A stretch of DNA of 64,000 bases, taken from an uncultured Bacteroidales bacterium. GTDB taxonomy: Bacteria; Bacteroidota; Bacteroidia; Bacteroidales; VadinHA17. The DNA lies in assembly GCA_963765005.1 (NCBI GenBank), contig CAVXUP010000008.1, forward strand, positions 244,396-308,395. Direction: 5' to 3'. The notes beneath the pieces were generated by a model. That model was not told the origin of the DNA and made no database searches. It was given only the letters and a program-made list of their open reading frames with translations. A program made the translations under genes and the position numbers. This document shows positions 1 to 64,000 of the stretch, piece by piece; position 1 is the stretch's first letter, and every line of letters starts with the position of its first letter.

Positions 1-291
1 TGCATGACCCCAACCGGAATTGAAGATGCGGATCAGGGTAATATGTCGCTGATTATTAAAAATCCCATCTCCGAAACCCTCGAAATCAAGGTAATTAATA
101 AAACCGGAAAGGAAGCTCAGTTGTCTGTCGTCTCCTACTCAGGCCAGACAGTTGTTGAAAGCCCGGTCTGCATAGAATCGGGAGAAAATATCTTAAGCTT
201 CAACTCCTCGGGATGGGCAAAAGGAATTTATTTTGTCGTTATTAAAGATAATGATGGCAAAAGGATTGTCAGAAAAGTAATCCGGCAATAG
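1..291 (+). CDS. C-terminal fragment of a T9SS type A sorting-domain protein (runs off left edge)
   Basis: Frame is open from the window edge; ends in a typical CTD (NP..ETL.I ... GIYFVVI...RKVIRQ). Confidence 0.75.
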   Translation, partial: CMTPTGIEDADQGNMSLIIKNPISETLEIKVINKTGKEAQLSVVSYSGQTVVESPVCIESGENILSFNSSGWAKGIYFVVIKDNDGKRIVRKVIRQ

Positions 292-325
292 AGAATCTGG
301 ATGGCAGTCTTTAGCCTTTCGTCGA

Positions 326-349
326 CCACCGTAGCTTTAGCGAAGGCGG
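326..349. repeat. 24-bp imperfect palindrome CCACCGTAGCTTTAGCGAAGGCGG nested in a heptamer tract
   Basis: 20/24 identical to the reverse complement of 4657-4680. Confidence 0.7.
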
Positions 350-458
350 TTGTCTTTTGTCTTTTATCTCAGTCCTTTGTAACCTTTTCTGATAATTCAT
401 GTATAAAGGTTAATCTGTAGTAACTACGGGATTTTATTAACTAACCAAAGCAAACCTT

Positions 459-1046
459 ATGAAAAGAGTTACATCAATCAAGTTCCTTTCCATCTTTACG
501 ATGCTTTTAATGATTTCATTCCTTATGAATGCCCAGACCCAGACTCTGACCCCGGAAGAAAAAAAGGCAGCCGAGATCAAAAAGCTCGAAACTTCTCTTA
601 ATACCGCTAAGGCAAAAGTAGCCCAGGCCCAGCGTAAAATCGAGGTTGCTGACTCTCTTGTCGTTGCAGGCGAAGCAATGATCGAAGAGAGCAGGACAGA
701 GGACAAGGCAATTTCCGCGGAACGGAAAGCCCTTGAAAAAGAATATGAGGCAAACAGGAAGCCAATTGAAAAGCAGACAACTTCCAAAGATAAGGAGGAG
801 GCAACGGCCGCCAAGGCTGAACTTAAGGCTCTCGATACACAGTACAAGGCGGATGTAAAAGTTCTTGACACCCGGTACAAAGAATCTACAAAGAAATTTA
901 CTACCGCAAACTCAAATATAGATAAGGGTAAAATGAATAAGAAAACCGGTAAGGACGCCCTCAACCTTGCAGAAGCAAACCTCGAGACAGCCCAGGCCAG
1001 GTATGATGCTGCAACGGCGCCTCCCGAGGATAAAAAGAAAAAGTAA
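459..1046 (+). CDS. Secreted Lys/Ala/Glu-rich coiled-coil hypothetical protein
   Basis: 195 aa; N-terminal signal peptide (..MNAQ); heptad-rich helical composition. Confidence 0.75.
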   Translation: MKRVTSIKFLSIFTMLLMISFLMNAQTQTLTPEEKKAAEIKKLETSLNTAKAKVAQAQRKIEVADSLVVAGEAMIEESRTEDKAISAERKALEKEYEANRKPIEKQTTSKDKEEATAAKAELKALDTQYKADVKVLDTRYKESTKKFTTANSNIDKGKMNKKTGKDALNLAEANLETAQARYDAATAPPEDKKKK

Positions 1047-1090
1047 TATTTTGCTGACATAATAAATCTTATTTTCAGGGGTTATTATTA

Positions 1091-3199
1091 TTGCAATCCA
1101 ACATTCTCATGATGAGGAATTCTTTCCTGGTTACGGGCTTCCTGCTCTTTTCTGCCATTCTCCGTGGTCAGGATTGTACCATCTTGTCAAAAGCCAACAA
1201 TATCTCCCCAGATAAACTCTGTTCACCCGTTACAGTATCATGGAATGTATCTTATACCGGCGTAAATAATGCAGGTAAGAGTGTCAGCATCAGATACAGG
1301 TGGGACGACGGCACCTCTCAGACAGTTCCGGCTCTGAATATCGGCGCAGGAATCTGGCAGGCAACAGCAAGTCATTCATATACCTCTAATGGCAACACCT
1401 GCAACTATCATCCCCAGGCAACTCTTGTTGTAAACGGCGTGGAATGCACCTCTTCAAGCCAGCAGCAGATAGTTACAGTATGGGACGACGATAATCACAA
1501 CGGAGGCATTATGGCTATCAGCCCTGCTGTCTTTCCGGTTTGTCTTGGAAATAGCGCAAATGCCCGGTTCAGGGATATGACCCAGTTCAATTGTGTTCCC
1601 CCCCAGGAAAAAGATGTTCCAAATCTTTACACCCGATGGGTTCAGTGGACCTATGGCACAAGCATAACTATGACAGGTATTCCTGTAACAATAAATGGCA
1701 CACCAAGGGTATTCCCCTATTCTGCACCAATAATAACTCTGCCAGGACCGGTTACGGGATCTGGGATCTATTCCGATATTATCAATGTTGCCGGGGACAA
1801 ACTTCTTGGCCAGCACTTCCAGGTTACACTAAGAAACTGGAACTACTGCAATCCGTATGATGATCCAAACATTCCCGGACCTCCTGCAGATCCGGTGAAC
1901 GGAGATCATCCTCCTGTTATTACAACTGCAATAGTACTGATAGTTGCCTATCCCGATGCGACAATAACTCCTGTTGACACCCTGTGTACAGGTTCACCTG
2001 CAGCGACACTTAAGGCACATGATCAGGGCGGCACATGGACAGGAAACGGTGTTTCCGGAGACAAGTTTAGTCCGGCTCTGGCAGGCCCGGGGAATCATGT
2101 GATCAGCTATTCAATTACAAATTCAAACGGCTGCACCGATACCGACCAGATAACAATCACTGTTATGCCGGCCCCTGCCGTAAATATCACTCCTGTCGCA
2201 ACCCTTTTCATAAACAGCCCTCCTGCATCCTTGTCTGCCACCCCTCCCGGAGGAACATGGAGTGGCCCTGGTGTAACCAACGGAATTTTTTATGCAGGCG
2301 TTGCCGGATTGGGTACGCATACGATCAGATATACAACCCTTCCTGACAGGTTTGGCTGTTCAGGGAGCGACACGATTCATATTAAGGTAATTAAGCCTCC
2401 TATGCCTGAGGCTGATTTTGATCCTGATACCGTCGGATGTACTCCTCTTAAGGTGCAATTCAGGAATAAAAGCATAAACGGTGATTCATTTCTATGGGAT
2501 TTCGGAGATAAAGGATACTCTACTGAAAAAGATCCTGTTCACACCTATTACATCCCGGGGAATTACATTGTAAGGCTTACTGCAAAAAATCCGGCAGGCG
2601 AATCCATACATGAAGGAATAACGACAGTTTACCAGAATCCAACCGCCGTATTCAATGTCTATCCTACTGAAATCGTCAACACATCACAGATAGCTGTATT
2701 CTATAACTACTCACAATATGCAGTATCAAGTTTCTGGAAGTTTGGCGACGGATCAACATCTGCCGATGAAAATCCATATCATAAGTACGAAAAGGAAGGA
2801 ACTTATACTGTTGGGCTGACTGTAACATCAAAGGACGGGTGCACTGATTCTTCCAAGTTCCCCACTCCTGTAAAAGTCAAATATGTTGACGCGGAGCTGT
2901 ATTATGCAAATGCTTTCTCCTGGAACAGGACTGGCCCTACAAGCGGGTACTGGGAAGAGGGGGTTGTTAATGACAATATTTTCAGACCATATTTTAAAAA
3001 TGTAATAGAATATAAGCTACAGATATTCAATCGGCTGGGCGTGCTGGTTTATGAAACTGATGATCTCAAAAAAGGCTGGGACGGCTATGTTGATGGCGTC
3101 AACCTTGCACTTCAGGGGGTATACGTCTGGAAAGCGACCGGGAAATATGCCAACGGTGAGTATTTCACAAAGGTCGGTGATGTCACTTTTCTGCATTAA
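1091..3199 (+). CDS. PKD-domain surface protein with gliding-motility/T9SS type B C-terminal domain
   Basis: PKD motifs WDFGD..S...PVHTY and WKFGDGSTS...PYHKY; C-terminal IFNRLG..GWDG..GVYVW..GDVT. Confidence 0.85.
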   Translation: MQSNILMMRNSFLVTGFLLFSAILRGQDCTILSKANNISPDKLCSPVTVSWNVSYTGVNNAGKSVSIRYRWDDGTSQTVPALNIGAGIWQATASHSYTSNGNTCNYHPQATLVVNGVECTSSSQQQIVTVWDDDNHNGGIMAISPAVFPVCLGNSANARFRDMTQFNCVPPQEKDVPNLYTRWVQWTYGTSITMTGIPVTINGTPRVFPYSAPIITLPGPVTGSGIYSDIINVAGDKLLGQHFQVTLRNWNYCNPYDDPNIPGPPADPVNGDHPPVITTAIVLIVAYPDATITPVDTLCTGSPAATLKAHDQGGTWTGNGVSGDKFSPALAGPGNHVISYSITNSNGCTDTDQITITVMPAPAVNITPVATLFINSPPASLSATPPGGTWSGPGVTNGIFYAGVAGLGTHTIRYTTLPDRFGCSGSDTIHIKVIKPPMPEADFDPDTVGCTPLKVQFRNKSINGDSFLWDFGDKGYSTEKDPVHTYYIPGNYIVRLTAKNPAGESIHEGITTVYQNPTAVFNVYPTEIVNTSQIAVFYNYSQYAVSSFWKFGDGSTSADENPYHKYEKEGTYTVGLTVTSKDGCTDSSKFPTPVKVKYVDAELYYANAFSWNRTGPTSGYWEEGVVNDNIFRPYFKNVIEYKLQIFNRLGVLVYETDDLKKGWDGYVDGVNLALQGVYVWKATGKYANGEYFTKVGDVTFLH

Positions 3200-3240
3200 A
3201 CATTATACATTCTGCATTAACCATACAGAAGTTTGGAGAT

Positions 3241-3300
3241 CTTCGTTCTTCCGTCTTCCGTCTTCCGTCTTCGGTCTCCTGTCTTTAACCTTTTGTCTTT
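3241..3300. repeat. Degenerate heptamer tandem tract (CTTCCGT/CTTCGGT)n
   Basis: cttcgttcttccgtcttccgtcttccgtcttcggtctcctgtct. Confidence 0.8.
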
Positions 3301-3400
3301 CCAAAAGTGCAGCAATTAATCTTGTTATGATAAATATTTCTATATTCGGGAAATCTTTTCACGATATTTTTTAATTATTCACTGTTTAAATTTATTAATT

Positions 3401-4654
3401 ATGACTTCAATCCTTAAAAAAACGATGTTCACCATATTATTTTTGGTTCTCTCAGCCAGTTTCATTTCAGGACAGCTTTATGAATGGCGCGGACCGAACC
3501 GGACGGGGATTTACAACGAAACGGGACTGCTTAAGAAATGGCCTGACGGAGGACCTTCATTAGCATGGGAGTATACCGGTTCAGGAGACGGCTATTCACA
3601 ACCTCTTGTTACAGACGATGCAGTCTATATTACAGGAAGAAAAGACAGTCTTGATATTCTGACTGCCCTCACACTTGACGGCAAAAAGAAATGGGAAACA
3701 TCTTATGGAAAAGCATGGGTGAAAAACCATACAGGATCAAGATGTACTCCTACTTTTTACAAAGGGAACCTGTTTGTAATCAGCGGAAGCGGAGATATCG
3801 CATGTATTGGTTCAAATGGAAAAATCAAATGGTCTAAAAATCATTTTAATCTGTACGATGGAAAACCTTTAATGTTTGGGATCTCAGAATCACCAGTTGT
3901 TTACGACAATGTTGTTATTACCACTCCGGGCGGGAAAAAGGCATCACTTGTAGCGTTCAATATAAACGATGGCAGCGTTGTGTGGGAGTCAGAAGTACTC
4001 GACGTGGAGCCACAGTACATGAACCCCAAACTTATTGAACACGGCGGAAAAAAGATGGTTGTTACGGTGCTTGGCTCAAACATCGTCTCAATCGACGCTA
4101 AAACCGGTAAGCTCCTCTGGAAGATAAACTATGCTGAGGTAAATGCTGCAACAGGCAGGGTGATGAAGAATCATGCTATAACCCCGATCTACAGGGACGG
4201 ACATATCCTTATCGCAAATGGGTATAACTGGGTGGCCCTCAAACTGAAACTTTCTGCAGACGGCAGCTCCTATGAGAAAGTCTGGGAAAACAGGTCTTTT
4301 GATCCTCAGCACGGAGGTGTTGTCCTTCTTGGCGATCAGATCTATGGAGCTACCCACCAGGCCAAACCCGTTGATATGTGGACCTGCGTCGACTGGAATA
4401 CGGGGAAGATTCTCTGGCAGGAAAAATGGTATGTAAGAGGATCAATTATAGCCGCCGATGGAATGCTGTATCTCTTCGAGGAAAAATCCGGTCACGTAGC
4501 ACTTGTAAAACCCGATCCTGCAAAATTCGACCTTGTAAGTGAATTTCAGATCACAAAGGGAGAAGGCCCCTTCTGGGCACATCCGTCAATCAGCAAGGGA
4601 AGGCTTTACATCAGGCATGGTGATGTGCTGATGGTGTATAAGATAAAGGCATAA
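3401..4654 (+). CDS. PQQ-binding-like beta-propeller repeat protein (BamB-like)
   Basis: Signal peptide, WRGPNRTG start, repeated G...W tryptophan-docking motifs. Confidence 0.85.
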   Translation: MTSILKKTMFTILFLVLSASFISGQLYEWRGPNRTGIYNETGLLKKWPDGGPSLAWEYTGSGDGYSQPLVTDDAVYITGRKDSLDILTALTLDGKKKWETSYGKAWVKNHTGSRCTPTFYKGNLFVISGSGDIACIGSNGKIKWSKNHFNLYDGKPLMFGISESPVVYDNVVITTPGGKKASLVAFNINDGSVVWESEVLDVEPQYMNPKLIEHGGKKMVVTVLGSNIVSIDAKTGKLLWKINYAEVNAATGRVMKNHAITPIYRDGHILIANGYNWVALKLKLSADGSSYEKVWENRSFDPQHGGVVLLGDQIYGATHQAKPVDMWTCVDWNTGKILWQEKWYVRGSIIAADGMLYLFEEKSGHVALVKPDPAKFDLVSEFQITKGEGPFWAHPSISKGRLYIRHGDVLMVYKIKA

Positions 4655-4656
4655 CT

Positions 4657-4680
4657 CCGCCTTCGCCAAGGCTTCGGCGG
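4657..4680. repeat. 24-bp imperfect palindrome CCGCCTTCGCCAAGGCTTCGGCGG
   Basis: Same family as 326-349 in the opposite orientation; lies just after a stop codon. Confidence 0.7.
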
Positions 4681-4694
4681 ACAATGGGCGTTAA

Positions 4695-4797
4695 GGAAAG
4701 AAAGGGAGAGGGGGAGATTGGGAGAGGGGGAGATTGGGAGATATGGAGAGATAACTCCGTGTAAATCTGTGTATTAACTCCGTGTAAATCCGTGGTT
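4695..4797. repeat. G-rich octamer tract followed by a duplicated TAACTCCGTGTAAATC unit
   Basis: gggagagggggagattgggagagggggagattgggag; two copies of taactccgtgtaaatc. Confidence 0.75.
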
Positions 4798-4833
4798 TAA
4801 ATAAGTATAAACTTTGAACTAACCAATATTAAC

Positions 4834-6117
4834 ATGGCTTCAAAAATCAGGAATTCCTTATTTGCCATTCTGTCTTTTTTGTTTTTGGCTCAACCCATTT
4901 TAGCTCAGGACAAAAACTGGACTCATTTCAGGGGATCAAACCTGAATGGGATCTCTGCCGCTGAAAAGATCCCCCTTGCCTGGGACGAATCATCAATAGT
5001 CTGGAAAACTGCAATCAGGGGCAAGGGACACTCCTCGCCAGTTGTCTATGACAATCAGATCTGGGTTACAACAGCCTCTCCTGACGGAAAAGAATTAAAT
5101 GCACTGTGCACTGACTTCCGGGATGGAAAAACACTCTTTGACATAAAGGTATTTACTCCGGAACAAACGATCAGTAAACACTCTATCAATACCTATGCCA
5201 GCCCTACTCCATGCATCGAAAAAGGGTTTGTGTATGTACATTACGGAAGCCTGGGAACAGCCTGCATCAAAACATCGGACGGATCTATTGTATGGACACG
5301 GACGGATTTGAAATGCAAGCATGTTCAGGGGCCGGGTTCATCACCTTTTCTGTATAAAAATCTGTTGATTCTTCATTATGAAGGAACTGATGTAAGATTC
5401 ATTATTGCCCTTGATAAAAAAACAGGAAAAGAAGTCTGGCGCGCCAACCGGCCGGAGGAACTTTACAAAGCCATGCCCAACATCGGGACCAAGGCCTACG
5501 TAACGCCTATCATCATTAAAGTGAAGGGAAAAGACCAGCTGATTTCGAACGGCTCGGCTGCCTGTTTTGCATATGATCCCAATACCGGGGAGGAGATCTG
5601 GCGGGTTGTCAGAGGCGCCGAATCAACCGTTCCAATGCCCTTCTATGAAGACGGCGTCGTTTATTTTTACTGCGGCTTCATGGCTGATGCAGAGGCTTCG
5701 AATTTTACAGAGCTTATTGCCATAAATCCCGAAGGCAAAGGCGACATAACTGCAACGAACGTTCTATGGAGGAAACGCGACAACCAGACACAAACACAGA
5801 TGCTTACACCGGTAATAAAAGACGGCCTTATCTATACTATCAACACGAGGAATATGTTGCAATGCATCGATGCAAAAACAGGCGAGGTGATCTGGGAAGA
5901 GAGGCAGAGGTCAAATTTCAATTCGTCACCAGTGCTGGTGAATGGCACCATCTGGGCCGGATCTGTCAAAGGTGACGTGATCGCAGTTAAGGCAGGCAGA
6001 AAATATGAATCAGTTGCCCAATTCACAATGGATTCAGGGATCTGGGCAACCCCGGCAATACTCAGAAACTCTGTCATACTCAGAACAGAGCAGCATCTCT
6101 ACAGGATCGGAAAGTAA
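4834..6117 (+). CDS. PQQ-binding-like beta-propeller repeat protein (BamB-like), paralog of the upstream gene
   Basis: Signal peptide, WTHFRG, GHSSPVV, repeated TG..VW motifs. Confidence 0.85.
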   Translation: MASKIRNSLFAILSFLFLAQPILAQDKNWTHFRGSNLNGISAAEKIPLAWDESSIVWKTAIRGKGHSSPVVYDNQIWVTTASPDGKELNALCTDFRDGKTLFDIKVFTPEQTISKHSINTYASPTPCIEKGFVYVHYGSLGTACIKTSDGSIVWTRTDLKCKHVQGPGSSPFLYKNLLILHYEGTDVRFIIALDKKTGKEVWRANRPEELYKAMPNIGTKAYVTPIIIKVKGKDQLISNGSAACFAYDPNTGEEIWRVVRGAESTVPMPFYEDGVVYFYCGFMADAEASNFTELIAINPEGKGDITATNVLWRKRDNQTQTQMLTPVIKDGLIYTINTRNMLQCIDAKTGEVIWEERQRSNFNSSPVLVNGTIWAGSVKGDVIAVKAGRKYESVAQFTMDSGIWATPAILRNSVILRTEQHLYRIGK

Positions 6118-6216
6118 CGGCGTAATGGCATAGCGGCATAATGGCGTGATGGAAAGAAAGGGAGAGGGGGAGAAAGGGAGAAGGGGAGCCAGAATGCGAG
6201 CCAAAATGGGAGCCAA
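6116..6216. repeat. Composite octamer / G-rich / 12-mer repeat tract
   Basis: aacggcgt-aatggcat-agcggcat-aatggcgt; ggaaagaaagggagagggggaga (identical to 4695-4717); gggagccagaat-gcgagccaaaat-gggagccaa. Confidence 0.7.
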
Positions 6217-6498
6217 CGATAATGCTAAGCGAAGTTTGTAACTTCGCTTTAATCACAAGAATTAATAGTCTCCAAATTACTCCCAGGGGGGATGTAAAAC
6301 AGTAACCAAAAATAAATATCCCCAAAACTATTTTTTTAGTTTATTTTTTCGTAATTTTATATACAAATAGGGAGGAGCTCTAAGCTGGACTGTATTTATT
6401 TAATTATCAGACAATTATTTTTCTGTTAATTAATTAACAATAACTCTGCCCCGAACGCGTTTTAGAATAAATGAACAAAATCTTCTAAAAATCATCCG

Positions 6499-7792
6499 AT
6501 GAGGGTTTCTTTTTTTGCCTTTTTTACTTTCCCTCTTTTGCTTTTTTCCTGTACCGGTAAAAAAGATCCCGGAGTAATAACAATGCAACTGGGCAAATCA
6601 GATTACGTCGAAAGGATCAATGTCGCAGGAACCGTCCAGGCTGTTGTAAATGTCCCTGTAATGGCACCCAGCAGAATGATGGGGCAGATGACTGTTCTAC
6701 GGCTTGCCTCGGATGGAGCATTTGTTAAAACAGGAGACACGATCTGTGTCCTCACTGTTCCTGAGCTTCATTCAATGTACAATCAGGCGCTGAACTCTAT
6801 CGAAACCCTTGAAGCCGGACTGAAAAAAACCAATGCCGACAACCAGCTCAATGTTGCTCTTCTTGAAGCCCAGCTGGCAACAAGTGAGGCCCAGCTGAAG
6901 ATTTCATCGCTCGATTCACTGAGGTATGCAGTATGCCCCTGAAGTGAACCAGAAACTGCTTAAGCTTGAAATGAAAAAAGTTCTCATCGAAAAACAGAAG
7001 ACAGAGAAAAAACTAGCCGCGACCAGGCTGATCGGACAGACAGAGATCCGACAGATGAATGCGAGGATAATGAGTGAAAAAGCAAGAACCCAGACAATGG
7101 CCGACCAGGTTAGATCGCTGACAATAATTGCGCAACGCGATGGAATTGTTATGAGAACAGAGTCACCCACATTCACAATCATGGGGCCGCAGGGAATGGG
7201 AAAAATGGGTGGACCAATCAGGGAAGGAAGTGTCCTGTTCATGAATACTCCTCTTCTGCAGTTTCCCGATCTCAGCAAAATGCAGGTATCTGCCGAAGTG
7301 CAGGAAGCCGACTTTAAAAAGATAGAAAAGGGCCAGAAAGTGGTAATAAGTATTGACGCTGCACAAAAGCTTGAAACAACAGGTAAGGTAAACAGGAAGA
7401 GCCTTATCGGGCGAAATGCCATGAGGTATTCTGAATCAAAAGTCAAGTTTTATGAAATTATAATTGACCTCGACAGCTGCCACTCAAAAATCAAACCAGG
7501 CCTTAGCGCCTCTTGTGAGATCACACTGAAAGAGGCAAGAGATACTCTCTTTATTCCAACTTTGGCCATATATGAAAGAGACAGCGCCAAAGTTGTTTAT
7601 GTTTTGAAGAAAAACACCTTCACGCCTGTAAAGGTCGCGACAGGCTTGTCAGGGAGCTCCCACACAATAATAACGGAAGGACTTAAGGGCGATGAGATAA
7701 TAGCTCTCACAGAACCGCCAAACAGCCTGATCGCATCTGAGAAAAGGAATACGGAAAAGCCCGACACACTTAATAAACACATTACTAAATAG
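6499..7792 (+). pseudogene. Efflux membrane-fusion (periplasmic adaptor) lipoprotein split by a +1 frameshift near 6923; probably an assembly error
   Basis: ORFs 6499-6942 and 6926-7792 join into one HlyD/MacA-like protein (..LDSLS-MQYAPE..) if one G is removed; lipobox LFSC. Confidence 0.8.
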
Positions 7793-7804
7793 ATCCTAAA
7801 CAAC

Positions 7805-9052
7805 ATGTTAAAAAGAATCATTCCCCTGTTTTTCGTTATCCTGGTATCATGCAAGGGGAAAGAAGTATCTGATATCCAGGTAACTACTGTAAAAAAAGGC
7901 ACCTTCATCGAGGAGCTTACCGAGGAGGGTACCGTTGAAGCTGTAAAATCAATATCTGTTTCAGCTCCCACCATTTCATACAGGTATGGCTCTCTTAAAA
8001 TCGCAAAGATCGTCGACGACGGAGAGGAGGTTGAAAAGGGTGATACCATAATGATCTTCGATCCTTCGGAGATCAAAAGAGCAATAATTCAGGCTGAACA
8101 GCAGATTGAGATTGCGAAGGCTGAGTATGAGAAGCTGAAATCAACTCAACAGTCGGAGATTGAGGACCTGGAAGCAGACCTGGAGCTTGCCCGGATTTCC
8201 CAGGAGATCTCTAAAATTAACTCCGAAACTGCGATTTATGAACCTGAGGTAACCAAAAAAGAAATTAAACTGAAGCTCGAATCTGCCACTATTGCTCTTA
8301 ACAGGGCAATGGAGCAGATCGAGAACAAGAAGATAATCCACAAAGAAGATCTCCTCCAGAAATCGCTGGCTATCAAACAACTTACCGTTACCCTGGCAGA
8401 TGCAAACAGCTCGATGAACAACCTGTTTGTAATCTGCCCGGCCAAAGGCATAACAATCAAGGAGGAAAACTGGAATACGGGTCAGAAATGGGCAGTCGGA
8501 GACCAGCCTTATTCGGGTTCAAATCTGATTGAGCTCCCGGATCTTTCGGAGATGAGGGCCGAAGTCAAAATAAATGAAGTTGACGTTTCAAAAATATTGC
8601 CCGGTCAGAGAGTGGAAATACGTCCTGATGCCTATTCTGATTCAACATACGCCGGGAAGGTTGAGACTGTCGCAAACCTTGCCCAGAATAAGGATTACAA
8701 AACAAAGATCAAGATCTTTCCGGTTCAGATAAGAATTGACGGACAAAGCAAAACCCTCCTGCCCGGATTAACAGTAAGCTGCAAAATCATTGTGAGCGAA
8801 ATTGACGGAGTGCTTTATATTCCTCTTGAATCGCTCTTCAAAGAGCAGGGGATTGAATATGTATATATAAAATCAGGATCAGGGTTTAAACGCCGCGATA
8901 TTAAAACCGGATCAATAAATACCGATTTTGCCATTGTCACTGAAGGACTTGAAGAGAATGATGAAATAGCACTCTCCGATCCGTTCCTCAATAAGGAAGA
9001 TGTGAAGTTAAAGACAGAGAACGGAAGCAATACAGGAGGAGGATCGAGATGA
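7805..9052 (+). CDS. Efflux membrane-fusion protein (MacA/HlyD-like) lipoprotein
   Basis: LVSC lipobox, G.EV.KGD lipoyl motif, coiled hairpin, INEVDV, LPGLT. Confidence 0.9.
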   Translation: MLKRIIPLFFVILVSCKGKEVSDIQVTTVKKGTFIEELTEEGTVEAVKSISVSAPTISYRYGSLKIAKIVDDGEEVEKGDTIMIFDPSEIKRAIIQAEQQIEIAKAEYEKLKSTQQSEIEDLEADLELARISQEISKINSETAIYEPEVTKKEIKLKLESATIALNRAMEQIENKKIIHKEDLLQKSLAIKQLTVTLADANSSMNNLFVICPAKGITIKEENWNTGQKWAVGDQPYSGSNLIELPDLSEMRAEVKINEVDVSKILPGQRVEIRPDAYSDSTYAGKVETVANLAQNKDYKTKIKIFPVQIRIDGQSKTLLPGLTVSCKIIVSEIDGVLYIPLESLFKEQGIEYVYIKSGSGFKRRDIKTGSINTDFAIVTEGLEENDEIALSDPFLNKEDVKLKTENGSNTGGGSR

Positions 9053-10242
9053 AGACAAAATCATTACCCGGCATGTTAGTCTCTGCTCTTCTTGTATTAA
9101 CAATCTCATGCAATAACAGTGAAGATGGCGGATACTCGGTAAATAAAGGAACCTTCAGGCAATCGGTCATTGAAACAGGGGAATTGCAGGCCGTGAATGC
9201 TTCTTTCCTGAGCATGCCCAGGATTAATTATGTATACGGCTACAATTTCAAGATAATCGGGCTCGCGCAACACGGCAAGATTGTACATAAAGGGGAAACT
9301 GTTATAAAAGTAGATCCTTCTTCTGTTCAGAAATTCATTATAGAAAAAGGAGAATCACTTGAAAATGAAATTGCTTCGTCAAACAAGCTAAAGGCTCAGC
9401 TAACCAATAACCTCCAGGAAATAAAGGCACAGCTTAAAAATGAACAGGCATCCTTTGATATTAAAAAACTGGAGGTGGAACGGTCAAAATTTGAATCAGA
9501 AGGAATAAGAAAAGTGATAGAACTTGAGTACCGGCAGGCAGAAATAAGACTAAACAAATTAAAAAGAAACCTTGAGCTGCGGCCAAAACTCGACAGTCTC
9601 GACTTTCGCATACAAAGGATCAAAATCCTGCAGAAGGAAAACGAGCTGAAAGCTGCGCAGAACGACCTTGCCAAACTTGTTGTCACCAGTCCGCTTGAAG
9701 GCGTTTTTGTGGTTGAGGAGAACTGGAGAAACGGCCAGACCATCAAAGTCGGTGATGAAGTCTACCTTGGGTCCCCGGTTGCCAGGATCCCCGATATCAG
9801 GACAATGAAGGTAAAAGGCTATGTTATGGAGAATGATATAAGCAAGATCAGGCCAGGACTGAATGTTATTATCCGTCTTGATGCCCTCCCGTCTGTCGCC
9901 TTTAACGGGAGAGTAAACAGCGTCAGCAGAGTATGTATCAAACGCGATGAAAAAAATATATTCCTCACTGAAGTATTGATTACAGAATCTGATTTGCGAT
10001 TAAAACCCGGGATGACTGTCAGCTGCGAATACATTACTTATGAAGGCAAAAATGAGCTATTCGCACCTAACAATTGCCTCCTTGAGGAAAACAAACACTT
10101 CTATGTTTTTGTAAGGAAAAGAGGAAAGATCAGAAAGACAGAGGTAATGACAGGTCCTTCAAACAACGTCTCCACAATCATTTCAGGCGATCTGAAAGAA
10201 GGACAGTCTCTTGAGCTTCCCGATAATATTTTAACAAGATAA
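9049..10242 (+). CDS. Efflux membrane-fusion protein (MacA/HlyD-like) lipoprotein
   Basis: TISC lipobox, SPLEG, MENDI, LKPGMT; 4-bp overlap with the previous gene. Confidence 0.9.
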   Translation: MKTKSLPGMLVSALLVLTISCNNSEDGGYSVNKGTFRQSVIETGELQAVNASFLSMPRINYVYGYNFKIIGLAQHGKIVHKGETVIKVDPSSVQKFIIEKGESLENEIASSNKLKAQLTNNLQEIKAQLKNEQASFDIKKLEVERSKFESEGIRKVIELEYRQAEIRLNKLKRNLELRPKLDSLDFRIQRIKILQKENELKAAQNDLAKLVVTSPLEGVFVVEENWRNGQTIKVGDEVYLGSPVARIPDIRTMKVKGYVMENDISKIRPGLNVIIRLDALPSVAFNGRVNSVSRVCIKRDEKNIFLTEVLITESDLRLKPGMTVSCEYITYEGKNELFAPNNCLLEENKHFYVFVRKRGKIRKTEVMTGPSNNVSTIISGDLKEGQSLELPDNILTR

Positions 10243-10253
10243 TTAGCCCTGTT

Positions 10254-11492
10254 ATGCAGACAGAAGAAAACATAAGGGTTGCGATCTATGGACTGCGCGA
10301 CCATAAATTCAGATCATTCCTGACAATGCTCGGTATCATTTTCGGAACGGCTTCTGTTATTGCCATGATCTCAATTGGAGAAGGGGCAAAGAAACAGGCT
10401 ATGGCCAAGTACCAGGACCTTGGGGTAAGCAATATCATTATCCGCGACAAGGATCTTGCTGATAAGGATCTTGAACAGGTCCGGATAAAATTTTCGCAGG
10501 GACTGTCGCTCGACGATACAAAGGCGATATCCGAAATTGTCCCCGGAGTGCTGGGAATAGCACCTCAGTCGGAGACGAAACTCGAGGCAATGTATGGCGA
10601 CAAATCATCAAAGGCTACGGTTATCGGGGTAACACCTGATGTGACAAAAATCCTGAACTACAGGATTGATAAGGGGATCTTTATTGACCAGGACCACTAT
10701 GACAGGAACTTAAAAGTATGTGTCCTCGGGGCAAATATCTCCCGTGAGCTTTTCAGCTATGAAGATCCTGTCGGGAAGAATATAAAACTCGGGGATCAGT
10801 GGTTTGAAGTTGCCGGAGTGCTTCAGACAAAGGCTCTTTTCACCGAGACAGTAGGGGAACTTGCCGCCCGCGACCTGAATAATGATGTCTATATTCCCCT
10901 TTCAACCTTTGGGAAAAGGATACCCAAGACAAACATGCTGACAAGCGAACTGAAACAGGCAACAATTAAACTGGAGAGTTCTGAAAAGCTTATAGAATCA
11001 GCCGCCATCATCAGGAGCATTATTTCGAGACGTCATTTCAACAACGACGATTTCAGCATCGTTATTCCCTATGAGCTGATGGAACAGGAGAAGAAAGAGA
11101 GCCGAATTTACAATCTCCTTCTTGCATCAATTGCAGCAATTTCGCTGATAGTGGGTGGAATAGGAATTATGAATATAATGCTTGCCTCGGTGATGGAAAG
11201 AACCCGTGAAATTGGAATCAGGCGGGCAATCGGAGGAAAAAGATCCGATATCATGGGTCAGTTTGTAACCGAGGCTATGGCAATGAGCATTACAGGAGGA
11301 CTGATAGGAGTATTTCTGGGGATTTTCCTTTCTCTTGGAATTGCGCTCTTTACGGAGGTTAGCACCAGGCTTACTTTTTACTCCATATTTATCGCTTTCG
11401 GCTTTTCTGTTATTGTCGGGATTACCTTCGGCTACCTCCCTGCAAAAAGGGCGGCTGATTTGAAGCCGATTGAATCGATCAGGCATGAATAG
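10254..11492 (+). CDS. MacB/FtsX-family ABC transporter permease
   Basis: RSFLTMLGIIFG, GGIGIMNIML..V.ERTREIGIRRAIG, PAKRAA.LKPIESIRHE. Confidence 0.95.
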   Translation: MQTEENIRVAIYGLRDHKFRSFLTMLGIIFGTASVIAMISIGEGAKKQAMAKYQDLGVSNIIIRDKDLADKDLEQVRIKFSQGLSLDDTKAISEIVPGVLGIAPQSETKLEAMYGDKSSKATVIGVTPDVTKILNYRIDKGIFIDQDHYDRNLKVCVLGANISRELFSYEDPVGKNIKLGDQWFEVAGVLQTKALFTETVGELAARDLNNDVYIPLSTFGKRIPKTNMLTSELKQATIKLESSEKLIESAAIIRSIISRRHFNNDDFSIVIPYELMEQEKKESRIYNLLLASIAAISLIVGGIGIMNIMLASVMERTREIGIRRAIGGKRSDIMGQFVTEAMAMSITGGLIGVFLGIFLSLGIALFTEVSTRLTFYSIFIAFGFSVIVGITFGYLPAKRAADLKPIESIRHE

Positions 11493-11628
11493 TGGAATTA
11501 AAATTTACTCGCATATACCCGGTAGGTTGATTACATAGTCAAACTGCCTGTTCTGCCGATTAATAATATTTGTAATAAATCTTTCATCAATAGTTATTTA
11601 TATCAAGAGTAAATATTAATTTCGCGGA

Positions 11629-12004
11629 ATGAAATGTTACTCGAAAATAGCAGTTATCTTTTTTGCTTTATTAATAATCTGTATTAATTCAGGGTTTTTA
11701 AAAAGTAATATAACGCAGGAGAGTTTAACATATTTTGAGGAATCATACCCCTCCTCTGGTCGTTTTTCGATGCAGAATATATTTCTTTATCAAACAACAG
11801 ATCTAAACCTCAAAAGTAATCTGGTTCCTGAAAAAACTGAAAAATTCTTACAGAAAATTAAAACTCCTTTGGGTTTAAGGACTGGAACTATAATTAAAAA
11901 AAATCATCAACAATCCTTTAAAAATCCATAATCAGGATCCAACTTTAATTGCTGATATCTTTAGCCCGCCTGATATCAGTTTCCCATTTAATTATTTCTG
12001 GTAA
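11629..12004 (+). pseudogene. Small hypothetical protein ending DISFPFNYFW, with a frameshift in the A8 run at 11896-11903
   Basis: ORF 11629-11931 continues in the +1 frame as KIINNPLKIHNQDPTLIADIFSPPDISFPFNYFW* when one A is removed. Confidence 0.55.
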
Positions 12005-12247
12005 TTCACTTTTGCTTCACATTTGGTCAAAAGTAGACTTGATCGGTAATGATATCAGCCTCTTAAAGGCATGTATCAGTTGTCATACCTGTTTAGAACC
12101 AAAATTTTGATAGCCAAAAAGTTATAGCTTAAAGTGACTTCTAAACACCTTATAACTTATTCGGAAATCAGAAGACCTTGTCAATATTTTAAAAGGGTTG
12201 AATCGAAGTTCAAATGTCAAAAACGATTTACTTAATGAAATAATAAA

Positions 12248-12761
12248 ATGGAAACAAGTACAACAATTATAGGACTGCTGCTTCTTGCACTTTTTGTCAT
12301 TACCGATAGTTTTGATATCAAGGTCAGGAATGAGCAAGGGGAGGAAGTTTGAAAAAGAATTTTTTTCAGAATCATCAAGAAATAAACTGGAAATCTCGGA
12401 TAAATCGATCTGGGACAATCAAGCCATCGGGATCGATTCAACAAAAAACAGAATATTGTATCTTGACTGGAATGATTACGACAGAGTAGATCATATCTTT
12501 GAATTAAAAGAATTGAAAGTATTCGATCAGCTCCTGGTTTTGAGATAGGAATAAAAGAATTTCAGTTATAAGAAAGTTGAAAGACTTGGCTTGAAATTTA
12601 AATTCAGAGATCCATCCAGATCTGATATTGATATTATCTTTTTTGCTGCCGGAATGGGGCATATAACTGATGAAAAAATCAATTTGTTCGAAAAATGGTC
12701 TGGGATCATCGGAAAAAGAATGGAAACCAAAACTTCTGATGATTTAAGACATACTGGTTGA
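12248..12761 (+). pseudogene. Single-TM hypothetical protein with multiple frameshifts
   Basis: METSTTIIGLLLLALFV / PIVLISRSG..AIGIDSTKNRILYL / KNFSYKKVERLGLKF..EKWSGII are separated by frameshifts and stops. Confidence 0.55.
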
Positions 12762-12949
12762 TAGAAATACTGTATTATGGGTGAAGTTGAAAAGAATTTG
12801 TAGAAAAAAGAATAAAAACCGGAGGTTCTGGAATTAATAATGAAGATACAATATCAACAGATGCACTGATATTTGGACGTGGTCCATCCGGCCAGTTAGT
12901 ATACAGAATATTTCATGTGAAAATTTGATAAACCTTTATTTCTAATTAT

Positions 12950-14320
12950 ATGTATTACAGTATTTTACAATCTGTCTTTTCTGTTGCGAGAAGAGCATTC
13001 CTTTTTATTGTTTTACTAATGATACCATGTATTGCCTCAGCATCGACAGGTAAGATATTTTCTGTTGGTCCGATTAGGGTAGAATTCATAATTTTTGGAT
13101 TATTACTTTTAGGTGTTGCGTTTTTTCATAAACACACATTTGGGGTTGCAGTTACTGGACTGACTGTATTATTGACCTTCAAACTTGTTTTTGATCCGGG
13201 ATTTCATGTCCTTGAACATCTTTTCGGAACAACTCCATTTGGAGAACAGCTTATGGACAAGGGATTACGGCAGGGGGAATGGGGAATTATCCTAAATCTT
13301 CTGGGTCTGTTGCTTGGGTTTTCTCTTTTATCAAAAATATTTGAAGAATCACGTGTCCCGGATGTACTTCCAAGGTTTTTGCCAGATGACTGGAAAGGTC
13401 CGTTTTTGCTCCTTGTTTTCGTATTTGTCCTATCATCCTTTCTGGATAATATTGCCGCTGCACTGATCGGGGGCACAATAGCCCTTGTTGTTTTCAATAA
13501 GAAAGTTCATATCGGGTACATTGCCGCAATAGTTGCAGCCAGTAATGGCGGAGGCAGCGGAAGCGTGGTTGGTGACACTACAACGACAATGATGTGGATT
13601 GACGGAGTAAGTGCATTTAACGTTTTGCATGGGTTTATTGCCGCTGGTGTTGCACTCCTCTTTTTTGCATGGTTTGCCTCACACCAGCAGGACAGATACC
13701 AAAGAATACAAAAGGATGCAGGGCTATCCATAAGAATTGACTTGGTAAAGATTATTAATGTCAGTCTTATTCTTGCCGGAGCTATAATCTCGAATATACT
13801 TTATGATATGCCGGCCCTGGGTGTCTGGATAGCTATTTTTATCGGAGCACTTTTCCGACCTGTTCCATGGAAGGAGGTTCCGGGTGCTATAAAGGGAACC
13901 ATTTTCCTGCTTTGCCTTGTATTCTGCGCTTCAATGATGCCGGTTGAAGAACTTCCGGATGCATCATGGGTGACAGCACTTGCTCTTGGGTTCCTGTCAG
14001 CAGTTTTTGATAATATCCCGCTAACAAAGCTTTGCCTCGATCAGGGTCATTATGACTGGGGAATGCTGGCTTACAGTGTGGGATTTGGCGGGTCAATGAT
14101 CTGGTTTGGTTCCTCGGCAGGAGTAGCACTCACCAACAAGTTTCCCGAGTCCCGTAATGTATTTCTCTGGGTTAAAAAGGGCTGGCATATCGCTGTTGCC
14201 TATATAATTGGGTTCTTTGTGCTATACTTTATAATGGGGTGGGAGCCAGCGGATAACAAAGAACATAAAATAATTAACTGTCCCGTTCCTGGTTGCCCGA
14301 TAATTAATAAACCAGACTGA
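12950..14320 (+). CDS. NhaD/CitM-like ion transporter (IT superfamily)
   Basis: LSSFLDNIAAA, ASNGGGSGSVVGDTTTTMMW, SAVFDNIPL, GFGGSM.WFGSSAGVA. Confidence 0.85.
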   Translation: MYYSILQSVFSVARRAFLFIVLLMIPCIASASTGKIFSVGPIRVEFIIFGLLLLGVAFFHKHTFGVAVTGLTVLLTFKLVFDPGFHVLEHLFGTTPFGEQLMDKGLRQGEWGIILNLLGLLLGFSLLSKIFEESRVPDVLPRFLPDDWKGPFLLLVFVFVLSSFLDNIAAALIGGTIALVVFNKKVHIGYIAAIVAASNGGGSGSVVGDTTTTMMWIDGVSAFNVLHGFIAAGVALLFFAWFASHQQDRYQRIQKDAGLSIRIDLVKIINVSLILAGAIISNILYDMPALGVWIAIFIGALFRPVPWKEVPGAIKGTIFLLCLVFCASMMPVEELPDASWVTALALGFLSAVFDNIPLTKLCLDQGHYDWGMLAYSVGFGGSMIWFGSSAGVALTNKFPESRNVFLWVKKGWHIAVAYIIGFFVLYFIMGWEPADNKEHKIINCPVPGCPIINKPD

Positions 14321-14348
14321 GCTGCAGAGCAGCGAAAAAACGCTGCAA

Positions 14349-14825
14349 CTATCCTTTTTGGGGTGTCCTCTCCTGCCTGATCATTTTTTCGAAACAGACA
14401 CTATTCTCCACACCGGTATACTGCCCCCAGTTGGGGATTTGCCGATAGCCGTTCTTCCTATACAACGCAATGGCATCAGGTTGTCTTATGCCGGTTTCCA
14501 GAATGCACTTTGGATAATTCAGTTCCCGGGCCCAGCATTCAAGTTCAGTAAGAATTTTTGAGGCCACACCCATGTTTCTGCTCCCTGGTGAAACATACAT
14601 TCTTTTAATCTCCATAGCTTCCTTTCCATATGCTTTTATAGCCCCACACCCAACAGGCGTATCATCCTCAAAAGCAATAACAACGTAACTGATATTGTCA
14701 ATTTTGTTGAACTGTGAATAAAAGGAATGTTCTTCCCCATCAATAATTGCCAGTTCTGCGTCCAGCAATCTCACAAGGTTCCTGAAATCCTTGTCATCAG
14801 AATTGGTCCTTACAATTCTTATCAT
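14349..14825 (-). CDS. GNAT family N-acetyltransferase
   Basis: VGCGA, EIKRMYV...RNMGVA, LETG..QPDAIALYRK.GY; ATG at 14825 follows a TATTTTTG promoter. Confidence 0.9.
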   Translation of the reverse strand: MIRIVRTNSDDKDFRNLVRLLDAELAIIDGEEHSFYSQFNKIDNISYVVIAFEDDTPVGCGAIKAYGKEAMEIKRMYVSPGSRNMGVASKILTELECWARELNYPKCILETGIRQPDAIALYRKNGYRQIPNWGQYTGVENSVCFEKMIRQERTPQKG

Positions 14826-14857
14826 CTGGCAAAAATAATAATAATTAATATCCCATG

Positions 14858-14897
14858 CCCTACACCTTGCAACCTGCAACCTGCAACCTGACCCTGC
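14858..14897. repeat. Heptamer tract (GCAACCT)n
   Basis: caccttgcaacctgcaacctgcaac, also present at 52974-53012. Confidence 0.8.
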
Positions 14898-14901
14898 CAA
14901 C

Positions 14902-14936
14902 AAAAAGCCCCGGCGATATGCTTACCAGGGCTGTTT
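14902..14936 (-). terminator. Intrinsic terminator downstream of tRNA-Gln
   Basis: Minus strand AGCCCTGG..CCGGGGCT followed by a T-run. Confidence 0.6.
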
Positions 14937-14948
14937 GTGCTTATATTG

Positions 14949-15021
14949 TTGACCCACCAGGTTTCGAACCTGGACTCTTCAGAACCAAAATCTGACGTGT
15001 TGCCAATTACACCATGGGTCA
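14949..15021 (-). tRNA. tRNA-Gln (anticodon TTG)
   Basis: TGACCCA-TGGTGTAATTGGCAACAC-GTCAGATTTTGGTTCTGA-..CCAGGTTCGAAACCTGG-TGGGTCA-A cloverleaf; CCA not encoded. Confidence 0.97.
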
Positions 15022-15041
15022 GTCGGCAAAAATTTCCGATG

Positions 15042-15049
15042 CAAAACTA
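15042..15049 (-). promoter_or_regulatory. Bacteroidota -7 promoter element (TAGTTTTG) for tRNA-Gln
   Basis: Matches TAnnTTTG 20 bp upstream of the tRNA; overlaps the stop of the upstream ORF. Confidence 0.6.
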
Positions 15050-15310
15050 TAAAATCTTTTCCTGATTAAAAAGAGTTCTGTCACTCTCTTCCCACAATGT
15101 CGGATGCTCCTCCTCAAATCGCTTGAGAATAGCTTTCATTATCGTCTCCCTGAGAAATTCAGATTTATTCTTCACCCTGAACCGGTTGCAGTAGATGCCA
15201 AGTGCCCTCAGCTCCCTGTTGTTCAGCATGAGCGAAAGACGGTTTGTCCTTTTAAGCTTATCATCCTTATATACCGTACGTCTTCCTTCCATTTGCACGC
15301 AATACGGCAT
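15047..15310 (-). CDS. Small hypothetical protein, ribbon-helix-helix-like
   Basis: RLSLMLN..E..AL..YC......NKSEFLRETIM pattern; start may be 15292. Confidence 0.7.
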   Translation of the reverse strand: MPYCVQMEGRRTVYKDDKLKRTNRLSLMLNNRELRALGIYCNRFRVKNKSEFLRETIMKAILKRFEEEHPTLWEESDRTLFNQEKIL

Positions 15311-15366
15311 CTAAATTAAAAAAACAGCTTGTTAAGAATTTACAGAATTGAAATAGTTTTTAACAG

Positions 15367-15400
15367 AAAAAAAACAGCCAGTCTGTATTTGACTGGCTGT
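15367..15400 (-). terminator. Intrinsic terminator of fba
   Basis: ACAGCCAGTC-loop-GACTGGCTGT followed by a T-run on the minus strand. Confidence 0.8.
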
Positions 15401-15438
15401 CTGCATGTTATTCTATTGACAACTTTTACCGAATACTC

Positions 15439-16410
15439 TTATGCTTTATCAGCGCTGCCAAGAACATTAACAACTTTGTGTTTATAAAGCTCTTTCAGCT
15501 TGTCGCGGGCTGGTCCCAGGTAGTTGCGAGGATCGAATTCACCCGGCTTCTCTACAAAAACCTTGCGGATTGCAGCTGTCATTGCAAGACGGCCGTCACT
15601 GTCGATGTTGATCTTGCAGACTGCTGATTTTGCCGCCCGGCGCAACTGATCTTCAGATATTCCAACGGTATTTTCCATCTTCCCGCCGTATTTGTTTATG
15701 TCAGCAACTATATCCTGAGGCACTGAAGATGCTCCATGGAGAACGATCGGGAATCCCGGAATACGCTTTTCACAATCTTCGAGAATGTCAAAACGGAGAG
15801 GAGGAGGAAGCTGGCCGGGGGTCACCTTGAATTTAAAGGCGCCATGTGATGTGCCGATAGAAATTGCAAGAGAGTCAACTCCTGTTTTTTTCACAAAGTC
15901 TTCAACCTCTTCAGGTCTTGTATATGATGTATGATCTGAAGATACTTCATCTTCAATTCCTGCAAGAACACCTAACTCGCCCTCGACAGTTACATCATAC
16001 TGATGCGCATAGTCAACAACCTGTTTTGTTAAGCGAACATTTTCCTCATAGGGAAAATGCGATCCGTCGATCATTACAGAAGAGAAACCTGTCTCTATAC
16101 ACGATTTGCATGTTTCAAATGTATCACCATGATCAAGATGCAAAACAATCGGAATTGCATAACCAAGCTCCTTTGCATACTCTACAGCACCCTTGGCAAG
16201 GTATTGAAGCAAAGTCTGGTTGGCATACTTCCTGGCACCTTTTGACACCTGGAGAATCACAGGAGATTTTGTCTCCACACAGGCACTTATAATTGCCTGA
16301 AGCTGTTCAAGATTGTTGAAATTAAAAGCAGGAATAGCATATCCGCCTTTCACTGCACTCTTAAACAAATCCCTCGAATTAACTAACCCTAGTTCTTTAT
16401 AATGTAGCAT
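15439..16410 (-). CDS. fba: Class II fructose-1,6-bisphosphate aldolase
   Basis: LHLDHG, SVMIDGS, VEGELG, GTSHGA, VLHGASS, KINID. Confidence 0.97.
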   Translation of the reverse strand: MLHYKELGLVNSRDLFKSAVKGGYAIPAFNFNNLEQLQAIISACVETKSPVILQVSKGARKYANQTLLQYLAKGAVEYAKELGYAIPIVLHLDHGDTFETCKSCIETGFSSVMIDGSHFPYEENVRLTKQVVDYAHQYDVTVEGELGVLAGIEDEVSSDHTSYTRPEEVEDFVKKTGVDSLAISIGTSHGAFKFKVTPGQLPPPLRFDILEDCEKRIPGFPIVLHGASSVPQDIVADINKYGGKMENTVGISEDQLRRAAKSAVCKINIDSDGRLAMTAAIRKVFVEKPGEFDPRNYLGPARDKLKELYKHKVVNVLGSADKA

Positions 16411-16621
16411 AATGTATTGATTATTAATAAGCCGCACAATATAGATATTTTAGCTTTTACGGCCAAAAGAATTACCAAAAATATGCAATAAAAACCATTT
16501 AAAGCCCTTTTCATAAGGACGATGGCCTGTCTTAAGATAACTCAAAAAAAAGTTCAATCTGTCCAAGATATTGATTATCTTCGTACCCTTGTTTTTTTAC
16601 CGTTTTGAATGACACTATAAT

Positions 16622-18004
16622 ATGAAAAAGTTACTGTTCATTATCATTTTAACAATAATCGCCTCGCAGGGATTGCTTTTTTCGCAGCAGAAGGTCTGGG
16701 CGCTTGATGAATGTATTTACTACGCAATAGACAATAACATCCAGATCAAGCAGCAGGATATCCAGACAAAATACCAGCAGAACACCCTTGACCTTTCAAA
16801 GTACAAGCTCCTGCCTACCCTTAACGGATCTGCATCGCAGAACTATACCTGGGGCCGCGCCCTGGATGAGACAACATACAGGTATACCGAAAATACGCAG
16901 GCAAGGTCGAATAACTTCTTTGTCGGAGGCAGCCTCCCCATCTTTAACGGATTGCAGAATTACAACACGATAAAGAAGTATGAGTACGAAGTGCTTGCCG
17001 GAGAGCAGGACCTTCAGAATATTAAGGAAAACATAAGCCTGACTGTTGCCCTTAATTATCTTCAGATAATCCTCAATAAGGAACTTGTTGCAACAACAAA
17101 CGATCAGCTTCAGATCACCCTGCAGCAGATAGCAAAGACAAAAAAGCTTGTTGACGCAGGAAGCACCGCAAGGGGCAACCTTCTGCAGATCGAGTCGCAG
17201 GCAGCCCAGGAGGAGCTTCAGCTTATCAATATCAAAAATCAGCTTGACCTTTCATACCTCGACCTCACTCAGCTGCTTGAGCTTAAAACAGCTGCAGGTT
17301 TTGAGGTTGTTGTTCCCGACATAGCCATTGATACAAATACAGTAATTACTGAGACTGTCGATGATATCTACGCTGTTGCCGTAGGAGGGAGACCCTCTGT
17401 AAAAAGTTCCGAGATGAAGCTGACGGCCAGCGAATATGACCTTAGAATTTCAAAGGGAGGCAGAAGCCCGAGGATAACAATGAACCACTCCTTCAATACC
17501 GGATATTCCGATATCAGGCAGAAGGTTCTGGGCATTGATCCAAACAACCAGTCAATTATCTATGGGGAGTACCCGTTTAAAGAACAGGTTAATGACAACA
17601 TAAACTGGGGACTTGGTTTTTCACTTACTGTTCCGATTCTGAACGGATGGCAGGTTAACAAGAACATTGCAAATGCCAAGCTTGGCATAGAAAGCAGCAA
17701 ATACGAACTTGAAGGCACAAAGAAACAACTGTACAAAAATATTCAGCAGGCATATGCTGATGCTGTTGCTGCACTTAAAAAATATAATGCAAGCACAAAA
17801 GCAGTCACTTCAATGCAGGAATCATTCAGGTATACCGAGCAGAAATTCAATGTCGGCCTAGTTACTCCTGTCGACTACAATACCGCCAAAAGCCAGCTTC
17901 TGCAGGCTCAGTCAACCCTTGCCCAGGCAAAGTATGAATTTATCTTCAAGACAAAAGTACTTGACTTTTACAGGGGTCTTCCTTTAAGTCTAACCACAAA
18001 CTAA
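16622..18004 (+). CDS. TolC-family outer membrane efflux protein
   Basis: L.ECI.YA..NN, two OEP repeats, YTEQKFNVG, QAKYEF. Confidence 0.92.
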   Translation: MKKLLFIIILTIIASQGLLFSQQKVWALDECIYYAIDNNIQIKQQDIQTKYQQNTLDLSKYKLLPTLNGSASQNYTWGRALDETTYRYTENTQARSNNFFVGGSLPIFNGLQNYNTIKKYEYEVLAGEQDLQNIKENISLTVALNYLQIILNKELVATTNDQLQITLQQIAKTKKLVDAGSTARGNLLQIESQAAQEELQLINIKNQLDLSYLDLTQLLELKTAAGFEVVVPDIAIDTNTVITETVDDIYAVAVGGRPSVKSSEMKLTASEYDLRISKGGRSPRITMNHSFNTGYSDIRQKVLGIDPNNQSIIYGEYPFKEQVNDNINWGLGFSLTVPILNGWQVNKNIANAKLGIESSKYELEGTKKQLYKNIQQAYADAVAALKKYNASTKAVTSMQESFRYTEQKFNVGLVTPVDYNTAKSQLLQAQSTLAQAKYEFIFKTKVLDFYRGLPLSLTTN

Positions 18005-18024
18005 TCCATAAAGTCACTAATACC

Positions 18025-19284
18025 ATGAAAACCAACAAGATACTTAAGTTTTTATTGCCCGCAGTAGTTGTCCTTTTAATATTCGCAGTAGTTGGCAAAA
18101 AGCAGGGGTGGTTTGGAAAAGCTCTCACTGTTAAAGTTGCGGTTGAAAATGCCGAAAAACGTCAGATAGTTGAAACCGTTACTGCAAACGGAAAAATTCA
18201 GCCGGAGAAAGAGGTTAAGATCAGTCCTGATGTGTCAGGAGAGATTGTTGAACTCACAATAAAGGAGGGAGACCCGGTTGTAAAGGGCCAGCTTCTTCTC
18301 AGGATCAAGCCCGACACTTACATCTCTCAGAAGGACAGGTCAACTGCAGCAATCAGCTCTGCCAGAGCCCGTCTTGCCCAGTCGGAGGCACAATTCACCC
18401 AGGCTGAATTATCATTTAAAAGAAATAAACAGCTATACGAGGAACAGACGATCTCAAAATCAGAGTTTGAACAGTCCCAGTCGTCATATGCAGTTGCCAA
18501 ATCAGAGGTAGATGCAGCAAAATTCTCCATAATCAGCGCTGAAGCATCACTAAAAGAGGCTAATGAGAACCTTCTTAAAACATCTATTTATGCGCCGATG
18601 TCAGGCACAGTTTCAATGCTTCTTGTTGAACTTGGAGAAAGGGTCGCAGGGACAAACCTGATGGCAGGTACGGAACTGCTCCGCATTGCTGATCTTTCAA
18701 GAATGGAAGCCCAGGTTGAGGTTAATGAGAACGACATTGTTAGAGTTGACATCGGCGATACAGCACTGATTGAAGTGGATGCTTACCTCGACACCAAATT
18801 CAAGGGTATTGTGACAGAGATCGCAAACTCAGCCAAAACAACAGGGGTTTCTGCAGATCAGGTTACAAACTTCGATGTCAAGATCCTTGTTCTCCCTGAA
18901 TCGTATATGAAACTTATTGAAAACGGAGGCTCTAATCCATTCAGGCCCGGTATGTCGGCTACAGTTGATATCCAGACCGAACTCAAGAAGGATATTTTAA
19001 CTGTTCCGATACAGTCGGTTACTACGCGTACCGACACAACAAAAACGTCAGTAACCCTCTCAAAAGAGGATATCCGGACCCTTGTATTCATAAGCGACGG
19101 TACATATGCTCTTGCAAAGGATGTCAAAACCGGAGTGCAGGATAACAACTATATAGAGATCCTTTCAGGCATTTCTGCCGGTGACCAGGTTGTAAGTGCC
19201 CCATTCAGCGCAATCAGCAAAAAACTTTCAGACAGTACCCTGATAGAAATTGTAAAGAAAGCGGATCTCTTTAAGGAGAAATAG
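18025..19284 (+). CDS. Efflux membrane-fusion protein (MacA-like)
   Basis: ANGKIQPE.EVKISPDVSGEI, VNENDI, FRPGMSA. Confidence 0.92.
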   Translation: MKTNKILKFLLPAVVVLLIFAVVGKKQGWFGKALTVKVAVENAEKRQIVETVTANGKIQPEKEVKISPDVSGEIVELTIKEGDPVVKGQLLLRIKPDTYISQKDRSTAAISSARARLAQSEAQFTQAELSFKRNKQLYEEQTISKSEFEQSQSSYAVAKSEVDAAKFSIISAEASLKEANENLLKTSIYAPMSGTVSMLLVELGERVAGTNLMAGTELLRIADLSRMEAQVEVNENDIVRVDIGDTALIEVDAYLDTKFKGIVTEIANSAKTTGVSADQVTNFDVKILVLPESYMKLIENGGSNPFRPGMSATVDIQTELKKDILTVPIQSVTTRTDTTKTSVTLSKEDIRTLVFISDGTYALAKDVKTGVQDNNYIEILSGISAGDQVVSAPFSAISKKLSDSTLIEIVKKADLFKEK

Positions 19285-19305
19285 ACCAGGATACTTTCAC
19301 AAATA

Positions 19306-20004
19306 ATGATAATTTGTCTTGAGACAGCGACAAATCTTTGCTCTGTTGCATTATGCGGAAATGACGGAGTAACAGCAATAAGAGAGAGCGACGAAACGAA
19401 GTCGCACGCCTCAATGCTGACCGTTTTCATCGATGAGATACTCAGGGAATACGGAGTAAAACTTAATGAACTTGAAGCAATAGCTGTAAGCAAGGGACCC
19501 GGGTCTTATACCGGTCTGCGGATAGGGGTTTCTGTAGCAAAGGGTCTTGCCTATGGAGCATCCATTCCCCTTATTGGGATCGATACCACACTCTCGATGT
19601 TTCACGGTTTCGCTGCCAGTAAAATAAAAAAGCAGGAAGCGGACTCAGATACGATTTTCTGTCCCATGCTTGATGCACGAAGGATGGAGGTATATTATGC
19701 CCTGTACAATTCAGAAGGAAAATTAATAAAAGATATCTCTGCAGAAGTTATTACAGCCGAATCGTTCAGAGAGTTCCCTTCAACGCAGGAGATTCTCTTT
19801 TTTGGCTCTGGTTCAGTGAAATGCAGGGAAGTTATTTCCCGGCCCGATTCTTGCTTTGATAATAAATACAGGATATCAGCCGCTCATATGCACAAACCTG
19901 CATATGAAGCTTATAACAAAAAAATATTCGAAGATGTCGCATACTTCGAACCTTTTTACCTGAAAGATTTCATTGCGACTAAACAAAGGAAGAACATACT
20001 CTGA
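19306..20004 (+). CDS. tsaB: tRNA threonylcarbamoyladenosine biosynthesis protein TsaB
   Basis: ETAT..CSVAL, GPGSYTGLRIG, DARRMEVY, EPFYLK. Confidence 0.95.
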   Translation: MIICLETATNLCSVALCGNDGVTAIRESDETKSHASMLTVFIDEILREYGVKLNELEAIAVSKGPGSYTGLRIGVSVAKGLAYGASIPLIGIDTTLSMFHGFAASKIKKQEADSDTIFCPMLDARRMEVYYALYNSEGKLIKDISAEVITAESFREFPSTQEILFFGSGSVKCREVISRPDSCFDNKYRISAAHMHKPAYEAYNKKIFEDVAYFEPFYLKDFIATKQRKNIL

Positions 20005-20041
20005 TAACACATTTGCGGCGGGCAAAACAGAAGGAAAAGGA

Positions 20042-20821
20042 ATGAGGAAGCTAAGTCAGATATTATTCGCAGCATTTGTGTTCTCAACAGCAGCATGGGG
20101 ACAGGTTACCTCTTACAAAGTCGGTGAAAAGGTAAATTATCTTGTCCATTATGGTCCTATAACAGGCGGAGAGGCTTCGCTCGAGCTTATAAGTGAGCAG
20201 CTCAACGGGAAGGAGGTATGGCATTCAGTAATGATGGCAAAGACAACCGGTGTGACTGATGCTTTTTTCAAAGTACTCGACATCTATGAGGTATACATCG
20301 ATCCGCTGACCCAGCTGCCTGTAAAATCGGTAAGAAATGTTCGCGAGGGGAGGTACAGGAAGTATAATGTTGTACTTTTTGATCATAAGACAAGGTCCGA
20401 TTCAGCGATTCTTACAAGCGATCTTACCGGTATTCACATAGCTCCGCCGGGGATTCACGATATTGTCTCCTGCTTCTATTTCCTGCGCAATAACATTCTC
20501 ACCAGGGAGACTGTCCTGGAGCCGGATAAGACATATACAATAATGACCTGGTTTACCGATGAGCTGTATCCTATTATACTGCGGTACAAGGGAATTGAAG
20601 AGGTAAAAACCAAACTTGGAAGAATAAGATGCTACAAGTTCAACCCTGTAACCGAGGTCGGGCGGCTGTTTGAAACAGAAGAAGATGTATCATTCTGGTT
20701 TTCTGCCGATAAAAATTTTTTACCGGTTAAAATTCGTTTTGATATATTTGTGGGATCTTTCAATATTGAGATAGTAAGTTATGAGGGCCTGGCGCACCCT
20801 CTTGAAATAGTTAGAAAATAG
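20042..20821 (+). CDS. DUF3108-like exported protein
   Basis: Signal peptide, GE...Y.VHYG...GEA, D..S.FY..R, WFS.D....PV; likely start MRKLSQ. Confidence 0.75.
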   Translation: MRKLSQILFAAFVFSTAAWGQVTSYKVGEKVNYLVHYGPITGGEASLELISEQLNGKEVWHSVMMAKTTGVTDAFFKVLDIYEVYIDPLTQLPVKSVRNVREGRYRKYNVVLFDHKTRSDSAILTSDLTGIHIAPPGIHDIVSCFYFLRNNILTRETVLEPDKTYTIMTWFTDELYPIILRYKGIEEVKTKLGRIRCYKFNPVTEVGRLFETEEDVSFWFSADKNFLPVKIRFDIFVGSFNIEIVSYEGLAHPLEIVRK

Positions 20822-20851
20822 TGTTTAAAAGATAAGATTAATTAACCATTT

Positions 20852-21418
20852 ATGGCAAGTACTGCAGATTTCAGGAACGGATTAGTCATTGAGTTCAACA
20901 ATGACCTTTATTTAATTGTGCAATTTCAGCATGTAAAACCAGGCAAAGGACCGGCATTTGTCCGGACAAAACTTAAGAACCTCAAAAGCGGCAGGGTTAT
21001 CGACAATACCTTCTCGTCAGGAACAAAGGTGAATCTTGCAAGGGTAGAAAGACGTCCATACCAGTATCTCTACAAGGACGACATGGGCTTTTATTTCATG
21101 CATCTTGAAACTTTTGAACAGATACATGTTAACGAAGCACTGATCGACAATCATAATTTTCTTAAAGAAGGCCTTAATGTTGAGGTTGTTGTTCATGCCG
21201 ATACCGAGACAATACTTAACGTTGACATTCCGCAATTCGTTGTTATGGAGGTTACCTACTCAGAACCCGGGTTAAGAGGAGATACAGCCACAAACACCCT
21301 CAAGCAGGCGAAGGTGGAGAACGGGGAAACAATAATGGTTCCTCTCTTCGTAAACACAGGAGATAAGATAAAGATCGATACCCGCGACAAAAGCTATGTC
21401 GAGAGGGTAAAGGCATAG
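20852..21418 (+). CDS. efp: Elongation factor P
   Basis: [35 protein letters not shown]. Confidence 0.98.
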
Positions 21419-21422
21419 ATTT

Positions 21423-22646
21423 ATGGATGAACCAAAAGGTTACGACAGGCTAAAAATATCCAAATTCAAGCTGGATTCGCTGCTCGATATAACTTTATCG
21501 ATCAATGCCAATTTGCCTGTCCCGGAACTTTTAGCCAAATATGAATCTATCCTCAGGAATAATCTCGGCATTGGCAAGATATTGATCTTAAAACGCTCCG
21601 AAAAATGGGAGTGTCTGATGAACTGTGGTTTCCCTCCGGAACTTGAGGGAATGGATGTTGAAAAACACCTTCTTGAACTCTCTGAAATTGTTTGTGTCAC
21701 ACCTGACGATGGTTATGAGGGAGTCGATATTATTGTTCCTGTTCACAACAACAACATCCCTCTTGCTTTTGTTATGATAGGCGATATAGAGGAGGAAGGA
21801 ACAGGGATGAGCCCGGTTCTGAAGCACTATAATTTCATACAGATCCTTTCCCGGATTATCATTGTTGCAATAGAAAATATAAGGCTCTTTCAGGAAAGCC
21901 TGATGCAGGAGGCAATTAAAAAAGAGCTTGAACTTGCCGCAAGGATGCAGATGATGCTTATCCCCGACAACCGGCAGATGCCTAAGAACAGCAGGCTTCG
22001 TGTCAGCGGATTTTACCATCCCCACCAGGAAGTCGGGGGCGATTATTATGATTGCATCCAGCTCTCTGCTTCAAAAACAGGCATCTGTATTGCTGATGTT
22101 TCAGGAAAGGGAATATCAGCGGCAATACTGATGTCAAATTTTCAGGCAAGTCTCAGGGCTCTGTTTACTCATGAGATCCCTCTTGAAACACTGATTATAA
22201 AACTTAACTCGATTGTAACGGTGAATGCATCAGGCGAAAAGTTCATTACCTTTTTTGTAGCGCGTTATGATCAGGAAAGCGGACTCCTTGAGTATATAAA
22301 TGCTGCCCATAATCCGCCTGTTCTATACAATGTGGCATCAGGCAAAACTATCTTCCTCGATCCATCCTGTGTCGGATTGGGAATGCTTGACGAGATCCCC
22401 CGAGTGCAAAAATCAGAGATTCTTATTTCTGAGAACACCAAAATAGTCTGCTATACCGACGGACTCTCAGAGTTGAAGGGGAGCGACGGAGAGGAGATAG
22501 GGACACTTGAGATAATAAAACACATCTCAAACGAAGAACCTGTTGCCGAAAATATAAAAGAAATGATGAATGCCCTGGGATTGCCGGATAATAATCCCTC
22601 GGTATTTGATGACGTATCTGTTATCGCTGCCGATCTGCTGAGGTAG
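21423..22646 (+). CDS. SpoIIE/RsbU-type PP2C protein-serine phosphatase
   Basis: VGGDYYD, IADVSGKG..AA, YTDGL.E, DDVS. Confidence 0.92.
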   Translation: MDEPKGYDRLKISKFKLDSLLDITLSINANLPVPELLAKYESILRNNLGIGKILILKRSEKWECLMNCGFPPELEGMDVEKHLLELSEIVCVTPDDGYEGVDIIVPVHNNNIPLAFVMIGDIEEEGTGMSPVLKHYNFIQILSRIIIVAIENIRLFQESLMQEAIKKELELAARMQMMLIPDNRQMPKNSRLRVSGFYHPHQEVGGDYYDCIQLSASKTGICIADVSGKGISAAILMSNFQASLRALFTHEIPLETLIIKLNSIVTVNASGEKFITFFVARYDQESGLLEYINAAHNPPVLYNVASGKTIFLDPSCVGLGMLDEIPRVQKSEILISENTKIVCYTDGLSELKGSDGEEIGTLEIIKHISNEEPVAENIKEMMNALGLPDNNPSVFDDVSVIAADLLR

Positions 22647-22649
22647 CTC

Positions 22650-23942
22650 TCAGCCCACTCTTAAAAGGAAGTAATTCTTTTTCCCTTTCTGCAGCAACAG
22701 GTATTTGTTGTTAAGGAGAGAACCCATTCCGACCGGCATATCCGGATCTTCAACTTTAATTTTGTTAAGGCTCACCCCTCCTCCCTGAACCAGTCTTCTC
22801 ATCTCCCCCTTTGACGGAAAAACCTGTGAATGCACTGTACAAAGGTCTGTCAGAGTAACACTGTCTTCAAAAACTTCCTTCCTGACATCGAAGACCGGAA
22901 CACCCTCAAAAACTGATAAAAAAGTGCTTTCGCTCATCTTGATCAACGACTCGGTGGTACCCTTTCCGAAGAGGATCTGCGAGGCTTCAACAGCACCCTC
23001 ATAATCGCTCCTCGAATGAACGAGCACAGTAACCTCTTCTGCAAGCCTCCTCTGTAGAAGCCTTTCATGGGGAGCCCTGTGGTGTTCTTCAGTTATGCAT
23101 TCAATTTCGTCCTTTCCGAGAATCGTAAAGATCTTTATGTATTTCTCAGCATCTTCATCTGAAACATTGAGCCAGAACTGGTAGAACGCATAGGGAGTGG
23201 TCTTTTCAGGATCGAGCCACACATTCCCTGATTCTGTTTTTCCGAATTTGGAGCCGTCGGATTTGGTTATCAGGGGACAAGTGAGGGCAAATGCTTCCCC
23301 TCCGGCCTTCCTTCTTATGAGCTCTGTTCCCGTAACTATATTTCCCCATTGGTCGGAGCCTCCCATCTGAAGTTTGCAGTTGTGGCTGTTATAGAGATGA
23401 AGAAAGTCGGTACCCTGAACAAGCTGGTATGAGAACTCCGTAAACGACATTCCCTCTTTCGCTTCCGAGCCGATTCTTTTTTTTACAGAGTCTTTCGACA
23501 TCATGTAGTTAACAGTGATATGCTTTCCTATATCCCTTATAAACCCAAGGAAAGAGTATTCCTTCATCCAGTCATAGTTGTTCACCATGATGGCCCTGTT
23601 ATCCATGTCTGACTTGAAATCAAGGAATTTTGCCAGCTGGGTTTTTATTGCCTCCTGGTTCCTTCTGAGCGATTGTTCATCAAGAAGGTTACGCTCCTCT
23701 GACTTTCCTGAAGGATCACCTATCATTCCTGTTGCTCCACCGACAAGGGCTATCGGGGTATGGCCGGCACGCTGGAAATGCAAAAGCATCATCACCTGCA
23801 CCATGTGACCAATATGAAGGGAGTCAGCAGTAGGATCAAAACCTATATAACCGCTGCTTTTCTCCTTAGAAAGCAATTCTTCCGTACCGGGCATAATATC
23901 ATGTATCATGCCTCTCCATTTCAGCTCTTCAACAAAATTCAT
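22650..23942 (-). CDS. tyrS: Tyrosine--tRNA ligase
   Basis: [27 protein letters not shown]-terminal S4 domain. Confidence 0.98.
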
Positions 23943-23962
23943 AAACAGTTTTTTAGGAAATG

Positions 23963-23970
23963 CAAATATA
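23963..23970 (-). promoter_or_regulatory. -7 promoter element TATATTTG of tyrS
   Basis: Matches the TAnnTTTG consensus 20 bp upstream of the ATG. Confidence 0.6.
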
Positions 23971-23980
23971 GCAAAGAGGG

Positions 23981-24517
23981 TCAGATAGCAACACTATCAG
24001 GCTTCTTTTTAAAGCGGTCGAATCCTTTGCCCATATCGCCCTCTCCGATTATCGGGAACAAGGCTGGAATGATATCTGAAACCGGGTTATAGAAGATCGA
24101 CTTCTCAATTGTCTCTTTTGGAAGAAAAGGCCTGTGAGCATCAATTGCATTCATAATAACGAATGCTACACTGAGTATCAGCATCGATTTCAAAAGCCCG
24201 AAACCTATTCCGAGAAGCTTGTTTACAAAGCCAAGAGCAACGGCGTCGACAAGTTTATCGGCAATGACTCCTATAAAATGAATAACAACAACAATAAGCA
24301 CAAAGGTTACCAGAAAGGCAAGAATCCCTACATATGAGCCGGTCATGTCAAAATAATCATAAAGCTTTGCGGCAGTAAACCCCGAGAATTTAATTGCGCC
24401 CCAGATGCCGAGGATAAGGGCGAGCAGTGAGGCAGCCTCCCTTACAAACCCGTTTGCAAATCCCGTAATCATCGATATTCCGAGAATAATTACAATAGCC
24501 AAATCGATCCAGTTCAT
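23981..24517 (-). CDS. cvpA: CvpA family (colicin V production) membrane protein
   Basis: MNWID......GF..GFVRE, NKLLG..FG.LK. Confidence 0.9.
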
Positions 24518-24622
24518 AATAAGAAATTTAGTATAGATCAAAGATAATTTATTTTGTTACCCTATGAAACAGGGATGAGATGAATTGACAATTTAGTACG
24601 GCAGGATGCTTTCCCGAACCGG

Positions 24623-24712
24623 TCAGACACGCACGACACACGATGCACGACGCACGACGCACGGTTACGATGCACGTCATTCCTTTTGCCGTGAGCCGTG
24701 AGTCGTGAGTCC
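24623..24712. repeat. Inverted pair of heptamer tracts (GCACGAC)n ... (CGTGAGT)n
   Basis: gcacgacacacgatgcacgacgcacgacgcacgg ... ccgtgagccgtgagtcgtgag. Confidence 0.75.
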
Positions 24713-24724
24713 TTCATTTTTACA

Positions 24725-24755
24725 TTTGATTTGACAAAAAAAATTTATAATTTTG
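24725..24755 (+). promoter_or_regulatory. Bacteroidota sigma-A promoter (TTTG -33 / TAATTTTG -7) upstream of the tRNA-Arg/GIY-YIG cassette
   Basis: TTTG at 24725-24728, 19-bp spacer, TAATTTTG at 24748-24755. Confidence 0.7.
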
Positions 24756-24768
24756 CAACTGAAATTTT

Positions 24769-24836
24769 GGCCTCATAGTTCAATGGATACCTGCCTGCCG
24801 GCAGGCAGGGAATGGAGGTTTACATAATAAGATTCA
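24769..24836 (+). pseudogene. Degenerate 5' copy of tRNA-Arg interrupted by a 20-bp palindrome
   Basis: GGCCTCATAGTTCAATGGATA+[CCTGCCTGCCGGCAGGCAGG]+GAATGGAGGTTT matches tRNA nt 1-33 at 25075; then degenerate up to AGATTCA. Confidence 0.9.
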
Positions 24837-25112
24837 ATGGCATATACAGTTTACGCCATAATGAGTGATGTTGACAACAGGATATATGTTGGATTTACGA
24901 AGAATTTTGATGTTCGTTTAAAGGAGCATAATCAAGGAAAAACGAAATCAACGAAGGGCTACAGACCTTGGAGATTGTTTTATAAAGAAGAAGTTGGCAC
25001 AAGAATTATTGCAAGGGAACGAGAAAAGTATTTAAAAAGTGGATGTGGTAAAGAGTATTTGAAAAGTAAATTAAGGCCTCATAGTTCAATGGATAGAATG
25101 GAGGTTTCCTAA
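24837..25112 (+). CDS. Stand-alone GIY-YIG nuclease
   Basis: YTVYAI..IYVGFT..RLKEHN.G..KSTK..RPW..REKYLKSG; the last 12 codons and the stop lie in the tRNA. Confidence 0.92.
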   Translation: MAYTVYAIMSDVDNRIYVGFTKNFDVRLKEHNQGKTKSTKGYRPWRLFYKEEVGTRIIAREREKYLKSGCGKEYLKSKLRPHSSMDRMEVS

Positions 25113-25146
25113 ACCTTAGATTCAGGTTCGATTCCTGGTGAGGCTA
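25075..25146 (+). tRNA. tRNA-Arg (anticodon CCT)
   Basis: GGCCTCA-TA-GTTC AATGGATA GAAT-G-GAGGT TTCCTAA ACCTT-AGAT-TCAGG TTCGATT CCTGG-TGAGGCT-A. Confidence 0.97.
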
Positions 25147-25148
25147 CA

Positions 25149-25193
25149 AAAATGACCCCTTACGTAATTATACATGAGGGGTTTATTTTTTTT
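25149..25193 (+). terminator. Intrinsic terminator after tRNA-Arg
   Basis: ACCCCT..AGGGGT stem followed by a T-run. Confidence 0.7.
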
Positions 25194-25215
25194 ATTCCTC
25201 AGATGGAATGTAATT

Positions 25216-25242
25216 TGGCTCCGATTACAAATCGGCGCCAGC
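25216..25242. repeat. REP-like palindrome TGGCTCCGATTACAAATCGGCGCCAGC
   Basis: CCGATT-ACA-AATCGG stem with outer TGGC/GCCA arms. Confidence 0.5.
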
Positions 25243-25262
25243 GATGACAACCAGAATAATAA

Positions 25263-26612
25263 TCAATATTTCCTCTTCAGCCACTCCTCAGGAACAGGAA
25301 TAATGCAAATATTCAGGGATTTCTTGTCTTCCGACAGCATCGCTGACTGAATTTCGATTTTTGTGCCGTCGGCGCTGAAAGTAGGATGCGGATGGTCAGA
25401 AGCAGTCTCCAGATGACCGGCAGAAAGCAGGATCATTTCACGTGTATGCCGATCGATAAGCCAGATGTCTCTCTTAAAGTCGTCGCCAACCGCCCAGCGG
25501 CCATCCGATGAGCCGTTAACATGCCACAGCCCGCTGCCTGAGGCTGTCTGTCCTGCAATTGTCATCTCCCTTGTTCGCAGGTTAACGATACCCAGGCCTG
25601 TTGGTTTTTCGCGGGTTCCTGATGGTCCCCATGCAGATTCCTGACCAGGATTTTTAGGATCAGCCGCAACGTTAGGAGTTCCCGGCTTTCGATGGCCCAT
25701 TATTGCAATCGCCACTTCGTCTTTCGATATTACGGCCTCATGAGTCACCCACTCATATTCAGATTCAGGATATAATGCCCTCAGACCGCTTCCATCAGAC
25801 ATTACCGTCCAGGTACGCTGAGGGGCCTTGCCTCCGGTTTCCCAGCAGAATACTATCTCCCCCGGAACCCAGGGGTTTGTCTGGATATGTCCGACCTGAA
25901 AAGGCACTGCAACTACAAATTCCGATTCTCCGGTCTTCAGATCCATGCTCCCGATTCCTGAAGGTCCGGCACCCATGTTTCGGGGGCCGAAATTAGCTTC
26001 GATTTTTGTTCCTTCCGGAAGGTGTTTAGCAGCCTCATCTTTACCTGTCCTGAAATAGACAACCTTCTCATCAGCATCAAGTGCCATATCTCCTCCGGCG
26101 CCCATTTCAGCAGGAGTTGTTCCGCAAACTCTCTGATATTCAGCTGCCGCTTTCAGAGTGTTTTTTTCACTGTCGGCAAAAAGTTTTGCCAGGTCTACCT
26201 CAATAACCTGAACAGGACCTCCTCCCCGTGAAGTTGAACCGGCCTCCCGGGGTGTATTCCTCATAAAATACAGTTTCATCGATCTCCTTGCAACACTGAG
26301 CATTCCGGTGAAGCCCCCCTCTGAGACCTGAACGATAACCCCGGTTTTTTCATTTACTGCCATAGCCTCTCCCCTTACCCTGTTTGACCGGAATATCACC
26401 CATTCCCCGTCGGAGGTCCACTGGTTATGAGTCTGGTAAATTTTTGAATCGCCGGCCGGTTTGCTTGTCAGAAAGGTAAGCTGAGTGCCGGTAACAGGAT
26501 CTGTAACAACCTTTTTCTCCGAGGGGAATCGGGTTCCGATCTGAGCCAGGGCCGACCCTATGGAAAAAGAGATAAAAATTACTACTGATAAAAGGAGGGT
26601 CTTTTGTTTCAT
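25263..26612 (-). CDS. Oligogalacturonate lyase-family beta-propeller protein
   Basis: TDPVTG..LTFLT, IYQTHNQW..DG, FCWE, HE, DHPHPTFS.DG; likely start MKQKTLL with signal peptide. Confidence 0.8.
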   Translation of the reverse strand: MKQKTLLLSVVIFISFSIGSALAQIGTRFPSEKKVVTDPVTGTQLTFLTSKPAGDSKIYQTHNQWTSDGEWVIFRSNRVRGEAMAVNEKTGVIVQVSEGGFTGMLSVARRSMKLYFMRNTPREAGSTSRGGGPVQVIEVDLAKLFADSEKNTLKAAAEYQRVCGTTPAEMGAGGDMALDADEKVVYFRTGKDEAAKHLPEGTKIEANFGPRNMGAGPSGIGSMDLKTGESEFVVAVPFQVGHIQTNPWVPGEIVFCWETGGKAPQRTWTVMSDGSGLRALYPESEYEWVTHEAVISKDEVAIAIMGHRKPGTPNVAADPKNPGQESAWGPSGTREKPTGLGIVNLRTREMTIAGQTASGSGLWHVNGSSDGRWAVGDDFKRDIWLIDRHTREMILLSAGHLETASDHPHPTFSADGTKIEIQSAMLSEDKKSLNICIIPVPEEWLKRKY

Positions 26613-26653
26613 CTTGGTCAGGTTTTGTTTAGTTGCTTCATTGTCTGTGCAAA

Positions 26654-26877
26654 GGGTTGCTTCGTCTCCGTTCGCCTGCTGGCTCCGCCAGCAGGCGAAC
26701 GGTTCCTCGCAATGACGGTGTATGTTTGATTCAGCTGTTCTTCCGAACCCGGAGTATGTTTGATTCAGCTCTGATTCCGGGTCCGTGTAATTTGGTTTCT
26801 TCAATCACTGCGAAATAACCGATGTACATCTTTGATCAAGTCATTGCGAGTCCCGATTTATCGGGACGAAGCAACCC
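26654..26877. repeat. Inverted pair of GGGTTGCTTCGTC..CTCGCAATGAC elements with different internal hairpins
   Basis: 26654-26716 and 26840-26877 (reverse complement) share both arms; a 17-bp direct repeat lies between them. Confidence 0.8.
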
Positions 26878-26920
26878 GTTTCTCCAATAACTGCCGCTGT
26901 GCCGTTGCGCCTTTGCGCCG

Positions 26921-28603
26921 TTACACCAATTTCTTATACTTAATCCTCACCGGCGTCGTATCAGCAACCCTTTTCTTATAACTCTCCTCATAATCGGAAT
27001 AGTTGCCTTCAAACCAGACAACTTTCGAATTGCCCTCAAAAGCGAGCATATGTGTTGTAACCCTGTCGAGAAACCATCTGTCGTGCGATATAATAACTGC
27101 GCAACCGGCAAAATTCTCCAGTCCCTCCTCGAGGGCTCTGAGTGTATTTACATCAATATCGTTTGTCGGCTCATCAAGAAGCAGGACATTTGCCCCGGAT
27201 TTAAGCGTAAGAGCGAGGTGGAGCCTGTTTCTCTCCCCGCCTGACAGTACACCACACTTTTTCTCCTGGTCTGCCCCTGTGAAGTTAAAACGGGCTACAT
27301 AGGCCCTGGCATTGACAAGCCTGTTTCCAACCATGACATCATTTTGCCCTCCTGAAATAACTTCATATACTGTTTTTGCAGGATCAATTGCCGAATGAGC
27401 CTGATCGACATAACCAAGAACTACAGTCTCTCCTATTCTGAATGAACCCTTTGACGCCTGTTCCTGCCCCATTATCATTCTGAAAAGGGTTGTCTTGCCG
27501 GCACCGTTGGCGCCAATAACACCTACAATGCCATTGGGAGGAAGCCTGAATTCAAGATCATCGAACAGCAGCTTTTCGTCGTACGACTTTGCAACCTTCT
27601 CAGCCTCAATGACCTTGTCGCCAAGCCGCGGCCCGTTTGGAATGAAAATCTCGAGTTTTTCCTCCTTCTGCTTTACATCCTGGTTAAGGAGGTTCTCATA
27701 GGCTCCGAGCCTGGCTTTTGATTTTGCCTGCCGGGCTTTGGGAGACATCCTCACCCATTCAAGCTCCCGTTCGAGAATCTTCCTTCTCTTAACACTTCCC
27801 TTCTCCTCAACCTCCAGCCGTTTTGCCTTTTGCTCGAGCCACGAGGAATAGTTCCCCTTCCAGGGAATACCCTCTCCCCTGTCGAGTTCGAGGATCCAAC
27901 CTGCAACATTATCGAGAAAATACCTGTCGTGGGTGATGCAGATTACAGTACCGTGATACTGTTTCAGGGTTGTTTCGAGCCATTGCACCGATTCAGCATC
28001 AAGGTGGTTTGTCGGTTCATCGAGCAAAAGAATGTCTGGCTGTTTGAGCAGAAGCCTGCAAAGGGCCACGCGCCTTCTCTCTCCTCCTGACAGGACATTT
28101 ACCCTTGCATCGCTCTCAGGACATCTGAGAGCATCCATTGCCCTTTCAAGCTTATGTTCAATATTCCAGCCGTCGCAGTCATCGATCTTCTCCTGGAGCA
28201 CAGCCTGCCTGTCCATTAGTTGCTGCATTTTTTCCGGATTCTCATAAACCTCAGGTTCTCCGAAACTGTTGTTTATTTTTTCATACTCCTTTATGATATC
28301 TATAGTATCCTTCATCCCCTCTTCCACTATCTCCCTTACGGTTCTGCTTTCATCGAGCAGAGGATCCTGTGAAAGGTGACCAACAGAATAGCCCGGAAGG
28401 AAGGTGACATCGCCCTGATACTCCTTCTCAAGTCCGGCAATTATTTTAAGAAGTGTTGATTTACCTGAACCATTCAATCCTATTATCCCGATTTTTGCTC
28501 CGAGAAAAAAAGAAAGAGAAATATCCTTGAGCACCTGCCTGTGCGGAGGGAAGGTCTTACCTACGCGGTACATCGAAAAAATGATCTTATTGTCGTCGGC
28601 CAT
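26921..28603 (-). CDS. ettA: Energy-dependent translational throttle ABC-F protein
   Basis: Two ABC domains (GLNGSGKS, LSGGE, LDEPTNHLD; GANGAGKT), WILELDRGEGIPW.GNYSSWL, ELEWVR. Confidence 0.95.
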   Translation of the reverse strand: MADDNKIIFSMYRVGKTFPPHRQVLKDISLSFFLGAKIGIIGLNGSGKSTLLKIIAGLEKEYQGDVTFLPGYSVGHLSQDPLLDESRTVREIVEEGMKDTIDIIKEYEKINNSFGEPEVYENPEKMQQLMDRQAVLQEKIDDCDGWNIEHKLERAMDALRCPESDARVNVLSGGERRRVALCRLLLKQPDILLLDEPTNHLDAESVQWLETTLKQYHGTVICITHDRYFLDNVAGWILELDRGEGIPWKGNYSSWLEQKAKRLEVEEKGSVKRRKILERELEWVRMSPKARQAKSKARLGAYENLLNQDVKQKEEKLEIFIPNGPRLGDKVIEAEKVAKSYDEKLLFDDLEFRLPPNGIVGVIGANGAGKTTLFRMIMGQEQASKGSFRIGETVVLGYVDQAHSAIDPAKTVYEVISGGQNDVMVGNRLVNARAYVARFNFTGADQEKKCGVLSGGERNRLHLALTLKSGANVLLLDEPTNDIDVNTLRALEEGLENFAGCAVIISHDRWFLDRVTTHMLAFEGNSKVVWFEGNYSDYEESYKKRVADTTPVRIKYKKLV

Positions 28604-28635
28604 TTTATATTGATTTATGAACATTGCAAAAATAC

Positions 28636-28737
28636 GTAGGGGCACAACATTTTGTGCCCCTACGATCAAAATATTTTCGGATTAATCTAATTATTCATAA
28701 TATCCTGTTGTAAAGACGCAATGCATTGCGTCTCTAC
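28636..28737. repeat. Two 28-bp GTAG-type REP palindromes
   Basis: GTAGGGGCACAACATTTTGTGCCCCTAC (28636-28663) and GTAAAGACGCAATGCATTGCGTCTCTAC (28710-28737). Confidence 0.8.
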
Positions 28738-28759
28738 AATCAGATAATATCCGGATTTT

Positions 28760-29137
28760 TTATTTGTTTCCGAACAATTTGATTGTTTCATCCTGCAACA
28801 GCACCCACAGGGAATAGACTCCCTTCAGCGTACCTATAGGGATATTAAGGCAGCCCAGTGCTGCAACGACTATAACAAGGTATCTTGCCCAAACCTGATA
28901 TGAAAGCAGCCCAATGCCGCCAACCAGTCCAAGGGTTGAAAGGAAACCTATCAGAATCGGAACGCTTATTGAGAGAAACCCCAGTACCATGGTAGGAATC
29001 TCCTCGCCTGCAACAAAACCTTTTGCAAAATTCAACGCAAAGAAAGCAGCTATTGCGCCAATCAAACCGAGGATGCCGAAGCCGATATGTATCGCTCCCA
29101 CCACGGTTACATGTTTTTTCATTTTTGAATCTTCCAT
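28760..29137 (-). CDS. Hypothetical 3-4 TM membrane protein
   Basis: Hydrophobic segments; GGIGLL...WAR, N.P.GT..GVYSLWVL. Confidence 0.8.
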   Translation of the reverse strand: MEDSKMKKHVTVVGAIHIGFGILGLIGAIAAFFALNFAKGFVAGEEIPTMVLGFLSISVPILIGFLSTLGLVGGIGLLSYQVWARYLVIVVAALGCLNIPIGTLKGVYSLWVLLQDETIKLFGNK

Positions 29138-29269
29138 GACACTATTATTTTTATGCAATTTAAAAATATTTTCATTCCGAGTTAATGACTGCCGTTTTTT
29201 CCGAGTGATGCACCGGAAGAAACAAAATCATCAGACATTACGTTATCTTTGTAAATAAAATAAGCTCTT

Positions 29270-29503
29270 ATGAAAAGGAAACTTTCCCTTGCTGCCGGAT
29301 TTATTCTTATGACACTCAGTTTTACATCATGCGAAGGATTGTTGACAAACTGCAGGATCTGCCAGCAGAATACCTACAATGCTTCCGGCTCACTTCTGAC
29401 TGAGGGGACTGAGTCAGAATACTGCGATGAAAAACTTCTGGCTATCGAAGCCATAAAGGATCAGACTGTCCTGGGAATTACTACAAAATGGGTTTGCAGG
29501 TGA
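29270..29503 (+). CDS. Small Cys-rich lipoprotein
   Basis: FTSC lipobox, CRIC, YC, WVCR; TATCTTTG promoter at 29244. Confidence 0.75.
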   Translation: MKRKLSLAAGFILMTLSFTSCEGLLTNCRICQQNTYNASGSLLTEGTESEYCDEKLLAIEAIKDQTVLGITTKWVCR

Positions 29504-29630
29504 GCTGAATTCACTGCAAAAACAGGTAATCAACAGGCATTTGTTGATAAAATGTTAACAACTGCAAAAGTTTATGCTGATATCGTTCTGAAGTTATCGT
29601 ATTTTTATACGAGCTATCACTACCCAAATA

Positions 29631-30053
29631 ATGGCCTTGAATATCAGCAACTTAGATCTTGCAGGCAAAATAATTGTTATAGTCGAGGATGATCTTCCAT
29701 CTATAATGTACTATGAAACCCTATTGAAAAATACAGGTGCAGAGGCTTATGTTTTCCGTACAGGCAAAGATTTTGTTGATTATATCTCCGACGGAAACAA
29801 AAAGATCGATCTCCTCTTCATAGATTACCTTATTCCTTTTGTAAATGGTGTAGATTGTACACGGCTTTTCAGGAAAACAAATAAAACCACTCCTGTTCTG
29901 ATGGTGACTGCCTACTCCTCCGACCAGACAAAGACCGAAGCGCTTATTGCAGGCTGCAACGAGTTTGTTCTGAAGCCTGTCTATCCTGAAAAGATATTTT
30001 TCCTTCTTGAAAAATATCTCCTCAGGGAGGTTAAAGTTCCTGAAAACTACTGA
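29631..30053 (+). CDS. Single-domain response regulator (receiver)
   Basis: IVEDD, D..IP..NG, VTAY, AGC..F..KP. Confidence 0.9.
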   Translation: MALNISNLDLAGKIIVIVEDDLPSIMYYETLLKNTGAEAYVFRTGKDFVDYISDGNKKIDLLFIDYLIPFVNGVDCTRLFRKTNKTTPVLMVTAYSSDQTKTEALIAGCNEFVLKPVYPEKIFFLLEKYLLREVKVPENY

Positions 30054-30063
30054 TCAAACCCCT

Positions 30064-33000
30064 TTATTTTCCTCCGGGGTTCATCGATCTTGAATACTCT
30101 CCAAAATAAGTTTCAAGTTTTTTGTTTATCTCTTCACCCTTTTCCTTGTTGCCGAAAGCAGCACATGCCTCGGCTACCTGCGATGTATACTGCATTGCTG
30201 AACGGATCTCATATTCAGCAGAGTTTACTACATACGGCGACTGCTTAAGATAATAATCGAGTTTTTCATAATAGTATTTACAGAGGTCATCTGTCATCTC
30301 AAGTGCCTTCGCAGAACCCCCGGCCAGAAAATAGCCTTCAATGATATCTGCCATATACGGATCGTATGGGATTTTATCGAGAGGAAGATTCTCCATGCAA
30401 TAATCAAGCACCCTGAGGGCCTGATCGTCCTTCCCCTTTTCCGAAAGGGCTTTTGCCAGACGGGCATAGTTCAGCCGAGACTTAATGACCATAAGAGTCC
30501 TTCTATGGTTATAATCGATATTAACCCCTTTCTCTTTTGCTCCCCCCCAGACAAACTTATTCATCATGTTTTCATAAAGGATGTCGGCATCGACTCTGCC
30601 GTACTCAAGCCAGTTCTTATTCTGCGACTTTATCGGAACCAGTCTGTAAGCCAGACCCTCCAGCTGGAAGTACTCTTCAAGACCAAAGGCATCTTCGTGA
30701 TAACCTGTGACAAAATAAATCGGCCGGGTCCAGTCATTATTGGCAAGGATATCAAGAATTATCAGCTGGCTTTTTAAAATCCTGCTGCCTTTAAGCTTAA
30801 TATCAATATAGGGTACTATCTTGTCTGCATCTTCTGGTTTTACACACCCCGAAGCAATAACTTTTGCAGAATCAACAGGTATCCTGATTGTCCTGGTCGG
30901 AATAATGTCGTACCACTCTGTGGAAGATGCCTGCACTTTTGTTCCTTTGTTATCACTCTTTACCCATTCGATTACCGTTTTGATATCGATAGGTTCCTTA
31001 AATTTCTCAAAAATGAATACCTGGTTATTTATTCCGTCGTAATATTTCTTCACAGGCAGTGAGACAGGCAGCGGGTCTGACTCATACATTTTCTGCTTCA
31101 TCTGGTCAACATACCAGTCGGTGTTGAGAAGCATCAGGTTGCAGACTCTTACATCTGTCCGCTTACCTTCAACCTCCTGGGCATACCACAGCGGGAAGGT
31201 ATCATTATCGCCGTTTGTGAAAAGTATTGCATCTTCAGCGCAGCTGTTGAGATAATTGAATGCCACATCTCTGGCCAGGTAACGCCCCGACCTGTCATGG
31301 TCATCCCAGTTCTCTGCTCCCATCACAACAGGTACTGCAAAAAGACATATTATTCCGGCCAGTGGAGCTGCGACCTTTTCGCCCGTCAGTTTCGAAAGCG
31401 CCTCGAAAAGCGCAAGAACACCGAGTCCCACCCATATTGTAAAGAAGTAAAAGGAGCCGGCATAGGCGTAATCCCTTTCCCTGGGCTGATTGGGATACTG
31501 GTTAAGATAAAAGACAATGGCAATGCCGGTAAGGACGAAAAGCAGCATTACTATTCCCCAGTTCTTGTTATCGCGGTTGAGCTGGTAGAACAGCCCTGCC
31601 AACCCCAGCAGAAAAGGAAGCAGAAAGTACTTGTTCCTTGAAGGATCATTCTTCTGGTCTGCCGGCAGATCAGAAGTGCCTACCCGGGGTTCATCAAGGA
31701 AATTAATCCCGGTGATCCAGTTTCCGTTGATAGCGCCTCCGGTCCCCTGTGTATCATTCTGCCTGCCTGAAAAGTTCCACATGAAGTACCTGAAATACAT
31801 ATACCCGTACTGGTATGTGAACATGAACCTGAGGTTTTCGCTGAACCGCGGCTTTCTTACAATTGTTTTCTCCCCTGATTGCGGATCTGTAGTCTGCAGT
31901 GGTGTTCCCTTAACCTTTCCCCACTCTTCATAGACAGAAATATGATCTTCCTGATCGCTCCACATCCTGGGAAATATTGTTTCAAATCTTGGATCATATA
32001 TCCGTTCAATATTGTAACTGGTACGGATGTATTTGTCATTCTCCAGAGCATACCTTGGTTTACCATCCTTATATTCCAGAACCGGGGCATTATAATATGC
32101 ACCAAAGAAAAGCGGTCTCTGGCCGTACTGCTCCCGGTTAAGAAAATACAGAAGGTTAAAAGGGTCCGATGGGTTATTTTCATTGAGAGGAGTTCCGGCT
32201 GAAGAACGTATGACTATTATGGCATTTGAGGAATATCCGATGAGAATTACAACAATCGCTGTCAGGAAAGTATTCAGTACTCTTCTGCTCTTGCCGGCAA
32301 GATACCATACCAGAGAAGAAATTATTACAAGAAGCAGGATGTTAAATAAAAAAGACCCGGAGACAACCCAGATGCCTGTAAGGAACAAAGCGGCAATAGC
32401 AAAAATTGCATTTCTGCTGCTGTTTGATGAGGTCAGAGAAAATCTGATGGCAACAACAAAAGCTAGAGAAAGCAGAATCATGTGAAAAATCATCCCGCTG
32501 TTTGCAGGAAGACCGAGGGAGTTGACAAAGAAATAATCTGCCTTAGTCGAAATTGTGACAAGTCCGGGTATTATGCCATACAACAGAAGCGCCAAAAGCA
32601 CTACGGAAAGACCGAATGAGAAAAAAAATCCTTTCCAGCTGAATTCGAATTTCCTGAAATAATAGACAAGCACTATTGCGGGCAGGGCCAGCAGGTTAAG
32701 AAGGTGGACACCAATTGACAACCCCATCAGAAAAGCGATCAGGATAAGCCATCGGTCGGCATATTTTTCATCGGCCACATCCTCCCATTTGAGTATCGCC
32801 CAGAAAACAACCGCAGTAAATAGTGAAGAGGAGGCATATACCTCACCCTCGACGGCGGAGAACCAGAATGAGTCGGAAAATGTATAGGCGAGAGCCCCGA
32901 CAACTCCCGAACCGAGAACTGCAATTATTCTGGCCATTGTGAATTGCTCATCAACTTTTATGAGAATCTTGCGGGCAAGGTGAGTGATTGTCCAGAAAAG

Positions 33001-33282
33001 GAAAAGTATGGTAAACGCGCTTGCAAGACCTGACATGGCATTTACCATGACTGAAACCCTGGAAGTGTCTCCGAAAGCGAAAAGGGTAAAGAACCTTGCC
33101 ATTACCATGAAGACAGGGTTTCCCGGAGGATGTCCGACCTCAAGCTTGAAGGCTGATGCTATAAACTCCCCGCAATCCCACAGGCTTGCTGTCGGCTCAA
33201 GGGTCAACAGATATGTTATTGCTGCGACCAAAAAAACTGCCCAGCCTGCTATGTTGTTTAAAAACCTGTACTGTTTCATCAT
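30064..33282 (-). CDS. DUF2723-domain membrane glycosyltransferase (TMEM260-like)
   Basis: WDCGEFI, HPPG.P, FWFSAVEGEVYA, QPRERDY, FTNGDNDTFPLWY. Confidence 0.92.
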   Translation of the reverse strand: MMKQYRFLNNIAGWAVFLVAAITYLLTLEPTASLWDCGEFIASAFKLEVGHPPGNPVFMVMARFFTLFAFGDTSRVSVMVNAMSGLASAFTILFLFWTITHLARKILIKVDEQFTMARIIAVLGSGVVGALAYTFSDSFWFSAVEGEVYASSSLFTAVVFWAILKWEDVADEKYADRWLILIAFLMGLSIGVHLLNLLALPAIVLVYYFRKFEFSWKGFFFSFGLSVVLLALLLYGIIPGLVTISTKADYFFVNSLGLPANSGMIFHMILLSLAFVVAIRFSLTSSNSSRNAIFAIAALFLTGIWVVSGSFLFNILLLVIISSLVWYLAGKSRRVLNTFLTAIVVILIGYSSNAIIVIRSSAGTPLNENNPSDPFNLLYFLNREQYGQRPLFFGAYYNAPVLEYKDGKPRYALENDKYIRTSYNIERIYDPRFETIFPRMWSDQEDHISVYEEWGKVKGTPLQTTDPQSGEKTIVRKPRFSENLRFMFTYQYGYMYFRYFMWNFSGRQNDTQGTGGAINGNWITGINFLDEPRVGTSDLPADQKNDPSRNKYFLLPFLLGLAGLFYQLNRDNKNWGIVMLLFVLTGIAIVFYLNQYPNQPRERDYAYAGSFYFFTIWVGLGVLALFEALSKLTGEKVAAPLAGIICLFAVPVVMGAENWDDHDRSGRYLARDVAFNYLNSCAEDAILFTNGDNDTFPLWYAQEVEGKRTDVRVCNLMLLNTDWYVDQMKQKMYESDPLPVSLPVKKYYDGINNQVFIFEKFKEPIDIKTVIEWVKSDNKGTKVQASSTEWYDIIPTRTIRIPVDSAKVIASGCVKPEDADKIVPYIDIKLKGSRILKSQLIILDILANNDWTRPIYFVTGYHEDAFGLEEYFQLEGLAYRLVPIKSQNKNWLEYGRVDADILYENMMNKFVWGGAKEKGVNIDYNHRRTLMVIKSRLNYARLAKALSEKGKDDQALRVLDYCMENLPLDKIPYDPYMADIIEGYFLAGGSAKALEMTDDLCKYYYEKLDYYLKQSPYVVNSAEYEIRSAMQYTSQVAEACAAFGNKEKGEEINKKLETYFGEYSRSMNPGGK

Positions 33283-33407
33283 TATTTTAGCTGTTTACAG
33301 GAAGTCCCCTGTGTATTCAGATGACGAAAATACAGTTTTTTTTCCTAATTGAGCCTACCTGCTGATCATCATATAATTTGCTACTTTTGACCAATATTAC
33401 GCCATCA

Positions 33408-36327
33408 ATGAGCCATCTGCGATTCATACTGAACTTTCTGCTTCTGCTTGTCACGATCTCGTCAGCTGCACAGTACTACGAAACTGGTGAGGATCCTGCC
33501 TCAATCAGATGGAAGGAAATCAAGACCGAACATTTCAGCGTGATCTATCCTGAGAAATATGGCTCGCTGGGTGCTGAATATGCCAGATCACTCGAAAATG
33601 GCCTCTTCAAAGCTCGAAATACTTTATCCCGGGAAAAAAATCAGGATCCCTGTTGTAATACACAACTATTCGGTACATTCAAACGCTTATGTCGCATGGG
33701 CGCCACGCAGGATGGAGCTCTTTCCTACACCTGAGCAGAACAATATTCCCCTCAACCCTTTTGAACAGCTCTCAATACATGAGCTGACCCATGTAAACCA
33801 GATGGTTGCACTAAACACCGGCTTCTCAAAAGCCGCCTCATACCTTTTTGGTGAACAGTTTACAGGTCTTGATGCCGCTCTTCTTCCTCTCTGGTATCTC
33901 GAAGGCGACGCAGTCTTTGCCGAATCAGCGCTAACGGAATCAGGACGGGGCCGCATACCGGCCTTCCAGAAAGAGCTGAAAGCAATCATTTCAGAGAAAG
34001 GTGAAATGTTCAAATACGACAAGATCGTAAACAGTTCGTATAAGGATTATGTCCCCAACCATTACCAGTCAGGTTTTCAGATAACGACCTGGGCCAGGGC
34101 AAAGTACGGAAATGAGATCTGGAATAAAGCTCTTAAAAAAACAGGCGCAGAACCCTTCACTGTCAATCCTGTCAACATAAGCCTGCGTGAGAACACAGGG
34201 CTCAGAAAAAAGAGTCTTTTCACTGAAGCATTCGATACTCTTAAGACAATATGGGCTGCAGAGGCTGTAGAGGCTGTAAAGGCTGTAGAAGGCAGTAAAA
34301 AAAACTATCCTGCTGTCAATCCTGAGAAGAAGGGCAGGTACATAAACTATTACTCTCCTGTTTACACTGAAACCGAAAGCATAATTGCAGTAAAAACATC
34401 ACTCTCTTCACCTCCTTCCTTTGTGCTTATCGATCCTCTCTCAAAAACTGAGAAGCTTATTCATACTCCTGGTATAATATATCCTTTCTTCATTTCTTAT
34501 GGAGGTACTAAGCTTGTATGGGTTGAATTACAATATGATATGAGATGGAAGAATCGCGAGTTTTCAGTTGTCAAAATAATGGATCTGACAACAGGAACTG
34601 TAAGAAGGCTTTCAAAAAGATCGAGGTATCTGGCTGCTTCAATTTCACCTGATGGAAAAACAATTTCAGCAGTCGAAAACAGCATTGACAATAAAACAAG
34701 CCTTGTTCTGATTGATCCCGGAACAGGAGAAGTAAGACAGGCAATTCCATCGCCTGACAATTCATATCTTCAGAGACCTCAGTGGTCGTCTGGGGGTGAC
34801 ATTATCACTCTTATTTCCCTGACTGACGACGGCGAGGGAATTGTATCATATTCACCAGCTACAGGAACCTGGAAAACTCTGATTCAGCCGGGGAGAGAGG
34901 ATCTTCAATCAACATTTCTCCGCAATGACTCTCTCTATTTCATAAGCTCTGCGTCGGGGACCGAAAATCTTATGCTGCTGACTCCTGAAGGAAAAGTAAG
35001 TTCAGTCACAAACTCAAAATTCGGGGCAACAGACTTCTGTATAAATAGTCAGAATCTTGTTTTCAGCGATTACAGCGCTTCAGGGAACAACCTTGGCTTT
35101 GCAAAGCTTAATGATAACCTTCCGGTTCCATCCTTAAAAAATGATTCTGCTTCATTTCTTATAAATCGTTTTGATTTTCAAACAAAAACAGCCGACACCT
35201 CGACAAACACTTCATTTATTCCAAGGCCTTACAGGAAGTGGCAGCATCTTTTCCGCTTTCACAGCTGGATGCCATTCTATGCTGACCTTGATGAGATAAC
35301 AAGCGATCCGGCGTCTATAAGACCCGGACTTACATTAATGACTCAAAATACATTAAGCACGCTTATCTCAACAATTGGTTACGAATATTCCGAGGAAAAG
35401 AAGAATCTCCTTCACACAAAGATAACCTGGAAAGGATGGTATCCTGTTTTTGAAACTGAAGTTGACTGGGGGAATAATCCAGGTATTTCGAAGGCAGGCA
35501 GCAATGTTGGTGATCCGTCAGAAATACGCAGGGGAGTCAGCCTGCTAAACACAGTATCTGTTCCTTTGCGGTTTTCGGGCGGAAGGTTCTTTCAATATCT
35601 CCGTCCGTCATTTACCTGGGAATACAGCAATGATTACATTTATGTTAAAGAAGATCTTGCTTACGATTACGGTCAGTCTGTCAATACGGCCCGGATCTAT
35701 TTCTCAAATTACTACAGATACGCATATCGTGATATTAATCCGCGATGGGCACAGACTATTGATGTCAGCTACACCTTTGCTCCCTGGGACAAGGATATTT
35801 ATGGAACATCACTTACATTCAGGACTTCTCTTTACTTCCCGGGGTTTTTTCCGAATCACAGCATCAGGCTGAAGTACGAAAATGAGAATCAGGATCCTTC
35901 GAAATTCATGTATGGAAATAAGGTCCCGCTTCCCCGCGGTTACACAGATATCCGTTCGCGTGAGAGGGAACTGATCTCGGCCGACTATACGATGCCGCTT
36001 CTGTATCCTGACCTCAACCTGGCAAGCCTTATTTACATAACAAGGATCAGAACCTCTCTCTTCTATGATTTTTCGGCATCTGACGGCAATACCTATTATA
36101 ACCTCCCTGTTCCGCCTTATCAGGAATACCGGAATTATGAGGAGTTATTCAGATCGTATGGCTTTGAGCTGCTCGCTGATTTTCACCTCTTCAGGTTGCC
36201 CTTTGAAATATCGGGAGGCATCCAGACTGCCTGGACAGAAGCAAACGACAAGCCAGTATTGAAATTTCTTCTGAATATTGACCTTTTCGGCATGAATATA
36301 GGGAGAAACCAACGAAGGCCTTTTTAG
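33408..36327 (+). pseudogene. Large exported TolB-like propeller/peptidase-like outer-membrane protein split by a +1 frameshift at about 33600; probably an assembly error
   Basis: Signal peptide MSHLRF.. joins the 33559 frame (ARSLEN-ASSKL) if one G is removed; HELTH and WYLEGDA motifs, SPDG repeats. Confidence 0.75.
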
Positions 36328-37742
36328 AGTGAAATGCCTCGGGCTGTATTTTTAATCTGTTCCCAGGCACTATGAACATGGTGTTCCGTTACATTGGTCT
36401 GAGCTGTAACCATCCTTAAGGTATACCTCCCATTCAAAACAGTATGAGTAAGATATAGCTTGCCTGAGTCGTTCAGAATATGGTTGAGTTTCTCATTAAG
36501 AATGTTCAGTTTATCTTCTTCAATGCCTCCCGGGTTGTACCTGAAGCACACCACACTTATCACAGTTGGAGCCAGAAGCTCAAAGTCATCCTCACGCGAG
36601 ATCCGGTCAGAAAGACCTTTCGCAAGCTGTATATGCAGCCGTACCATTGTGCGAAGCCCATCGGTTCCATACGACCTGATCACAAACCATAGTTTCAGGG
36701 CCCTGAACCTTCTTCCAAGCGGTACTCCCCAGTCGCGGTAGTCATTTACCTTTCCCCGGGTCCTGGTTTTAAGGTATTCGGGAAGCAGTTCAAAAGTTTT
36801 AATAAGAGCTGCAGCGTCTTTAACAAAGTATGCGGAACAGTCGAAGTTGGTGAACATCCATTTATGAGGATTGAACACAAAGCTGTCGATATATTCCCTG
36901 CCTTCGAGCATCCATTGAAACTCGGGCAGGATGAGAGCTGTCCCGGCCATTGCTGCATCGACATGCATGAATATTCCGTACTTATGGCAGATCTCTCCTA
37001 TTGCCTTCAGGGGATCGATGGCGGTTGTGCCAGTGGTGCCCAGAGTAGCAACTATGCAGCAGGGAACATATCCTTTCCCGATGTCGCCGGTTACAGCTTC
37101 CTCCAGTATAACCGGATCCATTGAAAAATCTTTGCGGACAGCAATCTTAACAAGGTTTTTCTTCCCGATTCCGCAAATTTTTACAGCTTTCTCAACCGAT
37201 GAATGCGTCTGCTCTGAACAATAAACCCTGAGCAATCCGTTTTCGGCTTTTCCGGTCTCGTTGAATGCATAGCCCGTAACCCTTTCCCTTGCGGTAATTA
37301 TTGCTGCAAGTGTTGCAGTGGATGCTGTATCCTGGATAACTCCCTCAAATCCGGCAGGAAGCCCGATAAGATCGCGGAGCCATTGCATCACCTTCTCTTC
37401 AAGCTCGGCTGCGGCCGGGGATGTTTCCCATATCATACACTGCGAACCGAGGGTTGCAGTGAGCATCTCTGCGAGTACAGAAGGCGGGCTTGTGTTTGCC
37501 GGGAAATATGCAAAGAAACCGGGATGCTGCCAGTGGGTTATCCCTGGCATGATGAGCTCATTGAAGTCTCTCATCAGGGAACTGAAAGGCTCTGCTTCCG
37601 TAGGAGGCAAAGCCGGCAGGCTGTTGAATATTGATCCCGGGCTTACAGATGATTTAACCGGATAGCTTTCAATATTCTCCATATATGAAGCCATCCATTC
37701 TACAAGCTCGTGGGCCTGTTTACGAAAATCATCAGGACTCAT
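36324..37742 (-). CDS. PLP-dependent aromatic-L-amino-acid decarboxylase (group II)
   Basis: PGITHWQHP.FFAYFP, HSSVEKA, HVDAA, NPHKW, LGRRFRALKLWF. Confidence 0.95.
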   Translation of the reverse strand: MSPDDFRKQAHELVEWMASYMENIESYPVKSSVSPGSIFNSLPALPPTEAEPFSSLMRDFNELIMPGITHWQHPGFFAYFPANTSPPSVLAEMLTATLGSQCMIWETSPAAAELEEKVMQWLRDLIGLPAGFEGVIQDTASTATLAAIITARERVTGYAFNETGKAENGLLRVYCSEQTHSSVEKAVKICGIGKKNLVKIAVRKDFSMDPVILEEAVTGDIGKGYVPCCIVATLGTTGTTAIDPLKAIGEICHKYGIFMHVDAAMAGTALILPEFQWMLEGREYIDSFVFNPHKWMFTNFDCSAYFVKDAAALIKTFELLPEYLKTRTRGKVNDYRDWGVPLGRRFRALKLWFVIRSYGTDGLRTMVRLHIQLAKGLSDRISREDDFELLAPTVISVVCFRYNPGGIEEDKLNILNEKLNHILNDSGKLYLTHTVLNGRYTLRMVTAQTNVTEHHVHSAWEQIKNTARGISL

Positions 37743-37752
37743 TTCAAGAATC

Positions 37753-37998
37753 TTAACTTACAGAATCTGCAAGAAGGATTATCTTATTGGCCTTTACTTC
37801 AATAACACCGCCGTTGATCTCAAACCTGGTCTCATGTCCTTCCATATCAGACAGAATCACAGGTCCGTTCTCGAGTGTGGAGATAATCGGGGCGTGGTCT
37901 TTCAGCACCTGGAACGATCCCTTCTTTCCGGGGACCCGTACTGATTTGATCTCGCCTTCGAAGATCTTTTTGTCGGGTGTTATAATCTCAATTTTCAT
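37753..37998 (-). CDS. atpC: ATP synthase F1 epsilon subunit (short form)
   Basis: IITPD, PG..G.F.VL.DHAPIIS.L, GGVIEV. Confidence 0.93.
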   Translation of the reverse strand: MKIEIITPDKKIFEGEIKSVRVPGKKGSFQVLKDHAPIISTLENGPVILSDMEGHETRFEINGGVIEVKANKIILLADSVS

Positions 37999-38007
37999 TC
38001 CTTATTG

Positions 38008-39525
<1,518 letters not shown>

Positions 39526-39549
39526 TTATTGTTTAAGTTTTACTATCCT

Positions 39550-40524
39550 CTATTTTTGTCTGTCAATCAGAGATTCAGCAAGTTGCACTATCTCTCCCTT
39601 TCTCTTTTTGTTTACGGCTACCTTCTCAAGCTTGCTGAAAGCCTTGTTAATAAATTCGCCTGCAATGTTTTCCGTAACTGACCTGATATTAAGCTGGTCA
39701 TATATTTCAATCACGCTTTTGATCTTTTCCTCCGGGTCAGGATCCTTTATCTCAACCAGTTCCTGAAGTCTTTTCCGTGTTTTGGATGTAGCCTTTTCCA
39801 TCGCCTTTACAAGCAGAAAGGTCTTTTTGTTCGAAACAATATCTCCCCCGGTTGCCTTGCCAAAAACCTTTTCGTCGCCATAGCTGTCAAGAAGGTCATC
39901 CTGGATCTGAAATGCAAGTCCGAGGTTCCTTCCGAATTCATACAGCAGATCCGAATCCTTTGGTCCGGCTCCGCCTATCAAACCTCCGATCTTTGAGGCA
40001 GCGGCAAGCAGGACTGATGTTTTAAGCTCTATCATCCTCAGATATTCAGCCTCCGAGACAAACCTGGCGTTTTCATAGTCGATGTCGAGCTGCTGACCAA
40101 CACAAACCTCAACAGCTGATTTGTTGAAAATCTTAAACACAGCTATAAGGTTTTCAGGGGGAGTCTGAAGAAAGCATTCGTTGGCTATAAATGCCATGAC
40201 ATCTCCTGAGAGGACTGCCTGATTAAGGTTATACTTGTTGTGAACTGTAGGGAAATTCCTCCTTACTGTCGCATGATCCATGATATCGTCATGGACAAGG
40301 GTGAAATTATGAAACACCTCGAGACCGACAGCCGGCATTACTGCATCATCGATCTGATCGCTGAAGAGGTTACAGGCCATAAGAGCAAGAACAGGCCGGA
40401 TCCTTTTTCCTCCAATGGATAAGGTATACCGGACAGGGTCGATAAGCTTAACCGCCTCCTGGTTATAGGAGAGATTTGATATCGCCCTATCGACTAACTG
40501 TTTTAGTTCTGCCTGGTTATACAT
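39550..40524 (-). CDS. Polyprenyl (FPP/GGPP) diphosphate synthase
   Basis: GGKRIRP, HDDIMD...RR, GQQLD, FQIQDDLLD. Confidence 0.95.
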   Translation of the reverse strand: MYNQAELKQLVDRAISNLSYNQEAVKLIDPVRYTLSIGGKRIRPVLALMACNLFSDQIDDAVMPAVGLEVFHNFTLVHDDIMDHATVRRNFPTVHNKYNLNQAVLSGDVMAFIANECFLQTPPENLIAVFKIFNKSAVEVCVGQQLDIDYENARFVSEAEYLRMIELKTSVLLAAASKIGGLIGGAGPKDSDLLYEFGRNLGLAFQIQDDLLDSYGDEKVFGKATGGDIVSNKKTFLLVKAMEKATSKTRKRLQELVEIKDPDPEEKIKSVIEIYDQLNIRSVTENIAGEFINKAFSKLEKVAVNKKRKGEIVQLAESLIDRQK

Positions 40525-40551
40525 TTCTTCTTATGCTTCTTTCAATCTCAG

Positions 40552-41436
40552 TTAACCCCTCAAAGCTTCTGCTCCGCTCACCACTTCTAGGATCTGGTTT
40601 GTTATTGTAGCCTGACGCGCCTTGTTGTACTGAAGGGTAAGGTCACGGATCATGCCGGTGGCATTGTCTGTTGCCTTATGCATGGCTGTCATTCTGGCAC
40701 CGTGTTCAGCAACAAATGAATCAAGGATTGCCTTATAGAACTGAATCTTCAATGATTTGGGAATCAGTTCCTTCACTATTTCCTCTTTTGTAGGTTCATA
40801 GATATAATCGACTGCAGCATTTCCGCCCTTCTCGATTTTCACCGTCTCAACCGGAAGAAACTGCTCATTTGTAAGATTCTGAACAGCAGCATTCTTAAAC
40901 TGGTTATACACCAGCTCAACCCTGTCGTATTCGCCGGCAGTAAAACTTTTCATAATCTGTTCCGTAACAGCAGATACATTTTCGAAGGTAAGCTCATTAT
41001 AAAGCTGGTTTTTGTCAGGAAGCATCTTTACCTTCGCCTTCCTGAAATAATCAAAACCCTTTTTGCCGATTGTGAGCAGGTGAAGGTTCCCTTTTTTGTA
41101 CTGTTCGGGATATTTCTCAGCGACAACCCGTCTGGCTTCCTTGATTACGTTTGAATTGAACGCTCCGCAGAGTCCGCGATTTGATGTTATTACCACAATA
41201 AGAATCTTTTCGGGAGCAGAGACGCGTCCGTAAACATTTTCTATCTCAGCATCGGCAAGGCTCCGGTTCAGATCGACCAGAATCTCGTGCAGCTTATTGG
41301 CATAAGGTCTGAGCCGTACGATCTTATCCTGTGCCTTTCGCAATTTGGCTGCAGAGACCATCTTCATGGCTGAGGTAATCTGCCTTGTAGACTTTACAGA
41401 AGCGATCCTTATCCTTATTGCTTTTAAATTTGCCAT
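40552..41436 (-). CDS. atpG: ATP synthase F1 gamma subunit
   Basis: ITSAMKMVSAAK, RGLCGAFN, EHGARMTAM, ARQATIT. Confidence 0.98.
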   Translation of the reverse strand: MANLKAIRIRIASVKSTRQITSAMKMVSAAKLRKAQDKIVRLRPYANKLHEILVDLNRSLADAEIENVYGRVSAPEKILIVVITSNRGLCGAFNSNVIKEARRVVAEKYPEQYKKGNLHLLTIGKKGFDYFRKAKVKMLPDKNQLYNELTFENVSAVTEQIMKSFTAGEYDRVELVYNQFKNAAVQNLTNEQFLPVETVKIEKGGNAAVDYIYEPTKEEIVKELIPKSLKIQFYKAILDSFVAEHGARMTAMHKATDNATGMIRDLTLQYNKARQATITNQILEVVSGAEALRG

Positions 41437-41467
41437 CTGTTAATCAATTATTCAGCTTATCAGTTTA

Positions 41468-43048
41468 CTAAGCTTTGTATTTTGCCGACAGTTCCCCGGC
41501 AACCTTTTCGAGGACCGAAGTAATGTTACTATCCAGAACACCATCGCGAAGGCTGTCGAGAGTGCTCCTGTACTTGATTTCAAGCAATTCAAGGAACTCC
41601 GCTTCGAAAGCTTTTACTTTGTTAATCGGAACGTCTTTCAGGAGGCCGGTAGTTCCGCAATAAATAATAGCAGCCTGTTTCTCGACCGGAACGGGTGCAT
41701 ACTGTCCCTGTTTCAGTATTTCAACGTTTTTGGCTCCCTTATTGAGTATTGAAAGAGTTGCAGCATCGAGGTCCGAACCAAACTTCGAAAACGCTTCAAG
41801 TTCGCGGTACTGTGCCTGGTCGACCTTGAGAGTACCTGCTATCTTTTTCATCGATTTTATCTGGGCATTTCCTCCTACCCTCGACACTGAAATCCCGACA
41901 TTTATAGCAGGTCTTACTCCCGAGTTAAAGAGACTCGATTCGAGAAAGATCTGACCATCGGTAATTGAGATAACGTTAGTGGGAATATAGGCTGAAACGT
42001 CACCGGCCTGTGTTTCGATAATCGGAAGTGCAGTAAGTGATCCCCCTCCTTTTACAAGGTGTCTGATCGCCTCAGGCAGGTCGTTCATCTTGCTTGCAAC
42101 TTCATCGGATTCAATGATTTTCGCTGCTCTTTCAAGAAGTCTTGAGTGGAGATAGAAAACATCGCCGGGATATGCTTCACGTCCCGGTGGACGACGGAGG
42201 AGCAGCGAAACCTCCCTGTAGGAGACAGCCTGTTTCGAGAGGTCGTCGTAAATTATCAGGGCATCACGGCCTGTATCGCGGAAGAACTCGCCAATAGCGG
42301 CACCGGCAAACGGAGCATAGAACTGCGATGCTGCAGGGTCGGAAGCTGTGGCAAGTACAATAACAGTATAATCAAGAGCTCCGTGTTCTTCAAGAATCGC
42401 TGCAATGTTGGCCACTGTAGATCCTTTCTGACCGATGGCAACATAGATGCAATATACCGGCTTGCCTTTTGCATAGTTGCTTTTCTGGTTGATTATAGTG
42501 TCTATAGCGATAGCAGTTTTTCCTGTCTGCCTGTCGCCGATAATCAGCTCCCTCTGTCCGCGGCCGATGGGGATCATGGCATCAATAGCCTTTATCCCGG
42601 TCTGAAGCGGCTGCTTTACAGGCTGACGGAAGATAACGCCGGGGGCTTTTCTTTCGAAAGGAAGAGTGAACAATTCGCCTGTTATCGGGCCTTTGCCATC
42701 GAGGGGCTGGCCGGTTGGGGATATTACCCTTCCAAGAAGGCCTTCGCCTACAGCTATCGAGGCAATTCTCCCGGTACGTTTTACAATGTCCCCTTCATTA
42801 ATCTCTTCTGTTGGGCCGAGCAATACTGCTCCGATATTATCTTCCTCGAGGTTAAGGACTATAGCCTCTATACCATTCTCGAACTCGATAAGTTCATTCG
42901 ACTGCGCATTTGAAAGTCCGTAGATACGCGCTATTCCGTCGCCCACCTGAAGAACGGTTCCCACCTCCTCCAGTTCTACGCCTGTCTGAATACCTTCCAG
43001 TTGTTGCTTCAGGATTTTTGAAACTTCTGCCGGTTTAATGTTTGCCAT
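41468..43048 (-). CDS. atpA: ATP synthase F1 alpha subunit
   Basis: [31 protein letters not shown]. Confidence 0.99.
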
Positions 43049-43093
43049 ATTATCTATTCACTTAAAATTCCTAAATACAATTAATAATTTTTA

Positions 43094-43642
43094 TCAGGAG
43101 GCAGCAATGCTTCCTGTAAGTTCTTTCCTTATTTTCCTAAGCTTATTCCTTATGCTTCCATCAATATAGTTGTCGTCAATCCTGAGAATGAACCCCCCTA
43201 TAATTTCAGGGTCAATTATCTCTTTGAGTTCAACTTTTGTCTTGAAAACATCAGAAATGAGAGCTGTGATCTCATTTCTCACCCTATCATCCACTTTAAC
43301 AGCAGTTGTAAGCGCCGACTCTGTGATCCCCTTATGTTTCTTTGTTTCACTGATGAATACGCGGGCTACAGCAGGGAGAAGGCTCTCTCTTCCATTATTC
43401 ACAATAAGTTCCATTAGCGAAAGAGTAACCGCCTGAACATTATCTCCGAATATTGCTGTGAGTATTGAGATTTTCTTTGATGGAACTATCACAGGGCTTT
43501 CGAGGAACTCTTTCATCTCAGCTGTTTTGCAGACTTCGAGAATGAGGATCATGTCATCATTTACCTTATCAGTGATCTTCTTTTCGAGCGCTGACTGGAA
43601 CAAGGCTCTTGAATACCTTACAGAAATTATGCTTTCGTTCAT
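43094..43642 (-). CDS. atpH: ATP synthase delta subunit
   Basis: RYSRALF, DPEIIGGFILR, DGSI. Confidence 0.95.
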   Translation of the reverse strand: MNESIISVRYSRALFQSALEKKITDKVNDDMILILEVCKTAEMKEFLESPVIVPSKKISILTAIFGDNVQAVTLSLMELIVNNGRESLLPAVARVFISETKKHKGITESALTTAVKVDDRVRNEITALISDVFKTKVELKEIIDPEIIGGFILRIDDNYIDGSIRNKLRKIRKELTGSIAAS

Positions 43643-43657
43643 TACAGAGGTTTATTC

Positions 43658-44173
43658 CTAATTCTTGTTGAAATCGATCTCTTTTAGGTAATTATCGATC
43701 AGTTTCTCCTGTTCGCCAGTCTTCTTAAGCTGTTCTCCAAGCAGTTTGGATGCAATTTCAACAGAGAGAGTTGCAACCTGATCGCGAATTTCGGTCATCG
43801 CCTTGGTCTTCTCGCTTTCAATTCCTGCCCTGGCTTTTTCAATAAGCTTTTCTGCCTCAACGGTAGCTTGTCCCCTGGCTTCGGAAATAAGTTTGTCGCG
43901 GACTTCGCGTGCCTCTTTAAGGATCTCTTCACGCTCGCTCCTTGCTTTTTTAAGAATAGCCTCGTTGTCGCTCTGAAGTTTATGCATTTCCTCCCGGGCC
44001 TTTTCAGCTGACTCCAGTGATCCTTTTATCATCTCATCGCGGGCCTTTACTGCTGCAAGAATAGGTTTCCAGGCAAACTTGGCAAGGGTAGCAAAAAAGA
44101 TAAGAAAGATAAATGCTGACCAGAAAATTGTACCTACTCCCGGGGAGGTAAGGCTGTTTGCTAATATTATCAT
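43658..44173 (-). CDS. atpF: ATP synthase Fo b subunit
   Basis: PG.GTIFW, KFAWKPIL...RD..I, coiled coil. Confidence 0.95.
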   Translation of the reverse strand: MIILANSLTSPGVGTIFWSAFIFLIFFATLAKFAWKPILAAVKARDEMIKGSLESAEKAREEMHKLQSDNEAILKKARSEREEILKEAREVRDKLISEARGQATVEAEKLIEKARAGIESEKTKAMTEIRDQVATLSVEIASKLLGEQLKKTGEQEKLIDNYLKEIDFNKN

Positions 44174-44209
44174 TGTTATAGTATTAAATCATTTCAATTG
44201 ATTAAAAAT

Positions 44210-44240
44210 GAAGACCTGCAACCAACCGTTGCAGGCTTCA
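44210..44240 (-). other. Stem-loop between atpE and atpF
   Basis: CCTGCAAC-CAACC-GTTGCAGG with outer GAAG/CTTC arms. Confidence 0.65.
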
Positions 44241-44250
44241 TATCCTTCTC

Positions 44251-44475
<225 letters not shown>

Positions 44476-44487
44476 TTAAACAATATA

Positions 44488-45552
44488 TTAATGATGCTCC
44501 TCGGGAACCGCCAGGCTGAAAAACAGGGCTGAAAGCAAGGTAAAAATGTAGGCCTGCAGGAATGCAACAAGCAATTCAAGGAAATCCATAAAAACAACAA
44601 AAAATATCGAAATGGGGGCAACCCCAAGTGAATCAAAGATGAAGATCAGGCAAATTAAACTCAGCACTATGATATGACCTGCAGTAATATTTGCAAAAAG
44701 TCGGATCATAAGAGCAAAAGGCTTCGAGAATATCCCGATAATCTCAACAGGGATCATTATCGGCAACAGCCAGAATGGCACTCCCGGTGCTGCAAAAATA
44801 TGCTTCCAGTAGGCTTTATTACCGCTGAACTGGGTGATTACAAAGGTGCAGAAGGCAAGAACAAAAGTGACAGCTATGTTCCCCGTGACATTTGCTCCGA
44901 AAGGGGGAGGGAACGGGATGAGCCCCATCAGGTTATTGATCAGTATGAAAAAGAATGCCGTCAGCAGATACGGCATATACCTTTCATACCTGTGAATGCC
45001 GATATTTGGAATTGCAATATCGTCGCGGACAAATAGTATTATTGGTTCCAGAAAGCTCTGCATTCCCTTTGGGTGGCTGATGCCGCTCTTTTTGTACGAC
45101 CGGGCCAGGGACAAAAACAATACAAGTCCTATAAGGGCAGCGAAAAACATTCCTACAACTGCTTTTGTGATTGAAAAATCCAACGGGAGATTCTCCTCAT
45201 CAGCAAGACCTTCGTTATTCACTATGACAATCTTGCCCTTGAGGTCACCCTCCTCTTCAAGCTTGTAGCCATTATATTCCTGCCCGTGAGCCAGCTTTTT
45301 TGATGAAAAGAAATCAAGTCCCTTTTCTTTGCTGTAAAGTATCACAGGAAGGTATATAGCAACGCTCTCCCCGTTCTTCTTTGTAATGAGATGCCACTCA
45401 TGAGAGTCCGACACATGGTTAAGTATAAATGTGCCGGCATCAAACGGTTCTTTCACCGCCCCATTCCCTTCAGGCTTGGGTTCAGACGCCGACAGAGTTG
45501 TGCCTGCCAGGAGAAAAATCAGGATTAATCCTGTGAATCTAAGAGTTTTCAA
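44488..45552 (-). CDS. atpB: ATP synthase Fo a subunit
   Basis: NLMGLIP, KPFALMIRLFANI.AGH, LQAYIF. Confidence 0.97.
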   Translation of the reverse strand: MKTLRFTGLILIFLLAGTTLSASEPKPEGNGAVKEPFDAGTFILNHVSDSHEWHLITKKNGESVAIYLPVILYSKEKGLDFFSSKKLAHGQEYNGYKLEEEGDLKGKIVIVNNEGLADEENLPLDFSITKAVVGMFFAALIGLVLFLSLARSYKKSGISHPKGMQSFLEPIILFVRDDIAIPNIGIHRYERYMPYLLTAFFFILINNLMGLIPFPPPFGANVTGNIAVTFVLAFCTFVITQFSGNKAYWKHIFAAPGVPFWLLPIMIPVEIIGIFSKPFALMIRLFANITAGHIIVLSLICLIFIFDSLGVAPISIFFVVFMDFLELLVAFLQAYIFTLLSALFFSLAVPEEHH

Positions 45553-45565
45553 ATCAGTACTTGTT

Positions 45566-45952
45566 TTATAATGACTTGTTCTTCAGCGCTTTTAACACAA
45601 TGTATACTAAAAACAAAGTGAAGGATAAATATATAAGAAAAAACATTATTACTAATGCTGCAGCCGTTTTTTTAAGAACTATTAACCAAATAAGAGTAAG
45701 GACCAGCTCGAGCAGAAATTTAAGGCTGAATGAGAACAGGCTGTGAAGTGTCTGGCTTTCCGGTCCCCGCGACTGTCCACGGAGAAAAATAGTCAGAGCT
45801 GTAAAAGTAATAAGGCTGAAAAAGAATATCAGGAAAACAAGATCGGGATAAAGATATTTGATGCCGGTTACTTTTAAAATAATTAAGCCGGCAAGCAGCA
45901 GCAGAATGCTGAACAGCAATAACCTGATGAAAATTTTCCGGTATTGTTTCAC
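45566..45952 (-). CDS. AtpI-like 4-TM membrane protein
   Basis: Four hydrophobic helices; sits between atpZ and atpB. Confidence 0.7.
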   Translation of the reverse strand: MKQYRKIFIRLLLFSILLLLAGLIILKVTGIKYLYPDLVFLIFFFSLITFTALTIFLRGQSRGPESQTLHSLFSFSLKFLLELVLTLIWLIVLKKTAAALVIMFFLIYLSFTLFLVYIVLKALKNKSL

Positions 45953-46188
45953 TTGATAAAATCGCGGAGAACAGTATAAAGGGCTGCAAAAACGCCCAGA
46001 AGAGAAAGTATTATTGTAAAAACAGGATTATCGAGCTTAAGCAGCTCATCGAGTTTTACGCCGCCCCAGGTTGTGACAAGGATAATGCCGATCATCTGGA
46101 ATGCCATGCCGGAATATCTGGCGAAATCCCTTATCCCTTTACTTGAGGGATTTTTCTGGTTCTTTTTCTTTTGCGGGGGCAGTTCCAT
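45949..46188 (-). CDS. AtpZ/AtpI family protein
   Basis: YSGMAFQM..II....GG..LD ... SLLGV. Confidence 0.85.
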   Translation of the reverse strand: MELPPQKKKNQKNPSSKGIRDFARYSGMAFQMIGIILVTTWGGVKLDELLKLDNPVFTIILSLLGVFAALYTVLRDFIK

Positions 46189-46537
46189 TGTTGTCAGCAT
46201 CGCTCATTTTACAGGTTCCGGTGAAGAGAGCTCCCGGTTCAATAGCAAGTTTTGATGTCACAATCTCACCGACTATTTTTGAGGAGGCTTTCAGGCTAAG
46301 AAGCTGACCAACTGTAATTCTGCCCTCAATAAGTCCCGAAACTTCTGAATTCTTGCAGTTCACTTCCCCGTTAACCTTTCCTGTCGGTCCGATAACAACC
46401 TTCCCTTTGGTGATAAGATTCCCCGTAAGGGATCCGTCTATCCTGATATCCCCGTTTGACTTGATATCTCCGGTTATATCTGTTCCGATACTAATGAGGT
46501 TTACAGCTGTGGTTTCAGTCTCGTTATACTTTGCCAT
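46139..46537 (-). CDS. Bactofilin (polymer-forming cytoskeletal protein)
   Basis: GTDITGDI.SNGDIRIDG, IG..G.V.G, LAIEPGA.F.G.C.M. Confidence 0.93.
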   Translation of the reverse strand: MAKYNETETTAVNLISIGTDITGDIKSNGDIRIDGSLTGNLITKGKVVIGPTGKVNGEVNCKNSEVSGLIEGRITVGQLLSLKASSKIVGEIVTSKLAIEPGALFTGTCKMSDADNNGTAPAKEKEPEKSLK

Positions 46538-46606
46538 TTTGTTATCAGGTTTTGAAGCTTTGTTTTAATAACTCACAAATATATAAACTATTGCAGATAA
46601 AAGAGA

Positions 46607-47605
46607 CTATTTTGGATCGTAAGCCCATTTCAGGTATATTGATCCCCAGGTAAATCCACCCCCGAAAGCTGCCAGGATGAGAATATCCCCCTTTTTGAGC
46701 CTGCTCTCATATTCCCAGATACAAAGCGGAATAGTTGCTGCTGTTGTATTTCCGTAATTCTGAATGTTTATCATGACCTTCTCGGGCGGAAGTCCCATTC
46801 TCCGGCCAGTGGCATCGATTATGCGGAGGTTGGCCTGATGCGGAACAAGCCAGGCTATATCTTCAGGTTTCAGGTTGTTGCGTTCCATTATCTCGGCGGC
46901 TACGTCGGCCATGTTTGAGACTGCGAACTTGAAAACGCTCTGTCCTTCCTGGTAAATGAAATGATCTTTTGAATCAACAGTCTCATGTGAGGATGGTTTT
47001 ACAGAACCACCGGCTTTAAGATGGAGGTATTTCTGTCCGGAACCGTCGGTATGAAGAATACTGTCCATCAGGCCAAGCTCTTCTGTTGTAGGTTCAAGAA
47101 GCACTGCACCGGCAGCATCTCCGAAGAGAGGACAGGTTGTGCGGTCGGTATAATCGGTAATTGATGACATTTTGTCGGCTCCAACGACTATCACCTTTTT
47201 ATATCTTCCGGTCTCAATATATGCAGCGCCTGTCTGAAGGGCAAAGAGAAAGCCTGAACAGGCAGCCCCGAGATCGAAGCTGAAAGCATTTTTAATTCCG
47301 CATTTTTCAGAGATTATATTGGCAGTTGCCGGGAAAGCCATATCAGGAGTGATTGTGGCACAGATAAGCAGATCAACCTCATCAGGGGATGTGTTTGTCT
47401 TAAGCAAGAGTCCGTTTACAGCCTTATCTCCAAGGTCAGACGTTCCAAGCCCCTCTCCCTTCAGTATCCTTCTCTCCTTTATTCCGACCCTCTGCATTAT
47501 CCACTCATCGGAAGTATCAACCAGTTTTGAAAGTTCCTGATTTGTAAGCCTGTACTCCGGTGCCCAGGCATTAATGCCTGTAATAGCTGCCCGTATCTTT
47601 TCCAT
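46607..47605 (-). CDS. fabH: 3-oxoacyl-ACP synthase III
   Basis: [21 protein letters not shown]. Confidence 0.97.
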
Positions 47606-47607
47606 AG

Positions 47608-48546
47608 TTATATAGCTTCTTTGATCTTCTGGGCCAGATTGGCTTTCACAACTCCCCTGGCCTGAAGAATCATGTTCATAATGGGTTTCCTTTTGGAAAT
47701 TCCATGTCCGATCATAACATTTGCATTAATGCCGATAATTGGTGTTCCACCAGTGAGTTCCCAGTCGAGACGATCAAAAAATGTGTCTTTAAGATTCCTG
47801 CTTTTATAGATATGGTGGAAAGCCTCTCCCATCTTCAGAATAACATTCCCGACAAAACCATCACAAACTATAACATCTGTCATGGTCTCGCAGAACAGGG
47901 CATTCCCTTCTATATTACCGACAAAATTAAGTCCGGGATGCCCCTTCATTAATTCATATGCTGCTTTAACCGCGGGTGTTCCCTTTGTCTCTTCTTCACC
48001 AATATTGAGAAGCCCTACAGTCGGATTCTCTATGCCAAGAACATATTTGGCATAAATACTGCCGAGTATTCCATACTGAAGAAGAACATCCGGTTTGCAA
48101 TCAGGATTTAGTCCAACATCAAGTATAACAGAATCACGGTTAACGGCACCAGGTAATAAGGTAGCCAGGGCTGGTCTTAAAACGCCGGGTATTACATTAA
48201 CTGTATAGCTTGCTCCGACAAGCATGGCTCCTGTATTTCCTGCGCTGCAAAAACCATCCAGTGAGCCATTTTTCAGCATTCCGTATCCAACTGAGATACT
48301 TGAATCTTTTTTCTGTGAAAAAGCTTTGGCCGGATGATCGCCCATCTCAATTACCTGAGTGGTGTGTACAATCTCAAAAAGAGAAGGTTCCACCTGCATT
48401 TCATTCAGCTTCCTGTAGATAGCAGTTTCGTCTCCAATTAAGACCAACTGCTCACTATCTGATAAGTGCTGAAGCGAATCAACTGCGCCCTCAATGATTG
48501 AATCAGGCGCAAAATCACCACCCATGACATCAAGGCCAATTCTCAT
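47608..48546 (-). CDS. plsX: Phosphate acyltransferase PlsX
   Basis: [34 protein letters not shown]. Confidence 0.96.
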
Positions 48547-48571
48547 ATTTTTGTTTTATAGTTAGCAGAAG

Positions 48572-48757
48572 TTAGGCTGTCGCCTTCTTCTCAATAGCAA
48601 GCTTGCCTCTGTAAAAGCCACATTCAGGACATACCCTGTGATAAAGAACCGAAGATCCGCAATTTGAACAGCTTGCCACTGTAGGCGCTGTTGCCTTATA
48701 ATGCGTCCTGCGCTTATCTCTTCTGGTCTTGGAATGTTTGTGTTTCGGATGTGCCAT
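48572..48757 (-). CDS. rpmF: 50S ribosomal protein L32 (Zn-binding form)
   Basis: [26 protein letters not shown]. Confidence 0.98.
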
Positions 48758-48768
48758 TTTAAAAATAT

Positions 48769-49290
48769 TTAATTATCGTTAATCAATTTCTTTAATTCGT
48801 CCCACCTGGGATCACCCTCATTATCTTCTTCAATTAAAAGTTCCTCCAGTTTCCTGAGCATTTCAGGATCACACGTGCTCCTTCCTTCAGTATCGTCGGG
48901 ATGAACCCTTTTTATCGGCAATGCCAGATTGATATAATCATAGAAATGCTGATTCAGATCAAGTTCATGCTCGTCGGCAGATACCGAAATTATGTCCGGA
49001 TCCCCATCTTCTATTTTCTTTCCGAACTTAACAAGCAGCCTGTTTTCACAATCAAGCGGCAATGAAAAGAACTCCAGACACCTGTCGCAACTGATAATTA
49101 CACTCCCTTTAATCGATATAATCAGGTCAGCATGGGTTGTTCTTTTTTCCATCTTAACCACCGCAACCAAACTGCCATCGCTGATCTCCGATTCTTCAAA
49201 CTGTTCAAAAAACTTCTTGCCAATCTCGAAATCAATAGTATGCCGCCCTTCCTTCAATCCGCCTAATGGTATTGTATATGATCGGGACAT
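48769..49290 (-). CDS. DUF177/YceD family protein
   Basis: [17 protein letters not shown]; canonical position upstream of rpmF. Confidence 0.93.
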
Positions 49291-49469
49291 CTCTTCAAAA
49301 TTTGGTTTGCAAAAATATGAATCCTTATTTAATTAAAAAAATTATCAACAAAAAAGTAACATCAAATGTCATAAAAGACCATTTACCGGTAAAAAAAGGC
49401 TGCCTGCCGATTAACAGTATTATACCTTATATATGGGAATTACTTTTGACATATAATAAAAATCATACA

Positions 49470-49835
49470 ATGAAACACAGACAGTATAATCGGTTAAGAG
49501 AAAGAGAACTCCACCCACAGGTGGGTATAGGGCTGTTCTTTATTTTACTTGGCGCAGCACTTCTTGTTGCGACAAACGATCTCCTCAACCTGGGAAGCGT
49601 CAGCAGGTACTTTACCTGGGAATTCGCATTGATCTTCATTGGTTTGCTACTTCTGCTTAACCTTCAATTCATCGGAGGACTGTGGCTTCTGGCACTGGGA
49701 ACATACTTCCTGCTTGACGACATTTTTATTATTACTCCGGAGAGAGTTAAATCATTTTACTGGCCGGTAATAATAGCGCTGACAGGTATTGCTTTTATAA
49801 TATCTTCGTTTTTTAAAAGGAAGAAGACAAGTTAA
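49470..49835 (+). CDS. DUF5668/LiaF-TM-like membrane protein
   Basis: GLFFILLG, W...LI.IG, WPVII..GI; TACTTTTG promoter at 49441. Confidence 0.75.
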   Translation: MKHRQYNRLRERELHPQVGIGLFFILLGAALLVATNDLLNLGSVSRYFTWEFALIFIGLLLLLNLQFIGGLWLLALGTYFLLDDIFIITPERVKSFYWPVIIALTGIAFIISSFFKRKKTS

Positions 49836-49860
49836 TAAAAAATCAGATAAATTTACAATT

Positions 49861-50613
49861 ATGGAAACAAATGAAAGCTTCGGAGGTGAAAACAAGCCAT
49901 ACAGGCGTGAAAATCACCATTTGCAAAGTAACCGTGCGATTGTGGGAGTCATTTTCGTTCTGGTAGGACTATTTCTGGTATTGAGAAATACAGGCTTTTT
50001 TCCCGATTTCGTGGGAGACATAATCTTCAGCTGGCCTATGCTGCTGGTGACAATCGGACTTGTGATAACACTGGGATCTTCTGACAAAAAGAGCTCCGGT
50101 GTAATTGTAATGGCTGTGGGAGGTTTCTTTCTTATTCCTCATATATTCAGGGAAACCTTCGATATCAACATGTTCTGGCCATCAATATTCATCATAATCG
50201 GAGTAATATTCATTTTTTCAAGACGAAAGGGATGGAATTCAATTAACACCACCCCTATGGTTGGCGATGACTATATTGACTATATACACATTTTCAGCGG
50301 AGGAGAACGACAAATCGTTTCCAATAATTTCAGGGGGGGCAAGGTAACAGCAGTATTCGGAGGAAGTGAAATAGACCTAACACGTGCCACACTGGCTCCG
50401 GGAGTATCAGAGCTGGAAATAGCCTGTGTATTCGGAGGCACAACAATAATAGTACCCGACGACTGGAATATAAAGATAGAGGTTGTACCGGTACTTGGAG
50501 GATTCGGCGACCAAAGGAAACTAATTCCCGGCAGGACCATTGATACTACCAAACAACTTATAATCAAGGGCGCTGTTGTGTTTGGCGGAGGAGAGGTTAA
50601 AAGTTACAAATAA
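49861..50613 (+). CDS. LiaF-like cell-wall stress response protein
   Basis: N-terminal TM domain (WPMLL) and C-terminal FGG repeats (AVFGG.EIDL, VP.DW). Confidence 0.88.
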   Translation: METNESFGGENKPYRRENHHLQSNRAIVGVIFVLVGLFLVLRNTGFFPDFVGDIIFSWPMLLVTIGLVITLGSSDKKSSGVIVMAVGGFFLIPHIFRETFDINMFWPSIFIIIGVIFIFSRRKGWNSINTTPMVGDDYIDYIHIFSGGERQIVSNNFRGGKVTAVFGGSEIDLTRATLAPGVSELEIACVFGGTTIIVPDDWNIKIEVVPVLGGFGDQRKLIPGRTIDTTKQLIIKGAVVFGGGEVKSYK

Positions 50614-50622
50614 CAAGGCGAA

Positions 50623-51678
50623 ATGAAACATCCTGTACTTACAAATAAAGTACGGCTTATAGTCTGGTGGCTGGCCTGGCTCTTCCTGGCGCTGGGCCAG
50701 TCGCTTATTTTTTACTTCGCCTATGGAAGTTTCATTGACATAAGCATTTTTGACGGGCTTATTTCGCTTATATTATACTCAGGAATAGCGCTCTCGCTCT
50801 GGTACCCGTTCAACTTCTTCAACACGGGGAACAAGCGGGTTTCAACCCTTATAATGAATCTGGTACTGAGCGGAGCAATAGCAATAACTCTCTGGATAGT
50901 GCTTACCCGGATGATAATGATGATAATCCTTCCGGAGGGTAATAATTATGAGGCCTTCTGGAATGCCACATTCCCATACAGAGTAGGAACAGGAGTCTTT
51001 ATTTTCGGTATCATAATCCTGACATATTTTCTTTTTGTAAGCCTTACAAATCTCTCTGAAAAAAACACCAAGGAGGCAAAACTCGAGAGCCTTGTAAAAG
51101 AGACTGAACTAAAACTGCTCAGATCACAAATAAATCCTCACTTTCTCTTCAACAGCCTGAACTCTGTAAGCTCACTTACAATTACCGACCCCGACAAGGC
51201 CAGGGATATGGTTATCAAACTATCTGATTTTATGCGATATGCACTGTCGAAGAAAGATGAACAGCCTGTCTCTTTCAGGAGTGAGCTTGAGAACCTCAGA
51301 CTCTATCTTGATATTGAAAAAGTGCGTTTTGGCGAAAGACTTCTTATCGAGGAGAATATCGACGAAAATACTCTTGATGTAAAAATGCCTGTTATGCTAA
51401 TTCAGCCTCTTTATGAGAATGCTGTAAAGCATGGCGTTTATGAAAGCACGGAGAGTGTCAGGATCGCAACCGAGGCAAAGATAGTTGACGGGTACCTCAA
51501 GATATCTATAAGCAATAACTATGAAGCCGTTCCCTCGTTAAAGAAAGGAACCGGTACCGGGCTTCTGAACGTCGAAAGACGGCTGGAGTTGTTTTACAGG
51601 AACCGGGCAACTATCAGGTCGAGTAAGGAAGATGGCGTTTTTACTGTTCTCCTCTACATCCCGATTGACTTTTTGTAA
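50623..51678 (+). CDS. LytS-type sensor histidine kinase
   Basis: LRSQINPHFLFNSLN, QPLYENAVKHG, GTGLLNV..RL. Confidence 0.95.
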   Translation: MKHPVLTNKVRLIVWWLAWLFLALGQSLIFYFAYGSFIDISIFDGLISLILYSGIALSLWYPFNFFNTGNKRVSTLIMNLVLSGAIAITLWIVLTRMIMMIILPEGNNYEAFWNATFPYRVGTGVFIFGIIILTYFLFVSLTNLSEKNTKEAKLESLVKETELKLLRSQINPHFLFNSLNSVSSLTITDPDKARDMVIKLSDFMRYALSKKDEQPVSFRSELENLRLYLDIEKVRFGERLLIEENIDENTLDVKMPVMLIQPLYENAVKHGVYESTESVRIATEAKIVDGYLKISISNNYEAVPSLKKGTGTGLLNVERRLELFYRNRATIRSSKEDGVFTVLLYIPIDFL

Positions 51679-51791
51679 GTACTGCCGTTCGAATATCATC
51701 TCATTTTAATAATAAGTCTTTAAAATAAACTAAATTAGTTATAATTTTACTTGTCTGAAACATTAACTCAGATACAGGAGGCAAGTATAAA

Positions 51792-52541
51792 ATGGAAAAT
51801 ATCAAAATTGTCATTATCGATGATGAAACTCCGGCCAGGGAAATAATCAAGCATTATCTTCAGGAGGTTGAAGCAATTGAGGTTATTGCTGAATGTGCCG
51901 ACGGCTTTACGGGACTGAAAACAATTTCAGCAGTGAAACCTGACCTTGTTTTTCTTGACATTCAGATGCCAAGGCTGACCGGGATTGAATTGGTTGAAGT
52001 CCTTACCGAAAAACCTGAAATAATTTTTACAACAGCATACGACCAGTTTGCCCTGCGGGCATTTGAACTTAATGCTGTCGATTATCTTTTAAAACCTTTT
52101 CAGAAAAGGCGCTTCCTTGAGGCAGTGAAGAAGGCCACCGACAAGATCAGGGCCGGAAAAGGAAACCAGGAGCCTGCGAGCCGGCTACTTGAAAAGAGAC
52201 CCGAAGCTTCAGCTGTGAACCGGGTTGTTGTACGAAAAGGCAATGCAATAAACCTGATTCCCGTGGAAGAAATTAAATATGTTGAGGCACAGGATGATTA
52301 TGTAATGATTTATCATACCGGAGGCAAAGCCCTCAAACAGCAAACATTGAAATTCTATGAGGAAAACCTGCCAAAAGCCGACTTCGTGAGAATTCACCGC
52401 TCATATATCGTTAAAGTGGGTGAGATAAATAAAATAGAGCCTTATGGAAAAGACAACCATATAGCTATCCTGCACGCCGGTGACAAACTGCCTGTCAGCA
52501 GGGCAGGGTACAAGCAGCTAAGGGAAGAGTTGAATTTCTGA
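51792..52541 (+). CDS. LytTR-family response regulator
   Basis: [30 protein letters not shown]. Confidence 0.96.
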
Positions 52542-52936
52542 TGGTCTTGCGGTCCTGCAGCCTTGGCGGCTGCGGTCTGCGGTCGTGCGGTCGCTGCAGT
52601 CTTAGCGGTCGAAATCTGTTGTTTAAGCGATACTTTTAGCCGGTTATCGGCTTCTCTTCGGTGAAAAATGTCGCAATAAGGGCCTATACGTCTGAATCGG
52701 AAGAGCGGTACCGGATCATAGCCATGGGTGCCGCCAGGCCTGCATCTCAATATCCTCCCTGTTCCAAGTAACAAGCCAGTGAAAGGCCCATGAATCTTAA
52801 GTGCATCAAGCATGTATTGTGAACAGGTGGGAACATGACGGCATGAGGGAGAGAGAAACGGGGAGATCGCCCCGCGGTAAAACAACACCGGAAGAGATAA
52901 AATGAATGCGAGAACATTCTTAACCGTCCTTAACAT
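52442..52936 (-). CDS. yidD: Membrane protein insertion efficiency factor YidD, with a repeat-derived C-terminal extension
   Basis: FYR.AISP....CR..PTCS.Y...A...HG...G..L...RILRC.P....GYDPVP. Confidence 0.88.
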
Positions 52937-52973
52937 AATACAAAGATAGCATTTACAGCAAACATCAGATCTT

Positions 52974-53012
52974 AACTTTGAACCTGCACCTTGCAACCTG
53001 CAACCTGCAACT
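52974..53012. repeat. Heptamer tract (GCAACCT)n
   Basis: gcaccttgcaacctgcaacctgcaact; same family as 14858. Confidence 0.8.
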
Positions 53013-53117
53013 TCAATCTTTGAACTTTCTGCCAAAATGACTTGTTTCTAAACAGAGAGGTAATTGGCAAACCTTTTGTAATAACAAAATAAACTAAAAT
53101 AAGGAGGAAAGAGTAAT

Positions 53118-53798
53118 ATGAATATCTGGATAATTTTTATAGGTTTTATGATCCTCAGCTGGATCGTAAGCGCAGTACTGAAATCGAAATTCAAAAAATA
53201 TTCCAAAGTAGCCGTTGACAATGGGATGTCGGGACGGGAAGTTGCTGAGAGGATGCTGCGCGATTATGGGATCTTCGACGTTAAGGTGGTAAGCGTTGAG
53301 GGACATCTGAGCGACCATTATAATCCGCTTAACAAAACTGTGAATCTTAGTCCCGAGGTTTATAGCGGACGAAGCATTTCTGCGGCGGCAGTAGCTGCAC
53401 ATGAGTGCGGCCATGCTGTTCAGCACTCAACAGCCTACGCCTGGCTTAATTTCCGTTCGAAGCTTGTCCCGGCAGTAAGCTTTTCATCAAAGTGGGTTCA
53501 ATGGATCCTGCTTGCAGGAATTCTTCTTGTAAATACTTTCCCGGCGCTCCTGCTTGCAGGGATAGTGCTCTTTGCGCTGACAACTTTTTTCAGCTTTGTA
53601 ACTCTCCCTGTTGAGATAAATGCAAGCCAGCGTGCTCTTGCCTGGCTGTCAAATGCCGGCATAACCTCGTATCAGAATCACGACATGGCACAGGATGCCC
53701 TTAAATGGGCTGCTTATACCTATGTCGTTGCTGCTCTTGGTTCACTGGCAACTTTGCTCTACTATATCATGATCTTCACAGGGGCAAGCAGGGACTAA
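53118..53798 (+). CDS. YugP-like membrane zinc metallopeptidase
   Basis: LSDHYNP, AAHECGHAVQ, TLPVE.NAS.RA. Confidence 0.93.
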   Translation: MNIWIIFIGFMILSWIVSAVLKSKFKKYSKVAVDNGMSGREVAERMLRDYGIFDVKVVSVEGHLSDHYNPLNKTVNLSPEVYSGRSISAAAVAAHECGHAVQHSTAYAWLNFRSKLVPAVSFSSKWVQWILLAGILLVNTFPALLLAGIVLFALTTFFSFVTLPVEINASQRALAWLSNAGITSYQNHDMAQDALKWAAYTYVVAALGSLATLLYYIMIFTGASRD

Positions 53799-54532
53799 CG
53801 CCCTTCCACCTCAAGCCACGCAGTTTTCTTGTGGATAGTCCGTACAATAATCCATATCAGCAGTGCTGCTGCTGATATGTATACCCACATCATTGTCAGG
53901 TATATCCGCTCCGAAAGAAAATAGTTCCTGAACAGGTCCACAAGTGTAAATATCACAAAGATGTTTACAAAACTGTTATATTCCCTTTTAAGTACATTAA
54001 GAAGGGAAAATGGAATGGAGGGAGGAATGAATTTGAATGTAAACGGGATGAAAGGACGTACATTTTCTGCCCATTTGTCGTAGATCTCTCCGAATTTTTT
54101 TCTCAGAAACTGCTCTTCCGCAAACATTATGCGTTCATAATAAAGCCAGTAGAAAAGGCAGAACACTATTATAAACCAAATAGAACGAATAAAGAGTACG
54201 GGGCCAAGCCACATGAAGAAATTTCCGAGATAAAGAGGATGCCGTATCAGGGAATAAACACCTGTTGTGTTCAGAACGTCAGCTATCTGGCCATTCACTG
54301 TGTTCCGTCCCGAGGTGTTTTTCGGAGCAAATCCAACTGTCACTATCCGTATAATCTGGCCGAAAATGCTTACCCCCAGAAAGATAAGCTCGTCACGCAT
54401 ATCGAAGATTATTGCCTGTCTGTTCCCAAGGTACATGGCCAATAAACCCGGGATAATAATAAATACAGGGAGCCAGCTTCTTCTTTTGAACAACCAGTTC
54501 CCGCTTTTTTCAAACTCGTGTACAAGGGACAT
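53795..54532 (-). CDS. ICMT-family methyltransferase, LmtA-like (lipid A phosphate O-methyltransferase)
   Basis: EFEKSGNWLF..RS, TSGRNT, G.YS..RHPLYLGN, YERI..AEE.FL, REY. Confidence 0.75.
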   Translation of the reverse strand: MSLVHEFEKSGNWLFKRRSWLPVFIIIPGLLAMYLGNRQAIIFDMRDELIFLGVSIFGQIIRIVTVGFAPKNTSGRNTVNGQIADVLNTTGVYSLIRHPLYLGNFFMWLGPVLFIRSIWFIIVFCLFYWLYYERIMFAEEQFLRKKFGEIYDKWAENVRPFIPFTFKFIPPSIPFSLLNVLKREYNSFVNIFVIFTLVDLFRNYFLSERIYLTMMWVYISAAALLIWIIVRTIHKKTAWLEVEGR

Positions 54533-54570
54533 TTTTTGTCAGTTAATGAAGTGACAAAAGTATTAAAATT

Positions 54571-55722
54571 TCAGAAACTGAATTTCACTCTTAAAAATCC
54601 GAGGTTAATTCTTGAGATTTCGTTTGAAATATCGCTGTAAAAATGCTGCCAGAAGAGCGAGAGATCAACATTCTGCGCTATAGACCAGTCAACAGAAGCC
54701 CCGGTAAAATAACCATTCATATCCGGAAAGATCATTCCAGAGAGACTCAGGTTCAGGAGTGGAGTAACAGGATATGAAACAAGTCCGAATGCCGAAAATT
54801 TCGAAAATGCCAGATCCTTTGTTGATATCGTTCCGTAGTACAAAGAGCCGAAACTGTCAAGGTCTGCAGGATTATTGCAATACATCGCCTGCACCTGAAC
54901 CATTGCGTTATTTGTGAAAGCCTTGTCAAACCCGATTGTAAACAGTCCGGTGCCTGAAGTGTCGCCAAAATTCCTTGCCGGCTGGAACCATGAAGCCTCA
55001 CCCCGGAATGATACGGAACCGAAAGCTCCTGACCAGCCGAAGCCGGCAACAAAATCTTCGCTGTTAACATACCCTCCAAGGAATTGAATATCATAGCCCC
55101 ATTTGTTGAAACGATATAATGCGGCGGCTGTAACATTGTCTTCAAAGTCAGCCTTGACAGCGACTTCAAAGGCTGAAGAATATCCGGTATAATACTGAAA
55201 CCTTACAGCATCACTGCCCGGCCGCTCAGGATAATCAAAATCAAAATAAGAGTATGCATTGAAGATATCATTCGGATTCCATACAAGTGTTTGTCCCCAG
55301 TTGATCCTCTGCCTTCCTGCCCTGACCTGCACTTTTCCATAGTTGAAATCGGCCCAGAGTCTGTCAATTGTCGTATTAAGGAAGAATGATTGCTCATTGA
55401 CTATATTCCACGACATATCCAGATAGCCCTGATCACTGCCGATTGATTCGGAATAGGAGGGTCCGCTTCTGACCATATCCCCTGTAAAAAGCCGGTTTCT
55501 TAATTCTGCTGCAAAGGTAATATGGCTATTGAAGTATCCTTTCAGATTAAGCCGGTTATGTATAAGGTTATCAATGATAAATGGCCCGGAAAGAGAGTCG
55601 TACATAACACTCTGCATGGTGTTGAGGTAGCCGCTTACAGTCACAGGCTTATCCTTTTCCTGTGCCACCGCAGACCAGAAGCAGAAAATTGAAATTGAAA
55701 TTATGATGACTCCTCTTATCAT
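54571..55722 (-). CDS. Hypothetical outer-membrane beta-barrel protein
   Basis: Signal peptide, IDRL, GRQRINWG...WNPND, ERPGSDA, C-terminal K.SF. Confidence 0.8.
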   Translation of the reverse strand: MIRGVIIISISIFCFWSAVAQEKDKPVTVSGYLNTMQSVMYDSLSGPFIIDNLIHNRLNLKGYFNSHITFAAELRNRLFTGDMVRSGPSYSESIGSDQGYLDMSWNIVNEQSFFLNTTIDRLWADFNYGKVQVRAGRQRINWGQTLVWNPNDIFNAYSYFDFDYPERPGSDAVRFQYYTGYSSAFEVAVKADFEDNVTAAALYRFNKWGYDIQFLGGYVNSEDFVAGFGWSGAFGSVSFRGEASWFQPARNFGDTSGTGLFTIGFDKAFTNNAMVQVQAMYCNNPADLDSFGSLYYGTISTKDLAFSKFSAFGLVSYPVTPLLNLSLSGMIFPDMNGYFTGASVDWSIAQNVDLSLFWQHFYSDISNEISRINLGFLRVKFSF

Positions 55723-55759
55723 ATTAGTTTGTTGATGTTTGCATATCCTCATATGTTTC

Positions 55760-55902
55760 AAGACCGAAGACCGAAGTCCGAAGACCGAAGTCCGAAATCC
55801 GAAGTCTTGAGTGTATTTGCGCCGGGTATAAGGTTCTTTGTCCCTTGCCCATAGCCCCATGCTCTCTTTCCTTCCGTCTTCGGTCTTCCGACTTCTGTCT
55901 TT
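55760..55902. repeat. Inverted pair of heptamer tracts (AGACCGA)n ... (TCGGTCT)n
   Basis: agaccgaagaccgaagtccgaagaccgaag ... cttccgtcttcggtcttccgact. Confidence 0.8.
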
Positions 55903-55910
55903 TTAAAAGA

Positions 55911-56597
55911 CTATTCTCTTACATCGTCTGATACAACCTTGCCATCTTCGAGAGTTATAACTCTGTGAGCCATTTTAACTACGCGTGCGTCATGTGTAGA
56001 GAAGATGAAGGTAATTTTCTCCTCATGATTCAACTTTTCCATTATTTCGAGCAGAGTAGCAGCAGACTTTGAATCGAGATTCGCGGTTGGTTCGTCGGCC
56101 AGGACAAATTTTGGCCTGGAGGCCAGTGCCCTGGCAACAGCTACCCTCTGCTGCTGACCTCCCGACATTTTCGAGGGGCGGCTATTCATTCTGTCGCCCA
56201 GTCCGACAGCCTTAAGAAGTTCAAAAGTTCTTTCATCCCTGTCCTTTCGCGACCATTTCTGGAGCATCATTATAAACTCGACATTTTCTTTGGCAGTAAG
56301 CACCGGGATCAGATTATAAGCCTGGAAAACAAATCCGATATTCCTCATCCTGAAATCAATCAGCTGTGAGGATTTTAGTGTTGCAAGGTTGGTTCCGTCG
56401 ATAATTATCTCACCGGAAGTGGGCATATCGAGACCGCCTATCAGGTTCAATAATGTCGTTTTGCCTGATCCGGAAGGTCCGACGATTGCAGCGAATTCAG
56501 CCTCACAGAAATCAAGGGTAACTCCATCAACGGCATTAACTTTAATCTCAGAGCTATTATAGATCTTATGGACATCTTTCAATTCAAGTATTTTCAT
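55911..56597 (-). CDS. ABC transporter ATP-binding protein (LolD/MacB type)
   Basis: GPSGSGKT, MSGGQQQRV, ADEPTANLD, STHD. Confidence 0.96.
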   Translation of the reverse strand: MKILELKDVHKIYNSSEIKVNAVDGVTLDFCEAEFAAIVGPSGSGKTTLLNLIGGLDMPTSGEIIIDGTNLATLKSSQLIDFRMRNIGFVFQAYNLIPVLTAKENVEFIMMLQKWSRKDRDERTFELLKAVGLGDRMNSRPSKMSGGQQQRVAVARALASRPKFVLADEPTANLDSKSAATLLEIMEKLNHEEKITFIFSTHDARVVKMAHRVITLEDGKVVSDDVRE

Positions 56598-56622
56598 GAC
56601 AGGTTGTTTTATATGATAAGTT

Positions 56623-58051
56623 TTATTCTGTTCGTATTGCTTCAACAGGATTAAGCCTGAGCGCTTTCATTGCCGGATAGACTGATGAAAGAATACCGGT
56701 GAAAATAATGAGGACCGTAACCATTATAAAAAATCCGAATGATATCTCCGGAAACAGGTGGGCAGAATAGCCGAATGCCTCAAGTCCCTCAGCATATTTT
56801 AAAAAATTGATCCCATTCCTTGCTGTTAAAAGAATAACAATCCATCCTGTGAACATTCCAGCGATCCCTCCGATAATTGACAGGAATACCGATTCGAGCA
56901 TTATCATCGAAAACACCTTCCTTTTATTCATCCCGATTGCGGTAAGCATGCCCAGCTCTTTGGTGCGCTCGAGTACAACCATCAGCATAGTGTTGACTAT
57001 ACCAAAGGCCAGAGCTGCAAGGATTATCCCCATAAAAAGAGCATAGATCTGGTGCACATAATCGGTAAGCATTGCAAGATCAGGCTGGATCTCTTTCCAG
57101 TTCAGAACTTCTTTGCCGGGCAGTTTATTCCTTATGGCTGTAGTAATCTCTTCTGTATTGGTCAAATCATCAATACGTACCAAGATCTGGTGGAATTCGT
57201 TTGAATCGATGGCAGCCAGCCTTTTAAGGTCTGAGTTTCTCACGAATACCTGGTTTGCCTCAACCATTGAGTTCGTTATATCATAAATACCGCTTATCCT
57301 GAACCGTGCGCCAACCTGGTTATTGTACCTGTCAAGAAAGGTAATAGTCAGTCTCGATCCTTCACGGAACGACCAGGCCTCCTTTTTGATTATCCGGCCA
57401 TATTTGCCAATCTCCTTTTTTGTAAGGATTAAGTTGAGTTGCTTGTTGAATTTTTTTTCCGCGTTGAACCTGACTCCGGAAATAGTACTGATTTTAAGTA
57501 TTGTTTCTTCCGGCAGACCCTGTTTTTTAAGGCTTTCAAGCACGGTACTGTCGACTGCAAACCTGATTATGTTCAGGTCTTTGGCAAGGTCCTGACCAAT
57601 AAGGGCAAGATCCTGCCTGGACTCATCCTCAAAATAGTTGCCTGTCTGCGGCATGACAGCCTTGTACAGATCAAGTATCTTCTTCTCCTCCCGGGGATCA
57701 ATTCCGATTATCGTGACTCCTGTGCTCTTTGTTGCTGTGCTTGCCATTCCGCCAATGATAGTTCTTTTTGCAAGTCCCGAAACCCCTTTAATGCCGGCGA
57801 CTGAATCACTCACACTTCCGGCATCTGGTTAAAAGCAGATCAGGGTCATTGTTCAGCCGGAATCCTGCAGCTGTGACCTGAACATGAGAGATCTCCTCAT
57901 TAAGAGCAGCACCGACACGCTGGGCAATCATTCCATTCATTATGGCCACGGCGAAGACAGCAGCAAATACCCCGATTGTGACCGAGGCAATCACCACAAG
58001 GCTCCGGACGCGGTTCCGCCAAACATTTTTCCAGGCAGTTTTCCAGATCAT
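56623..58051 (-). pseudogene. LolC/E-FtsX-type ABC permease split by a +1 frameshift at about 57827; probably an assembly error
   Basis: AWKNVWRN..RS N-terminus (58051) joins the 57813 frame (DLLLT-DAGSVSDS) if one base is removed; ERTKELGML.AIG. Confidence 0.8.
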
Positions 58052-58055
58052 AGCA

Positions 58056-59468
58056 TCAGGCCTTTAAAGAATTTACTACTTCAATTTTCAAAATCTTCCT
58101 CAACGGATAGATTATAGCTATCATTATAATTATTGCAACAACCACAGATTGCCATAGAAAATAAGTATCAACGGGCAAAAAGGGCATAACCGGCTCCATT
58201 CCATAATCCTCATACATCTTGGCCATTTCACCTGAAAACCTTATTGGATGGTAGAATCCGTATATGATTACAGGTAAAGCCCCGGCAACGCCTGAGGCAA
58301 TTCCCATAAACCCTATATAGAACATCTCTATCGCAATCACTGAGGCCAGCTTCCCTTTCTGCATCCCTAATGCAACAAGCACCCCGAACTCTCTTCGCCT
58401 CTCAGCTGTCATCATCAGAACAGTGCCGAAGATTCCGAAAGCGATCACCAGGTAAAGAATTCCGATCATTATCATTCCGCTCCTGCTATCAGCTTCCATC
58501 TGGTTGATCATAAGCTCATTCATCTGGCGCCAGCCGATCACTCTCAGGGGAGGCTTAATTTCCGGTTTCAACTCAGTCATCATTTTCCCGATATCCCCGT
58601 CATCATTCTCCCTGACGCTGACAGCCAGAGAAGTAAGCATTCCGGGAGCGCTGAAAAGCTCCTGACAGATATCATAAGGGAGATAGACAATCTTATTGTC
58701 CAGATCGGGCGAGGGAATTTTCACAATACCTTCTACTCTGTAAATTCCTGCAGCTGTTGTACCGTGGTATCCCTGTCCAATTAACACAAGTGTGTCTCCC
58801 AGTGAGATGTTGAGATAAATTGCCAGCTTTTCACCAACAAGTGCCCCTGGCTTGCCTGCTTCTATATATCCGTTTCTGACAGATGCAGCTTTTCGTATCA
58901 GGGGCATTGTAACAGCTGAATCTTTTTCACCAATTCCAAGGTCAAGCATCAGGGATGCGTCGTTTGAGTAGGCATTGTTCCGGAACAGACTTGCATTTTT
59001 AGCTATCTCTTCCGGAACACCAATCGAAGAAAGCTCACTTATGGCTGAATCGGTTAAGCGGTATTTAAGCAGCTTTGATCTGACATCGGACAGATATTTC
59101 TCCTTTTCAGGATCAATGCCCATGACAAGAACTCCCTTTGTAAGATTTCCCGATGACGCCAGCGCGAAAGACTCAAAACGTGGAACTGTGGCAACTGCGT
59201 TGTCATTTTTCATTATTGATTTCTCCAGCTCAGCGGTATAGCTGAAAAGGTTATCGATGGTCTTGTTATCCCAGAAATCTTCGTGCTGGATCTGCACATA
59301 ACCTGTATATGACTCGATGACATTACTGAACATATGGTCGTAAGTCCCAAGCTGGAGTGACCGCATCACAAGGGCAAAAAAGACCGCAAAGAATACCGAA
59401 GCGACTGTGATCAGGGTTCTCCTTTTATTCCTCCAGAGATTACGCCAGGCTAACTTGTAGTTCTTCAT
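58056..59468 (-). CDS. LolC/E-FtsX-type ABC permease
   Basis: LAWRNLWRNKRRT, ERRREFGVL.ALG. Confidence 0.93.
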   Translation of the reverse strand: MKNYKLAWRNLWRNKRRTLITVASVFFAVFFALVMRSLQLGTYDHMFSNVIESYTGYVQIQHEDFWDNKTIDNLFSYTAELEKSIMKNDNAVATVPRFESFALASSGNLTKGVLVMGIDPEKEKYLSDVRSKLLKYRLTDSAISELSSIGVPEEIAKNASLFRNNAYSNDASLMLDLGIGEKDSAVTMPLIRKAASVRNGYIEAGKPGALVGEKLAIYLNISLGDTLVLIGQGYHGTTAAGIYRVEGIVKIPSPDLDNKIVYLPYDICQELFSAPGMLTSLAVSVRENDDGDIGKMMTELKPEIKPPLRVIGWRQMNELMINQMEADSRSGMIMIGILYLVIAFGIFGTVLMMTAERRREFGVLVALGMQKGKLASVIAIEMFYIGFMGIASGVAGALPVIIYGFYHPIRFSGEMAKMYEDYGMEPVMPFLPVDTYFLWQSVVVAIIIMIAIIYPLRKILKIEVVNSLKA

Positions 59469-59499
59469 AATGTAATTTGTTTACTATATTGACCGCAGA

Positions 59500-59607
59500 T
59501 GGAAGACCGAAGACCGGAGACCGGAGACCGAAGTCGGAAGCAAAAACATTCTCGTCCTCTCCCGTTCTCCCCCTTCTTTCTTCTGTCTTCTGTCTTCGGT
59601 CTTCCAA
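59500..59607. repeat. Inverted pair of heptamer tracts enclosing a C/T-rich octamer tract
   Basis: ggaagaccgaagaccggagaccggagaccgaagtcggaag ... ttctgtcttctgtcttcggtcttcc. Confidence 0.8.
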
Positions 59608-60372
59608 CTATCTTACATTCTTCATATTTTGCTGCGAAAAGAAGCTGTCTTCAATAGGGACATTGAATTTCATGTCTTTTATTACAACAACAGTTTTATT
59701 TCCCGGCTCATCGGCAGGAATCAGTTCCAGCCTCGTCTGGATCATTCTTCCATCCATTTTCTTAATATCGCTGCCCGTTTCAGTTCTCACAATAACGCCA
59801 TCCTCGTCAAAAAGCTCTGACTTGAGAACGAGAAATTCATTTTTATCGATCCATCTGGTCTGGGAGCCCCAGATAACTGCTGCATTTTCCTTCGCCGTCA
59901 TCTTAATTTTATAACAGCTCCGGGAATCTATAACTTCCTCTCCGATAATTTCATGTGTGTAATCATCAACAACCGAGGATTCTTTCAGTATATCATCATT
60001 TGTATAATCTGATCCCATCCAGCCCTGCGACATCATTGAGGGTGGAAGTTTAATAAGCCTGTTTATCGATGGGTTCCAGTTCCACATTTCCATTCCGCGC
60101 TTGAGGAAAGTCTGTCCTGCATCCCTTGCAGGAGCAGTTATCAGGGTAAGCGAATTGTCGCGGCCCTGTGTCCAGTTCCTGAAATCAACGCTACGCTGCC
60201 ATGAAGGCCGGATGATTGTCATTGACATCACCATTATGCTTGATTTCTCTCCATTGAATTTATCGTCTGCCATTTTCACTATCTCTTTTGCCGAAAGATC
60301 CTGGGCTGAAACAGCCGGACCTACTGTGAACAATGCCAGCAGCAAAAAGCCAGTCCCTTTAAATATTTTCAT
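59608..60372 (-). CDS. LolA-like outer-membrane lipoprotein-sorting protein
   Basis: Signal peptide, AP.RD.G..FLK, W.P...R..K, WMGSD.T..D, FFSQQN. Confidence 0.88.
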   Translation of the reverse strand: MKIFKGTGFLLLALFTVGPAVSAQDLSAKEIVKMADDKFNGEKSSIMVMSMTIIRPSWQRSVDFRNWTQGRDNSLTLITAPARDAGQTFLKRGMEMWNWNPSINRLIKLPPSMMSQGWMGSDYTNDDILKESSVVDDYTHEIIGEEVIDSRSCYKIKMTAKENAAVIWGSQTRWIDKNEFLVLKSELFDEDGVIVRTETGSDIKKMDGRMIQTRLELIPADEPGNKTVVVIKDMKFNVPIEDSFFSQQNMKNVR

Positions 60373-60379
60373 AATAATC

Positions 60380-61018
60380 TTATTTATAAAGCTCAATAAT
60401 TCTGTTGATTGTTTTTTCATAATACTGCTCGTTCTCACTATCCATGTAAATATAGGTTATGGCGAAACCTTTAAGTGAGATAATGAACATATTTAACTCA
60501 ACATCAGGGTCGTAATCTGCACCCATATGTTCTTTTTTTCTTACAAAATATTCCGTTGTTGTCTTAAGAATCCCTGACAGGAAGTGATCCTCCCCTGTTC
60601 CGGATGATGGTTCTGAAGCGGAAAAGTCTGAAAATGATTTTAAAAACTGTTCCCTGACTTCATTCTGCATGAGAAGCTGAAAGAAAAGGCGCCAGAATGC
60701 TTGTTTTTCCTTCAGTATTTTTGCAAATCTTCTTATAAAAAACTCAAATTCCTCTCCTGAGAGAAAACCATCCTTGTCTATATCAAAATGCTCATAAACT
60801 TCATGCACTGATTTTTTTATAATTGCATCGAGAAGAGCCTCCTTGCTCTCAAAATAGTTATACATCAGCCCCTTTGAAATCGCGGCATGCCTGGCAATAT
60901 GGTTTACAGTGGTAGCGTGATAACCCTCATTTGCAAAGTGATTTAGAGCCACTTCCATTATATGGGCTTTTTTTTCTTCCCTTATCTCCAGAAACTGTTT
61001 TGGGGTTCTCGGTGACAT
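60380..61018 (-). CDS. TetR/AcrR family transcriptional regulator
   Basis: FA..GY..TT...IA..A.ISKGLMYNYF.SKE. Confidence 0.95.
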   Translation of the reverse strand: MSPRTPKQFLEIREEKKAHIMEVALNHFANEGYHATTVNHIARHAAISKGLMYNYFESKEALLDAIIKKSVHEVYEHFDIDKDGFLSGEEFEFFIRRFAKILKEKQAFWRLFFQLLMQNEVREQFLKSFSDFSASEPSSGTGEDHFLSGILKTTTEYFVRKKEHMGADYDPDVELNMFIISLKGFAITYIYMDSENEQYYEKTINRIIELYK

Positions 61019-61078
61019 TGCATCATTCAGATTACAAGTGATTATTTTTTATTTCCCGAAAATTAACTCTAAGTATTT

Positions 61079-61103
61079 TTGACTGAACGCTTGGTCAAAG
61101 ATA
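61079..61103 (-). promoter_or_regulatory. Candidate TetR operator overlapping the TATCTTTG promoter
   Basis: Imperfect palindrome TTGACTGAACGCTTGGTCAA (61079-61098) overlaps the -7 element at 61096-61103. Confidence 0.6.
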
Positions 61104-61195
61104 AAACGAGAATTTTTAAAATGCAAGTTTTTTTAATATTTCTGCAGGGAACTCTCCAAATCATCCGTTTTTTAGAATAACTGTAACCCTCGAAT

Positions 61196-61634
61196 CTTCA
61201 AACAGGCCGCTGCTACGCAGCTCAATATGTGTAAGCAGCAGCTCTTTCGCTACAAACAGGTAGCCGCTATGCGGCTCAGAACCTTTAAGCAACGTACCTT
61301 TACTACAAACAGTTCGCCGCTACGCGGCTTAAAAATGTGTAAAAATGCCGCTTGCTACAAACAGGCCGCCGCAACGCGGCTCAGAAAACGGTATCGGCAT
61401 AACATTCCTACAAACAGGCCGCCGCAACGCGGCTCAGAAAACGGTATCGGCATAACATTCCTACAAACAGGCCGCCGCTATGCGGCTCAGAACTTGTGGA
61501 TACAATTTGCTACTGGCTATAAACAGGTCGCCGCTATGCGGCTAATATTGATTGAGTGCCATAGGAACGATCTGTTTGTAGAACCCGGATTGCCTCTCTA
61601 TAAAATGAGCCCCGAAGGAGCGGCCTCTTTTTAA
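61196..61634. repeat. Array of seven direct and two inverted 27-bp hairpin repeats (CTACAAACAGGCCGCCGCTACGCGGCT), period 52-56 bp
   Basis: Direct copies start at 61196, 61250, 61303, 61355, 61408, 61461 and 61517; inverted copies at 61555-61581 and 61608-61634. Confidence 0.92.
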
Positions 61635-61865
61635 ATATTATTTGCAATAAAATAAACATGGTTTAATGTCCGTTCTACAATACCTTAACCTCAGACTTGG
61701 AAATTTTTCATAGCAGAATATGACCTTCCGGATAACTATGATGCAACCTATGACAGGACATGAAGGTCTTCATACTTTGCAGATTTCAAATATTTGAAAA
61801 GAGGTACTGAAAATGTAAAGAAGAATTTTTTATCTTTAACCGGTTGAATCTAAAACAATTTTGTA

Positions 61866-63284
61866 ATGGCAAGCCTAAGGTTCTTATTGGGATTGATCCC
61901 ATCAACTTCTAAAATTGAACAGACAGAAAAAACGCTGGTCAGTGAGTATGAAAAACTCCAGCAACTGGCATCTTCTGATAAGCTGGCATCGTATAACAAG
62001 CTTAAGGATCAGGTGGAAGCATCCGGTTTTATACAGAAGAAAAAGGAAGTAATCTCCCTTAAATATAAAAATTCACAGGAATACAGTAAAGAGAAAGAAT
62101 TTCTCTCTCTGCAGAAGGCAAAGGATATTGTGCTTTATTTTAAAACAATATCAGGGAGTGAACTCAAAAACTTCAGGCAGATGGAAGCCTCCGACAAAAT
62201 AAAGGGTTTTGAGGCGCTTGAGAAATTTATCTCATCCACCGACTTTAAAATGAAAAAGAAAAGCAATCCCAAACATTTTAAGGAGAGTGATGAATACAAG
62301 AAGCTTCTTGATTATAAGAATCTTAAAAGCAGTCCTGAAATCAAGGCTTTCTACAAGTTCAAGTCGTCGAAAGAGTATGCAAATTTTCTTAATACAGACA
62401 AATCAACACGCCTTGCAAAATACAATGAACTGAAGGAGTATGTTGCCTCCGGAGAATTTAAAGAAAAGAAAAGCTACCTCCTTGACACAAAAAGGTATGA
62501 GAAAACAGAGATGTTCCAGGAGGAGAAGGAGTATGAAGCTCTTAAGAAAAACGAAGATATTATCTGGTATTTCAAAACAAAGGACTCTGACAAGTTCAAC
62601 ATTCTGAAAAGCAGGGTGCTTACTTTTGGTGATGAGTTTGAGGGCGATAAGCTGGACACATCAAAATGGCTTACAAATTACTATTGGGGCGCGAAACTTC
62701 TGAAAGACAATTACTCAGTTGAATCAGACCTGCAGGCATATACTCCCAAAGATAATTTCGAGATCCGGAACAGTGTCCTTAAGATTACTACAAAATCCCA
62801 GAAGGTCACCGGGAAAGTATGGTCGGCCGATAAGGGTTTTTATATGAAGGAATTCGGCTATACATCAGGACTAATCAACTCAGGCAACAGCTTCAGGCAG
62901 AAATACGGTCTTTTCACAGCCAAGATAAAGCTTGGCGATCCAAATGCAAAAAACGCATTCTGGATGCTTGCCGATAAAATTACTCCGCATCTCGACATAT
63001 GCAGAACTTCACAGGGGAAAGTCTGGTTCGATTACTTCTCAGCCAGAGGCAACAAAGTACTTACATCTCTGGGTTCGCGCTACTCGGGTGACTTTTTCAT
63101 CTATTCCCTTGAATGGGCTCCCGACAGGCTTGTCTGGAAAATAAACAATACTGAGGTTTTCCGCCAGACAACAGATATCCCGCAGGAACCAATGTATGTG
63201 ATCTTTTCAGGCGGACTTGAAAAGCCAATTACATCCATAACATCAATGGAAATTGACTGGATAAGGATTTACCAGCCATTGTAA
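61866..63284 (+). CDS. GH16-like domain protein with an N-terminal helical repeat region and a degenerate catalytic motif
   Basis: F.DEF.G..LD..KW, YTSG, F.QKYG, AFWML, YSLEW.P..L.W, DWIRIYQ; HLDICR replaces EIDxxE. Confidence 0.85.
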   Translation: MASLRFLLGLIPSTSKIEQTEKTLVSEYEKLQQLASSDKLASYNKLKDQVEASGFIQKKKEVISLKYKNSQEYSKEKEFLSLQKAKDIVLYFKTISGSELKNFRQMEASDKIKGFEALEKFISSTDFKMKKKSNPKHFKESDEYKKLLDYKNLKSSPEIKAFYKFKSSKEYANFLNTDKSTRLAKYNELKEYVASGEFKEKKSYLLDTKRYEKTEMFQEEKEYEALKKNEDIIWYFKTKDSDKFNILKSRVLTFGDEFEGDKLDTSKWLTNYYWGAKLLKDNYSVESDLQAYTPKDNFEIRNSVLKITTKSQKVTGKVWSADKGFYMKEFGYTSGLINSGNSFRQKYGLFTAKIKLGDPNAKNAFWMLADKITPHLDICRTSQGKVWFDYFSARGNKVLTSLGSRYSGDFFIYSLEWAPDRLVWKINNTEVFRQTTDIPQEPMYVIFSGGLEKPITSITSMEIDWIRIYQPL

Positions 63285-63601
63285 AAACGCAATGCATTGC
63301 GTTTCTTCGGATAAACGCGATGCATCGCGTTTTTACCATGATATGTAGAGACGCAAAATTTTGCGTATCTTCGTGTTATTGGCATTTCATCATTGTAAGC
63401 ACAAAAGCAACCACCCTTTTCGTCACCAGAATCACAAATATAACCGTCAGTGTTATCATCCTTTTTTGTAATGTTTCTAAATAAGAAACAGATAAACCAC
63501 GGTTTTGTTGTGTGGAAACACAATGATTATTGTAAAAACGCAATGCATTGCGTTTAACCGTAAACATTATGTTGTAAAAACGCAATGCATTGCGTTTCTA
63601 C
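63281..63601. repeat. Cluster of five GTAG-type REP palindromes (GTARARACGCAATGCATTGCGTYTCTAC-like)
   Basis: Copies at 63281, 63309, 63345, 63532 and 63574; same family as 28710. Confidence 0.85.
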
Positions 63602-63984
63602 AATTGTGCCTCGGCCTTTAGAATATCAAAACGGTTTTTCAATTTCATGATCCGGCCGGCATATGCCGGGTCGCTGATCCTGTTATCCTTTTCAAGAGGG
63701 TCTTTTTCAAGATCAAAATACTCTTCAGTCTTGTAGTGAGGCCACCACAGGTATTTTTCGGTATGTGTAACAAGCGCCTCGGAGGAGGGGATCCGCTCCT
63801 CATTTGTCACAAATGGATGTTCGTAATAAAAGTCCTTTCTCCACTTTCCCGGTCTCCTTTTAAGATACAATCCTGAAAAATCAGCACCCTGCATCATAGC
63901 CGGCACCTCCTGTCCTGCAGCAGCAACAAGTGTTGGCGCAATATCGATATTCAGGACAAATTCGTCATTTACACCACCAGCCAT
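63598..63984 (-). CDS. Sulfatase, C-terminal part (continues beyond the right edge)
   Basis: NIDIAPT, MQG, WR.DFYYE, EYFDL..DP.E..N...DP. Confidence 0.85.
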   Translation of the reverse strand: MAGGVNDEFVLNIDIAPTLVAAAGQEVPAMMQGADFSGLYLKRRPGKWRKDFYYEHPFVTNEERIPSSEALVTHTEKYLWWPHYKTEEYFDLEKDPLEKDNRISDPAYAGRIMKLKNRFDILKAEAQL

Positions 63985-64000
63985 TTTTGAGGAAATCCTG

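What the first reader, a model, noticed from the sequence alone, without database searches (positions are those of the whole stretch)
24725..25193. Candidate tRNA-targeting mini mobile element: dead 5' tRNA-Arg copy, GIY-YIG nuclease, intact tRNA-Arg
Seen: a TTTG/TAATTTTG promoter is followed directly by a duplicate of the first ~50 nt of tRNA-Arg(CCT). This copy is exact for nt 1-33 apart from a palindrome insertion and is degenerate over the anticodon arm up to AGATTCA. The ATG of an AT-rich 91-aa GIY-YIG nuclease follows with no gap. The ORF has no stop of its own: it reads 12 codons into the intact tRNA and ends at TAA 25110-25112 in the anticodon loop. No integrase or transposase is nearby. 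Known: GIY-YIG domains drive homing endonucleases, and most tRNA-integrating elements duplicate the 3' end using a recombinase. Inference: a ~306-bp selfish unit (tRNA 5' part + nuclease) that spreads at tRNA 5' ends by cut-and-repair and uses the tRNA promoter. RNase P processing of the tRNA would cut the nuclease mRNA before its stop codon, tying nuclease expression to tRNA maturation.
Basis: partly seen in the sequence, partly recalled or inferred. Interest (0 to 1): 0.85.

Follow-up and report, generated by a model that had tools for sequence, protein, structure and literature searches.

The report
Selfish mini-nuclease cassette parasitising tRNA genes
A 306-base cassette (a dead front half of a tRNA gene carrying a 20-base palindrome, plus a tiny GIY-YIG nuclease gene that runs into the real tRNA) belongs to a widespread, apparently undescribed family of elements that live at bacterial tRNA genes.

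Summary
Window 24769-24836 is a partial tRNA-Arg(CCT) copy: nt 1-21 and 22-33 are exact, split by a perfect 20-bp palindrome (PAL, 24790-24809). A 79-aa GIY-YIG core follows and reads 12 codons into the only tRNA-Arg(CCT) gene.

This is a family trait. In 80 related loci, mostly Bacteroidota plus MAG records titled as seven other groups, 77 hold a tRNA. Of 88 ORF units, 58 abut a tRNA 5' end and 42 of those stop inside the tRNA. PAL or a near copy lies upstream of 61 units, nearly always at TA^GA in the D-loop.

Within the genus the same cvpA-tRNA site is empty in 14 species, occupied in four, and holds a remnant in one. Tandem arrays occur.

My best reading (0.6) is a selfish free-standing nuclease cassette. 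I infer that it cuts tRNA genes and spreads or amplifies through recombinational repair, using tRNA-derived repeats as homology. Phage SegB is the closest precedent.

Cleavage, PAL's role and RNase P gating remain inferred. I found no description in print.

The parts
24725..24755 (+). Promoter of the tRNA locus: TTTG at 24725-24728 and TAATTTTG at 24748-24755. By inference it now drives the whole cassette plus the tRNA.
   Evidence: Motif scan: the only TAnnTTTG sites between cvpA and the tRNA are at 24721 and 24748. Species with an empty site have the same A-run/TAnnTTTG block 13-14 nt before their tRNA. The consensus itself is recalled. Promoter activity was not measured.
24769..24836 (+). 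Disabled 5' copy of tRNA-Arg(CCT). It comprises nt 1-21 (24769-24789), the palindrome (24790-24809), nt 22-33 (24810-24821), 8 degenerate bases (24822-24829) and nt 44-50 AGATTCA (24830-24836).
   Evidence: Relatives keep nt 22 to about 50 almost intact right up to the ATG (L109, L112, L142, L129).
24790..24809 (.). PAL, the perfect 20-bp palindrome CCTGCCTGCCGGCAGGCAGG, inserted in the D-loop at TA^GA (tRNA nt 21/22).
   Evidence: Found 10 times in the window's own genome, against 0 for the reversed control pattern. An exact copy lies upstream of 35 of 88 related ORF units, and a copy with at most 4 mismatches upstream of 61 of 88. Of 71 copies with at most 1 mismatch in the 80 loci, 54 sit at TA^GA. 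As RNA it forms an 8-bp hairpin in the minimum-free-energy fold.
24837..25112 (+). GIY-YIG nuclease ORF of 91 aa. The family core is about 78-82 aa. The last 12 codons are tRNA sequence, and the stop TAA is tRNA nt 36-38.
   Evidence: In the 24-sequence alignment the invariant residues include Y6, Y17, G19, R27, N32 and E63, and H31 is nearly invariant. The closest solved relatives by sequence are the UPF0213 proteins 1ywl and 1zg2, then SLX1 and I-TevI.
25075..25147 (+). Intact tRNA-Arg(CCT), the only gene of this isoacceptor among the 38 tRNAs ARAGORN calls in the genome.
25154..25192 (+). Hairpin followed by a T-run. It is terminator-like and closes the transcription unit.
   Evidence: Read directly from the sequence. 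Empty alleles have analogous hairpins after the tRNA. Termination was not measured.

Best explanation
The cassette is a selfish, free-standing mini GIY-YIG nuclease gene specialised to live at tRNA genes.

Its stable form has four parts in order: the tRNA promoter; a disabled tRNA copy (nt 1 to about 50) with the palindrome PAL in the D-loop; the nuclease ORF; and an intact tRNA. The host keeps its essential tRNA, and the ORF sits in that tRNA's 5' leader.

Shown:
- the anatomy of the cassette;
- its recurrence across a family of related loci;
- its tie to several different tRNAs;
- presence, absence and remnant states at one orthologous site;
- tandem arrays.

Inferred:
1. The nuclease makes breaks in tRNA-gene DNA at conserved loop-coding motifs. 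The PAL insertion sites TA^GA and TTC^GA mark the likely spots.
2. Recombinational repair copies or amplifies the cassette, using the two tRNA-derived repeats as homology. Because tRNAs are conserved, the same arms would work in other species.
3. Recombination between the repeats removes the cassette again, which would give the empty sites.
4. PAL breaks up the repeat and the candidate cut site in the disabled copy.
5. The ORF is translated only from the unprocessed precursor. RNase P cleavage at tRNA +1 would remove the stop codon, which would keep nuclease levels low.
For: Anatomy.

Family-wide tie to tRNAs:
- 27 of 32 loci around homologues in 41 related genomes hold a tRNA; two pairs of these loci overlap.
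- 77 of 80 loci from the species-representative collection hold a tRNA. Two of the three exceptions lie at contig ends.
- The own genome has 38 tRNAs in 4.38 Mb, so a random 3.2-kb stretch would hold one about 3% of the time (my arithmetic).
- Of 88 ORF units, 58 end at most 25 nt before a same-strand tRNA. In 42 of those 58 the stop codon lies inside the tRNA; 26 use TAG at tRNA nt 8-10 and 5 use the anticodon-loop TAA as in the window.

Several host tRNAs: Arg(CCT) in 56 units, then Asn(GTT), Arg(ACG), Arg(TCT), Met, Phe and Arg(CCG). The upstream copy matches the local tRNA in each case.

PAL: an exact or near copy lies upstream of 61 of 88 units. It is also present in loci whose record titles name Gammaproteobacteria, Parcubacteria, Omnitrophota and Planctomycetia.

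Presence and absence at one site:
- Of 17 cvpA loci in the genus that carry tRNA-Arg(CCT), 2 are occupied, 14 are empty with the same promoter, and 1 keeps only about 45 nt of the ORF's 3' end.
- Two further occupied cvpA-adjacent sites appeared.
- On a CvpA tree of 32 genomes the 6 occupied ones need 6 changes. Occupied species sit next to species with empty sites: G010 beside G007 and G073, and G069 beside G064 and G062.

Tandem arrays: 2-4 units in 6 of 80 loci, two units in G033, and six units of a paralogue in G003.

Precedent: phage T6 SegB, a GIY-YIG enzyme, cuts inside tRNA genes with preferred motif RAWTSGAAC. It drives recombination-dependent tandem amplification of a tRNA-Tyr plus segB unit, whose junction joins the tRNA 5' end to the segB 3' end (PMC13096335; sections read).

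Conserved catalytic-type residues argue for an active protein.
Against: - No cleavage, transfer or expression was observed. No RNA run held the locus, and the DNA contigs laid did not span it.
- The intact tRNA next to the cassette keeps the same D-loop sequence as the empty alleles. A nuclease cutting there would also cut its own host copy, so simple immunity by target disruption does not hold.
- The protein is a bare catalytic core of about 79 aa with no DNA-binding domain, unlike characterised GIY-YIG homing enzymes.
- No relative was found in 50,697 phage records or 72,556 plasmid records at E <= 1e-6. Only 2 loci came from the viral-contig scan, and one of them is a 22-aa remnant. No vector for horizontal spread is therefore evident.
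- The protein tree (78 columns) is poorly resolved, with 4 of 77 inner branches starred. It shows family-level clusters such as Pedobacter, Chitinophagaceae and Prolixibacteraceae, so much of the inheritance looks vertical. Cross-phylum rows rest on MAG labels.
- The link between PAL and the ORF is only partial at genome level. In 300 phylum genomes, 6 of 21 with a close ORF have exact PAL, against 20 of 279 without one.
- PAL also lies in many non-tRNA repeats with other flanks.
- PAL and the ORF are separated by target-derived tRNA sequence, which no simple single-insertion model explains.
Confidence: 0.6

Rival explanations
1. The duplications are a passive by-product and the ORF is a passenger. 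Partial tRNA duplications and hairpin insertions arise at tRNA genes in these genomes by replication slippage, unequal crossing-over or a separate hairpin-inserting process. The GIY-YIG gene merely persists there, sheltered by overlap with an essential tRNA, and its nuclease does not drive its own spread.
For: In the own genome 9 of 38 tRNAs carry an upstream partial copy of their own 5' part, and 3 more a downstream copy of their 3' end. Only 3 of these tRNAs lie beside a GIY-YIG gene. ORF-less units exist with a hairpin at the same D-loop site, for example tRNA-Arg(CCG) at G000:C5:89731-89806 and tRNA-Gly in L172. PAL occurs widely without a close ORF: 20 of 279 phylum genomes.
Against: All three GIY-YIG genes of the genome lie at tRNAs that carry such copies. 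The ORF-to-tRNA junction is precise to a few bases in 58 of 88 units across many taxa. Catalytic-type residues are conserved. SegB shows that a GIY-YIG nuclease can cause exactly such amplifications.
Confidence: 0.14
2. It is a domesticated host gene. A small UPF0213/SLX1-like nuclease with a housekeeping or repair role is co-transcribed with a tRNA for expression, inherited vertically and often lost.
For: The closest solved relatives are cellular UPF0213 proteins and SLX1. The tree shows family-level clusters. Copy number is low, at 1-3 matches per genome. The family was not found in the phage and plasmid collections.
Against: Distribution is patchy among near relatives, with empty orthologous sites and one remnant. 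Only 21 of 300 other phylum genomes have a close homologue. The host tRNA changes between clades. Tandem arrays occur. A housekeeping gene has no need of a disabled tRNA copy and a palindrome.
Confidence: 0.13
3. It is an addiction or defence module. The nuclease is a toxin, and the structured leader RNA (pseudo-tRNA with hairpin, in places as tandem repeats) is its RNA antidote or decoy, in the manner of type III toxin-antitoxin systems.
For: The order promoter, structured repeat, ORF resembles the recalled type III layout. In the own genome 3 and 9 tandem pseudo-tRNA units, then the tRNA, precede the two paralogous ORFs; a hairpin with a T-run follows the tRNA in the one locus printed in full (L002). 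The overlap with an essential tRNA makes loss costly.
Against: There is no similarity to known toxin families beyond weak homing-endonuclease matches in PADLOC (E 0.0018). Pseudo-tRNA arrays also stand without any ORF, for example tRNA-Arg(TCT) x8. GIY-YIG enzymes are DNA nucleases as far as is known (recalled).
Confidence: 0.08
4. It is a remnant of an integrase-mediated island, a tRNA intron, or an assembly artefact.
For: Partial tRNA copies are the usual scars of integrating elements (passages of bioRxiv 10.1101/2022.07.05.498093 seen).
Against: None of the five flanking ORFs is a recombinase. The insert is only 306 bp, and the duplicated part is the 5' end. No intron ribozyme or other RNA family was found at E <= 1. 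The architecture recurs in many independent assemblies.
Confidence: 0.02

Closest known systems
SegB of phages T4/T6 (free-standing GIY-YIG homing endonuclease in the phage tRNA cluster)
   Same: It is a GIY-YIG nuclease gene lying among tRNA genes and it cuts inside tRNA genes. It drives recombination-dependent tandem amplification of a tRNA-plus-nuclease unit whose junction joins the tRNA 5' end to the nuclease gene's 3' end. Its preferred motif RAWTSGAAC resembles the PAL insertion sites ATA^GAA and TTC^GA. Source: PMC13096335, abstract and sections 7, 9, 10 and 12 read; supplements not seen.
   Different: SegB is a phage gene. As I recall it is roughly 220 aa with a DNA-binding part. It has no palindrome, no disabled tRNA copy and no ORF-tRNA overlap. 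The window protein scores below the cut-off of the related NCBIfam model TIGR01453 (23.7 against 56.05 bits). No relative of the window protein was found in 50,697 phage records.
UPF0213 (YhbQ-type) proteins and SLX1 structure-specific nucleases
   Same: These are the closest solved relatives by sequence: 1ywl at E 2.5e-7, 1zg2 at E 7.3e-7, and SLX1 at 3.7e-4 to 0.07. They share the same roughly 80-100 aa bare GIY-YIG core.
   Different: I know of no link of those proteins to tRNA genes, palindromes or mobility. This is recalled and was not searched specifically.
Mobile endonuclease ORFs of fungal mitochondria that carry a piece of their target gene (Allomyces atp6 type), and mitochondrial GC-rich palindromic clusters
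   Same: A free-standing endonuclease ORF is inserted in a conserved gene, and part of that gene is duplicated so that function is kept. Short GC-rich palindromes spread in AT-rich DNA. Both points are recalled from memory. No paper was read here.
   Different: Those are organellar, target protein-coding genes and use in-frame fusion to the target. Here the target is a bacterial chromosomal tRNA gene, and the duplicated part is the 5' portion.
Integrase-borne genomic islands and prophages in tRNA genes
   Same: An intact tRNA and a partial copy flank the inserted DNA (passages).
   Different: Those are kilobases long, encode an integrase and usually duplicate the 3' end. This cassette is 306 bp, has no recombinase among the flanking genes scanned, and duplicates the 5' part.
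Group I introns with homing endonuclease genes in bacterial tRNA genes
   Same: A homing-type nuclease is associated with a tRNA gene.
   Different: No ribozyme is present (no Rfam match), and the space between the copies is filled by the ORF. The tRNA is regenerated by duplication, not by splicing. Only the search listing of PMC3984707 was seen.

Membership tests
GIY-YIG nuclease superfamily (Pfam PF01541) | Profile match above the curated cut-off | tested here: met
   E 9.6e-16, 58.3 bits against a cut-off of 22.6, covering residues 3-68.
GIY-YIG nuclease superfamily (Pfam PF01541) | Conserved Tyr...Tyr-x-Gly, Arg, His/Asn and Glu positions of the catalytic core (which residues are catalytic is recalled) | tested here: met
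   In 24 aligned homologues Y6, Y17, G19, R27, N32 and E63 are invariant, and H31 is present in at least 90%.
GIY-YIG nuclease superfamily (Pfam PF01541) | Metal-dependent nuclease activity | not testable with these tools
   Needs purified protein.
Free-standing homing endonuclease gene | Presence/absence polymorphism at one orthologous site | tested here: met
   At the cvpA-tRNA-Arg(CCT) site, 14 species are empty, 1 holds a remnant and 2 of 17 are occupied. Occupancy is scattered on the CvpA tree.
Free-standing homing endonuclease gene | The enzyme cleaves the empty allele near the insertion site | not testable with these tools
   The site is inferred only from the PAL insertion points.
Free-standing homing endonuclease gene | The donor allele is protected from cleavage | tested here: not met
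   The intact tRNA beside the cassette has the same D-loop and T-loop sequence as the empty alleles. Only the disabled copy is interrupted.
Free-standing homing endonuclease gene | Separate DNA-binding domain giving a long target site | tested here: not met
   Family length is mostly 78-82 aa, and the catalytic core fills the protein. Fused longer forms were not searched for.
SegB / group I intron endonuclease family (TIGR01453) | Profile match above the cut-off | tested here: not met
   23.7 bits against a cut-off of 56.05, covering residues 5-39 only.
Integrase-type tRNA-integrating element | A tyrosine or serine recombinase inside the insert or beside it | tested here: not met
   The insert holds one 91-aa ORF. 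The five flanking ORFs have other Pfam families.
tRNA group I intron | Self-splicing ribozyme between the tRNA halves | tested here: not met
   The only Rfam matches at E <= 1 in 24000-26000 are the tRNA and two weak matches unrelated to introns.
Type III toxin-antitoxin system | ToxN/AbiQ-type RNase toxin with a repeat RNA antidote | tested here: inconclusive
   PADLOC gives only weak homing-endonuclease and PDC-S14 matches. The repeat-then-ORF layout exists for paralogues. No functional test was possible.

The most novel reading that the evidence does not exclude
The nuclease and PAL form a two-part mobile system. The 20-bp palindrome would be a minimal mobile DNA that the nuclease places at TA^GA and TTC^GA sites. 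The ORF would ride next to it inside a self-repairing tRNA duplication. The tRNA halves would serve as portable homology arms, letting the cassette home into the same tRNA in distant phyla. RNase P processing of the host tRNA would strip the mRNA's stop codon and so throttle the nuclease. The ORF-less pseudo-tRNA arrays with other hairpins would then be non-autonomous relatives.
Probability: 0.22. Interest if true: 0.9.

Novelty: new variant of a known kind. Interest (0 to 1): 0.77.

Why it matters
If correct, many Bacteroidota, and by record title some other phyla, carry a roughly 300-bp nuclease cassette inside the transcription unit of essential, often single-copy, tRNA genes.

- It would be one of the smallest protein-coding selfish elements known.
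- It would be a chromosomal counterpart of phage SegB.
- It would be a natural case of a gene whose stop codon lies inside a tRNA, so that tRNA maturation and translation of the mRNA compete.
- It would explain the partial tRNA genes and odd tRNA calls that clutter annotations of these genomes.
- It offers a compact nuclease plus a defined 20-bp palindrome for biochemical study.
- Carriers include records titled as cultured strains (Cyclobacterium, Pedobacter, Echinicola, Algoriphagus, Mangrovibacterium, Sphingobacterium), so the ideas can be tested directly.

Tried and rejected
RNA and read evidence: the look-up of sequencing runs listed no RNA holder. The best DNA holder had 0.25 of the sampled words. 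Laying contigs of four runs gave only short pieces from relatives, and none spanned the cassette. This gave no evidence on expression, processing or strain-level polymorphism.

Homodimer prediction for the 79-aa core returned 'no answer' with score 0.03. It is not evidence either way.

Phage and plasmid vectors: no tblastn match at E <= 1e-6 in either collection. The viral-contig scan gave 2 loci, one of them a remnant beside tRNA-Arg(TCT).

Defence and phage family libraries gave only weak homing-endonuclease-type matches.

PAL as strictly nuclease-dependent is rejected in its strong form. Genome-level overlap is partial, and PAL has other flanks outside tRNA copies.

PAL as simple target-site immunity does not protect the intact tRNA.

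A promoter inside the ORF for the intact tRNA: no TAnnTTTG was found there.

The protein tree was too short (78 columns) to settle horizontal against vertical descent.

Literature: seven searches found no description of a bacterial GIY-YIG cassette at tRNA genes or of the palindrome. Subscription journals and supplements were not searchable.

The species-representative sets behind overlap, so their loci are not all independent.
Full report
**What is in the window**

ARAGORN and Rfam place one tRNA-Arg(CCT) at 25075-25147. It is the only gene of that isoacceptor among the 38 tRNAs called in the 4.38-Mb genome.

Upstream, tRNA nt 1-21 recur exactly at 24769-24789 and nt 22-33 recur exactly at 24810-24821. 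They are split by a perfect 20-bp palindrome, PAL (24790-24809). Eight unrelated bases follow, then AGATTCA (tRNA nt 44-50), which runs straight into the ATG at 24837.

The ORF (24837-25112) is a GIY-YIG domain protein (PF01541, E 9.6e-16). Its last 12 codons are tRNA sequence and its stop is the anticodon-loop TAA.

The only Bacteroidetes-type -7 motifs between cvpA and the tRNA lie at 24721 and 24748, upstream of the partial copy. None lies inside the ORF. A hairpin with a T-run follows the tRNA. The five flanking ORFs are ordinary genes with no recombinase.

**The cassette is one member of a large family**

Homologues of 78-82 aa are common in metagenomes and genomes and are named only 'GIY-YIG nuclease family protein' or 'putative endonuclease'. 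Several end in the same tRNA-encoded tail as the window protein.

In 41 related genomes, 27 have a homologue, and 27 of the 32 loci fetched hold a tRNA.

A scan of one genome per species returned 80 loci at 48-73% identity. By record title they come from Bacteroidales, Cytophagales, Sphingobacteriales, Chitinophagales and Flavobacteriales. Some MAGs are labelled Gammaproteobacteria, Chlorobiota, Omnitrophota, Planctomycetia, Bdellovibrionales and candidate-phyla groups. Seventy-seven of the 80 hold a tRNA.

Of 88 ORF units in those loci:
- 58 end at most 25 nt before a same-strand tRNA;
- in 42 of those 58 the stop codon lies inside the tRNA, most often the TAG at tRNA nt 8-10 (26 cases);
- the other 16 stop 1-9 nt before the tRNA.

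The host tRNA is Arg(CCT) in 56 units. It is also Asn, Arg(ACG), Arg(TCT), Arg(CCG), Met or Phe, and the upstream copy matches the local tRNA. In Chitinophagaceae loci the upstream copy is still readable to about nt 50, directly before the ATG. This shows that the window's AGATTCA is a true remnant.

**The palindrome is part of the element**

Exact PAL lies 32-97 nt before the ATG in 35 of 88 units. A copy with at most 2 mismatches is present in 57, and with at most 4 mismatches in 61.

Of 71 copies with at most 1 mismatch in the 80 loci, 54 sit at TA^GA, 6 at TA^GT and 2 at TC^GA. In tRNA terms these are the D-loop (nt 21/22), the junction at nt 26/27, and the T-loop.

Mirror forms exist, with the order intact tRNA, ORF, then a PAL-bearing partial or full copy. 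Full-length tRNA genes carrying PAL also occur, always beside an intact copy.

PAL is multi-copy in the own genome (10 copies; reversed control pattern 0) and in 11 of 40 relatives. It is multi-copy in five of five distant carrier genomes, with 4-14 copies including 1-mismatch copies. Many of those copies lie in non-tRNA repeats with other flanks.

At genome level the tie to the close ORF clade is only partial. In 300 phylum genomes, 6 of 21 with a close ORF have exact PAL, against 20 of 279 without. PAL's role is therefore unresolved. Candidate roles are:
- interrupting the repeat and the likely cut site in the disabled copy;
- serving as a site for the nuclease;
- forming a stabilising RNA hairpin.

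**Evidence of gain and loss**

In the genus, 17 of 30 cvpA loci carry tRNA-Arg(CCT) beside cvpA.
- Two are occupied (G000, G010).
- Fourteen have no cassette between cvpA and the tRNA. These have the same promoter block directly before the tRNA as lies before the window's partial copy.
- One (G062) keeps only about 45 nt of the ORF's 3' end fused to the tRNA.

A second search found close ORFs in 8 of 61 genus genomes, including two more cvpA-adjacent sites. On a CvpA tree the six occupied genomes need six changes, and they sit beside species with empty sites. The tree rests on a single gene, and its strongly supported branches force only two changes.

Tandem arrays of 2-4 units occur in 6 of 80 loci. 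A paralogue forms six units after tRNA-Pro in G003.

**How it most likely works**

The closest experimental precedent is phage T6 SegB. It is a GIY-YIG enzyme that cuts within tRNA genes, prefers RAWTSGAAC, and needs its catalytic residues and the phage recombination proteins. With these it generates tandem repeats of a tRNA-Tyr plus segB unit, joined between the tRNA 5' end and the segB 3' end.

By analogy, I infer that the window's nuclease breaks tRNA-gene DNA at loop-coding motifs, and that repair between the tRNA-derived repeats copies, amplifies or deletes the cassette. The arrangement always leaves one intact tRNA. Because the ORF overlaps that tRNA, sloppy deletions would be lethal. 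Co-transcription from the single promoter and loss of the stop codon on RNase P cleavage follow from the anatomy and from general knowledge of tRNA processing. Neither was observed.

**Points against this reading**

- The intact tRNA keeps the putative target sequence.
- The protein has no DNA-binding domain.
- No phage or plasmid copies were found.
- The protein tree shows much vertical clustering.
- PAL and the ORF are separated by target-derived sequence.

**Comparison and novelty**

By sequence the protein is nearest to UPF0213 proteins and SLX1, not to SegB or I-TevI. It falls below the TIGR01453 cut-off.

It works like a free-standing homing endonuclease gene, but it fails two usual features: a DNA-binding domain and donor-site protection. 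It is not an integrase island, an intron or a recognised toxin-antitoxin system.

Seven literature searches found no description of it. I rate it a new variant of a known kind, with high interest.

Noticed in passing
G000:C9:65808-66451; G000:C8:122099-122815 (L003); G000:C1:111263-111432 (L002): Head-to-tail arrays of ORF-less pseudo-tRNA units stand directly upstream of three tRNAs: 8 x 88 bp before tRNA-Arg(TCT), 9 x 86 bp before tRNA-Asn and 3 x 72 bp before tRNA-Lys. Each unit keeps tRNA nt 1-26/28 exactly. In each, a TCCCGA..TCGGGA hairpin replaces the anticodon arm. The Asn and Lys loci also carry distant GIY-YIG paralogues just downstream of the tRNA.
   Followed up: partly
G000:C5:89731-89806: An ORF-less copy of the window's architecture lies before tRNA-Arg(CCG). 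It has nt 1-21, a different 20-nt GC-rich hairpin at the same D-loop TA^GA site, nt 22-35, a short spacer, and then the intact tRNA.
   Followed up: partly
G000, 9 sites outside the window; L143-L162: PAL also sits inside several unrelated intergenic repeat families, at hairpin tips or between short direct repeats, in this genus. G007 has 9 copies but no close ORF.
   Followed up: partly
L072, L085, L102, L118, L184: Full-length tRNA genes carry PAL in the D-loop, always next to an intact copy. ARAGORN calls three of them (in L072, L085, L184) as tRNAs of unknown type, 93-96 nt long. Whether they are dead or processed is unknown.
   Followed up: no
L045 (G075): The same cvpA-adjacent tRNA-Arg(CCT) has no upstream cassette here. 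A different GIY-YIG paralogue (44% identity) lies immediately downstream of it.
   Followed up: no
L018 (G025): A cluster of eight tRNA-Val-like genes and pseudogenes with odd anticodon loops is interleaved with two GIY-YIG copies.
   Followed up: no
window 24630-24716: GC-rich short repeats (CACGAC / CGTGAG type) lie between cvpA and the promoter. The 24628-24668 part drew high summed contig depth from metagenome runs, so it is probably a common simple repeat.
   Followed up: no
L164 (viral contig): A 22-aa remnant of the nuclease's C-terminus abuts tRNA-Arg(TCT) near the start of a viral-labelled contig. This may be a prophage-host boundary.
   Followed up: no
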